Assembly (NCBI GenBank): GCA_051362555.1
Contig: CM120643.1
Span: 11,692,644 to 11,756,643, forward strand
Direction: 5' to 3'
DNA length: 64,000 nt
Source of the DNA: Lingula anatina
Taxonomy: Eukaryota > Animalia > Brachiopoda
The notes beneath the pieces were generated by a model that saw only the letters and a list, made by a program, of their open reading frames with translations, had not been told where the DNA came from and ran no database searches. This document shows, one piece after another, positions 1-64,000 of this stretch (its first letter is position 1; the number at the start of each line of letters is the position of its first letter). A program made the position numbers and the translations under genes.

Positions 1-149
1 GCGTTGTGAAATATAGAACACACTTTTGTTCTTTTTATGTTCTTTCACTGAGTATTGTGTGAAAACGATCTAGTAGAATAATATATATTGCTGACTGCGT
101 ACTGCCGTTTTAAAGAAGTGCATTTTATGTACTGAGTAGCATACCAACC

Positions 150-419
150 ATTTCGAGCAATAGTGTACCTGTAATGGATCTATCGGTATTTGGATCTAAA
201 AATACGTGAATCTATAGGTGTGCGGATTTGAAGGACGTGGGTTTATGAGGACGTCATATCTATAGGAACGCAAATATATAGGACAGCAGAAAAAAAATCG
301 GATCTATCGGTATTTAAATCTAAAAAGACGTTTTTTCCGTTTTTCCTTTATGTATCTATCGGTAACGGGAGTATAGGGACGTGTAATATTTTGGGACTAA
401 ATTTTATCCGTACGTACCC
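150..419. repeat. Probable end of a non-autonomous DNA element with short subterminal repeats
   Basis: Recurring GATCTATCGGTA and ~15-bp-spaced GGACGT/TATAGG motifs, ending in TCCGTACGTACCC. The other end is not visible. Confidence 0.35.
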
Positions 420-598
420 AATTTAGCAACTGCTGCCAGCAACTTGATTTAAATCAGGGTCTAATCAAACAGCTAGGTCATTTAATGTACCTTAAGTTTC
501 AAGGCACTGTTAAGCTAGATTGCTCACTATAGGCCTATATATACCTTTTCATGTGTTGGCTTTATTACAGTGTATTGCTGATGTGGGTTATAAATATA

Positions 599-1634
599 GG
601 GTAGACCGGGGCTAAACGCCCCCCTTAAGCAAGAAACATCACAATTTTACCTGCTGAAGGTATAGACCGTTCAAAGTGGGTGTTAACTATGAAGGGCTGA
701 CTAGACTACAAACTGATACTAACACTTTTGGAAACAAACAAAAGAAAAACCTTATAGGTAAAAAATAGGTAAATTATAAAATCGGCCTTTTTGCCCCATG
801 GCTGGGGCATTACGCCTCGCACCACGGGGCTAAACGCCCACCGTGGGCGTCTTGCCCCAAACTATAGGCGTTATGCCCCGCCTTTGTACAAAGCAAAATA
901 AAGTCAAATTATATTTCTACGAGACAACTTAGTAAGCCTTTAAAAGCAACAAATTATATTTTGGGGTACTGAGATAATAAAAATACCCATCAAATTTATT
1001 CAGAATGAGCTGTAATTCTACTCTTTACGACAGGGCACTGTGATACTTCCAAAATTAAGTTCCTAGTACAGCCACTTGCTTTGGCTTTTCCCCATATAAG
1101 TGTTATAACTGATGATATACAATAAAAAAACATGCATGAAAGAACACTTCCGCATCTTTTTAGAATTATTTTTTATTTAAAAACGAAAGGGGGCAAAACG
1201 CCCAGTGATCGGGGCAAAACGCCCACCATAGGCATTTTGCCCCATATCAGCATGGGCGTTTTGCCCCAAAGTGAGATTTTGTATATTTTTTCAAAATTCG
1301 TCGGGAAAAGTTTTATACAATCTGACTTCATCGAAACTTGTATGGAGGTCTGATACCATCCTATCTGTCACCAACAAAGTTTTTGGAATTCGTGCATTTG
1401 GTAGGTGGTGTCACTGATGTTAAGGAAAAGGCTAAATAACAGTAAACAAGGCAAAAATGAACAAATTATCATAAAATGCTTATTTTTTAGTTTGTGATCA
1501 TCTCCGTCATGGAGGATAAGTCTGCTGGAAATCGGAAGTGGACAAAACATCACGAGACGCGTATTTATACGTAATACCTGAAAAAAAGCGGGTGGGCGTT
1601 TGACCCCGACTGGGCGTTTAGCCCCGGTCTACCC
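599..1634. mobile_element. Non-autonomous Tc1/mariner (pogo-like) MITE
   Basis: Perfect 23-bp TIRs GGGTAGACCGGGGCTAAACGCCC (599-621) and its reverse complement (1612-1634), flanked by TA on both sides. Many internal GGGGC(A/T)AAACGCCC subrepeats; no transposase ORF. Confidence 0.85.
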
Positions 1635-1850
1635 TATATAAAATCAAGCTGGCAATACCGAAATCTAGAACCTAGGGTAATTTAATGTGACATCTCACTG
1701 AAACTGACAGCCTATCTGTTTGGAAAAAATGATTACTGCCATGGACTTAATTGCAATCAGCCCACTCATGTGATTGAAATTGACAGCCGGACTTGGGTTT
1801 TCGTTTCTAACACGAGGTGAAATATCTACTACAACTTTTGATGAAGACTA

Positions 1851-1992
1851 GCCTCGGCTTCGATGCTGCATCTGTTGCGCGCTGGGAACTTCAACCAATC
1901 CGATTGTGACTTTCACTTCGTGTAGCGCTGGATCCCCTTATTTGCATAACGCATTGTATAAATATAAAACACTCCTATCCTCCAACATTCAA
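1851..1992 (+). promoter_or_regulatory. Histone H2B promoter (copy 1), now directly upstream of a LINE ORF
   Basis: CCAAT 1895-1899, GATCC 1931-1935, octamer ATTTGCAT 1940-1947, TATAAATA 1957-1964, cap-like CATTC 1986-1990. Colinear with the intact H2B promoter at 14644-14785. Confidence 0.9.
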
Positions 1993-4900
1993 AAACAGAC
2001 TCAAACACACTAACACGCATCAAACCCCTACCCAAAGATGGCGGCACACCTGATGCATATCAACATAAACAGTCTTAAAACCAAGAAACAACTCTTAGTT
2101 GAATATCTGGTAGAGCATAAACCTGACATCGTATGCATAAACGAGACAAAGTTGAGTGAGAAGACAAAAATATCTGTGAGCGGCTATCAGGTGTTGCGCA
2201 GGGACAGAGATGCGCATGGAGGCGGAGTGGCTATACTCGTTAAGAAAGATGTAAAGTTCCAAGCTATCAATACCAGCAACCTTAATGCTGAAATACTGGG
2301 GATAGAAACTACGATAAATCAAATAAAAACGGCTATAGTTTCACTGTATAACCCACCTCATACAACCCCTGACAAAGCAGTATTTAAGCACTTTACTGAT
2401 CAATATCAAAATTGTCTATTTATAGGCGATTTTAACAGTAAGCACGCTTTCTTTGGTTGCAAGAAAACGAACAATAACGGAAACGTTCTCTTTGACATAA
2501 CTGAGGAACTAGATCTGATAAATCTTAATGATAATGGCGAAACTACGCACATGGCCACTAATGGCAATACTGATACGCTGGACATGGCTTTTGTCACGAC
2601 TCAACTTTACTCGAAAATAGCGGACTGTTATGTAGGTGAAGACGTCGGTAGCGACCATCTACCCCTACACGTAAAAATCATTCAGAATAACCGAATAGCA
2701 AGAGCACCAACTGTCTTACGGCGGAATACAAGAAAAATAAACCAACCACTGTTTGACCATCTAATTTCTGAAAATCTAAATGGCGACGCAGTCACACCTA
2801 CCACCACTGGAATAGACGAAGCTTGTGAGAATGTGACCGAGACACTAGTAAATGCACTTGAAACCGCATGCCCAAAAACAAAGGTACGAGAAAATGTATG
2901 GAGAGTAAGCGAGGACACCCTTAAGCTTATAAAACTGAAAAGAAAACTAAGACGCCTGGCTCAAAAGAAAGAAGGCCCTTTCTATAAAATCATGTACAAC
3001 TATATGACAAAACGGGTCAAAGAAGCCATCAAAAAAGAAAAACAAAAAGCTTGGGAAACCGCTACCTCTATGCTAAATGAAAGAAAAATGGACAAGACCT
3101 TCTGGGACATGTTTAAAAGGCTAACTAGCACTGGCAAAGCTAAAGAAACATCTGAAAAGCCTGTACTCAAAGAAAATGGGCAACTTACAACAAACGATGC
3201 GGAGAAAGCAAATGCATTTGCAAATACCCTTGGCAAGATACATAACACCCACGAGGGGGTCATATTCGACGACGGTTTTAAAGCGGTGGTGGAAAACTAC
3301 GTCGGTAAAAACAAACACAAATTCGATCCCTTATCTAACCCGACATTAGAAGAAGGGGACGATCACAAAATTCTAGATAAAATCACAATAGATGAACTTA
3401 ACGGAAATCTGAAAAATACAAAAAACACGTCACCAGGTGACGACACAATAACAAACGGGATAATTAAAAAAGCGCCTGTATGTCTGAAAAACAAACTATG
3501 CGACATTTATAACAACTGTCTGCAGTTGGGATATTTCCCCACAATATGGAAAAAAGCGACTGGTATAATGATACCCAAACCTGAGAAAGATCACAAAGTA
3601 ACAACGAATTATAGACCGATCAGCCTGCTAAGCTGCCTAGGCAAACTATTCGAGAGAATAATCGCCACTAGAATAAAAGAAAAACTAGAAAATGACCAAT
3701 TTTTCAATAAATGGCAAAGAGCGTACATGAGCAAGAAAGAAGGAATGGAACATGTGTTAAGACTAGCTGAAAGTGCACAACTGGCAATAAACAAAGGCTG
3801 GGTTACGGGCGCTATGATGCTGGACGTGGAGAAGGCTTTTGACTCAGTTTGGCACGCTGGGTTAAGGTACAAACTAGCAAATAGTAACCTGCCAGTTAAG
3901 ATTGTCCGCTTGCTGTCATCTTTTTTGAAAGACAGAAAGATCAAGGTCAGAATCAAAGGCGAGGAATCCGAATATGTTAGTCTCAATGCTGGCACGCCTC
4001 AGGGGTCTGTAATCAGCCCGTTGCTATTTCTAATATATGTGAACGACCTACCAATAAACCCAAGATACAACACCGAGGTCTCTCAATTTGCAGACGATTT
4101 AGGCATGTGGACATCATGCAAAAATGTAAAAAGCATAGAAATCAGACTGACGGGCGTGATAAAGGATCTCGAATTATGGTGCTCTCTATGGCGGATAAAA
4201 CTAAACACCAAGAAAACACAATTAATCATCTTTTCAAAATCAAATGAACAACCCAAGCTTAACCTCACATTATTTGGCGACCGATTAGAAACATGTGAGG
4301 AAGTCACACTGCTGGGAATCACATTCGACAGAAAACTAGGTTTCAAAAAACACGTAGACAACACAGTGAAAAGAGCTAGGAAAAGAACTGGCCTTCTCAT
4401 AAGACTCAGAGGAACAAACTGGGGGGCATCGAGTGCCTGCCTCCTCAAACTATATAAATCCTTCATTCGGCCCGTACTTGAGTACGGGGCAGTTATACTA
4501 GCTGGCATCAACAAGACAAGGCTCAAAGATCTGCAAAAAATCCAGAATAGAGCGCTACGAATAGCGCTCAAATTACCAACAAAAACTTCGATCGTAACGC
4601 TGCACAAGCTGGCCAACATTGAATATATATCAAGCAGACTATTTTTTCTGGGCACAAAAACAATTAGCAGGTTCGAAAATAGCCATCTATTCAAAGAACT
4701 TAAGCTAAAAAACATAATATTAAGCAAACCAGGCAAAAATACTACCCTTGACTTATATAAATAATGGTACAAATTGTGCATATGAAACGGTCTAACGGTA
4801 GCGACCCCGGTCTCCCGATGACCGGAGGAAGAAAGGAAAAATACAACCCTGAAAAGGGCAACCTCAGTCCACAAAATAAGGATAAACACATCTGGGCTCC

Positions 4901-5060
4901 CGATGACCAGAGACAAGGAAATGGAATGAGAAAACACAATAATACTATAAAGGCGGAGGAAAAAAGGTATATAATATATGTATATTATATATAAAAATAT
5001 TTATATTAACAAACATCTGGAAAAAATTAACAAGCTGGAAGGAAACTGGAAAGAGACGGT

Positions 5061-5103
<43 letters not shown>

Positions 5104-5257
5104 CCAAGCGAGGCCAAAACCACGTACAGACAAACAATAGAGGTAGAAGACAATAAACACGTTTTGGGGATTGAAAGAAGCTCTTGTATTTTAATGCACG
5201 AGACTTCGTAACTTTCCCGTGTCGGCTTCGCCGACACATACCTATACATCACACACA
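1993..5257 (+). mobile_element. Non-LTR retrotransposon (APE+RT, Jockey/I-group-like) inserted at the H2B cap site
   Basis: 13-bp TSD CTCCAACATTCAA at 1980-1992 and 5258-5270. Removing the insert restores the H2B leader seen at 14773-14816. Intact ORF, A-rich 3' UTR, terminal hairpin and ACACACA tail. Confidence 0.93.
2038..4764 (+). CDS. LINE ORF2-type protein: AP endonuclease + reverse transcriptase (908 aa, intact)
   Basis: APE motifs (NINSL, INETKL, GGGVAIL, YNPP, GDFN, TLD, SDHLP). RT motifs (SPGDD, YRPISLLS, LDVEKAFD, GTPQGSVISPLLF, QFADD, LLGITFD) and thumb region YKSFIRPVLEYG. No RNase H or C-terminal zinc knuckle seen. Confidence 0.96.
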   Translation: MAAHLMHININSLKTKKQLLVEYLVEHKPDIVCINETKLSEKTKISVSGYQVLRRDRDAHGGGVAILVKKDVKFQAINTSNLNAEILGIETTINQIKTAIVSLYNPPHTTPDKAVFKHFTDQYQNCLFIGDFNSKHAFFGCKKTNNNGNVLFDITEELDLINLNDNGETTHMATNGNTDTLDMAFVTTQLYSKIADCYVGEDVGSDHLPLHVKIIQNNRIARAPTVLRRNTRKINQPLFDHLISENLNGDAVTPTTTGIDEACENVTETLVNALETACPKTKVRENVWRVSEDTLKLIKLKRKLRRLAQKKEGPFYKIMYNYMTKRVKEAIKKEKQKAWETATSMLNERKMDKTFWDMFKRLTSTGKAKETSEKPVLKENGQLTTNDAEKANAFANTLGKIHNTHEGVIFDDGFKAVVENYVGKNKHKFDPLSNPTLEEGDDHKILDKITIDELNGNLKNTKNTSPGDDTITNGIIKKAPVCLKNKLCDIYNNCLQLGYFPTIWKKATGIMIPKPEKDHKVTTNYRPISLLSCLGKLFERIIATRIKEKLENDQFFNKWQRAYMSKKEGMEHVLRLAESAQLAINKGWVTGAMMLDVEKAFDSVWHAGLRYKLANSNLPVKIVRLLSSFLKDRKIKVRIKGEESEYVSLNAGTPQGSVISPLLFLIYVNDLPINPRYNTEVSQFADDLGMWTSCKNVKSIEIRLTGVIKDLELWCSLWRIKLNTKKTQLIIFSKSNEQPKLNLTLFGDRLETCEEVTLLGITFDRKLGFKKHVDNTVKRARKRTGLLIRLRGTNWGASSACLLKLYKSFIRPVLEYGAVILAGINKTRLKDLQKIQNRALRIALKLPTKTSIVTLHKLANIEYISSRLFFLGTKTISRFENSHLFKELKLKNIILSKPGKNTTLDLYK

Positions 5258-5301
5258 CTCCAACATTCAACGTTCAATTTGTACGCTAGAATACAAGTAC
5301 C

Positions 5302-5670
5302 ATGCCTCCCAAAGTGAGTTCCAAGGGCGCCAAGAAAGCCGGTAAGGCTAAGGCAGCACGTAGTGGTGACAAGAAGAGAAGGAGGAAGAGAAAGGAAAGC
5401 TACAGCATCTACATCTACAAGGTGATGAAACAGGTGCACCCTGACACCGGTATCTCCAGCAAAGCCATGAGCATCATGAACAGCTTTGTCAACGACATCT
5501 TTGAACGTATTGCCGGTGAAGCTTCCCGCCTTGCCCACTACAACAAGCGTTCTACCATCACCAGCCGAGAGGTCCAGACTGCTGTCCGTCTCTTGCTGCC
5601 TGGTGAGCTTGCCAAGCACGCTGTCAGTGAGGGCACAAAGGCCGTCACCAAGTACACCAGCTCTAAGTAA
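5302..5670 (+). CDS. H2B: Histone H2B (copy 1)
   Basis: Canonical H2B fold ([26 protein letters not shown]...AVTKYTSSK); intronless. Confidence 0.99.
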
Positions 5671-5698
5671 ATCAACAAGTCATTGATTTGCACAAAAC

Positions 5699-5738
5699 GG
5701 TCCTTTTCAGGACCAACCATATATTTTCAGAAAAGCTA
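5699..5738 (+). terminator. Histone 3' stem-loop and HDE (H2B copy 1)
   Basis: GGTCCTTTTCAGGACC at 5699-5714, then CAGAAAAGCTA about 14 nt downstream. Confidence 0.95.
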
Positions 5739-6395
5739 TGCCAAATGTTTGCAATCTGATCATATAATTAAGAATCTCAATTAAGTTTTGAATGGGTTTG
5801 TTGTATAATAATTACCACGGCATGAATAAATAAACTGACCTGCAGACAATGTCTACCTAACAGTTAACTAGTTGGTAATGAATGAGTCAATACATAATAA
5901 AATCACGTACGGTTAACCGTTATGCCATATAGATGAATACATCTCAAAGAGGTGTAGTGAGAGTAAAAGAATGGCACCGAATGACTTACCACTACCTGTT
6001 TCTATCATGCCAAAAGTATTCTACATAGCGATAAACCAGCAGAAAATTTCACATATCAGGGCAGGTGTTAACTTTTCACATATTCCATCTCCTTCCATGA
6101 ATTTCATCTTTCCCCAGTCAAAAGGGCACAGAAAATAAACAGAAAATATATGTACTAACTTGTCAAGTCACAAAATTTCTTGGCCTACACACACGTAGTT
6201 GACCGTCCCTCAAAATACATCCATTTTGTCCAACACTGGCACATCAAACTCAAAGTTTTTTTTTTTTTTTTTTCGTTTTTCCAATTCACACCTTAAAATT
6301 GATGAACCCAATCAAACAAAAGTACCTGCACATGTGTGAATATAACATTTTAATATGTCAGGATGACTATGCCAATTTAAATCAATCCTAATAAT

Positions 6396-6670
6396 TTTTC
6401 CTCTGCCAAGAAGGTTATTTCCACCGTCTTTGTTTGTCCGTCTGTCTGTCATCAACATAACTAAAAAAATTATATGGATGAATTTCGATGGAAGTTTCAG
6501 GAGAGGTCAGAAGTGGGCCAAGGAACAGCTAGGTGATTAGTTTTTGGCGGTGATCCAGATCAATAATGAATCAATAAACAATAATCAAAAAACTAATTAA
6601 ATCATTATAGAATGAAAAGTTTGGGGTGTTGCCTTGGCGGAGGCCTGCGCTCTCGGAGTGCTTTTCTAGT
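6396..6670 (+). mobile_element. Short Helentron-associated (HINE/DINE-like) element
   Basis: 5' CCTCTGCCAAG with its inverted partner CCTTGGCGGAGG near the 3' end, a GTCT/GTTT microsatellite, and a 3' hairpin followed by TTTTCTAG. A second copy lies at 56984-57219. Confidence 0.65.
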
Positions 6671-7216
6671 CTTGGATATTTTTTAACAGTTCAAAATAAA
6701 TTTCACAATAGTTGTCAGGATTGATATGATTGTTTTCCAATCAACAGCTAATATTGAGATAGAAGATCTCCTGATAGACATCAAAATATTGGAGATAAAA
6801 CCTATTTCCATATAAGCTGTTGAATGAAGAAAAAAAAATCACATCATTCTTTTAACTTAACACAGCTGATGAAATTCTTCTCCGAGTTGGCAGGATTGTA
6901 TTTTATCTGCCTTGAGAGCAATAAATGTTGCACTTTTAAGGGCTGGGGGATATTTTCAAATCGTTTTCAGTGGCTGATTTATTTATGACACCGCATCATC
7001 CAATGATAAAGGCAAAAGCCACTTCAGAAGGACCCTATAGCTGTTGGGGTGAGGGGATATGCTTGTCTTAATTGCAGTTCAAGTTCAAAAATGAACATGA
7101 TTTAGATTATTTTTCGCCTTTACTTCATTCCTTGTTTTTGATATTAATATAATATTACATTTATTGTATATGTATATATATTAGAATAAAAGCGGTGTGA
7201 TAAAAACATAATGGTT

Positions 7217-7255
7217 TAGCTTTTCTTGATTATGGAGGTGGTCCTGAAAAGGACC
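7217..7255 (-). terminator. Orphaned histone 3' stem-loop and HDE belonging to H3
   Basis: Reverse complement of GGTCCTTTTCAGGACC at 7240-7255 and of CAAGAAAAGCTA at ~7217-7228. It becomes adjacent to the H3 stop once 7280-9894 is removed. Confidence 0.92.
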
Positions 7256-7279
7256 GTTTTAATGATGTAAAATTAGAAT

Positions 7280-9894
7280 GGGGAATACCCGCTTTAAGGG
7301 TCTGCCGCTAGATGGCGTGGGGGTGAAAGCAGTCCTTCTTAAATCTCGCAGAATCTCGCTCACGGCTTAACACCAGAGTTTAACATGGAGCGTGTGCACG
7401 CGTCGCTGACAGTGAACCAACTCAAACGCAATTTACTTGAATGTGGTGCCATAACATCTGGATGAAAATGTGAATTGACTGAAAGGTATGTGTTTTCTTT
7501 TCATTTAGTGCTTGAAAAACACGAATGCTAACTATTTTCCTTGAAAAAAATCGAACATTAGTCGAGGTGTGTGTGTCAAATCTGACATGTTATGTACATG
7601 TAGACTACTGTAGGTACGAGTAGGCCTACGCTCATATTTTGTTTTAGTAGCACGAAAGACGAAGATTTTTTATACTTAGTAAATGAACTTATTTATTTTC
7701 TTTATAATGTTACCCAAAGAAGGCCCATATATTGGGGGCAAAGCCTGAAACTGTCGATTTCAGGACCCAGGACAGCCAACTTCAAGAGCAGGATAAAATG
7801 ATTACTTCAGGAATCTTACCCGTCACTTCACATCAGCGGCAAAGATTGATGTAGCCACCAGTTATGCCTACCCTAAAGCTGACTTACAGGCGACTGTGAT
7901 GGACAACAACTATTGCCAAGTGCCATGAAAACAATAATGCATGGATAGAGGGAATGATGTAAGTGAAAACAGAGGACTAATATTAAGAATCAGGCCCAAA
8001 TATGAGAAAGAATTATCAATCTAGGTGATGTGTGACATCATAGAAATATAATATTGTATGTTAACTATTTAATGCTGTAACCATCTACCATGCTTTAATG
8101 GGATATGAATATTTCAGGTTGAGGAACAAACAGCGAAGGACACTGAGCATAGCAAGTTATAACAAGGAAAGAGCGCAATCTGACACAAGGAGAGACAATG
8201 GCAGATCACTGCTTCCAGGTTTGGAGAGATAATTGCAGCTACAGAGAAGAAGTATATAAACAAACTGTATGAATCATTGTTGTGTCCAAAACCATTGCAG
8301 ACACATGACAGTTGGACCCGGACCCGATTTCCCCTTTTTTGAATGTGTATCTCGTGCACGAATCTGGGCCTAAGGAAAACCCGCGAATACTATACTAAGT
8401 TAGAAGGCCAGATGTTCATTACAAATCGCCCATTCTGCTATTTTGTTGTGTTTACATTCTGTTTGATCTGTTTGTGGGGTTGATTCACTCTGACGCTGGA
8501 TATTTTTCTACATGTATTTTGCCCAGGATAACTTTTTTTAATGAAAAACACTATAGGAAGCATGAGTCAAGTAGTTTATAGAAAGAACCCCTGTATGAGA
8601 TGGTTTTAGCTGCAATCATAATTTTGAAGTGCAATTTTAAAAAATGTTTTAACTAAAATGAAATAATTTGGTGGTGATATATTCTTTACAAAAAGTACTT
8701 ACTAGTATGTGTTTATGCTGTTTTTAATAATATTTAACTGTAATGAAAAAAAAACCTATGATGCTATTTTGTAAAGTATTTTTAGTGGGATGAAATAAAT
8801 TGCTAGTTGTATTTACAGCAAATAATTTGGTTTTTCTGCTTTTTAAAGAATTTTCAAAGTGATGACATAATGTGGTGGTTCTATTCAAGTAAAATAATCC
8901 ATAAGTACTATTTTGTAAAAAGGAACAAAAAACTGTGTTAATTTGTAAAATGTTTGCTTTCTTTAATTTTTATTTCTTAAACTGTTACAAAAAGTTTTCC
9001 ATACCTACAGTAATCCATTGGCTGAGAAATTGCAGCTATATATTCAGGAAAGTTATAGCACATGGTTTCATGGTTTTTACTATGGACTGAATAATTATTT
9101 TGTTTAAATAAAATATTTGGTTTTGCTGCTTTTTAATGAATTTTCAGAACGATGAAATAATGTGGTGTTTCTACTCAAGTAAAACAATTCAGAAGTTCTA
9201 TTTTGTAAAAAAAGAACAAAAACTGTTCATTTATAAAATGTTTTCTTTCTTTAAATTTAATTTCTTAAACTGTTACAAAAAGATGTCCAGACATGCATTA
9301 TTCCATTGGATGAGAAATTGCATCTATACATGAACAAATATATTATCTAACTATACCTAGTTTTTATTTGATTTTAAATAAAAATAATTATTTAATTAAC
9401 ATTACCGGTCATGCTCAATACATCAATAAAAAAGGATATTACTTAATAACACAACCTTATGCGGGTAGTAGGCTACCGGTACTTATATATATTTATTGAC
9501 AACTCTTCTGAAATTACGGACATAAGAAAACGTACTTTGATAAATCATACTTTATAAGTTTTGCCAAGATCAATTAACCTTTTTACGTGTATTCTTTTTG
9601 AGGGAACTCGTCTATCTTTAGGGGCCTAACTACTGTGCCTGGGTCAAGTCGTAACTGTCCCTTTAACATGGAAGGTGTGTTGACATGGGCAACCCTTCAC
9701 TTCAAACGAAGCCCTGAATCCTCAAGAAAGTTATGCCCACCTTTCCGACTTTGACATTCAGGTAAACAACAATACTGAGGCATGTTTATTAAGGCCAGTA
9801 CCACAGTCCAACGTATACAATATCCAACATGGCGACTGTGGAAGGACTGAATTCACACTAGCGACACCTGGCGCCAAGCGGGCTGGTATTCCTC
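7280..9894. mobile_element. Decayed ISL2EU-like (PIF/Harbinger-related) DNA transposon
   Basis: Short TIRs GGGGAATACC / GGTATTCCTC and AT TSD (7278-7279, 9895-9896). Plus-strand relics: SAP-like exon LTVNQLKRNLLECGAITSG*KCELTER (7385-7485) and YqaJ-like YYTKLEGQMFITNRPFCYFVVFT (8385-8456). Minus-strand relic: THAP-like MPQYCCLPECQSRKGGHNFLEDSGLRLK* from 9783. Confidence 0.8.
8820..9335. repeat. Diverged ~290-bp tandem duplication inside the transposon
   Basis: 8821-9045 aligns with 9111-9335 (TTTGGTTTT.CTGCTTTTTAA.GAATTTTCA...TCCATTGG.TGAGAAATTGCA). Confidence 0.75.
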
Positions 9895-9895
9895 A

Positions 9896-11217
<1,322 letters not shown>

Positions 11218-11242
11218 ACGTATTGATTATTTTGTTCAAAAC

Positions 11243-11280
11243 GGTCCTTTTCAGGACCACCAAACATTCAAGAAAAGCTA
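11243..11280 (+). terminator. Histone 3' stem-loop and HDE (H4)
   Basis: GGTCCTTTTCAGGACC at 11243-11258; CAAGAAAAGCTA at 11269-11280. Confidence 0.95.
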
Positions 11281-12121
11281 TGCTAATATATTGTTCTCAG
11301 CTTTTGATCAATCGCACCCTACTCTTGCGTTCAAAGAGTTTATTACCGAATATTTTATCATCCAACAGTTATTCACCGTAGTTGATACTAAGATTAACTG
11401 AACTGTTGTTACTGTGTAAAACTTCAACACTTTCTGTATGGCCGTCATAAGACAAAGACAAAACTCACCGCAAGCCTTAAGATACCCCAACATTTTATGT
11501 AGCACCACGAACCATACCTTGTACAATAAAATTTTACCAAATCCAGCTTATTTTAGAAAGGGATCTACATTCAAACGTTTCAGCAAACTCGACATCTGAA
11601 TCTGAATCTACGTCTAGTTGGTGTTTTATGCTGTTAAATACTCCTCAATACGGATAGCAATTGTCTGTAATGAAAGAAGTACTGAGTGCTTTTTAACATT
11701 CCATTAGTCATATGTGATATCTACTTACTATGTTAACTATACAAACAAAAGTAACTGGTCAGTCATTTTGCTACTAAAGTATTGAATAAAGAATGAAAAT
11801 TAACATTAGAGTTACTTGTAGAAGATAGCTTTTCACCCAAGGAAAATTTGTACGGCAGGTAAATCGCCATCATTGATACCCTTTAAACAGTGCATCATGG
11901 TGGGAGTGAAATTGTTCAATTTATGAGCTATTACCAAGTATGAGGCAAACATTGCTAAAAACACATGCAAATGAAAAAAGAAATTAAATAAATAAATAAA
12001 TAAACAAATAATAATAATGTCAAATAAGTAAACATTTTTTTCTACAACTTTTGAAAATTATTTGACCATGCTGATATTCCATGGGCACCTGTGTTTTTAC
12101 CAAACATACTGCCACTCAGAT

Positions 12122-12122
12122 G

Positions 12123-12176
<54 letters not shown>
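12122..12176. repeat. (ATT)n microsatellite
   Basis: Direct reading. Confidence 0.95.
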
Positions 12177-13555
12177 TAATTGATGGTGATAAGGTGAACA
12201 ACAGATTTGATTGATGAAATAGATGGACACATTATTCAGAATTCAGCATGTGTAAAAATAAAATGGCCGTTTCTCTTTATATATGGAAATTTTAAGTCAT
12301 CAAAAACATAACCTTTTTTCCCATTATAACACCATTAGTTATTCTGTTATATTCAGTGTTTTATGTATTTTAGGGGGTGAACAGTGTCATTTGGTACTGT
12401 TTAGAACTATAATTCAGCTAGTCAAAATTCTAATTTCAAGAAGGGACCATTGGTGTGATTTTTTTTCAGAAATCAAAAGGGGGGAGGGGGGAGGTCAGGA
12501 TCCCCCCCCCCCCCCCCCTCCTAAACCAGCCACTGAATTGCTATGGTAAAGCTAGCTTTGTGCGATTCTTTGAATCATAAACCTATCACAGTGACTGACA
12601 ATGGTGGTGATTTTTTTTTTATATAAGACTCTCCTTAGATAGTTCTCCGAGTGGCAATTTTGTTCTACTGACACCAAATGTAAAGGTAGGTCCACCACAA
12701 TAAGATGTCTCGATACTCATCAAATCCCTTTCAGTGGTAATAACTAGATAAATAAAAGTAAGGTGAATGACACATATATTTGATGTCACGTACACAGACA
12801 GTATCTAAAATGCACTGTCTGTAAACATGTCTGTGCATGGTAATTTTAAGCTATTTTTCCATTATTTCTCCATTAGTTAAATTTTCTTTACCAGTTAACT
12901 CAATTGCTATGGTAAAGTTTATTTTAAGATACTTCGATATAATAACCTATACAAGTGACAGACAGCATACTGAAATTTGTTCTACATATAACTTTCAGTA
13001 TTATAGTGACCATAGCAGCTAAATATAAATACTCTCATAAGAGGAAACAGCATTGATTGACAGTGGATTTATCAATCGTCCAATTCTTTGACTGTGTTAA
13101 ATGTTCAGTATTTTATTTATATTAAAAGTACACAGACACAAAAAATAATTAATAAAATTTTAAAATATTTAACAAACAGAAATTTAGCATGACAAGTGTT
13201 TTCATATTTATTTACTTACCACCTCAGAAAATAAGTGCATACATACACTATATTCAATCTAAAACATATGTATTGAAAAGTGACAAGATAATCAAAAACT
13301 GAGCAAGACTGACACTGAAATGCTTTCAATAAAAAATCTAACAAGACCATGTGCATTTAAGCCATGGTAAGGATTAGATTAAAATCTTTATAAAATCTAC
13401 CAGGCCAGACCAGGGTTTGGGAATATATATATATATATATATCATAATAAAGCGCTATAAATATAGAAAGCTTATCTTGATATCTACTAGTCTTGCTATA
13501 TGATGTTATCCATACTATTTATCATTTTTTTTACTTATGTATTCATTATGGTACA

Positions 13556-13591
13556 GCTTTCCTTGGAACTTGTGTGGCCCTGAAAAGGGCC
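13556..13591 (-). terminator. Histone 3' stem-loop and HDE (H2A)
   Basis: Reverse complement of GGCCCTTTTCAGGGCC at 13576-13591; CCAAGGAAAGCT follows on the minus strand. Confidence 0.95.
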
Positions 13592-13621
13592 GTTTTGCGG
13601 TGTAAACTAGCAAACGCTAAT

Positions 13622-13999
13622 TTACTTGGCAGCTGCCTTGCTCTTCTTGGGCAGAAGGACAGCCTGGATGTTTGGCAGAACACCACCCTGGGCAATGGTG
13701 ACACCTCCCAGGAGCTTGTTCAACTCCTCATCGTTGCGGACAGCCAACTGCAAGTGACGGGGGACAATTCTGGATTTCTTGTTGTCACGGGCAGCATTTC
13801 CCGCCAACTCGAGGACCTCAGCGGCCAGATACTCGAGGACGGCAGCCAGGTACACTGGGGCACCGGCTCCAACGCGCTGGGCGTAGTTACCCTTGCGGAG
13901 CAGACGGTGAATTCTGCCCACTGGGAACTGAAGTCCAGCACGGGATGATCTGCTCTTCCCCTTTGCTCTTGCCTTGCCTCCCTTACCACGTCCAGACAT
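13622..13999 (-). CDS. H2A: Histone H2A
   Basis: MSGRGKGG...[11 protein letters not shown]...LLPKK. The true ATG is at 13999; the ORF track starts 9 nt early. Confidence 0.99.
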
Positions 14000-14816
14000 T
14001 TTGTACAAATTTCTTCGTTACGATTATCGTACTAAGAATGGCCAATAATGTGTTTAAAATTGGTATTTATAGCCATCGGTGGGGATTCAGTGCTGCACGC
14101 AAATCTGTCCAATAAAACAGCGTAGTCGGAATAACTGCCAATAGGTAAAGAGAGCGCTTAACTTGCCCTCGTTCTCACTGTGCAGCATTCGAGCCTCTAA
14201 TTTGCATAAATCTATTAGATTATTTGGTACCAGCATGAAGTTTACAGGGGCCGTGAAATAACCATAGGTACATATGGTTTTGCATGATACAAAACAAGTG
14301 TTTCACACATCCTCCTTCCAATAACGTAATTCTTATTAGTATTGTTAAAGATATAATGAGCACGGTTTGAGGGGTGAATACCTCATAAAGACTTGAATGG
14401 TATTGCTCTTATTAAGTTAACAAGGTGACAGACTTGATTGAAATCGTAGGACACCTTAATTGCTGCCAGCTACTTGATTGCAATCAGATCATTACTTTGA
14501 CAGCTCATTGAAGATAACGTCTTGTTGACACATGAACTGCTGTCAAGTACTTGAAAGTACCAGCATAATATACGCAAGTTGTTTTCGTTAATGATGAGTC
14601 CATGTTGGACCGTAAGTGCTTTCATGAAGTGATATGCTACTTTGCCTCGGCTTCGACGCTGCATCTGTTGCGCGCTGGGCAAATTCAACCAATCGGATTG
14701 TGAAGTTTACAGGTGTAGCGCTGGATCCCCTTATTTGCATACTGAATTGCATAAATACAAAACGCTCCCTTCCTCCAGCATTCAACGTTCAATTTGTACG
14801 CTAGAATACAAGTATC
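14000..14816. promoter_or_regulatory. Divergent H2A/H2B promoter
   Basis: TATAAATA on the minus strand at ~14063-14070; octamers at 14200-14207 and 14733-14740; CCAAT ~14689; CATAAATA ~14750; cap-like CATTC ~14779. Confidence 0.8.
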
Positions 14817-15185
14817 ATGCCTCCCAAAGTGAGCTCCAAGGGCGCCAAGAAAGCCGGTAAGGCTAAGGCAGCACGTAGTGGTGACAAGAAGAGAAGGAGG
14901 AAGAGAAAGGAAAGCTACAGCATCTACATCTACAAAGTGATGAAACAGGTGCACCCTGACACCGGTATTTCCAGCAAAGCCATGAGCATCATGAACAGCT
15001 TTGTCAATGACATCTTTGAACGTATTGCCGGTGAAGCTTCCCGCCTTGCCCACTACAACAAGCGTTCCACCATCACCAGCCGAGAGGTCCAGACTGCTGT
15101 CCGTCTCTTGCTGCCTGGTGAGCTTGCCAAGCACGCTGTCAGTGAGGGCACAAAGGCCGTCACCAAGTACACCAGCTCTAAGTAA
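14817..15185 (+). CDS. H2B: Histone H2B (copy 2, uninterrupted)
   Basis: Protein identical to copy 1; only synonymous differences seen. Confidence 0.99.
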
Positions 15186-15212
15186 ATCAACGAATCACTG
15201 ATTTACACAAAC

Positions 15213-15252
15213 GGTCCTTTTCAGGACCAACCATATCTTTCCAGAAAAGCTA
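15213..15252 (+). terminator. Histone 3' stem-loop and HDE (H2B copy 2)
   Basis: GGTCCTTTTCAGGACC at 15213-15228, then CAGAAAAGCTA. Confidence 0.95.
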
Positions 15253-15462
15253 TGCCAATTGTTACTCAAAATGTAGCCCACATATAAAAATTTATCACAC
15301 ATATGATACACTTTGACATGACTGGGTTACTTGACTCTTGAATTTGTAAATTGTCTTCAGTGTATTTGATGATTTCATAGTAATGATTAATTTAGATGAC
15401 TTTTTTCTTGGTTTAAATTATAGGTATACATAATTGTTTCAATGTCAACAGTATGGCAAATT

Positions 15463-15676
15463 GGGGCACATTCCCATAGATTTTAGGTCGATCTATCCCA
15501 GTAGGGAGTCTCACTAGATTACTGTCAGATATTAGGCTTAAATGTCCGTCCCGCCTACTACAAGCTGTAAGGGGGTAATTAACTTTCGTGTTCGCTCGGC
15601 TGACAGCTATTTAGCGTGAACCCCCAGGGAGTTGGGTCAATCTAGTTGGATCAATCTAATCTCTGGGAATGGGAGC
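15463..15676. mobile_element. ~210-bp MITE
   Basis: CATTCCCA.AGATT ... AATCTCTGGGAATG inverted ends; near-identical copy at ~20815-21025. Confidence 0.7.
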
Positions 15677-16149
15677 TTAGTGTCACAGAGGGCTTTTTAA
15701 ATATAATACCTATGCAGGATTAAGGGGTTGTATCCTCCTTTTAGAAGCATTTATGATTTTTTGTTTAGGGTTACTTCCAAAACCCAAAATATGAATAATA
15801 CTACCCCGCCTCCATTTCTTTAAAAGGAGGCACACAGTTTTTAAAAAGCTTGTATCCAGCTGCCATTTCTCTTACTTGTTGAACAGTTTGCTGGGCATTT
15901 CATTTTATTTTATTTTTAACCCTAAAATGGTAAAAATCGATTTTGGATTTATGTGTCTTCTATACTATACACATATGGTGGTTGGATGAAAATTATCTGT
16001 GTATGTATAGTTCTTATTCTTTTTTACTACACTATTGCATAAATTGACCATGCTCCAATTTTAAGTAAGTTGACAGGAGACCTCTTGTATCTAGTCTGGG
16101 TAGAAAAATTACTGACATCTTGAATTTGAGGAAATAGAGGTAACTAAAA

Positions 16150-16950
16150 AAAATTGATCATCCATGCACATAAACTAGCACATCTGAAACCAACAAGCAA
16201 TGCAAGTGCATACAAACTAGTGATGCAGTGGGTTTTACTGTGCATTGTAAAGCTTGGTGCACAAATGAGTTCAGCACCTGTGTTGGATTTCACCGGCACA
16301 TTTGGAAAGAAGATAGCCAAGATATGTAGTTACTCAGTTCTCAGTTCAAACACTAGAATTCATCAACGTACTGTAAAATAACAAGGAATAACCAACCACT
16401 CAGCCTGCTGAGCTGTCTAGGCAAACTAATCACCACTAGATTAAAAGAAAAGCTAGAAACTTCAATAAATAGCAAATTGTGTCAACAATTAAAGACCAAT
16501 CAACCCTGTAGATGGCTACGGCAAGCTCTTCTTAAAAATTACTGCCAACAGATTAGTAGACTAACTTTAAATACATATTCTTTACAGGTCAACATAGTTG
16601 ACCTGAAAAGGCACGGCAAGAATACCCAAAACTGCTTTAGAAGCACTCAACAAAAATGGCTAAGCATCAGCCAACCAATACTCAAATTAAAAGAAAGCAT
16701 ACTTTAATAATTAAAATTCTACTCTTATCATACAGCATGAAGAATCATGCAAGATTGCGCATGTGCACTGGAAGCATCATATGTTGTATACTGTGGATTA
16801 ACATGAATGATTACTGGATTAGTCAAAAGAAGACAAACCCCAAGTCAAAGATGACAACTCAATTTTAATACAGGAATGCTGCAGAGTCCACCACCAGCTT
16901 TTTCCATATATAATTATAGCTTGCCTATTTACCGAAATACCAATCTTGGA
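16150..16950 (+). pseudogene. Old degraded relic of a LINE related to the element at 1993-5257
   Basis: 16400-16475 (CAGCCTGCTGAGCTGTCTAGGCAAACTA...CCACTAGATTAAAAGAAAAGCTAGAAA) matches 3620-3717 of the intact ORF with deletions. Weaker matches flank it, so the limits are approximate. Confidence 0.7.
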
Positions 16951-17905
16951 ACATAACATTACTATGGCTGGTATAGACTTCTGGGAGAAATGAGAAGAAT
17001 GTGGAAAATAAATATATTACATTTTCAGTGACCTCTGTGTCAGTTTAGATGTGGTAAAGAGGCAAGGAGTTAGTGACAAATGTGACAGACAAAATGGTGG
17101 AAAATAATTTATTACTTAAAAGGGAGAGAACAAGATTTCTGTAAAAATTTTGAAAGTTCTTTGTATCTTTGTTAAAAACAAGTCCATGCAAAAAATGTAA
17201 TGCTAATTCACAGGGTAAAACTAGTTTTAAATGAGTCCGAAGGTTTTCCTCTAGGAGTTCAAGTAAACATTCAAGTATGTTCTTTGATTATGGATAAATG
17301 CAATAATCAAATATAAAATCTCAAGTTGGACCAATTTTGAATGAAGCACCAAATTTAAAAGCACGACCAAACATGAAACAAAAATTGAATTGTTCTTACA
17401 TCACAGTTGAAGCTTATTTAACCTTTGAGAAAACTATGCATCATAAGTTTAAATACTTAAACTATCAACTACATTTTTTTAAATTTTATAACATAACTAA
17501 AATCATCGCTATTATTATGTTTTTCACATTAGTCAAATATCTGCAAGTGCATGCAAACAAGTTTAATTTTTATTTTTCCTCTAAATATTCAGTATATTTA
17601 TCAACAGGCTTAAACCATCCTCCATGCACACCTGCCTTTTAAAAACAATCTGTAAATCACAAACTAAGTGACAGCTACATGGAACCAAACAAAAACTTCA
17701 CTAATCAGATCAAGGGCATTTGAAATAAAGTTATCCTCCATATCAATTTCTTTCTTCTTCAACTTATATGTCTCAGTTTAGTGTTCTCCTGAAGAATTTC
17801 TCCCGTTTTCTCCTGTTGCAGTTCATTCCACTTTGAGGCAAAAGTTGCATAGCTCTGTATTTTCAGAAAATTTCATCCATGAAGGTATGCTATGGTCATT
17901 TCTTT

Positions 17906-20152
17906 CTACTGAAGCTTCATTTTCAGCTCTTTTCCTTAATAATGTTCTGTAGTTTGTCTACCAGGGAGTTGACATCCTGGTTTTTGTCTATCTTGATAAA
18001 CTTCCCCTTCTTCACAGTGATCACAGTCAACCAGCCGGGCAGTACCTCCGTCAGCAACTTTAGGTGGGTTTCCACATCAGCTAAAATGGAGTCAAAAGTA
18101 ACTCATGGATTATAAATCACAACAGCAATGATGGAAAGGAATGTGCAGACTGAGAGAGGAGAATAATTGTTCTCCTTAAAATAAATATTCACTACTTCGT
18201 ATAAAACATAGCATTTAAAAATTCATATTAGGTTTAGTTGAATGGCTAATGACACCAAACGCTGCAGTCCACACCAACTGCAATGTCAAAGTCTGAAAGG
18301 TAACAGATATACTCCAAGCAAAGGAACATGCCTAATTATCAACAGGCTGGTTATGAGTAGAGCCTATCAAATTTTAGTCCAAAAAATATGTTACAAATCT
18401 GTGAACCATTAGAAATGTAAACTGCATGGAATAATGATGCTTGGCTAATAACAATAAATCTCAAGCCCACCTGCTCCAATACCAGATCTGTAACTATCCA
18501 TGAGTTTCTGAGTGGCAGCCTCCATGGACAAAGCTGGCTTCTTCTCTGTCACATAATACGACCGGAGTATACGGACTATCTCAGGGAGACGCTCCAGCAT
18601 TTTCAGTCGTTGTTCCTGCTCTGGTTTTCGAGTTAAAACTGCTTCCAGTTTAGCTGCCTCCTTGGCTCTGATCTTTAAACATATAAAATGAGATCATGTT
18701 ACTTAAAAAACTTTATGTACTTCCTTTAAAATAGAGGGCACTTATGTAAAAGTTTTTCGCACAGACTGAGCTACACTGTGTCTCTTCACATAATTTACAT
18801 TAAAATTATCTTTCACATATGTACAGTTTAATAAAGAAAGAAAGTCCTCACCCTTTCCAAGAGAGATGATGGAACACCCTTCAGTGTAGTGGTAGGCGAG
18901 TTGTTCTCTGCAGACACTGTTTTATCCTTTTTGGGTGTTGTGGCATCTTCTGGTTTTATTAATTTCAACTTGGCCACAGACTCAAGTGCTCTTTCCACCT
19001 GACATTTCAAAGGAAATAACAATAAAAAAACTTCAATAATAGAGCCAAATGTAAACATCTCACATGTTGAAGTACTGAATTTTCTGGGTCTGATTTTTTA
19101 TTTGTACCTATGCCACAAATCCTACATATATTTAGAATTCGAGTTAACTGCTTGTTTGACATTACCATCGTATATACTCAAAGCTAACCAGCAAGAAAAA
19201 AAATCAGGTCAGAAATATTTGAAACGAATATACCACATACTTTAGCTGGTACTTTTCCCCTTGCTTGTGAGAGCACATCGGTGGCAGTGGAGTATTTCCG
19301 GACCACTGGTGCCTCTGGTAGTGGTGCTGGAACCACATCGGGTACCTGGTCAAGTTTAAACTTCGGGTGCCATCTCCGCAAGTCGTCATCTTTCACATTC
19401 AAGGGACTCTTCAAGTTGGAGAGGAATTCCTACAAAAGAAATTTCAGGTCAGAAATTGACATCTCTCTCACAAACTTTCAATCAATTTGCCTGAATAAAA
19501 TTGGACTTATATGTAATAGAGGAATTTTTAATATATGGCAAACATGCAAAGGTGATTAGGGGAAAGTCCCTGGAGCCAATATTCCTTAATTTTTACTGGA
19601 AATTATATTATGTTCAAGTGTACAACAAAAAAGTAACAAAGCAATGTGAGAAAAGATATAAACAATGAAATGAATAAAAGGTATAATCTATTATACATGG
19701 GCCTTTTCACATGTAACAACATCTAACTCATCAAGTCAGGAATGATTTACCATAAGATTTACATGTCTGGCTATTTCCTTAGAGGGCCACTGAGAAGGAA
19801 ACTTCCCACCTAAGCTGATCAATTAACCTAAATAAACAGCAGGAAGAGAGCTGGTAGAAATTTTGTAAAAGAATGTGAAGCGCCCTGAGGGGGAATCACA
19901 TCCAAGACTTTTAAAACGAACCGGTTCAGACTAAGTATACGACACATTGCCCTACCCTGTGATGGCGCTTCACAATAGACACCAGGTTGTGATGGAAGAC
20001 GTTCCTTCTCTCCAGCAGAGTGGTGGCAGTGAACGGCGTGTGGTTGAATGTCGACCCATTTTGAAGATTCTTCAATTGATCTGTGAGGTAATCAATAATA
20101 ATTTAAGAACAATAGCGATAGTTTGTAGGTGTTCATTTTTCTGAATTCTGTG

Positions 20153-20220
<68 letters not shown>

Positions 20221-20543
20221 AGGGCTGTTCAATTCTCCTCACAGTGGTTAGGATTTCATATGGCAAAAAATAGTTAACTATTGTAGTGCAGGAAAACGTT
20301 TCTTTTTAATATAATAATAATAATAATTTACTGAAATCTAAATGATACATCTGTAGGGTCCTATGCTGCAGTTAATAGTATACAAAATAACAATAAAGCA
20401 TATTCCATATCATATATCATGTTGCAAACTACCATCACATGTAAAAGTGAAAAATGACAACCGAGATCCCTCAAAAAATGTTTTTTTCAAATAAAAAAGT
20501 AACTTTTAGTTGGGCAAATTCTGCCAGTAGGTCTGTCCAGCAC

Positions 20544-20579
<36 letters not shown>

Positions 20580-23414
20580 TGCAGTACCTTTGTTGTATTG
20601 TGTTCCTTTTCTTGTGTCAAAGAAAAAAGATTACCTGGTGAGATGTCTGTATCAAAGTTGGGTTGTACAGTTAGCTGGTAGTCAGTAGACTTTCCCCCAA
20701 ACTCAGGTAGGCCTTTTTCTTGTTTAAAGATATATGCCAAAGGATTAACTGTCTTGATCTGTCCCACGTGTTTCACTTCAAAGTTCCTAGAAACAATCAT
20801 CTTAATATCTAAGACCCCCTTACCACAGATTTTAGATCAATCTATCCCCATGGGGAGTATCACTAGATTACTGTCAGCTTAGCGGGCTTAAATGTCTGTC
20901 CCACCTACTAAAAGCTGTAAGGGGAATTAACTTCCGTGCGCGGTCGGCTGACAGCAATTTAGCTTGAACCCCCAGGGAGTTAGGTCGATCTAGTTGGATC
21001 GATCTTAATCTCTGGGAATGCGCTCTAACTCCATATCTATTGGTAATTTTGTCAATTTCTACCTTCCTTAAATTATTTTGGTGCCTACTTTTTAACACTA
21101 AAGATAAATACTCATTACACCTCTCACTGTTATCAATAACCATCAAGCCATATGAAATTGACATTCTTCACCCATCATAAGAGTTCCCTTGTTATTATTC
21201 ACATCCCACATATATTCTCTTATTCCCATCACCTTCCTAGCAACTATTATACACAAGCTTTATAAATTTTTATGGATATTGTCAGACATCGGGAAAACTT
21301 TGGGGAAAATGAGGGTCAGGAGGACCTCTGCTACATTAAATCTGCAGGTCCTTCCAATTCTGTGCAGGTTTTTAAGTATTTACATCTGTTATTCTATGTT
21401 TACATGTGATCTATCATTATGCATTGTATTTTCACATACAGCTTGGCAGTCAAGAGTACCTGTGATTTTAAACATCTTGCAGACTTCTGGCATTTCAGTT
21501 TGTCATGAACAGGTAGTTTTCCCATGTTTGTATCGTTGGTAAAAACATGTTTTGTTTGAACTTACTTTCTCAACATCTCCTGTACAGCATTCTTCAGTTT
21601 GGAGAATGTGATGATTTCTGTCCTGTTGTGCAGCATGCTGACGACTGTGTCCATGCTTCGGAACATCTCCAGGAGCACCTTGTATTTGTAGGGCAGGCTG
21701 AGAGATGGCGCCACTGGCTGGGCCAGGCTGTGGAATCTCTCATAGGCTGCAGGTGCTGTCTTTTTACTGAAAGATGAAAAAGATTATTACGTTTGGACTA
21801 GGCAGGATGAAATTGAGAATTACATGTAGTATTATATTATAGAAAAGACATGATGCGATATATTCTAATTTGATATGCACAATAATAAAGCATGCATGGA
21901 CAAATCATTTCTTGCATTGTTTCTCAGAACTTTGGCTTTCAAGGAAATAACATTAGCTTTTGGTTCTAATCTCTAACAAGATCTACTTCATGTTCAGTAC
22001 CTGAAAAATCAAAATTTAGTCAGGTAAGCAATAAAAATGGATTAATTCCACATGTTGAGAGTTGTAATAAAATATACATCTGTCAATTGAAGGTGATTCA
22101 TAGATCTTAAGCAGTTTACCCCTCGAGCTCCTCTTCATTCTTATCCTTCTCAGCTTCCTTCACTGCATTCTTGGCCTTGGCTTCTTTCAGCTTGGCAGAA
22201 CTTTTATCAAACTGTGCCAGCCTCTCCTGTAACTCGGCTAACTTGCCACACTTGGCCAGCTTCTGTCTCATCTCAGCTGGTGTCAACTTCTACAACAGAG
22301 ATTAACTGGCTATAATTTCCACAGTTGTCTTTCATATATTGCTAAATATTTTTGTCCCTATTAAACCAGGTTTCAGTGTAAGAAGATAATTTTATTTCAA
22401 GTAACTAGTATAAATGATAAAACAGAGCTTTTCTTTACTTACAGACATTGAAGAACATAAAGTAACATATGTACATAGAATAAAATATCAGCAACATCAA
22501 CAATTTAAATTTCAATGAAATAACAATCATGCACATCAAGCCAATGAAGTGCAACAATACCTGCATTTTTCCACTTCCACTGTCACCTTCAACTTTTTCC
22601 ACTTTGCCTTTACTCTCCTGTGCCACAGGCGAAGACTTCAACACTGACTTGACTTTATCTCGGAGGGGGGTGGAGTTAGTGGTGGGGGTCTCCTGGCTGG
22701 GTTCTCTTGCCACAGTTGGGGTCCCTACTGATAGTGTCTCGTCCCTGGACAATTCTTCGGATTTTGACAGTGCCTTAGATTTTTGAAAGCTAGGTGTTGG
22801 GGTCGACGGAGGAGAGGGTTCCAATTTCACAACTGAAACTGTCTTCTCTTTAGTTTCTTTAGTTGAAGGACCCTGTGCCTGGAAGTGATAAAGAATGCAA
22901 TTAAATTACTGAGTAACTAAGAAACCATACACTGAGCTTTTGTTTTGCAATATTTAGTATATCAATGACTGTAATTAAGGAAATTGTATTGCAACATTTT
23001 TTTTTCTTTTCTGGTCATATTAAACCAGTTTTATTGTAAAAAGGTTAACGCATGTCATCAAAAGCAGAAATTTAATAGGATAGCACCAACAGTAACTATT
23101 TCAATTAAATAATGGAGAGCATCAAGCCAATGGCATTTAACAATACCTTAGTTTTGTCACCTTCCACTTTCTCCACACTGACTTTACTCTTCTGAGCCGC
23201 TGAATCTACCTTCTCCATACTTTCTTTAGAAGATGGGGCTTGTACCTAGAAGTGATGTAAGACATACTTCATTCAATTGGAAAGTTGTCAGGTGAAATTG
23301 TGAATTACTATCAATCTTTCAAACATTTGAAGATAGGTAATTTTCAATAAAACATTTGAAGATAGGTAATTTCCAAGAAATAAATGTTTTGAAGATAAAC
23401 AGTACAAAAAAAAA

Positions 23415-23453
<39 letters not shown>

Positions 23454-24379
23454 CATAAAACTTTGATGATGAGCAAGTTTGTTTGGGACAAATCTGCAAA
23501 TGTAAACATGGACAAATCAAGGAAGGCACTGAGTCAAGATGGTGTGTCATTGCAGCTAACATAGTAGTGTCCAGACTCTCGATTGCTTCAATGCATTGTG
23601 CAAAATGAAAAATTGAAGAGGATCCAGAAGACTCTAGATGAGTTCCCTACATGATTCAAATCCGTCACTGATTTAAATAAAACCAAATTGAAACTCAGGG
23701 ACTTTACCTCTTTAGTATTTTTAGAAACAGTTTCAACCTTTAAAACCAACTTCTTTCTTGCATTTGTGGTCGACTTCGGTTTCTCGGCAAATTCACTAAA
23801 ATCAAATCCTCTTTCAGGGGTTTTTGCATTAAATTCTGCTAAAAGATCCTTTTGAATAGCCTTAGCTGCTCGACTTCTCTTTCTTGCCACAGTTTCGGTG
23901 CACTCGCCATCTGAGGAACGCTTGGTCGGAGTGCAAGGTGGACTTCCATTGTGGTCATCAGCAATGGCCGTGGTTTCTTCCACGGTCTCTGAAACTGTAC
24001 ACTCGCTACTCGCTTTCAGATTCTCCGACTCAAGAGGCTGAACTTCTTTGCTTTTGACTCTTGTTTTGCTCTCGAAAGCTTCCTCGATTTCACCTTTAGT
24101 AGCAGTTGCAGATTTTCCAGTTTTAATGCGACTGGACCGTCTGGTTGAAGTGACCTTCACCTCTGTCTTGGTTTTTAATTTTTTGGAAACAATGGGGACA
24201 TCTGTTACCGATTCAGAATTCTGCGTTCCTGTTGCATTCTGCTTTAAATTAGTCTCTCCAAACGCCACAGAACCCAAGTCAAACTGCTCTATTCTTTGAA
24301 CTTTTCTTCTCTTGGACGGTTGCAGGTTTCCAGTTCGTTTTCTGTTAGAAAAGTAATCCGTGACTTTCCCCTGCGCCAT
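17906..24379 (-). CDS. CDT1: DNA replication licensing factor CDT1 (~11 coding exons)
   Basis: N-terminal PIP degron [15 protein letters not shown]. Middle winged-helix motifs [23 protein letters not shown] and [13 protein letters not shown]; C-terminal [13 protein letters not shown]. Approximate exons: 24379-23708, 23245-23147, 22878-22561, 22289-22120, 21766-21575, 20787-20635, 20081-19954, 19429-19241, 18998-18852, 18672-18471, 18080-17906, with GT-AG boundaries. Confidence 0.93.
20157..20216. repeat. (TA)n microsatellite
   Basis: Direct reading; others at ~26025-26086, 33568-33631 and 61108-61178. Confidence 0.95.
20815..21025. mobile_element. ~210-bp MITE in a CDT1 intron
   Basis: Colinear with 15463-15676. 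Confidence 0.7.
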
Positions 24380-24626
24380 TGCAGCTTTTTTCTTTCCCGC
24401 GAAAGAGGTCACGTGACGTAAACAATATATGAAATTAATCAATAATCATGTTTGCACCTTTATATCGCAAAAAATAAATTTTAGTGAAATAAATACGGCT
24501 TTTTTCTTAACTCTACATGCAAAGACTATACTAGATTATGATCGATTACGAATGAAATGAAAGAAAATGGGGGGAATTCCAAAACGGGAATTTGCGAGAT
24601 GTGGGCCAACCACATGATTTCTCAAA
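24380..24626. promoter_or_regulatory. Bidirectional CDT1/RELCH promoter
   Basis: Only 247 bp between the two ATGs. Overlapping E2F sites TTTCCCGCGAAA at 24393-24404 and a palindromic E-box GTCACGTGAC at 24408-24417. Confidence 0.8.
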
Positions 24627-26022
24627 ATGGCGGACAACCTGAATCCTTTTCTGGAAGATGAAGATTTTATTGATAATGAATTAGAAACCACGCTCCCACA
24701 TAAGCAACCAAACAACGACGACGATTATATCACTCTCGATACGATTGCAGAAAAACTGTTGAAGGGTAATTTTATCTTGTCGGCGTTGGAGCTGCATACT
24801 GAACTCACTGAAAGTGGTCGGGAACTGGGAAGGCTTCGAGACTATTTCTCCAATCCTGGAAATTTTGAACGTGCAAAACTAGAGCCATCACCACCATCAT
24901 TGCGTAAGAAACATTTAGAATTATTTTCCGCCATGAAATCTTTAGATTTCTCTTTGTTTGTTTTCGATAAGCCCTTTACTTGTGATCAATCCATCAAGGT
25001 GTTTATTTTCGATTAATTAAAGAGCTTTGGCAGGTGGGCGTGACGTAGAGAAAGAAACGCTTGACCAGCTTTTTTGTGTACTCACCGGGCCACGATCGAA
25101 TCAAGCTTACAGGGAGTGACGTGGAAGAGTAATTTGATTTTTGATATCATTTTCAATTTTTTTATAGTGTTGCAGAAAAAGTGCAGTTAAAAAAAACGCT
25201 GAATCTTGACAGTTGCTAGAAATAATAATAATTATTATTATAATAAAGCAATTTTGCATGTGCATGTAGGATTTTTTTTTTTTTTTTTTTTTTTTTTTGT
25301 GCCTCCAAGTATGTTTATGTGTGGTATTATTTATATATTGGCACAAAATAATACACACTATTTTTTAGTTATCAATTTACACAATTCATTTAAAACTTTT
25401 GGCAAAGTTGGTTAAATAATTTCATCAGTTCTAAAATTGATAAAAGAAAAAATTGTAAAGCATGAAACTCAAGTCTCTTACATTTATGGAGTGGCATACT
25501 TTCAAGAAAAAAGATGATAAAGACCCTTTAATCTCAAATTGTAAATAAAGTTATTTTGCCAATTTATCTTTCATAATGTTTGGGGTAAGCCATGCATTTT
25601 GTTTATGTATTAATTTTGATCAAGTGATAGATATGAAAATTAAGAAGTGGCGTGGTCTCTGTGCAGATTTAATATGGCTCATTCCTGTATGCAAAACTTT
25701 GCTTTAAAATAAGCAACGGTTGTATACATGAGTGTTCTTATCTAAAAAAAGATATATTGTAGCAGTGGATTTAGTTAACATGTTTGAAAGTTTTGTAGGT
25801 AAATGTTGTTATTTATTAACTGTTAAGTAGAACCAATAATCAGCACACATTTCCAAACAACGGTAAACTTAAACCAAAAATGCAAACAAAATTAGCAAAA
25901 CATGAGGTAAACAGACATTTTAAAAATTGCAATTTTCAATTGGCAAAATTATTATGAAAAGAAAGTCAATCATTTTTCAATAATGAGCATTATGCATAGT
26001 GTAACTGGAGTGTCTAAAAAAG

Positions 26023-26090
<68 letters not shown>

Positions 26091-29000
26091 AAGAAATCTT
26101 TGCTGATTACGTACAATGCCTGTGACATGGCTTGTTGCAACTAACTTAGTGTTTCTCTTTACAGGTTGTTCAGCACAAAGCCTGGACAATCTAAGTATGT
26201 ATCTTGTCATATGCTACAGGGGTAGAAATTCAATTTTAATTTAATTAAAGTTATCAGTAATACAATATGATTATTTTGGGGTTCAAATAGCAAGGGACTA
26301 ACCAGGACCAGAAATATCATACACTGTTTCATTTTATATTTATTCACAGACAGGGTGATGTGCATGGATGAATTTAGAGGGATGCTTAGGTTGTGGGAAT
26401 TACTCTTCAATATCAAACTTCTCAGCCATACCTGTGCCATGATGTTTGTCATCAGTGAGTTGTTTGAAAATTGAGAGTAATTATTATAGGCAGTGCACTG
26501 TTAAAATCTTGGAATATATAAAATGACACATACTAGATCTATCACTGTTTATGATGTGAATGTTTCCACACCAAACCTTCCCAATTTGAAGTTTACCACA
26601 TTATGATAACTGCTAGTATGCTGCAGAAGCACTTGTCTAGCATGTGGGCTTACAGAAAGTCTTACCCAACACTGACAACTGATATAATATGATTACCCTC
26701 TGAATTTCTATTCCTGTGTGCTTCTGTAATAATTTCACACATGGTTGCCAATGTTAGCAAATTAAAATGCAGGACAAGTCTGAAAAATGACACAAAATGG
26801 CACATTACTTCGTAACGTGAATAGATAAAGGGGCATCACCATGTAAGACAGCTGTCACAGTCACATACATTTTTCAGCGAAGTTGTTATCAATGTGGGAT
26901 GAGACATGTGATCAAAATGCTGGACATTTCCTGCATAACCATGGCCACTTGGCAACTGTGTGTCATATCATAAGTCTTGTATGGTATTTTATTTATGACA
27001 AAGGGGGCAGTTTCAGCAGGGCTACAGAAATGACCCAGAAATTACATTTGATGTTAATTCCACACACAACCCTACTCTTATCTTTGGTGTGGCTCTGTAT
27101 TGCTCCTATTTTAGATGTAGTTACACATTGGTTATGTGTTGGGTAATGATTATTTTATACCCACTGTTAATAAATATATCTTATGATAGAAATTGCTTCT
27201 GTTTATATTTAGTTTGCTTCAAGTGGTTTTTTGATAAACATACTATAATATAATGGTTTTGAGTTTATTAAAATTTATTTATCTATAGATAAAATAAAAT
27301 AATTATAGTAGTCATGGATTCTGACAGTGATCCCCACAGTTGAGCTATTACCAGGATACAAATGTGATTTGTAAGATTAATTTGTCTGTGCTACATAGAA
27401 CCCTTTGTTGTTGATCCTTCACTGAATGCTAATTGCTGTTTATGGATTCTAATGAGGACTACAGTATAACCTTATAGCTTGTTTTCCTTGGTAAAGGGTC
27501 ATTCCACTGAATTTTTCCCTGTACCGTCTTCTACAATTTTTTTTTTTCTTTTTGTCTTTTCATATCCTAAAACATTCCAAAAATAATGTTGAACCAAATT
27601 TGTAGGAATAAAGTTGCAGAAATTATTTAGCTTAGAAAAAATGTTTCTGGAATGGCCCAAAAGAGAAAATGAAAGAAGGGTTTGTGTTGTTATAAAGAAG
27701 ATTATTGCCTGCTTCAGAATTATTTATCAGAATGATAGTGAATTTTAAAAATATGATTTTTATAGGCTCCAGTTGCAAACAAATCTTAGCTGGGCATGGA
27801 ATTTGGCTTTCATTGCCAAGTTTTTAGAAATGTTTCACACACTGACATATATGTATCTGGTTGAAGTTATGGTTATCAATCAAATATGCTTACTTTAAAT
27901 AGAAAAAAGAATTGCCTTCTTTAACTTACGATGCTATTAAATATAGTAAATGTTGAATCCTGTTTGGAACTGTTACCCAAGCTGTTGTAACATGCTTGTG
28001 TTTGTTGATATTTGTATTCTTTCCATAATCCTTACTTACTATATAGCTATGTTTTAATGATGGGAAGAACAAGTTCACACAATTTAGTAAATAATTACCA
28101 ACCATTTATAGACAGGGGTTAGCATGTATTTCTGTGTTTCAATGTGAACACACATTCTGTTTTCTGCAAGACATTTTGAAGCTTAATTAAAGATGCTTTT
28201 TTTTTTCACTCCAGATCGCACCAACAGTTGTCAGACGTTTGATTCGCTGGATCTTGCGCGGTATTCTGATGATGGAGAGAGACAGACAGAAGATAAAGTA
28301 GCTGGTAGGTATGAAAGGGCTTACTGGCATATTTATTTCTTCAAAATGAAAAAGAGAAACATATATATAGTATAATTATACCAATTGCTTAAATTTGTTG
28401 CTATGAATAATGTTGGCAATTTTTAAAATTTAGAAGTGTTTGTCTGTTTGGGATGTAGATCATATTTTTTCATCACATGCGCAGATAAACACCAGAAAAA
28501 AAAAAAGATGGAAGTCAAGCTTGGTTGTAGGATGGGTAATGCAGAGCTCAAAATTTTATGATGATGGGTAGTTTTCAAAAATTTAAAATAATCTGCTCTT
28601 AGCAGTATCAGAAAAAATTCGCATTTGCCATTGAATTTTATTTTTTATTAAAATATCCCATTGTTTGAAAAATGGGATAATTTGTCATTATTCACCAATT
28701 TAAAGATTTATCTTTTTTACATTTGGAAGGAATTAAATATTTTGCATCCTAGTATAAACAAGACATTTTCCGTAAAGAAACATCTTTTACAGTGAAAAGA
28801 AATCACTTAATGTTTGATGACCTCAAATTATTTGAATGCTTGAATATATTATTATAACAGAGCAATTCTTGTTACTTTCCAGTATTAGAGTTTGAATTAA
28901 GGAAAGCACAAGACACAATTAAATCCCTCAGATCACAGTTAACAGGTGCTACAGGTAAGTCTGCTCACGTTTTAGAAAAAAATTACAGCATGAGCCATAT

Positions 29001-32000
29001 TTCTTTTGTCTGTCTGTCATACATTTTCCTGTTCCACCCACCCAGTACAAAGCTGTTGATAAGGATCTGCCTTGTGACAGATGTTGCATGTTAAATATGC
29101 TGAACTTTAACAGTTATTACTTAATAAATTCAAACAAAATAGTGCAAGAATATAATTCCCAACATATAGGTTTTTTATATCAAATTCATTGAAAGCAAAT
29201 GATTGAATTATTTTGAAATGCAGTTTAATTTAAAACAGTGCATTTTAGTCACTGGCCAATCTAAATGATGATTGAAAAAATAAACTTGAGCAGAATAAAT
29301 GAGGAGGTTAAATTTTTGGATAATTTTTGTTCTCTTGATTATATATTTAAATAGTTATGTTAGATGTGGTATAGCAGCCCAAAGTAATATGTAAAAATAA
29401 GTGATAGTTCACAGTTGAATTTTGCTGACAAAGTTAATGTGCACTAAGTGCATGGGGACTCTTGCTGAATGAAATCAGATTAACAGACTGACACACCCCT
29501 CCTCTTGTTTCCAATGTACTCCTATAATTGCCAGCTTTTGTATATTCTACTCAACATCAGAGAAGTGTGTCTTTCAGATTGCATTCAGCGAGAATCCTCG
29601 TGCACATTTGCTATGTTGACAAAAGTCATTGTGAACGGTCCATAGGGAAAACTTATCAGATGTAAACAGTTGTGGGCAGGCCACACCTTTCTCTGCTGTG
29701 ACATGATTTACGATCTTCCAGGATTGCCATAGAGCATGAAATATCCAACAGTTGACAGAATGGATTTATTTGATTTCTTGTCATTACTTTGTTAAAATAA
29801 TTTATGACATGGCTCAAAAATTAATTGACTAAAAAGGTGCAAATTAGCAAAACACTCAGTTTTAAACACAAGCACGTTTATTTAGATACTTTCTGGATGT
29901 TGATTACAGTGAATGATAAAGATGAATAAACTTTTGTTTTTATTTTTTTAGAAAATGTGTCAGCACCAGAGAGGACCGAGGATCCCCATGAAACTTTGTC
30001 AGGGGAGGGCCAGATCAAGCCGCATGAGAAGAGAGCACTTAATTTTCTCGTCAATGAATATCTACTACTGCATGACTACAAACTCACCTCTGTTACTTTC
30101 TCAGAGGAAAATGAAAACCAGGTACTAACTTTTTAATGAATTTTTTCTTTATCAGATATCTTTTACGATGTTCCCTTGTATTAATAATAATACTAATGAC
30201 AATAGTTTGATGTTATTATTAATGCATCAACTGACATATGTTATCCTCTCATGGGAGAATGAAAACCAGATACTAAACATTTGACATAAAACATATTTGA
30301 TATTTGTAACATTTGTTATCATTCATGGTCTTTTAGTAATAAAATTTAATTTAGCAGATGGCACACATTTCTAGGTATGTTTAGCACATTGCATTATGTC
30401 TTGGGACCTGTATGAAACTTATCAAGAGAATCAATAGCTACCTTAATTGCAATCCTGTCAAATATATATTTAATACTGCTGTTTTGTGATATGATAGATA
30501 CATTGATCCAACATGCCTGTTTATTGCTCTACTTTCCATTTGTAAATTAGTAAAAAGGTTCCGTCTGCCATTTACTATATACGTGGAATCTGATGCCACA
30601 GCATATATATAAATATGACATATTACTTAGGAGCTGCATTTATCATATCATATCATATCATATATATTCTTCTGGGGCTATATTTTATCTTATATTATGG
30701 GTTGTAAGTGAGACTCCTACCCTTATTACCATTAGCTTTAAAAAACATACACATTGACGTGATCTATCTGAACCAGCACCTTTGTTTAATCACATTGAAT
30801 TGGTATAATAGGTAATGTGTTCATTTGTTGGATTCCAGTATAATGAAAAGTGGCCTGCAAAACTGATAAGGCTCCATTTGGCATTTACAGCCAGCATTAG
30901 CGTCAACTGATATCTTGACATTTTATTGACTTTTTCAAGTTACTGTGAATTCTATCCCTCTTTGTGCCAATTTGATCTACATGCTCTGCCACAGTAATGT
31001 TGATCTACATTAGTTATTATTCTGTCTCATAGCATCCATGTATTCAGTTTACTCCTGTCTTCTGTAAATGCATTAGTGTAATGGGTACATATTGTAGGGG
31101 ATGATAAAATGTGGAATACAAGCTGCAATGTTGAAAAAAAAACTTCTCTAGAAGTTATAAGTGATGTTGTACAAAAATTTAACCCAAACAAATTATATAA
31201 CCTCAGGAATTTAGATTTTATATTGGAAATTGAATTTTAAAACCGTACCCAGATGGAATTATAGATTTCCTTTTTTTGGTAAGATGATTTAAGACATGCT
31301 ATTGTCTAGCTTCCAGATATTTTGCAACTATACACCAGCTTGCATTACACCATTATATAGCAAAATAATAATAACAATATTGATAATAATAAAAAGATTA
31401 TTGAAATGTCAGAGCAGTCAAGATATACCCTATCCAAATCATGAATTTACAATCTGTAAACACTCTGCTTTTAAATTTTAGATTATTACCATCACAAGTA
31501 AAATTCATTGGCTTCTTCAGCCATTAGAATGGGGACCAAAAACTAAAAAATGTAAAGCTTATAAAATTAGTAGGTTTAGGGATCATAATTCTATGAACAT
31601 TTCAGGAAAATGACAGCTTTGTTAGTTACAGTCTAAGGGCTCTTTCCCTATGAAACTACCATTCTACATAGATGATCCAACTTCTCGTTTCCAATGTACC
31701 CATATCATCACCAGTTTGTTTGTATTCTACTCAATGTCAGGAGGAGGCATGTTAATAAGTTAAACTGATTGCATTCAGCGAGAGTCCCTTCAGAGCTGGA
31801 TCAAGCCATGTAGAATGATAATTTACATTCGGTATGAGCCCAAATGCTTATTGCATGCCTTAAGCTATTATTTGTGTTCTACCAGGATTTTGAAGACTGG
31901 GATGATGTTGGGTTGAACATTCCAAAGCCTCCAGACATCTTGCATCTGTACCGCGACTACGGCAACCATGTCATACCTGTGGTGGAGAAAGAAAACTTCC

Positions 32001-33563
32001 AGTGCATGGTGAACTTTGACCAGGAAGTGATGATACAGAAAGAAGAAGAGTACGGAAAGTTAAAAGATATGATGGTATGGGTCTGTGTTTTACTGAAGAT
32101 GATGAAATTGAAATTAAATAAAAAAATGCATATTGCTCAATTTACTTAAATTATTGAAGGTATAATAAGCTTACAAGGGGTATATATTTATTTGTTGCAT
32201 GAAAAAAATCCTAGGAATTCAATGGAAAACATGGCCCTTTTAATATTCAGTTGTTGTGTGTAATGCAGGTTTGAAAAATAATGGATAGGTTTTCTTCTGA
32301 TTATTTCTATACATGAATTATCTAGGAATCCAGAATACAGGAACTAGATGAACGTGTAATGCAGTTAGTACAAGAAAATGAAGCTCTAGCAGATGAAATA
32401 AAGAATATGGCAAGGTGATGAAAATGCTGTCTTTTCAATGTAAAGTACTATATTTGTTAAAATAACTCATTTATTTTTAGAAAGAATTTATAGATTTATA
32501 AGTTTAATTTTTAACCAAAAATTTTATAGATTTAAATGTTGACATTAAACATTGACCTTTGACTTCTGACCTATTTTAGGCCCCCAGAGCCACTGTCCTC
32601 CACACCCACATTGTCACGAAAGAAACCAGCCAATCATCAAGAGCTTAACATGAGTCATGTAACAGAGGAACCAGAACAAAAAGAAAGTGATAATAACAAC
32701 TTTGACAAACAATTTACCAATGACATTAAAGAAGAAAAAGAAGAGAAAGAATCAACAGCCAATGAAAATGTAAGGTTGAATGAGACAAGCGATTTGGTTG
32801 GACCAAGCTCGGTTTGTGCAGAGGCAGGCTCAGAACTGCCCTCTGTGAATGTTACAGAGCAGGACTCTGTATTGAGAGGGTCAGAGACCAGAGAGACAGG
32901 AGATGGGATGGAGAGAATAGTGATTGGGGAGAAAGCATTTACTTGGCAACATTCCGATAGGTGAGTGACAGGTACACAACACACATATATATTGTATAAC
33001 TGAAAAGATGCCAGCATTAGACTAATCTTGGTCCACCAGCTGTGAGAAGTGGGCCTATATTGGATCAACACAGGATTTTAAATTGGCCACATGCTATTAG
33101 TGTGTCTTGATGAACATGCATAAAAAGGAAATAATAAGTTGAAAAAGCAATGAATACAGTGAAATATATATTTGGAAACATAGTTTTATACAGTGAGTTG
33201 TATTATAAACTCATCAGTCAGAGTATCGGCTACTGATCGTGACTAACCTTGCATGTAGAGAACTTCAGTATTGTATGTTATGCATATCAAGCTGATGAAC
33301 CTTTAGTTCAAGACAGTCAAGTAAAAGACAATTACATTTTTGGCCTTGGAACTTTGTCTCAAAGAAATGAACTGTTTCAGCAAATGTACTGAGTGATAGT
33401 GTGGCCCCATATTTCATTTCAGGAAGATGTCTGAGAGTTTTAGAAGAGCTTTGTTGGAAATGGCTTTCCATGTTTCCCAAGACAATAGAATAGTATCAGA
33501 GGTAAGGTGAAACATATCCACAGCACATGAGACAGAATTGTATGTTTTGTACCTGTAACTCAC

Positions 33564-33634
<71 letters not shown>

Positions 33635-36600
33635 CTTATATTTTTTCAACTAAAATTAAAGGAACAAAAAATAATTTTGAATGAATCTTACAATAGGAAC
33701 TAATCAGTCATTTGTTCTCCCTTGATATGAAGTTCTTAGTGTCTGTGAAGTGAAAAATTTTGCCTAAATCTGTAACATTGCTATGTTCCAGGTATCTAAG
33801 ATAACAGACTCGCGGGCAGAGAATCTGGTCAACATGCTGGCAAGATGTCTGCCACATATTGTTCCCAATGTTTTGCTGGCAAAACGAGAGGTGAGGATTT
33901 CAGATGATTTATGGTTTTGATTTTGAAGGGGGCTTTGGATTCCAAAATAGGATGAAAACAAAACATTTAATTTGTTGAATAGATTTTGATTTAATTTTAC
34001 TTTTGAGTGGTATTATTCAAGAATATTAAATGCTTCAGTTATAACATTTAAAAACAGTTTTAGATTTGAGTTATTTGTTACTACTACCACGGGGCTACTA
34101 CTACTACTTTTATTACTACTACCAATAATAAAATAATAATAATTTGACGAAGATATTCATCTTCACATAGAAAAAAATGACAACAAATATTGTTTGTTTC
34201 CAGGAACTCATTCCCCTAATCCTGTGTACAGCCACTCTCCATGAGGATGGAAAAGAGAGAGATAAACTGTTAAATATTTTGTTTAATCTTATCAAGCGTC
34301 CAGACGCAGACCAAAGGTAATTATGCTCATAAATTCAGACATGCTTTGTTCCTGATTTAAATTGGAAACTTGACTCTTTTTGTAGATTGCCGACATATAA
34401 AGCTGCCCCCAGATCCCCAACTGTAAGATTACTGAGCCATTTCTCCCTGATTTTTCTGACAAAACAAAATCATGTCAGTATTTTATGTGCGTAAAATATT
34501 TCTAATATTTCCAGTATGTTTTAACATTAGCTAGCATTTAAGCTAATCACTGTTTTTCTGTACAGTACACATCATCCTATTTTTTTATATAGCAGCCTAT
34601 TTTAGAAAAATATATTATGATTATTTCAATTTCTCAGTTGTTGGAAATGTATTGTAAAGGTACAAGAATTAGCATTCTGTGAGAAGATTTAAACTCAGTC
34701 CTGTCCTATAGATGTCACTGTTGTTTCCAGACAGATGATCCTGACTGGCTGCGTGGTGTTTGCTCAACATGTGGGCCCCACCCGAGTAGAGACTGAGTTA
34801 CTGCCACAGTGCTGGGAACAAGTACAGAGTTTTTATTCCCACTGTCCAGTTTTAAGACCCACTGTGCATTTTAACCCATCGTATATTTTAAGACCACTGT
34901 ATGTTTTCAAGCCCACTGTACAGTTTAATAGCTTCTGAATAACAAGTTCATTGCTTAATAGTAGAACATAGGGCTTTGGGATTCTTCCTTTGGACCCATT
35001 ACATGATTCTACCTCCAGATAGATTTTTAAATATTCAAATTAAAATATGAAGATGTGTAGCATCAAAGATGAAAGATATGAATGATATTTAAGGTTTTTT
35101 ATGGGCGGCGGTTTATACAAAAATGCAAAACACGATTAGTCGTCATCGTTATCAGATCAGTCGAAATGAAAACACGATTAGTCGTCATCGTTATCAGATC
35201 AGAAGGCAAAATACGACTAGTAGTCGTCAAAACGCAACTAGTCATCAAAACGCAACTAGTCATCAAAACGCAACTTGTCATCATCAAAACGCAACTAGTC
35301 ATCATCAAAACGCAACTAGTCATCAAAACGCAACTTGTCATCAAAACGCAACTTGTCATCAAAACGCAATTTGACGCCAGATGGCGCCCATTGTACGAAA
35401 ATCTAGGCCAAGTCACATGATCCACAGTGATCAAAATGGCGGACGTTATTGAAGCAGCATTATCATATTCCTCGCTCGAACTCGAGAATTATCTCTACGC
35501 GTACAATCTAATAATGATATTATATATATAATATAATATATATAATATATATAATATATTATATATATAATAATATCTCGAACTCGAGATAATTCTCGAG
35601 TTCGAGCGAGGAATATGATAATGCTGCTTCAATAACATCCGCCATTTTGATCACTGTGGATCATGTGACTTGGCCTAGATTTTCGTACAATGGGCGCCAT
35701 CTGGCGTCAAATCGCGTTTTGATGACAAGTTGCGTTTTGATGACTAGTTGCGTTTTGATGATGACTAGTTGCGTTTTGATGATGACAAGTTGCGTTTTGA
35801 TGATGACTAGTTGCGTTTTGATGACTAGTTGCGTTTTGATGACTAGTTGCGTTTTGACGACTACTAGTCGTATTTTGCCTTCTGATCTGATAACGACGAC
35901 GACTAATCGTGTTTTCATTTCGACTGATCTGATAACGATGACAACTAATCGTGTTTTGCATTTTTGTATAAACCGCCGCCCATAGTTTTTTAAAATGGCA
36001 TAACGTGCAAGATGAACAGTGTGCTCAGCAGTAAATTTGTTCTATCCTTGTGTCTGCGCATATATTTTTTCAAATTTTGTTTTCAGCTCAATCATAAATA
36101 TCCTGAGAGACGTCTCTTGGTTGCAGAGGCATGTGGTGCTCTAGCCCCCTATCTTCCCGTAAGTTAAATTTATTGGTGTAATATGTATTATATGTGGGCA
36201 TGCATTTGTGCACGTGAATACTTGGTTGCCGTCTATTGTATAGTAGTGGAATTTCGAAGAAATTAAAATTTATCAGCATTAAATAATGACATATTTTCAT
36301 ATTTATATAATACTTTTTTCATAGACTTAAGATGTTATGATCTATCAATAAAACTTACTTAAAAACAAAATTACTTATAATAAATGTAGAACTATGATTG
36401 AAAAAAAAAAACAACCTCAATATTTCTGATATTTACTAGAATGAAATCCGCAGTTCACTAGTGCTGTCCATGCTGCAGCAGATGTTGTCTGATGACAAGG
36501 CGGAGGAGGTGCGTGAGGCGGCGGTCAGAAGTTTGGGCCTCCTCATGGGTTTTATTGATGACCCAGATAAGTACGCTCAGGTAGGGGATGGCGTAACCCA

Positions 36601-39600
36601 CCATTTTGGTGCCAGGTATTTGAGAAAAGAGTATTTCAGGCTTCTTTAAACATCATGTTCCTGCATGTGGTTAAAATATTGTTTGATGTATACATGTGAA
36701 GTTTATTATATTCATGGCTATCACTTAGGCAAGAACTTTTGTATTTTATTGAGAATAATGATACCATACTGATGCATATGAATAGATATGATACATATGA
36801 ATAGATATGAAAGTGATTTTTTTTTATTCATCCATTTATATATACTAAGATAATGAGAAATTAATTCTAGTATTGGATTTTATGTTGAAACAGAGATAAC
36901 AAAGTTTAAACATTATCACAAGGCCCTCTTCAGGTGAACTGATTTGAGCTGCCACTAGTGTCACGTGAGACATCCAATGTAGAACAAGAATTAATATTTC
37001 ATTATCTATGTATCAATAGACCTTGTTCTTTTGTTGGCAGAGATATTTTGTGTAGCAGGGCAATTCAGAAGGTGTGCCTGTCAACATTTTAAGTTCCATG
37101 TGAATGAAGGATTTTATCTGTTTTATTTCCAGAGTTTTGAGCTGCTGTTTGCTGCCCTCCAAGACAGCGTGGAGGCTGTGTCCCTGGCAGCCCACCAGGT
37201 GTTACTGCCAGCATTTGCCATATGGTCCACTGAACTGGGGTGCCTGGAGAAACAACTCATGCACTCTATTGTGTCGCGACTGGAAAAACTTACCAAGGTA
37301 AATGAGAATTAGAAAGTTGTTCAAAAAGGGTGAAATTAAGCAATTTTGTGGAGACCCTTATCATCATCTCTATTCCTCAGTTTATGTTTTCTTTTTACTG
37401 TAACCATGAACTGTTTTAAGCATTACTATTTGCTATAATTTATATGCATTTATATCTGAAGGCCTATGGCCCTTGTGATATCAATTATTTTGTTATGTAT
37501 AGTAATTTCTTTTCAATTGGGGAAAATTGTGAATTTTACAGATGCTGTATTTTTTAAGTTATAATTTTTGAAAATTACTCTCTGTCATTTGCATTTGGCA
37601 AACGTTATTGCTTTGGCAAGTGACAATGCATATTGCTGTCATATAGACTATTGAAAGACGCTAGCTGTTTGAACTTTTTCCTATACTGAGACAGTTTGGT
37701 CCCCTCCCCCCTCCCCTTGCTTTGTGTGGACTTCCCATAAACCAGTGACTAAATTCAGTTTCACATTTTGTACTCCCTTTGCCCCAAATCCTGGGGAAAC
37801 TCATCATTTACAAACGCTCCTGAAGAGACCCATTAAGATGAAGAAAAGTTTAGGATAATTAGATAAAAAATTTATTCAGAACTCAGACTTTTTGTGGATT
37901 TAAAATGAAAATAAAACTGCTACTGTAACAGGAATAATTTTCTATGTAAATATAATCTCAGAGAATTAATATTTTGTCTCTGTACATTTGAAATTAATAT
38001 GGACAGACACCTGTGTCTCATTGATTTTCCATGAGTTTGAAGCCCTGACCTAATGTACACTTTCTTGTTTTAAAAATTGGGTCATGGTTTCAATATTTGG
38101 TATAATTATAAATGTAAACAGTATTGTGATATATTAATATAGTTTCTCTTCCACTCTGCTACACAACTGTACAGTAGACTAACTATACCTTATGTTCTGG
38201 TTCATACAACCTATCCTCATTATCAGTGGTAACCAGTGTTTGAAATTAATGCTGGACCATCTGCCAGGGCCGAGAACTTTTCCCACCCATCAGACATTCA
38301 GTCCAGCTACTTTTCAAGATAGCTGGACCTTTGGTCCAGAAGCTAATTTTCCTAAGTGGCAAACACTGGTGGTAACATAAGGTTTTTATAAACATCAGCA
38401 TTGCGATATATTTACATCAGTGTTCAATGTACTCAGTAGTAATTGTAAGTACTGGAATGTCTTAATTTGTCCCTTGTTCTCTGCCACCACCAGCTGGCCC
38501 AAAGGGCTGATGGCTAATGCTGTGGGACTCTCCAACCCATCATTCTCAGTGGCAATGTATCTGATGAACTGTCCCTGTGGATTCAGTGCCACTACCCTGT
38601 GGTTGAGAAAGTCAGCAATGAAGAGATGACCGTAGCTGTCTGTACACACTCCCTGTGGTGACCTCAGCTGACCATCACCACAGCCGCGTGTGCCATACTG
38701 GTACAGTTGATCACCAGTAGGTGACAGCACATGTACACAGTCACTGCCCCAGTCTGATATCACAATGTTATTATTCACACTGTTCACTGTGATATACATT
38801 GGGTATCTACATGAACTGAGTGGAATGGTGCTCAGGAGCTGTCTACTGTCTACATCGAATGTGAAGATGGATTGCTTTCCTCTGTCACAAACAATCACAT
38901 GACCTTGTCTGTTCAGTGTAATGCACCATGGCTCCTCCAGTTGACCCTGACCCATGGTTGTCACCTTCTTACCTCTGGTGGAGTACACTTTCACACATTT
39001 ATCACCCAGTGATGTTATATACAGGTGACCAGTCTGTGACACAGCCACATCAAATGGTCTGTTTAGTTTAATGTCATACTTGAACTCTCCAGCATTTGTA
39101 AACATTTTTGTTCTGTCATCTCCATAATCCACAACAAACACTTGTTCCTCATCTATGGCTAACCCAGATATGTACATTGCTCTGTCATCTTTCAGCATAG
39201 GACTAAAATAACGGACACACTCTGCCTTTTCTAAGAAAACGGGATGTGGTGCTGTTTTTGGATATGTTCCCTGTCCATCTAATAGAGGCTGTGACTGTAC
39301 TGTCACCCGTCCTAACATAGCTTCCAGTCCAGCATCAGATATCTCACCGGGGCTGTAGGATTTCTGTGCTGGTGTGTTCAGAGATGGGACAGGTGTTTTC
39401 TCCATCACTGCAAGTCTTTTTAACAGAGATTTTGCATGAACCATGACATCAGAGTCAGTGCCATTAGTGATCAATTTTTGGGCAAAGTCACAGGCACTGT
39501 GCATGGAGGCATGGTGGAATTCAAGGATGTCCTTGTTTGCCTCCTTCTGCTTCTTTCTGATATCGTAAGCAGAATTCACTTCTGATATCAGTGTCTCTTC

Positions 39601-42600
39601 CCTCTGATCAATTGATTTGCGCATACTCTGAGCTTGTCTTTTGATGCCTTTGATAGTTTCTGTTCTGATATGAGAGTCCTCTGTTTCATTGGCTTTTTCC
39701 ATAGCAATTGCCTCTTCAAACATGTTTGTCATTTTCATAGTTTTTACGAGAGCGGCCAGGATTTTTTCTCTATTGCTTTTTGCAATTTTTGTAACTGGCA
39801 TAATACCATGTCTGTAGTGATCAGTTGATGCACATTCACTGCATACAACAGTATCATCATCTTCACAGTAGTATTTTAATTCACTATTAGGATGTTTCTC
39901 ACAACTGATGGTCATCTGTGCAATGGCCTGTGCCACTTCTGCTACATTGACCAGTTCCTCTTCTAATGTCTGTGTATCTCGTTGCTGGGTTATGATGTCC
40001 TTGGCTTTGCTAAAGACAAAATTCTTTTTCAGTTGAGCAAGTCCACCAGCTGGGAACTGGATCTCTTCTCTACAAATAGGACAAAGAAATGTCCTATTTG
40101 GAGTCCGCGTTCGCCTAGCATGGTCACATATACAACCATGGCAAAATGTATGGAAGCAAGGCAGCACACGGGGATCCTCAAATTCTCCTAGACAGATGCT
40201 ACATGTCAAGAGATTATCTGTAAAAGCTGCTACTAGTGCTTCTGCCATGTCTGACTGTCTCTTTGCTAATTTACAAAGGGTGATTGCTTGTTTTGTTGCC
40301 TTTGGAGTTGAATCACCTAGTCTGAAAATTGTCAAAAATACTCATTTTCTCTCCACTTCAAATGCTGCAGCTATGGTTAGCAGAGATCACAATTATGTTG
40401 CCACCTACTGTATGTACTCTTTATAAGGCTTACTGTCATATTTACCTCAACTTTTTTGCAATAACCCCAGAAAAATGCGTCCTGTTTTTTCCTTTACCCT
40501 TTAGAACTGCTCAAAATGGGGTGTCTGTTCATAACCTGACGCTGAACTAAACATAACATCTTTGAGGACAAAAGGAACACCCTTTGTGTGTTGGCTGGTG
40601 ATGTAGTCTTATTGTGTTTACTCTTAAGCTCAGATTATTGAAATAGAGCTATGAATGCAGGTATTTGTCTCCTTTATTGATAAGGCAGAAAAAACATGGC
40701 ATCTGATTATTTCTTGAAGCTGTCCTCACAGTAGCAGCTAGCACACAATAAAAAAAATAGTCTGAAGACACAATTGTGTTATCTTTGCTTTGAGCTAGGT
40801 TGCACAAATAGAACTTTGCTGGTATTTCTATTTTGCTGTCTGGCAAAGTACATAAGGGAAAACACTCAAAGTGTTGCACAAATAGAACTTTGTTTGCTTA
40901 TATTTCTATTTTGCTGTCTGGCAAAGTACATGAGGGAAAACACTCAATGTTGCACAAATAGAACTTTGTTTGCTCATATTTCTATTTTGCTGTCTGGCAA
41001 AGTACATGAGGGAAAACACTCAAAGTGACACTCAAGGTGACATGGGCATCCAACATTGACGGAAATTTTTCTTCTTATGTTTTTGGCGTCTTTCTATCAT
41101 AGGTAGTTTACTTAGTAATGGATTTGAATCTAAAAGATATTAAATCTGGAATAAAATCCGGTTTCCTTATATGACAAAAAAGCATTTAAACATGTTAGGT
41201 ATGTGACCATAAACAAATTCCTGTTGAAATTATCAGAGTACTTGTTATACTTTCTGATCATATTTTCACAGATAAATAGTATGAATCAATATTGTATAAA
41301 AAAAATCACCCTCCCTCCTGACATACAACACAGCCCCTCAACCTTCTGGGAGCTATCTTGACACAGTTTGATATGGACAGTAAACCAGAAGTCAGTGTGT
41401 TTTTTCAAATATTTGGGTACAAAAGTTGGCAATAAAATTGACTTCATAATAGTACAATGTATTTTTGTTTGATATGATAAATATAATATCTATTAGCCTT
41501 ATGGGCTCTGTCATTTGCATTTGGCAAACATTATTGGTTTGGCAAGTGATATTAGAGAGCTTTCGCACCTGCATGTTTAGGCGACCGACTGCATTTAGCT
41601 ATCCGTAACCATAAAATGACCAATGTTTTTTTTCCTGATTTCGCAGAAAGACCCGGTTAGCCTTTACGGATAGTCGAATTGTACAGTAGGCTGATACATG
41701 TTTCACATGCTGTAAAGCCTCGGTCACAACCGGACGCACGAATTTCAGGATTGTAGGTCCCCTGCAATTTTTGGGTGTTGCGGAGGTCGTAGAGGTAGAG
41801 GAAAGTCTGCCTTGCAAGTCGCAAGGTCCCATGAGATGTCCTTTCAGGCAGGGACGCTAATTGCAAGGAGCGATGGTCGTGGGAATTGTACTCCTTTTTT
41901 GAGTTTGTCTTGCTTGCTGTGTACGTGGCACACACTCACCACTTACGAAGGGAATGCAACGCGCGGCAAAAGTAGTACCCTTTTGCGTCAGTTTTGCTTC
42001 AAACTTGCCTCACCTGTTTGTGGTGACGTACTGACGGCGTACATCAGTTTTGCTTCCTGTTCTCCTCTTCTTTCTTCTTCCTCCTCCCTTTTTTCTACTA
42101 TGTAATTTTCTTTCTCTTGCCTTTTGGAGGCATTAGAAACAAAATTGAGCAAGAATTTGAAAATTTTGAAAATTGCTGTATACGTTACATAGTCGATGTT
42201 CATGTAAAGACACAAGCGTTCGTCATGAGCACGCCTTTTATACACCAGGCGTGGGGGTGACGCACGTGCGACGCATTCCTGGTGTGCTCTCGACTTTGTT
42301 CGTAAGTTGTGAGGGCGTGCGCCTTACTCAACACGCAAAGGGTACTTGCTCCTTTATGCTTGCAACGTGCGTCATGCACAACGCGCGTCTCTCTTGCTAA
42401 CTCTGTGCGAGGGGAGCAAGTTATGCTTGCGGCCTCGCTGTTCGCAGCCTATTCGTAGAAACTTTTGGACATGTCCAACATGCTCTGTCTGCGAACTCAA
42501 AATTGCGTAAGAAGGCCTTTAGTGGGAAATGAGATTCTGCGCAAATTTTGGACGCAAACAGCCCGTAAGAGCCTGTACGGCTGGTTGTGACTGAGGCTTA

Positions 42601-44744
42601 TGCAGAGATGTTAAATTAGGTCATACGCCATTGGACAGGTAATTTTTGAATGGCCTTCCAAACGCAATTTATGGAGATCCGGCTTACCCCGTTAAAAGTT
42701 ATCTGTTGAGTCCCTTCAGAGGAGCAAATTTAAGTACCGAAGAAGAAGAATTCAACAGAAGAATGTCCTCTGTGCGGGAATGCGTCGAGTGGGAGTTCGG
42801 AAACTTATTGTGAAACTTTGCCTTTCTGGACTTTCGAAAGTATTAAAAAGTTCTGTTGTCTCCTGTAGCCAAGCAGTACTTGGTAGGTGGTCTTCTGATC
42901 AACTGCCATACCTGTGTGTATGGCAATCAGATGAGTCGGAACTTTTAACTAGATCCTCCCACCTTGGAGGACTATTTAGCATGAACTGTACACGTGTACA
43001 TTGTGCATATGGAAAATTAAAGAGTAAAATGTAAAATTCATACCGCAAGCAAACATTTATTTAAATGAAATCTTGAATAAAAAACTAATGTTTAACAAAG
43101 ATTCAGCCCATGTGTATCTTGTAGGCAGCAAGAGCCTAGTATGTCAATTCAGCTTTTCTTCTTAACCAAAGACGTAACCATCTCCATCATTTGTTTGTCT
43201 TTCTCAAATTGAGCTTTTCGCTCTTTCATTTCTAATTCAAAACGTTCTTTCTTGAAGGCCAACTTGTCTTTCAGGTAACTGACATAATCTGCTGGTGAAT
43301 CAGTACGGCGCTTCTTAGTTGGCTGCATGTTTTCCCAATTTTTAGCTGAAAAAAAATAAGCGGGTCACCAATCAATGCAGCGTCAGTTTTTGTTACTGAT
43401 ATAATAAATATTAATCAATATTTGCTATTAGAGACAATTTCATGTAAAGAAAGATGTGCTATCCTTCCTTTTATTTATTATTAATTTATTCAAATACACA
43501 AAACAGGACGCCATGTGACTTTCTAAACAAGGCTTCATAAAATTTGCATTTAAAGTCAAGAAGACGCCCTGTCAACTAAAGGAGAAAATCGAGCTACTAG
43601 TAGTATCTTACTAAACGGCACTTAACCTTACGAATATCCTGCTTGTTATGCGTCAAGTGCAGACGGCTAGTCTACAGACCACTTATAAAGGCATGTGTAC
43701 TCGTAACAACTGCTCATAAAATGATGACCTAACAGTCTTATAATACAATCAGTCACGCGTGCGGAAGGCCACTTCTGACTGCCTTGTGGTCAGTGGAAAA
43801 TGCCTTTTTTACGGGTATAACCTATATTTCAATAGTAACAAAAACATAGACACAAATAACAGAGACAACATGTTTGACATATATTGCAAAAATAAAATGT
43901 CCAATATGATTTTAGCAGAGAAACGATCAATTTTGAAAGGCTTGATTTCATAAAATTATGCTGATTTGTAAAACCGTTTTTCATTGACGGGTAGCAATCT
44001 AGCTGCGGATAATGTTCTCTCTAACAGTATGTGTACACATCACTAAACAGCAATATATTTTTGCCTTAAACGTAGTCGTTCGCCTAAACGTACAGGTGCG
44101 AAAGGTCTCTAATAGAAGTACTGAGATAGTTTGGTCTGCCTTAACATCAGAAACATAAAAAAAACAAACATTCACTGTTTGAGACGATCACTGCTCACCA
44201 GTGCTTTGGTGATTGTGTTGTCCCAAATGTTGTCCCATATGACATCACACTGAAGAAGATCACAGATGTGATCGAAAGCTCTGTCAGGTAGCTCTATATT
44301 TTAGTGAAGAAATTGAAAAGTTCAATACTTGAATCATATCCTACGACTACACAGATGAATTTCCATCAGCATATATTTTTATGTTCAGACACAGATGTGT
44401 CTGTACCTACAGCCGTCACCTGGGTCTGTTGTCGCCTTGGCCGTGCACTTTCAGCGATAACACGATAAGTGAGAAAATGTTTAACCGTTTGTCTTCAAAC
44501 TTACGGAACTGATTAATACAGATCAAGTTCAAAAATCGGCATGATTTGGCCATTTTTTCAAAAGTTATGCTATTTTTAGCTTTTTTCAGCATATATGTAA
44601 CACTGATAACACATTTCAAGGAAAATCAATAGGCCTGTTGTCTTGAAACTCACAGGAGTGATCAACCTTACCAAAATACAGGTCAAGTTCCAAAGTCAAC
44701 TTGATTGCACAATTTTTACAATTATTATTATTTATTTATTTATA

Positions 44745-44820
<76 letters not shown>

Positions 44821-47800
44821 TTTATTTTATTTATTTATTTTTTTTTTTTGCTTTTTTCAGCAATATGTTATCCTCCATTATGCAGATAAGATGAAAACCA
44901 TGTCATATTTTGCTTTAAAACTTGTAGGACTGATTCATAAGACTAATATGCCTGCAGTTGCCTGCAGCGCATAATTAAAGATTGGTGGTGATTGTGAAAT
45001 ATTGCATCAAAATTGAAGAAAACCCTACTTTGGGCACTGCTGCAATGGTGACCATTCAAAAAAAACCATGTCATTTACTCTTCTCAAACTTACAGAAAAG
45101 AAACATAGGACTAAAATGCAACTTAAATTGGTAAACCAGTCTGATTGGTTAATTTTTCAGGTATTTATACAGTTTTTCGTGCAAATTTAATTTTTCACAT
45201 ATTGGCATTTTCAAGGTGGGACTTTGAACCTTAATGGGCATGAAGACCTTTGCTAGTCACATTTTCTGAATATCCATGATGCTTATTTTTAATTTATTAA
45301 AAAAATGATGGTCATTATGCTGTTAATCATTATATAGTATTGCATTCAAATTGAAGAAAACCATATTTGGAAACTGCTGCCATGATGACCATGAAGGGAA
45401 AACCATGTTACTTCTGATTCTCAAACATATAGTAATCTGTAAAGAAACATAGGGCTAAATGCAGCCTGAGCTGGTAAAAGCTGTTTAATTGGCTTCTTTT
45501 TCTGGAGGTTATACATTTTTGTGAAATTTCCATTTTCACATATTGGCATTTTCAATATGGCACTGAGAACTCCCACGGGCATGAAGCCGAATGGTAGTCA
45601 AATTTTCTGAATGTCCATGTTATTTATAGTAGATTATTAAAATTAGTGGTAATTATACCGTTAATCATTATGTAATATTGCAGCAAATTTCACAAATTGA
45701 CATTCAGCTCAAATTGGGAAACCAGCTCTGTAGGATTATCATTTTTATTGAATTTATACAAGTTTTTGTGAAATTTTCATTTTCTTCATTTTGGCATTTT
45801 CAGAGTGTGAACTTGAACTCTCATGGTCCTGAAGCCGTATGCTTTTTACACATTTTACTTATATTCAATTTGGTATTTCCTGTTATGCATAATGAAATTT
45901 TGATGTTGACTTTGCAGTTAAGCATAATGAATTTTTGCAGCAGAATTGACAGTAGCCTATTTTCTGCTTTTTGTCTGTGCATTTGGCAGCTGTGCTGCCT
46001 TATTTTATTAAACTCCTGACAGTTACCTCATTTCTTTTCCTGCAGACAGCTTTTTGTTTTGTTTAGAATTATCTAACTTGTCTTGAATTTTCTTAGGACC
46101 CAGTAGTGTCACCTAGTGGTGCCACAGTGGATGAGGGGAAATGTCTTCTGCTCATCAAGACAATGGAAGAACTCCTGCCATTTTTGTTTGCCTCTGTCCT
46201 TGAGTCAGGGCCGTACACGGAACAGCTGTCTGAACAAGATGCTACCGCAGAGGAATTGGTTGTGGAGTGTAAGTATCATGGTGTTGCAAAGAGAGGTGAT
46301 GAAATAGAAAATATTTTACTGAATATTTAATTTCACCAACTCTAATTAATGCTGATTACTTTACTTTTTGGCTTCATTTAGAATACAGAATATATTTAAT
46401 ATACAGCAGCTCTTTAAAAGAAGCTTTTCAGTTCTACCTCTCAGCTGCGTTAAAAATGTATATACCAGGAAGTTGAATTCACCATGGCTTCCATGTTTAT
46501 TTTGATAACTTATTTCACAGCATTTCACAGTATAAGATGGTCCATTTAGGAATTTCATCAGCCTTTTAAGTCAAAGTTATATTTTGTGCAATTTTTCTTC
46601 CACTTACTACAACAATATTTTTAAGGTTATCTCATACTAACCTTTATGAGATTGAGACCCTTTTACTGAAACATTTTAGAATTAAAAGAAAAACCAGTTG
46701 TTAGGTTGCAAAGAGTTATGATGATGTGATACTTCAACAAAACAATAATGGTAACTTTTGACCATTATTTATCAGAATATTTTTCTCATCTTTTAAATTC
46801 ATTTTTTGAAATTTTTCATGATTTAACTATCTCAGTCACAAGATTTCCCAAGCCTCACACTCGGTTGACAGACTTGGTTATAATAGTGGGTAACAGTAGC
46901 AGGCTGGCTTCTCTGCTTTCCCTCTATGAAGACTACATCTCCGCTGAGTGGTTTGAACCTTGGGAGGCATTTGCATGGGTGGCAGACGACTTGTGAGTTT
47001 CACGCATTACATGGCTTTGTTTGATATTTGTTGGACAGAGTTTGTAAAAATTGCTAGTTTTGGTGTGTGATTAAGTCATAAATTTTAAATGTTTTGTGAA
47101 TTTTTACTTGTTTCTGGCATGGTTAACCTGCCCCATGTGCACTATGAAATTGGTACCTTTTTTTCACTAAGAATTTAAAAATCCAGTATTTGGGAAATGA
47201 CCTTTAATCATTTTTTTTTTCAGAATTCCAAGGCTAGTGGCAGTCATGGGCAATATTGATGTATATCTCTCCAAACTGGTGCATTCCTTTTCTAAGTTTA
47301 TTCTAAATTTTTGTCAAATGTTTGGGAAGACATTTATCTCTATCAAAGTAAGTAGTATTTTAAAGTTTTGATTTTTTAATTCTTCATGAAATGAAATATT
47401 CTGCAGAAAAAGAGACAATCATTTGTATCTAGACTAGTACAGTTCAAAAAGAAGCACAATCATTTTAGAACAATGTTGTAATGGTAAAATGAGTACTAAA
47501 ATTTAGATAACTAATGGCAACATACCTCACAACATTTTACTGAGTGCTTGGCAATTGATTATACCATTGATAACATTTTCTAGCTCATTGGATATAAATT
47601 TGGGTATATTTTCCTGAAACAACTGTCCATATATTTCTCCACTTGTAGGTCAAACCCAGGTTAAAATCGCTGTTAGACATCCACGAGGAACATTTAGACA
47701 GTCTAGTCTCCACTGGGCACACAGTATTAACTAAGAGCACAGTGCCTGTCTACACTGCAGGGGTACTGTCAGCATTTAATAGAGTAAGTCCACAGTGTAA

Positions 47801-50800
47801 GGGCTCATTCCCATTGAAACGATCATTCTACGTAGATCAGTCCAACTCTGCGGGGATTCTTGCTGAATGCAATTATATTAAAAGATTAACATGCCTCCTG
47901 GTGTTGATTAGAATACAGAAAAACTGGTGATTATATGAATATGTTATAAATAAGAGGAGTGTTAAACTGATTGCATTCAGTGAAAGTCCGTATGGAGTTG
48001 GGTCTATTTACGTAAATCGATAGTTTCGTTGGGAATGAACCCTTAGACAGGTTATTTTGTAAAAAAATAGGTTGGTCAATTCTGTTTGATGTTCTTTTTT
48101 TATATAATTGTAATGAGTTTTATTCATAGGAGTGGTCATTGGATGATTTTGCTTTTTATTTCCTCTGAATACTTGGGTAGGTCTAAAGACTGAATTGTTT
48201 AAAACAACACATCTTGAAAGCATTTGCATGAATTGCTCTATTTTTGATGAATTTGAATACAAACATGAAGCTCACAATTTTAAGTGCTAGGGAAATATTA
48301 TTTCATTTTAGTGTGTCACATGTAGCATATCATAGTCTTAGAGTCAGTTGTTAACTGTATTTCCCACCTGAAGCTAATTTAGCTATGGAATGTGATAGTG
48401 ATTGTGATTGTGATTATTTAGGAAGAAGACAAGAAAGAGTTGACAACATTCCTCCAAGATCTCTTATGTACACTGTCTCTGTGCCATGCTCCATTAGAGA
48501 GTCTCTATTGTACTTTTACAGAACTATGGTAAGTTATCTGAAATAGCAGCTGTCAAAGGCAACTATAATGGTTAACTTATGGTATGGAACTTATAGTATA
48601 ACTTATCAATTTTTGCCATTTTGAGTGCAAATGATTGCCTTTAGAACAGCAGTCACTACTTAACACAAACAACTGCTCATTTGGACAATTGCCTAACTTG
48701 AGGCTGAACAGATTGCATATTAACTTTGGTTTGCAGCTATGTTCTCTTGAAAATTATATTTTATCAAACAAATGATAGTATCAAAAGTGTAATATTGCCC
48801 GTTCATTTTTTCTTATCAGAGTTATGCGGGACTATTGATATATTGTGGCTGGGTTTTGAACATGAACATTTATCTGGAAGTTTTAAATATTTTAGGCAGA
48901 ATACTGGAAAGTATTTTCTTTTATTTATGAGATAGACAAATGGGTAAAAATATGGTACTGAATTAAGTGTTATAAAGTTTTAAAAGAAGAAATCCTTTTG
49001 TCCAGTCTCAACCCCTCAAACCATGAACTTCTGCTGGCAGTATTATGGGATGGAGTGGTGCATACGTCTGCTCAGGTTAGGAGTACCACAGGGAAGATAT
49101 TTGAGGTAGTATATTGGTTACATTAAATTCGCTATTTTTATTGTTGATCATTATGCCATAATTTTGTAACACACTAAGAAAACAAATATCATTTAATGTA
49201 GATGTGCAGTTTCCTTGATAACATTCAATGGTAAAATCTGTGGAAAAGGGCAAACAAATCAAGGTCTTGCCAGAGCAAACAGGTTTTTAATGTCCAGTAT
49301 TTTCTCTCAATGTGATATGTTGCAGGTGCTAGTGAAGGGGGTGAGTGAGAGCCTGATAGCCAGCAGAGTGGTGCCTGCCCTAGTCACATTGGCTAGTGAC
49401 CCAGAAATGTAAGTTTACTATTAACTTGTCACCTTGACCTCTCCACTCTGGTCACATTGGCTAGTGACCCAAAAATGTAAGTTTACTATTACCTTGTCAC
49501 CTTGACCTCTCCACTCTGGTCACACTGGCTAATGGCCCAAAATCATTAATTTACTGAACTTGTTACAGTACTATCTTTCTCCTTGCTGTGAACTGGACTA
49601 TTTTGTAAGTGGGAAGTCTTGGCTTTATTTATTTATTCATTTATTTATTTCGTAGCCCTTTTGTAATTTTTAGAACAATGAATAAATCTGCTATGTTCAG
49701 TAGTTATAAATACTTTTCGTACATTTATTGCGTCAAATATCAACAGTAAGGACATGTGCACCAGAAGGTTCATTCCTATAATTTATTTCTGAAAACAGCA
49801 AGATTGTAAAGCAATAAGCTATCACTTAACAGGAAAATTTCTTTGGACGGACTTTACAGTGGTCTGACTAGTTTAATGTTCAATGTTCAGTGCTATCATA
49901 CCTACTCGTCATGTATTTTATTTTGTATTATACTAGATCTGTGAGAATATCTACAGTGCCTGCCTTTGGGACGGTAGTGGAGAATGTCACCCAGAGAGAA
50001 GTGAGTAGAGATGACAACAAATAATTAGTGTCAAACACTAATTACATTTGAAAGTGAAGTGGGATGACAATCTGGTAAAGGCTAAATTTAGGGACAGTAC
50101 TTTAAATATAAGGACCTAACCTGACAAGTTGCCAACAAAAAAGTAGTAAAAGCTATGGCAGAGCATGTTAAAAGATTAAAAAGACAAAAACTTATTTTTT
50201 ATCAGCTAGGTAGCCTAAATTCCTAGTTATTTGAAAATCTGTATCTCAGACTGGTATTACGGTAACTTCAAAAAAAGTTTTCTTTAAAGATTTTTAAGAA
50301 TAACATGTAGCCTTCAAATCTTCAGATTGCTCAGCAGATATAGCCACAAACACCAATTTGAAAGTCATATCACATAACTGTTCCATTTAACCTCCTAGTG
50401 TAAATTCTGTTTGTAAGTTGGCATTTTCTTTTTAGATATATGAAGACTAAAAAGTCTTTCAGTGTAGCTTGAGAGAATTTTTTCCTCTATTTGATATCCA
50501 TCTTCTTTGACGGAAATTTGTCCTTGATTTATCACCTTTTGCTGTTGTTTTCTTAACGCCTGAATCTGGTATATTGCCATATGAAGGAGTATCCTTACCA
50601 TGAGAAGCAGTAGGATGTAATTGTGAAGCAGTTACATTGCTCTGTGAATCTGGCGTGCCAAAATGTGAATGAACTGTATTAGCATGTGAATCAGTCTTGT
50701 TGACATGTGAATCAGTCCGATTGACATGTGAATCAGTCCTGTTGTTCTGTGAATCCACATGATACAGTGTTTCATTCTGCTGTGAGTCACTCCCCTTGAT

Positions 50801-53756
50801 GTCCAGGTTGGAATGTTTATTCAGCACAGCCCACAGCAGATTAAAGTTGAGATCAGAAATGTTAGTGTCGTTGTAGGGAAGGTGGTCTTGGGGTTGGGAT
50901 ACCCAAAGCGGCATACCAAGTGTTCCTGTCGCTACCAGCAGAATTGATAGGAGAGTCAATATTCCAAACACCTGCAAAGAATGAGGAAAGAAATAGTTCA
51001 CCCAGGGCCTATTCCCAATGAAACTATAATTGTGCAACATAGATAGATCCAACTCCCTAGGATTCTAGCTAAATGCAATCAATTGAGTAGAATGCCAAAA
51101 ACCTGGCGATTTTACAAGTACGTTGGAAATGAGGAGGCGTGTTTATCAGATTGCATTAAGCGAGAGTCCCCATAGAGTTGGATCAATCTACCATAGTTTT
51201 ACTGGGAATGGGCCCTAAGACAGAATATTAAGACAGTGATTATCAAGTTGTTATATCTTCCAATGTCAGTCATGATGAGGGAGTCACAATTCCAATATCA
51301 TTTGATAGATAATGGCAAAAGGAAAATACATGAAAATCAGAGTTTTTGACATGTGCATTGCACAGTGTAGATGACTATGCTCCATATGTTAAATATGTCT
51401 GTCACATAAGAACTGTTTGGGAAAGAGAGTGTTAAAATTTTGGAGGAAACAGGGGCTATTGAGTGCTTCATAAAGTAATGCACTGTTTGTACTTGTTGTT
51501 TTATAGACAAACTTATAGGAACTTTGTAAGGGAAAACATAACAGGATTAAGTTGCACTGAACATATTCAATAAAACATATTTGAAACCTTGTTACAAATA
51601 ATAAGTTCTTTAGAAAGTTGAGCGATAATTGAATATATTTGCAACCCTTTTACAACTGATAGGTATTAAAGGGGAAAATTAATCTGTAATTAAATATTCC
51701 TCAATACAGATATTAATCAGCTTGAGCCAGCTATAAACAGTATCATTTGCAAATCAATACCCTTAACATGTGGTTACGAGATATTATTGGGAAATCTTGG
51801 CCTGTTATTGATTAATGGTTTTTGTCAGGTGAAACAAGGGGCAGGTGAGCAATTAAACCTGGGCTTCGTCGAATGCCTGCACATTAGGACTGGAACATCT
51901 TTTAAAATTATGATGAACACTTTGTTATATCCTTTTAAAATGTCTGATTATATTTTATTAATCTATTTTATGATATTATGTCTGACACCATTAAGACCCT
52001 ATTTTATTGTATTTACATATTATATATGTTGTATTTATTGCAAAGAAAGAACAATGAACCTATATTCTGAGCAACACTTTAACAGAAGTTGCCAAACTGT
52101 AGAAAACCAACAGTTATCGCTTCATTGATAGAATAATACATTTAATTATGGTGATAAAACTCAAAATTATTTACAGTATGGTCATTATGATGACATGATT
52201 AAAAGCCCTTGCAAGTGACCTTCAAAACTTCTGAAATGTGCCTCAATGCATGTAGCTTTTCAAATTGAAAATGAAAGCAAGATAAAATCAAATATCAAAT
52301 CATTTTAGAACTTGAGCTGAAATTCAGGTTTGATTTTAGTATTTGGACATAGATATCCTACATCTTTGGTCAGTGTTGGGTAAGAGGAAAAGGCAAGTCC
52401 CTCACACACCCCTGCAGGTTAATATCCCCTTATGTGCCCAAATGTACTGGAGGGTCAGCTAGGTCATTGTCAGTGGATGACCAGTGGTAATTACTGGATT
52501 TTTTCAATGGGGGGAAATTATGAATTTTACCAATACTGTATTTTTTAGGTCATAATTTCTTAGAATTAGAACATCCCTATTGAGTGGCAGCAACAAAATT
52601 AAAAAGCAGACTATTCTTTAGTTTTATTATGTGCAGTAAAAGCTGCACAAATGCAATATAGAAATATAATTTTGTGATTATAAAATTACGTATCTGAAAG
52701 CTTAATATTTTTTGCCCATTGAAAACATCGAGATATTATCGTAATTTAAGTATCTGTGTTTGTTGGACTGGCATGGCAACTTTCAGCTGAAAGAATGTAA
52801 GGTTCTGATCTGACAGAACTTGAGGGGGGAATAGGCTCAATTTGCAAAATGTCAGAAGAAGATTAATCCATGAAATTGTATTAAATCATATACCTCGGTT
52901 TGGCACTGCCAAATGTAAAATCACCAGTCTGAGAGTGACTCTCTTTTGACAACATATGACAATCATTATGTGTACTAGCATAAATATTTTACATGTTTTT
53001 TATGTACAGACACAGATGTGTCTGTACATATAGCCATCACCTGCGTCTGTCGTCGTCGCCGTGCACTTTGACCACCGATAACACGATAAGTGAAAAACCG
53101 TTTTACCTTTTGGCTTGAAACTTACAGAACTGATGAACTTTCATAATACGCAGGTCAAGTTCGAAAATCAGCATGATCGGGCCATCTATATGGAAGTTAT
53201 GCTGTTTTTTCACTTTTTTTCAGCATATTTGCAACACCGATAACACGATAAGTGAAAAACCGTTTTACCTTTTGGCTTGAAACTTATGGAACTAATGAAT
53301 ATTCATAATACGCAGGTCAAGTTCGAAAATCAGCATGATCGGGCCATTTTCTTGGGAGTTATGCTGTTTTTTCACTTTTTTCATCATTTTTATAACACCA
53401 ATAACACGATTAGTGAAAAACCGTTTTACCTTTTAGCTTGAAACTTACAGAACTAATGAAAATTCATAATACGCAGGTCAAGTTCGAAAATCAGCATGAT
53501 TGGGCCATTTTTATGGAAGTTATGCTATTTTTTCATTTTTTTAAAGCATATATGCAACACTGATAACACGATAAGTGAAAACCGTTTTACCTTTTGGCTT
53601 GAAACTTACAGAACTGATGAATATTCATAATATACAGGTCAAGTTTGAAAATCAGCGTGATCGGACCAATTTTATGGAAGTTATGCTGTTTTTATGTACA
53701 GACACAGATGTGTCTGTACATATAGCCATCATCTGCGTCTGTCGTCGCCGTCGCCG

Positions 53757-53787
<31 letters not shown>

Positions 53788-56700
53788 GCACTTTTACCGA
53801 TAACACGATAAGTGGAAAACTGTTTTTTCTTTTGGCTTGAAACTTACAGAACTAATGAATATTCATAATACGCAGGTCAAGTTCGAAAATCAGCATGATC
53901 AGGTCACTTATAGGGAATTTATGCTGTTTTTTCACTTTTTTCAGCATAAATGAAGCACCGATAACACGATAAGTGGAAAACTGTTTTACTTTTTGGCTTG
54001 AAACTTACAGAACTGATGAATATTCATAATACGCAGGTCAAGTTCGAAAATCAGCGTGATTGGGTCATTTTTAATGAATTTAGGCTATTTTTTCTCTTTT
54101 TTCAGCATAAATGCAGCACCGATAACATGATAAGTGGAAAACCATTTTACTTTTTGGCTTGAAACTTACAGAACTGATAAATATTCATAATACGCAGGTC
54201 AAGTTCGAAAATGGGCATGATTGGGTCATTTTTTAGTGAATTTAGGCTATTTTTTCTCTTTTTTCAGCATATATATACAGCACCGATAACACGATAACTG
54301 GAAAACCGTTTTGGCTTTTGGCTTGAAACTTAAAGAACTGATAAATATTTATAATACGCAGGTCAAGTTCGAAAATCAGCATGATCGGGTGACTTGTAGG
54401 GAAGTTATGCTGTTTTTTTTTTACTTTTTTCAGCATATATGGAGCACCGATAACATGATAAGTGGAAAACAGCTTTACTTTTTGGCTTCAAACTTACAAA
54501 ACTGATGAAGATTCATAATCCGCAGATCAAGTTCAAAAATCAGCATGATCAAGCCATTTTTAGGGGAGTTATGCTATTTTTTCACTTTTTTCAACATATA
54601 TGCAACACTGATAACACTATATAAGTAAAACAGATAGGCCAATTGTCATTATACTTACAGGAGTGGTCAATCTTACTAAAATGCAGGTTGAGTTGGAAAA
54701 TCAGCATAATCTGGCCATTATTTTAGAAGTTATGCTGTTTTTTCACATTTCCTCAGATTCAATTCTTAAGCATGTTAACAGTCTCATTATTTAACTAATA
54801 AGATACGTCAAAGTGTTTGTTTGATATTTCCTGCATCTTTACAACATTGTTAGTTGATTATGTAAAAATCATGGTAAACTTGATATCGTGTATTGTGTAA
54901 TAAAGTGTCAAAAATGGACATAAACTCATATCATATCATATTGCAGTTTGTTAGATTCAATCATCAACTATGTTCAGAATCTCAGAATGGAGGAAATTGG
55001 ACATTTAACACTGTTCTATTGATATTTTTCCCATCTCATCAATTTTCTTAGTTGGTCATATAAAAATGGAAGTATACTGTTTATTTTGTTTTGTTTAAAA
55101 AGTGTTAAAATGGAAATAAACCCATTTCAGAACAGTGCTGTCTTTTTTACAGTTTGGCATTTTTAAGATGTGACTTAAAAGTTCCATGAGCCTGCAGATC
55201 TTTGCTAGTCACATTTTCTGAATATCCATGATACTAATATTTTATGATTAAAAATTGATGGTCATTATGCTGTAAAACATTATGTAATATTGCATCAAAA
55301 TTTGAAGAAACCCCTATTTGGGGCACTGCTCCCATGATGACCATTTAAGGAAAGTCATGTCACTTACTGTTCTCAAACTTACAGGAAAGAAACATGGGAC
55401 TAAAATACAGCTTCAGTAGGCAATGCAGTCTGTTTGGTAAATTTTTCTGGTAGTTAAGCAGTTTTTTTGTGAAAATTTAATTTTTCACATATTGGCATTT
55501 TCAATGTATTACTTTGAAGTTCCATGATCCTGAAGACCTTTGCTTGTCACATTTTCTGAATATGCGTTATACTAATATTTTATAATTAAAAATTGATGGT
55601 CATTATGCTGTTAAACATTATGTAATGTTGCATCAAAATTTGAAGAAACCCCTGTTTTGGGCACTGCTCCCATGATGACCATTTAAGGAAAATCGTGTCA
55701 ATTACTGTTCTCAAACTTACAGGAAAGAAACATGGGTCTAAAATACAGCTTCAGTAGGCAATGCAGTCTGTTTGGTAAATTTTTCTGGCAATTAAACAGT
55801 TTTTTGTGAAAATGTAATTTTTCACATATTGGCATTTCCAAGGTGTGACTTAGAACCTCCACGGGCTTGAAGACCCATGCTTGTCACATTTTCTGAAAAT
55901 TCATGACACTTATATTTTATTATTAAAAATCGATGGTCATTATGCCGTTAAGCATTATGTAATGTTGCATCAAAATAGAAGAAAACACAATTTTGGGTGC
56001 TGCTGCCTTGATGACCATTATGGGAAAACTGTGTTACTTATGACTGTCAAACTTTCAAAAAAGAAACACAGGACTAAAATGCAGCCTGAGTTGGAAAAGC
56101 AGTCTAATTGGCTTCTTTTTCTGGAAGCTATACATTTTAGTGTAATATTCATTATCTTTTTGGCATATTCATTGTGGGACTCAGAGCTCCCATGAACATG
56201 AAGCCGAATGGTAATCATATTTTCTACATGTCCATCCTATTTATAGTCAATAAACAAAAATTGGTGATAATTATTCTCTAATTTATTATGTAATGTTACA
56301 TCAAAATTGACAACAATCTTTTTGCACTGCTACTGCAAACATTATGAAAAGAAAACTGTGCTACTTATTATCATTTTTAACTTACAAGTACGATTTTTAG
56401 GATTGGCCTTCAGCTCATATAAGAAAACCAGCTCTATTGGATTATCATTTTTATTGAATTTATGCATTTTTTGTGAAATTTTCATTTTTCTCATTCTGGC
56501 ACTTTCTAAGTATAAACTTGAACTCCGATGGGCCTGAAGCCTTATGCTTTTAATTTCGTCTGTGTTACCTGTTGTGCATAAGTTGATGTTGACTGTGCAG
56601 TTAAACATAATGTATTATTGCATCAGGATTGGTAGTCTCCTATTTTGGGCATTATGGTTTTGTGCTTTTCTTAAAGTGTGACTTATGGGTCTAAAGACCT

Positions 56701-59700
56701 TTGAGTGGGTCAGTCTGTAAATTACCCTTGGGTATCACTAGATTAATTTCAGAGTTATAAAGTCATTTGCCTTAATAGGCCATTAAATGAGATTACATAA
56801 AGCACACTTGTTGATATTTCCCTGTAAACTCCCAAAGGTAAAGCTCTCTGCTAGATTAATAATAAGGAAGCAGTGATAATTATGCAGGTAAATTTTGTTT
56901 AATATTGCAAATAAGTTTTAAATAATATATATATATCAAACTGGAAGATTAAAAGTTTGAATAGCATCTTCATTGGAATTATATTTACCTCAAGCTCTGC
57001 CAAGGAGGTCATATTTTCACCCCCGTTTGTCTGTCATCCACATAACACAAAAAGTTATGGACTGATTTTGCAGAAATTTTCAGGAACTGTCGGAAGTGGG
57101 CCAAAGAGGACAATGATTAATTTTTGGTGGTGGTCTGGAACAATAATCAATCAATTATCAATAATAATCAACAATTGCTGCCTTGGCAGAGGTCTGCACT
57201 CTCAAAGTGCTTTTCTAGCTTTGTTATGTTTTCCTTTATAATTTTTTCTCAAACACTTGCATTTGTGACTTTTAACTCTCATCTGCCTGGGGCTCTGCAC
57301 ATTTTCTGTATTTCCACATAAGCAGTTGTATTGTTTTTTATGTCTTTAAACATTATGTAATATTATTTTATGCACTGTCATCATTTTTCAAATATTGAGA
57401 GTTTCATAATGTGAATTTGAACTCTCATGGTCCTGAAACTGTAATTTTATTGAAGGGGTGGACCATCTTCTGGGTCTTCCTGAAGACAGTCAGGTTATTA
57501 AGTTTATATTGACTGGTATCTATTTTTTTCTGTTGGAAGACCATCAAAATGGAGGATGGATCAACATAGATACTTTGTAATACTGTCAGAAAATATCTCT
57601 GGGTCCGCTCCTGTTATTGACCATGTTACCTGTTGTGCAAGATTAAAATTCAGTGTTGACTAACAGTGCTATTATAAGCATTATTTATTATTGCATCAAA
57701 ATTGACAAAATGACCTTTTTTGCATCTTTATTTTCTGTTTTTTGTCTGTACATTTGACAGCTTTGCTGCCTTGTTTCACTTTTTTTCAGCATGTATTCAA
57801 TACCGATAACGCATTTCAAGGAAAATCAATTGGCCAATTGTCTTGAAATTTACAGGGGTGATCAGTCTTACTGAAGTACAGATGGAGTTCGAAAATAAGC
57901 TCGATCGGTTCAGTTTTGGTGAAGTTATGCCTTTTTTGTATATAAGTGTTTTTTTCCTTTGATTTAATTCTTAGGCATGTTAACAATCTCATCTGTGAAC
58001 TAATTAAATATGTAAAGGTATTCTTTTGACATTTTCTGCATCTTAACAATATTGTTAGTTGATTGTATAAAAAAAGATGGTAAACCTGTTATTGTGTATT
58101 GTGTACTAAAGTGTCAAAAAATGGAAATAATGATAAACTCATATCTTTACAGTTTGTCAGATTCAATCATTCACCATGTTCAGAATCTCAGAATGGAGAA
58201 AACTGGACATTAAAAATTTTTCTATTGATATTTTTCCTATGTCAACAATTTTCTTAGTTGTTCATTTAAAAATGACAGTAAATTGATTATTTTGTTATAT
58301 GAAAAAAAGGTGTTGAAAATGGAAAGAAAATCAATTCAATACAGTTATCTCTTGTTTACATTTTGGCATTTTGAAAGTGTGACTCTGAACTTCCATGGCC
58401 TTGAAGCCCTTTCCATGTCACATTTTCTGTATGTCCATGATACTTTTATTTTATTATTAAAAATTGATGTTCATTATGTTATATTGCATAAAAGTTGAAG
58501 AAAACCCTATTTTGGAAATGGCTGCCAGAACTGACGTGCAGTTTGTGTTGGAAAATCAGTGTGATTGTTTTCTGTTTTGGAAGCAATGCAGCTCTATAGA
58601 GTGCTCTATGGGGCTACTGTTTATGGATGGTGGTAATTGTCCCTTGGGGTAGTCACAAGCTAAATTCAGAGCTATAAAATCATTTGCCTAATTAATTTCG
58701 AAGTGCCCATTAAATAAAATTACATAAAACACACGTTGAGACTTCCCAGTAAAGTCCCATAGGTTAAGCTCTCTTAACTGTGTCTCATAATTAGGAATCT
58801 GAGATAATTATGCAGGTAATTGTTGTTTAATATTGCAAATAAGTTAACAAAAGAAAAAAAAATAGATGAATAACAGTGCCTTATCCTCAAACACATTGGG
58901 GTTATTCATATCATGTTATTGCAGCAAGATTAAAAGTTTGAATAGCAGCTTTAATGGGATATTTTTGTTGTGTTTTCTTTTTAATTTATTTTTCAAACAC
59001 TGTCATTTTCAGCTCCCATCCACCTGAAGCTCTTCACATTTTCTGTATTTCCACATAAGCAGTTGCATTGGTTTTTATGTCTTTAAACATTATGTTATAT
59101 TATTTTATGCACTGTCATCATTATTCAAATATTGGGATTTTCATTATGTGAATTTGAACCCTCATGGTCCTGAAACTGTAATATTATTGCAGGGGCGGAT
59201 TGAGGCCGTCTTCTGGGTCTTTCAGATTTTAAAGTTCACATTGATGGGTATCTGTTTTTTCTGAAGACCATCAAAAATGAAGGATGGATCAACAAAGATA
59301 ATTTGGAATACTGTCAGAAAATATCTCTGGATCCGCTCCTGTTATTGACGATGTCACCTGTTGTGCATGATTAAAATGCAGTGTTGATTGACAGTGCTAT
59401 TATAGGCATGATTTATTGCATCAAAATTGACAAAATGAACCATTTTCTGCATTTTTATTTTTTGTTTTTGTCTGTACATTTGACAGCTTTGCTGCCTTGT
59501 TTTAAAATAATTTCCTTTAATTTAGATGTGTAAATAGTTTTATTATCATTAACACTGATATGATAAGGGATGTTAATACCCTACCTTGGCACACCTGTCA
59601 CACTGCTGTGTCTCTCCCTCTAGTTCCATAGGTGGTGGCACAGCAGATGGCGCATCACGCAACTGTGTCATTTCTGTGACTCTGTCCTCATCATCCATGG

Positions 59701-61105
59701 TTAAATCTGGCTTCAGTGCTTGTAATATGATGACTTAGTTTTTCAGCTTGAAGACCAGTAGTTGTCTGCCTCTTGTATATAAAGCTCCGGCAGAATAGTT
59801 TCAAAATTTTTGCTCGATCCTCTTTGAACTTTTACAGAATGCTCATGAAGTTTTTTTTTTTCTTCAAAATGTCAAGGAACTCTCCTTGCTCCATAAAATG
59901 CCGACATACTGTGATGAATTATGTAATAGTCTCGTCACTCTGTGTCTACTTACTCATGGGGTGCGTCTTTCTGAAGTCAAATTGCCCTTGCTGCAGTCAA
60001 ATTCACACAAAATCGCAAGGAATTCAAAGATTTTTTCAGTGTTGCAGCCTGCCAGTCCTGTGTGTGATATTTTTTCCCTTGTAAATTATGGCAGGTGTAA
60101 TACCTAGCTATCAGACCAGAGTGGCACCATGTATTGACTTTTATTGTTGTTTTTGCAAGGAGCTCAATACCAAGACCTGCTCACAGTCAAGTGGGCATAG
60201 TAAGAATATCAATAAATCTGTGAGATGTAAATGAGTATCAAATGAATAATTGATGGAAACATTGAACTTGTGCAATATTGTGAAGATAAGAATTGTAATG
60301 GTGTTTTTTCGTGATTCTTTTCTGGACTATACAGTCGAAGGTAGTTTTCCATTATCATTTTTAGCACAGAAATTGATTTTATGGAAAATGGTTAGAGTGT
60401 TGAAGTAATTTTCACATTCACGGTTCTTTTTTTTTCTTTGCAGTTAATGAACAAATGCAGAAAATTATTTGTGGTTTTCTGTTAGATTCCTCTTACATTA
60501 TGTAACATGGTATAATTTGGTGGTTTTTGTAAACCTTGTTATTTTTGTCGTAGACATCACACCCTACCGTGTGTCTACAGTGAAACCGTGGGTAAAATTA
60601 AAAAGGACTGAGAAATATTGATTTGTTCTAGAATCAATTATACCATCATTATCTTCCACAAGTGCCTACTTCCTGCCCTGTGTCAACACTGATTTAAATA
60701 GAAGCAGACAGGCATATTCACAAAAAAGGGGGGAGCTTTTTATTACTTAAAACAAGCTATGTAGTTTTCTAAGATAGTAATTGGTAATGGTTTTTGTCTT
60801 TTTGTGCATGATAATGAAGTCAAATCCTCTGTTGTCTCTGCATTCTGTTCCATGCACCAATGACATGCTGTGACCATTGTGCTAGATGAGATTGATGGAA
60901 ATGTGCTCCACTGTAAATAAATAGTCTCCTGTCTTAGGCATAAGTCTCACATTCCCTTATTTCTTACCTTAATATAAATCAACTAAATGTCATTGTACCA
61001 ACTGTTTTGTAGTGATAGGGTATGTTGATGATAATTTTTCTGACTTATAGCTGTTTTGTTGGAGAAAATCTAGTTATGTCTGAAGATTCTGTGGTGTGCA
61101 TAGGC

Positions 61106-61180
<75 letters not shown>

Positions 61181-61477
61181 CTTGAATTATATTCTGTTGT
61201 ACATGTATTTATTCTCTAGGCTGTCACTGGGATTACAAAAATTTTTGGAAGTCCAGTAGTAGAGTAAAGGAATTTAGTTTCTTAACTGGATGTCTTTTAT
61301 CTCTAGAAACTGATACAATATTATCTTTTTTATTCTAGATTCTGGACAAGGTTCACATGCAGTTCCAAACTTTCATGGATGACCCACTTTATCGCGACCA
61401 ACATTCCCTGTATGTTTCACTCATCAACACATTTGCGCGTGTTGGGCCAAATGCAGAACCCAAATTTAGGGACGAAT
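24627..61477 (+). CDS. RELCH: RAB11-binding protein RELCH / KIAA1468 (LisH, coiled coil, HEAT repeats), 3' incomplete
   Basis: Recognised motifs: ALELHTELTESGREL.RLRDYFSNPGNFE, LDLARYSDDG, LisH-like EKRALNFLVNEYLLLHDYKLTSVTFSEEN, LARCLPHIVPNVLLAKREELIPLIL, LFNLIKRPD, ELLPQCWEQ, SRVVPALVTLASDPE. Exons: 24627-24903, 28215-28304, 28883-28954, 29952-30121, 31886-32074, 32326-32414, 32580-32960, 33423-33501, 33792-33890, 34204-34316, 34731-34821, 36087-36158, 36440-36580, 37133-37297, 46097-46268, 46836-46992, 47224-47347, 47649-47783, 48422-48528, 49006-49105, 49326-49408, 49937-50000, 61339-61477. Confidence 0.9.
35101..35983. mobile_element. Palindromic (foldback) non-autonomous element in RELCH intron 11
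   Basis: Arms of ~390 bp starting ATGGGCGGCGGTTTATACAAAAATGC, near-perfectly inverted. Each arm carries 18/21-bp AAAACGCAACT(A/T)GTCATC subrepeats; the spacer is AT-rich. Confidence 0.88.
38395..40248 (-). CDS. TRIM2/3-like RING, B-box, coiled-coil, NHL-repeat protein (617 aa), nested antisense in RELCH intron 14
   Basis: RING CSIC...PCFHTFCHGC...CPIC; B-box CEKH...YCEDDDTVVCSEC...H..H; NHL repeats (GQLRSPQGVCTDSYGHLFIADFLNHRV). Likely ATG at 40248 after a splice acceptor at 40322-40323. Confidence 0.9.
   Translation of the reverse strand: MAEALVAAFTDNLLTCSICLGEFEDPRVLPCFHTFCHGCICDHARRTRTPNRTFLCPICREEIQFPAGGLAQLKKNFVFSKAKDIITQQRDTQTLEEELVNVAEVAQAIAQMTISCEKHPNSELKYYCEDDDTVVCSECASTDHYRHGIMPVTKIAKSNREKILAALVKTMKMTNMFEEAIAMEKANETEDSHIRTETIKGIKRQAQSMRKSIDQREETLISEVNSAYDIRKKQKEANKDILEFHHASMHSACDFAQKLITNGTDSDVMVHAKSLLKRLAVMEKTPVPSLNTPAQKSYSPGEISDAGLEAMLGRVTVQSQPLLDGQGTYPKTAPHPVFLEKAECVRYFSPMLKDDRAMYISGLAIDEEQVFVVDYGDDRTKMFTNAGEFKYDIKLNRPFDVAVSQTGHLYITSLGDKCVKVYSTRGKKVTTMGQGQLEEPWCITLNRQGHVIVCDRGKQSIFTFDVDSRQLLSTIPLSSCRYPMYITVNSVNNNIVISDWGSDCVHVLSPTGDQLYQYGTRGCGDGQLRSPQGVCTDSYGHLFIADFLNHRVVALNPQGQFIRYIATENDGLESPTALAISPLGQLVVAENKGQIKTFQYLQLLLSTLNTDVNISQC
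40798..41025. repeat. Three tandem copies of a ~75-bp unit
   Basis: GTTGCACAAATAGAACTTTG...TTTCTATTTTGCTGTCTGGCAAAGTACAT.AGGGAAAACACTCAA repeated three times. Confidence 0.9.
41554..44110. mobile_element. Decayed Pangu/Harbinger-like (PHIS) DNA transposon
   Basis: ~45-bp imperfect TIRs AGAGA(G/C)CTTTCGCACCTG.A.GTTTAGGCGA.CGACT, flanked by ATT and AAT. Plus-strand DDE_Tnp_4-like relic GDPAYPVKSYLLSPFRG...FNRRMSSVRECVEWEFG..*NFAFLDF (~42673-42840). Convergent minus-strand coiled-coil relic at ~43148-43346. Confidence 0.82.
41716..42598. mobile_element. Harbinger-type non-autonomous element nested in the Pangu-like element
   Basis: TIRs AGCCTC(G/A)GTCACAACC(G/A)G; flanks TAA and TAT (imperfect TWA-type TSD); GC-rich interior. 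Confidence 0.72.
44376..46010 (+). mobile_element. Helentron-associated element, degenerate copy
   Basis: Same head palindrome (CAGACAC-AGAT-GTGTCTG), GTC repeat, ~160-bp units and longer tail units as 52996-56640. Contains (ATT)n at 44748-44817. Confidence 0.7.
47800..48043. mobile_element. Harbinger-like MITE
   Basis: AGGGCTCATTCCCA.TGAAAC ... GTTTCG.TGGGAATGAACCCT inverted ends. Related copies at ~51004-51216, 31634-31800 and 29450-29650. Confidence 0.65.
49383..49545 (+). repeat. 68-bp tandem repeat (2.4 copies) overlapping the RELCH exon 21 donor
   Basis: GTCACA.TGGCTA recurs at 49383, 49451 and 49519. Confidence 0.9.
50459..59698 (-). CDS. Putative nested two-exon gene, ~208-aa single-pass membrane glycoprotein of unknown family
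   Basis: Exon 1 at 59698-59585 (AACCATGG Kozak, in-frame upstream stop, MDDEDRVTEM...CDRCAK|GTAGGG) joins in phase 0 to exon 2 at 50971-50459 (TCTTTGCAG|VFGILTLLSILLVATGTLGMPLWV...). One hydrophobic segment is followed by DSHVNRT-type repeats. Confidence 0.62.
52996..56640 (+). mobile_element. Helentron-associated (HINE/pearl-like) element with internal satellite arrays
   Basis: T-run, head palindrome ATGTACAGACAC-AGAT-GTGTCTGTACAT (53002-53029, repeated at ~53694), (CGT/CGC)n tract, about ten ~161-bp units (53075-54740) and then ~360-bp units (55150-56600). Confidence 0.75.
56720..59502. repeat. Local segmental duplications
   Basis: ~56720-57775 aligns with ~58630-59502, and ~54760-55310 aligns with ~57960-58520. 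Confidence 0.75.
56984..57219 (+). mobile_element. Short HINE-like element, same family as 6396-6670
   Basis: CTCTGCCAAGGAGG ... CCTTGGCAGAGGTCTGCACTCTC...GTGCTTTTCTAG. Absent from the paralogous segment near 58960. Confidence 0.7.
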
Positions 61478-61541
61478 GTAAGTATGTCACTCCTGTGTCT
61501 CCCTCTGGCCATATGTGAATGTACCGGATTACAGTTTTATT

Positions 61542-61572
<31 letters not shown>

Positions 61573-62259
61573 TTATCATGTTTATCAGTTCACTAGATAA
61601 ACATCCCTTCTTTTGCAGGGCACATATACAATTTATTAATACTATTATAGTAATCTGTCATTTCAGGAATTATATTTAAAAGCTTAAAAGCAGGCATTAT
61701 CTGATTCTGACAGATATCAACCTTTGTGACTAATAACAGACATGACTTGATTGCCCAGTGTAGTTTATTTAATGGCTCTATACCTCATTCTAGTGGGCCA
61801 GGCCTAATGGTTGCGACATTTTGCTTTAAATGAAGATAATTGTTCTGTGAACCTATTGTCTGTCATCATTAGCATGATGGCGATTGAAATGAAATTCAAA
61901 TTGCTGTTCTTTCTATTTTGTGTCATTAGTGTATCCTCTTATGTAATGGATTTCTTCTTGCTGTTTTCCATAAATACCATACGTGTATTGGCTCATGTTA
62001 AGTTATTTATGCAGTCTGCACTTTTGGCTGTGGAAATTAGAAAAATGTTGGATGTGACTTGAATATTACTGTAATGAGTGGTAGTGTGTAAATGTACGTG
62101 TTTCCACAATGGATCTCTCTCTCTCTCTTTCTCTCTCTCAATACAATACAATACAATACAATGAATTTTATTTCATGTCGGGTATAAATTGAAAGGAAAC
62201 ATTAGCTTTACAGCTATTTGCCGACTGGGTAAGGACAAAAACATATCTACAATAATTCA

Positions 62260-62261
<2 letters not shown>

Positions 62262-62310
<49 letters not shown>
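62262..62310. repeat. (CT)n microsatellite
   Basis: Direct reading; an adjacent (CAATA)n tract lies at ~62138-62162. Confidence 0.95.
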
Positions 62311-62311
<1 letters not shown>

Positions 62312-64000
62312 AGTGAACACAGCAAAGTGAATTTTTTTATTTGAAATATTAAATTCAAATAAGCACATTTGTATTTTTCAGTGTATTAAACAAAAAAAGT
62401 TAATAGGATTTCAGTTTTAACCCTTCCAAGGGTGCTTTCCAGTTAGGATAAAAGTCAGTGCTTATTGTACACATATTACATATACTAATTTAAAAAATAT
62501 TTTTGAATATAACAATTCATGTTGTCAAAAAAAAAACAAAGGAGAGATATATTTTGTTTAATTTAATAAGCATATAAGATATGTCATCATCATCATTTAA
62601 AATATAGATTTTCGAGAAAATTTGGTGGGATTTTCGTGCAATTCCTTCTACAAACAGTTTGGGGTAAATTTCAGTATTCTGCTCTTCTCCTGCTTGATGT
62701 ATGGAAGCAGTTAGCTGAAATGAGCATGCTTGTGTAATTGACTTCTTAATGATAATGGATCCCAGGGGCCTCAAACTGCTGTTAACAGCCTGCTCCAGCA
62801 TTCAGGCCAGAATGGCAAACTGTCACATGTATCTGAAATGATTAAGATTGCTATTTATTGGTATTTAGATTGTAACTATTTGGCAACTGGGCTGCTACTC
62901 ATTAGCTTTAAACTAGGCTTTACCTTATGTATGATATAAATTTGACCCATTATTCATAATGTACATTATCGTTTATTCCACATGTATAATAAGAAAACAA
63001 CCAACAGCTATGTTTTATAGATTCAAAAAGAGTGACAAGATTTGATCTAGATACATTGGCTTTAACAAAAAGAGCTAGCAAAAATGTGAGAAAAAAAATT
63101 ATAACACAATTTCATAATAATGTTATATATGCTAGTTATGATCAGGCCACATTGATTAAATTTAATGGATGACATCCTCTGGAGACTGAAACTGTGCTGA
63201 CAACTACGCAGCAGCCATCCACTTTTGGCAGCAAAATGCATGTGCAGTAGGTTTAATTTACTACAAATTCAGCAGTTTTTGCAGGAGAAGATAAAAGACC
63301 CAGGCTTTCACAGCATTTTGAATTAGCACAGACCATGACAGCAGTCAGTTCTGAAGTTCCCTGGAGGTGGTTTTTTTTTTTTTTTTTTTTTTTTGAGAAC
63401 AGGCAAAAATGAATGCTTGTGGATGTCATCCATAGAATTAAATCAATGTGGCCTTAGGTGAATTTAGTTTAATAGATAGCTAAAATGTATATTATACACA
63501 CTAATATCTAAGAAAACAGTTGCACCGTATATTGAAACATCTATGCCTTGGGTACTATCATAATGGCAGTCTCTGAGGTAAAAAGAGTGATCATATCTCT
63601 ACAAAGCAAAAATGGTACATGTATAATTTGTTTCAGACATTTTTCTTGGAATTAAGACCAAAGATGCCATTTGAAAAATGAAATATAATCCTTTGGGTCG
63701 ATCAAGTTTATAAGATTGACTGAATATAGGCCATCCAGTTTGCCTGGTTCAGAAATATTTCTGATAATTGTTATTTTGCTGCGAGTTGTTTCAGTTTGTA
63801 GATTCTTTAGAAAAGAAATTGTCGGAAGAAAATTACAAAATCTTTCAGATAACCCGGTAAGGAACTACGCTGCTGTTTCTAGAATTTTGACTTCTGTGTC
63901 AGTGGAAACGCCAGAAATGGCACTGCTGTCTTTACTTGCTGAATTAATCAATGGCTTCCTCTGATGGCAGCCAACTTCCATGCTACCCCGGCGTCGTCCG

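What the first reader, a model, noticed from the sequence alone, without database searches (positions are those of the whole stretch)
1851..5738. Intact retrotransposon sitting on the H2B cap site: a reverse transcriptase wired into histone regulation
Seen: the 13-bp TSD CTCCAACATTCAA (1980-1992 and 5258-5270) contains the cap-like CATTC. Comparison with the uninterrupted H2B at 14644-15228 shows the element split the gene between promoter and leader, in sense orientation. The full CCAAT-GATCC-octamer-TATA promoter is kept. The first AUG after the cap is the APE-RT start (2038, AAGATGG, ~50-nt leader). No ORF1 or internal promoter is visible, the 908-aa ORF is undamaged, and H2B with its stem-loop/HDE follows. 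Established: octamer-driven H2B promoters and stem-loop/U7 processing confine expression to S phase; R2 elements target rDNA and are co-transcribed from the host promoter; other LINEs target snRNA or tRNA repeats. Inference: this may be a histone-gene-targeting, promoter-borrowing LINE that uses a redundant multicopy gene as a safe site and gains S-phase or early-embryo expression. It could give an RT-H2B bicistronic RNA ending in a histone stem-loop. I cannot check whether such a family is already catalogued.
Basis: partly seen in the sequence, partly recalled or inferred. Interest (0 to 1): 0.92.

Follow-up and report, generated by a model that had tools for sequence, protein, structure and literature searches.

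The report
Retrotransposons aimed at histone start sites
A front-clipped copy of a jumping gene sits at the predicted start point of a histone gene, and a related family in another animal has landed twelve times at the matching spot of all four core histone genes, so these elements likely aim at histone gene starts, a target missing from the papers I could search.

Summary
In detail: a 3,265-nt APE-RT LINE with an intact 908-aa ORF and an exact 13-nt duplication splits an H2B gene at its predicted cap, in sense. The 'single-ORF, promoter-borrowing family' part fails. A contig identical over 849 nt and 9 RNA reads continue upstream into the element's own sequence, and 8 of 9 relatives carry a zinc-knuckle ORF1. 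This copy is 5'-truncated. The targeting part gains independent support. A related family (34% aa, same supported clade) occurs in a second animal's tandem histone arrays. There, 12 of 14 copies sit at the predicted caps of H4, H2B, H2A and H3, all in sense, mostly with 13-nt duplications. Those duplications share no consensus but begin 19-24 nt after TATA-like boxes, so targeting is likely positional. Against: 0 of 80 metagenomic relatives lie beside histone genes, and other copies in the window's own species have other flanks. Verdict: likely a site-preferring LINE lineage with a new target class, histone or general Pol II start sites (0.7); chance insertion 0.2. No cap-started or bicistronic RNA was shown.

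The parts
1851..1979 (+). H2B promoter copy (CCAAT 1895-1899, GATCC 1931-1935, octamer 1940-1947, TATA 1957-1964)
   Evidence: 86.7% to 14644-14785
1980..1992 (+). left target-site duplication, 13 nt, holds the predicted cap motif CATTC; starts 23 nt after the first T of TATA
1993..5257 (+). 5'-truncated copy of a two-ORF APE-RT LINE
   Evidence: X1 contig matches from 1992 with 704 other letters before it; 9 X12 RNA reads have the same loose end
1993..2078 (+). likely last codons of ORF1: the frame of 1992 is open to TAA 2076-2078 and overlaps the ORF2 start (inferred)
   Evidence: read by eye, the 30 loose letters are open in this frame and hold stops in the other two; relatives' ORF1 ends -47 to +11 of the ORF2 ATG
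2038..4764 (+). ORF2, 908 aa: APE endonuclease (7-210) + RT (512-763); no RNase H, no C-terminal CCHC
4765..5257 (+). 3' UTR with an internal A tract (5062-5101)
5166..5237 (+). predicted 3'-end RNA structure shared across the clade (helix, conserved internal loop, helix) plus a perfect 8-bp hairpin; likely RT recognition signal
   Evidence: z -5.65 for 5160-5257; 7 of 9 pairs with changes on both sides in 8 sequences
5243..5257 (+). short tail; other copies of the family end in (CAT)n
   Evidence: loose ends and joints
5258..5270 (+). right target-site duplication, 44-32 nt before the H2B ATG
5302..5670 (+). H2B ORF, 122 aa, same protein as 14817-15185, now cut off from its TATA box
5694..5739 (+). 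histone stem-loop (5699-5714) and downstream purine-rich element
   Evidence: Rfam RF00032, 35.5 bits
14644..15263 (+). uninterrupted H2B paralogue used as the empty-site comparator

Best explanation
The insert is a 5'-truncated copy of a two-ORF LINE retrotransposon, and its lineage likely steers new copies to RNA polymerase II start sites of histone genes by position rather than by sequence. Shown: truncation at 1992/1993; intact ORF2; a longer, transcribed source form; a 13-nt duplication across the predicted cap; and the same anatomy, repeated, for a related family in a second animal's histone arrays. Inferred: the endonuclease would nick the template strand about 19-24 nt after the TATA box and prime reverse transcription from the (CAT)n tail there. 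The second strand would be cut 13 nt further on, at or just past +1, which fixes the sense orientation. The duplicated stretch overlaps the region that melts in the Pol II open complex (recalled: about -9 to +2), so the likely cue is the promoter complex or the open DNA, not a DNA word. Copies would persist in histone genes because these are redundant; the same preference would be purged at single-copy genes. Whether the preference is for histone promoters or for any strong TATA/Inr promoter is open (about even). Read-through from the host promoter is a plausible bonus for full-length copies but is not shown. This copy lacks ORF1 and is probably not autonomous.
For: Truncation: X1 contig of 1,553 nt matches 1992-2840 with 0 differences from its letter 705; 9 X12 reads share that loose end, agreement 1.0; X12 shows sense-strand RNA along the element. 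8 of 9 relatives with sequence upstream of ORF2 have a CCHC ORF1 abutting it (about 6 distinct families). Targeting: 7 of 11 loci from the genome scan are tandem H4-H3-H2A-H2B arrays with relatives of ORF2. In 5 contigs with 107 histone gene starts, 12 of 14 copies lie at predicted caps: H4 5, H2B 5, H2A 1, H3 1. All 12 are sense to the gene, including the inverted H2A. Of the 9 with both ends, 6 have an exact 13-nt duplication, one 12, one 7, and one a rearranged 5' end. Copies differ (mostly 83-97%) and have different truncation points; a 99.5% identical pair sits at H4 and H2B. Only 4 of 38 CATTY motifs in the unit are used; 4 of 6 distinct sites at caps has p about 5e-7 under uniform insertion, with a window drawn after seeing the data. 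That family and the window's element fall in one clade: SH-like 0.986, 43 of 45 bootstraps. In the window's species, one 3' flank (4 reads) has CATTC 4 nt past the tail, and two X1 contigs join a 3' end to two different truncated starts through a shared spacer ending in TCAT, as repeated hits on one site would give (my reading).
Against: The second-animal family is only 34% identical over ORF2 and is not the nearest branch; it joined the core group directly in 2 of 45 bootstraps. 0 of 80 metagenomic loci have a histone gene. Of 10 relatives' 3' flanks (11-1,061 nt), none shows a histone gene and only 2 show an Inr-like motif within 14 nt. Relatives P0004 and P0006 stand for 559 and 322 sequences, with the listed members on contigs of many sizes, which looks dispersed. 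The window species' other 3' flanks (4 reads at 5238; 5 mixed reads at 5251) do not match the window's H2B leader. Only one copy of this family has a fully known site. The second animal is seen only through array contigs mis-binned into bacterial genomes, so its non-histone copies are invisible. 2 of its 14 copies are off the cap (one in the H2B promoter about 65 nt upstream, one antisense in the spacer). Two unrelated LINE-like inserts also sit at its H2B cap, which may mean a general hot spot. The window's cluster has other insertions too.
Confidence: 0.7

Rival explanations
1. Chance: a dispersed two-ORF LINE happened to land at the cap of a spare H2B copy in a decaying, transposon-ridden histone cluster; the second animal's family evolved its habit separately.
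For: The copy is 5'-truncated; other copies have other flanks; 0 of 80 metagenomic relatives are beside histones; relatives reach hundreds of sequences. The same cluster has a TIR element between H3 and its stem-loop and an RT remnant at 16282-16458. The scan covers very many windows, so rare coincidences get picked.
Against: It needs the same position, orientation, 13-nt duplication and (CAT)n tail to coincide with a related family's habit; a sense hit in a cap window is about 1.3% even within a histone unit.
Confidence: 0.2
2. Sequence-specific targeting: the endonuclease or the (CAT)n tail recognises the CATTY cap word, as Tx1- and R1-clade elements recognise their targets.
For: All five target duplications contain or end in a CATTY cap motif; the tail is made of the same letters.
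Against: The five duplications share no consensus at the first-nick end, the CATTY offset varies from 4 to 11 nt, and 34 other CATTY sites of the unit are unused.
Confidence: 0.06
3. One reading: a naturally single-ORF, promoterless LINE that depends on the H2B promoter and makes an RT-H2B RNA ending in the stem-loop.
For: ORF2's ATG is the first after the predicted cap, and the ORF is intact.
Against: At least 704 nt of own 5' sequence in an otherwise identical contig, and in RNA reads; ORF1 in relatives; H2B reads in X12 lack this copy's bases at two positions. Near identity to the longer form explains the intact ORF by youth.
Confidence: 0.04

Closest known systems
Target-specific non-LTR retrotransposons of multicopy genes (R1, R2, Keno, Mutsu, Dewa, Utopia, NeSL)
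   Same: Repeated insertion at a fixed place in a redundant gene family, variable 5' truncation, occasional tandem copies (PMC4640811, passages; PMC3706591, passages).
   Different: Listed targets are rRNA, snRNA, tRNA, spliced-leader exons, transposons, microsatellites and telomeres; 'histone' occurs 0 times in either paper. Here the target is a protein-coding gene, and one family hits four genes with unrelated sequence.
TRE5-A (Dictyostelium), Tf1 (S. pombe), Ty3 (S. cerevisiae): targeting through host transcription factors
   Same: Site chosen by position relative to a promoter (TRE5-A and Tf1: PMC3706591; Ty3 at Pol III starts: recalled).
   Different: TRE5-A and Ty3 go to Pol III genes; Tf1 and Ty3 are LTR elements; TRE5-A and Tf1 insert at a distance. 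Here an APE-RT LINE sits across the predicted Pol II start itself.
Drosophila I element and P element promoter preference
   Same: De novo insertions are enriched at Pol II promoters and depleted after selection for I (PMC10018349, passages), which fits survival only in redundant genes.
   Different: I element shows 1.74-fold enrichment about 150 nt upstream, not base-level placement; P is a DNA transposon.
I-group two-ORF LINEs (I, Nimb, Jockey, Outcast and kin; names recalled)
   Same: CCHC-knuckle ORF1 abutting APE-RT ORF2, short simple-repeat tail.
   Different: No RNase H and no C-terminal zinc finger (0 of 52 full-length relatives); branches apart from the Jockey-like and RNase H-bearing sequences of my set. 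No named reference was on hand, so the clade name is open.
Drosophila 297 in the H3 TATA box; sea urchin TU element in an H2B orphon (both recalled, not read; one search found no text)
   Same: Mobile element in a histone gene.
   Different: LTR and foldback elements, isolated cases, not a LINE recurring at four caps.

Membership tests
APE-type non-LTR retrotransposon (LINE) | APE endonuclease and RT in one ORF | tested here: met
APE-type non-LTR retrotransposon (LINE) | target-site duplication, simple 3' tail, 5' truncation | tested here: met
I-group two-ORF LINE | ORF1 with CCHC knuckles before ORF2 | tested here: inconclusive
   met in 8 of 9 relatives and in the second-animal family; for this family only 30 of at least 704 upstream letters were shown
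I / Nimb / Ingi clades | RNase H domain in ORF2 (recalled feature) | tested here: not met
   no RNase H hit, while L045 and L046 give one
Jockey clade | RT groups with Jockey-like sequences | tested here: not met
   four loci that I label Jockey-like from recalled motifs form their own group in 44 of 45 bootstraps; no named reference
Named Repbase clade or family | RT placement among Repbase/Dfam references | not testable with these tools
Single-ORF APE LINE (Vingi/RTE type) | family lacks ORF1 | tested here: not met
Target-specific non-LTR retrotransposon | independent copies at one position of a multicopy gene | tested here: inconclusive
   met for the second-animal relative, 12 of 14; one mapped copy for the window's family
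Target-specific non-LTR retrotransposon | conserved target sequence read by the endonuclease | tested here: not met
   no consensus among five duplications; 4 of 38 CATTY used
R2-like co-transcribed element | RNA starts at the host promoter; a 5' ribozyme frees the element | tested here: inconclusive
   no Rfam ribozyme in 1-17000; no start peak in X12, which may lack the allele

The most novel reading that the evidence does not exclude
A lineage of two-ORF LINEs in invertebrates integrates in sense across the Pol II start site of replication-dependent histone genes, guided by the pre-initiation or open complex. This makes histone arrays a third kind of multicopy haven beside rDNA and small-RNA genes, and puts each full-length copy under an S-phase promoter.
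Probability: 0.4. Interest if true: 0.88.

Novelty: new variant of a known kind. Interest (0 to 1): 0.74.

Why it matters
Known target-specific LINEs, in the lists I could read, use RNA genes, microsatellites or telomeres, and most read a DNA sequence. A LINE that finds four unrelated histone promoters at base-level precision would point to targeting through the Pol II machinery. That can be tested directly, and it would offer a route to place cargo behind a strong promoter in a redundant array. It would also add a force shaping histone-gene birth and death: 14 of 107 gene starts in the second animal's contigs carry a LINE-like insert.

Tried and rejected
No whole genome is held, so copies could not be tabulated. 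No RNA holder was listed. X1's kind is guessed by the tool. X15 gave no depth on the element or H2B. No empty-site joint was listed, and holes prove nothing. An X5 contig end 33 letters from position 2024 may mark a branch at 1992 (junction shared with another sample); not confirmed. Viral contigs gave nothing. The window protein is not in the cluster collection. Earlier findings: none. L009's 5' flank has CCAAT- and TATA-like words, but the junction spacing does not fit and I do not count it. The 3' motif recalls a hammerhead core, but it lacks the third helix, the window copy departs from the core, and Rfam finds nothing: rejected as a ribozyme. One search dropped 26 near-identical rows; one search used 81 chosen rows and gave only 0.887 for the larger clade. 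Ten literature searches listed no histone-targeting LINE; I read passages of 9 papers, and three key papers are not held. Repbase Reports and subscription journals were out of reach, so prior cataloguing is not excluded.
Full report
Observation. The 13-mer occurs only at 1980 and 5258, and the flanks match the uninterrupted H2B at 14644-15263 with an overlap of exactly that 13-mer. The insert 1993-5257 holds a 908-aa ORF with APE and RT domains and no RNase H. H2B and its stem-loop follow. The window holds a small cluster: this H2B, then H3, H4, H2A and a second H2B. The cap position is inferred from CATTC and the TATA distance (recalled consensus), not mapped.

The copy is truncated. Four of 21 listed runs were laid on 1500-5600. 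An X1 contig of 1,553 nt matches 1992-2840 with no difference, starting at its letter 705; the 704 letters before are not the H2B promoter. Nine RNA reads of X12 show the same loose end before 1992, and X12 has sense-strand reads along the element. Among relatives from metagenomes, 8 of 9 with sequence upstream of ORF2 have a CCHC-knuckle ORF1 ending within -47 to +11 nt of the ORF2 ATG. One frame of the window's 45-nt 'leader' stays open to 2078, and by eye through the 30 loose letters, as an ORF1 end would. So the family very likely has two ORFs, the break fell 45 nt before ORF2, and the intact ORF reflects youth: the listed X1 pieces differ from the window at 2 places, apart from one variant piece.

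Expression from the H2B promoter is not shown. X12 has no depth at 1774-1910 and no start peak at the cap. All 12 reads at 2024 and all 22 at 2121 carry another allele. Its H2B reads carry the second copy's base at 5319 (17 of 17), 5493 (26 of 26) and 5553 (14 of 16). The library may not carry this insertion, so this is weak evidence against, not a refutation.

Targeting, from a second animal. The scan of prokaryote genomes returned 11 loci. Seven are animal DNA mis-binned into three bacterial records: tandem 4.6-kb H4-H3-H2A-H2B units, H3 and H4 100% identical to the window's over the aligned parts. I fetched five whole contigs, which hold 107 histone gene starts. A 5.6-kb family with a CCHC ORF1, a 934-aa APE-RT ORF2 and an (ATC)n tail has 14 mappable copies. 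Twelve sit at predicted caps: H4 five, H2B five, H2A one, H3 one; all are sense to the gene, including H2A, which is inverted in the unit. Of nine with both ends, six have an exact 13-nt duplication, as in the window. One copy lies about 65 nt upstream in the H2B promoter, one lies antisense in the spacer, and none lies in a coding region. The copies are mostly 83-97% alike and break at different points, so they are not one event amplified; a 99.5% identical pair sits at H4 and at H2B.

Position, not word. Lined up on the duplication, the five promoters share no consensus at the first-nick end. The CATTY motif lies 4-11 nt inside, while a TATA-like box begins 19-24 nt upstream in each (boxes picked by eye, H3 duplication assumed 13 nt). 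The unit has 38 CATTY sites and only the four at caps are used. I infer a template-strand nick near the upstream edge of the Pol II open complex and a second cut near +1. This step is untested.

How close is the link? The second family is 34% identical to the window ORF2. On 861 columns of APE+RT from 29 chosen sequences it falls with the window's group, P0074, P0104 and P0109 (SH-like 0.986; 43 of 45 bootstraps), apart from RNase H-bearing and Jockey-like rows, but it is not the nearest branch. Both families have (CAT)n tails, and by eye a related 3' fold. In eight members of the window's group that fold shows changes on both sides at 7 of 9 pairs (the structure was drawn from these sequences). 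In the window's species, one 3' flank has CATTC 4 nt past the tail. Two X1 contigs join a 3' end to two different truncated starts (4469, 4598) through a shared spacer ending in TCAT. I read this as repeated use of one cap-like site, but I cannot show that either flank is a histone gene.

Against. None of 80 metagenomic loci has a histone gene, though most contigs end near the element. Of 10 relatives' 3' flanks, none shows a histone gene and 2 have an Inr-like word within 14 nt. P0004 and P0006 stand for 559 and 322 sequences. So the habit is not clade-wide in a strict form. The second animal's non-array copies cannot be seen. Two other LINE-like inserts (5,275 and 739 nt) also sit at its H2B cap, so that cap may attract several families.

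Literature. [quoted passage not shown] Passages of PMC3706591 set apart factor-guided targeting by TRE5-A and Tf1. Neither mentions histones. Passages of PMC10018349 show a weak promoter preference of the I element that selection removes. Passages of PMC6136364, PMC5371812, PMC6839031, PMC3442997, PMC11288735 and bioRxiv 10.1101/2025.02.07.636160 describe no histone-targeting LINE. Ten searches listed none. Repbase and three key papers were not available; no supplements were read.

Verdict. A real, young, 5'-truncated LINE copy, most likely placed by a start-site preference that it shares with a related histone-array family (0.7), against chance (0.2). It is a new variant of a known kind: target-preferring non-LTR retrotransposons, with a protein-coding target and a likely positional rule. 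Interest 0.74.

Noticed in passing
window 7277-9897: A 2.6-kb element with 13-nt terminal inverted repeats (one mismatch) and a broken SAP-like frame near 7386-7490 (motif recalled) sits at the H3 stop codon and separates H3 (9896-10306, minus) from its stem-loop at 7216-7260.
   Followed up: partly
window 16282-16458: Short remnant of a related RT (43% aa, 74% nt), about 1.1 kb downstream of the second H2B.
   Followed up: partly
window 594-1639: MITE-like element with 28-nt perfect terminal inverted repeats; a second very high-copy short repeat at about 1643-1680.
   Followed up: no
window 5166-5218; L001, L007, L010, L011, L013, L014, L017: Clade-wide 3'-end RNA motif: two helices with covariation around a conserved purine-rich internal loop that recalls a hammerhead core without its third helix.
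   Followed up: partly
window 5062-5101: A 40-nt A tract inside the 3' UTR, 156 nt before the element's end; it could prime oligo-dT libraries.
   Followed up: no
L082-L088, L092-L103 (G001:C2, G002:C2/C3/C5, G003:C3): Animal histone arrays are included in three bacterial genome records; contamination of those records.
   Followed up: yes
G002:C5 15426-20702 and G003:C3 15176-15916: A second, distant two-ORF LINE (28% aa; 8-nt duplication; its 5' end resembles the H2B leader) and a 739-nt insert also sit at the H2B cap.
   Followed up: partly
L082, L083, L086, L087, L101 ORF2 residues about 213-215: All 5 of 5 copies of the histone-array family read SFH where 96 of 120 relatives read SDH in the endonuclease's last catalytic motif; it may weaken or retune nicking.
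   Followed up: no
G002:C5 8507-10976 and 42160-44372: The H2A and H3 copies are internally deleted, non-autonomous derivatives 90% alike.
   Followed up: no
L013 2430-3491: A relative's 3' flank runs into what looks like the start of a spliced gene in sense.
   Followed up: no
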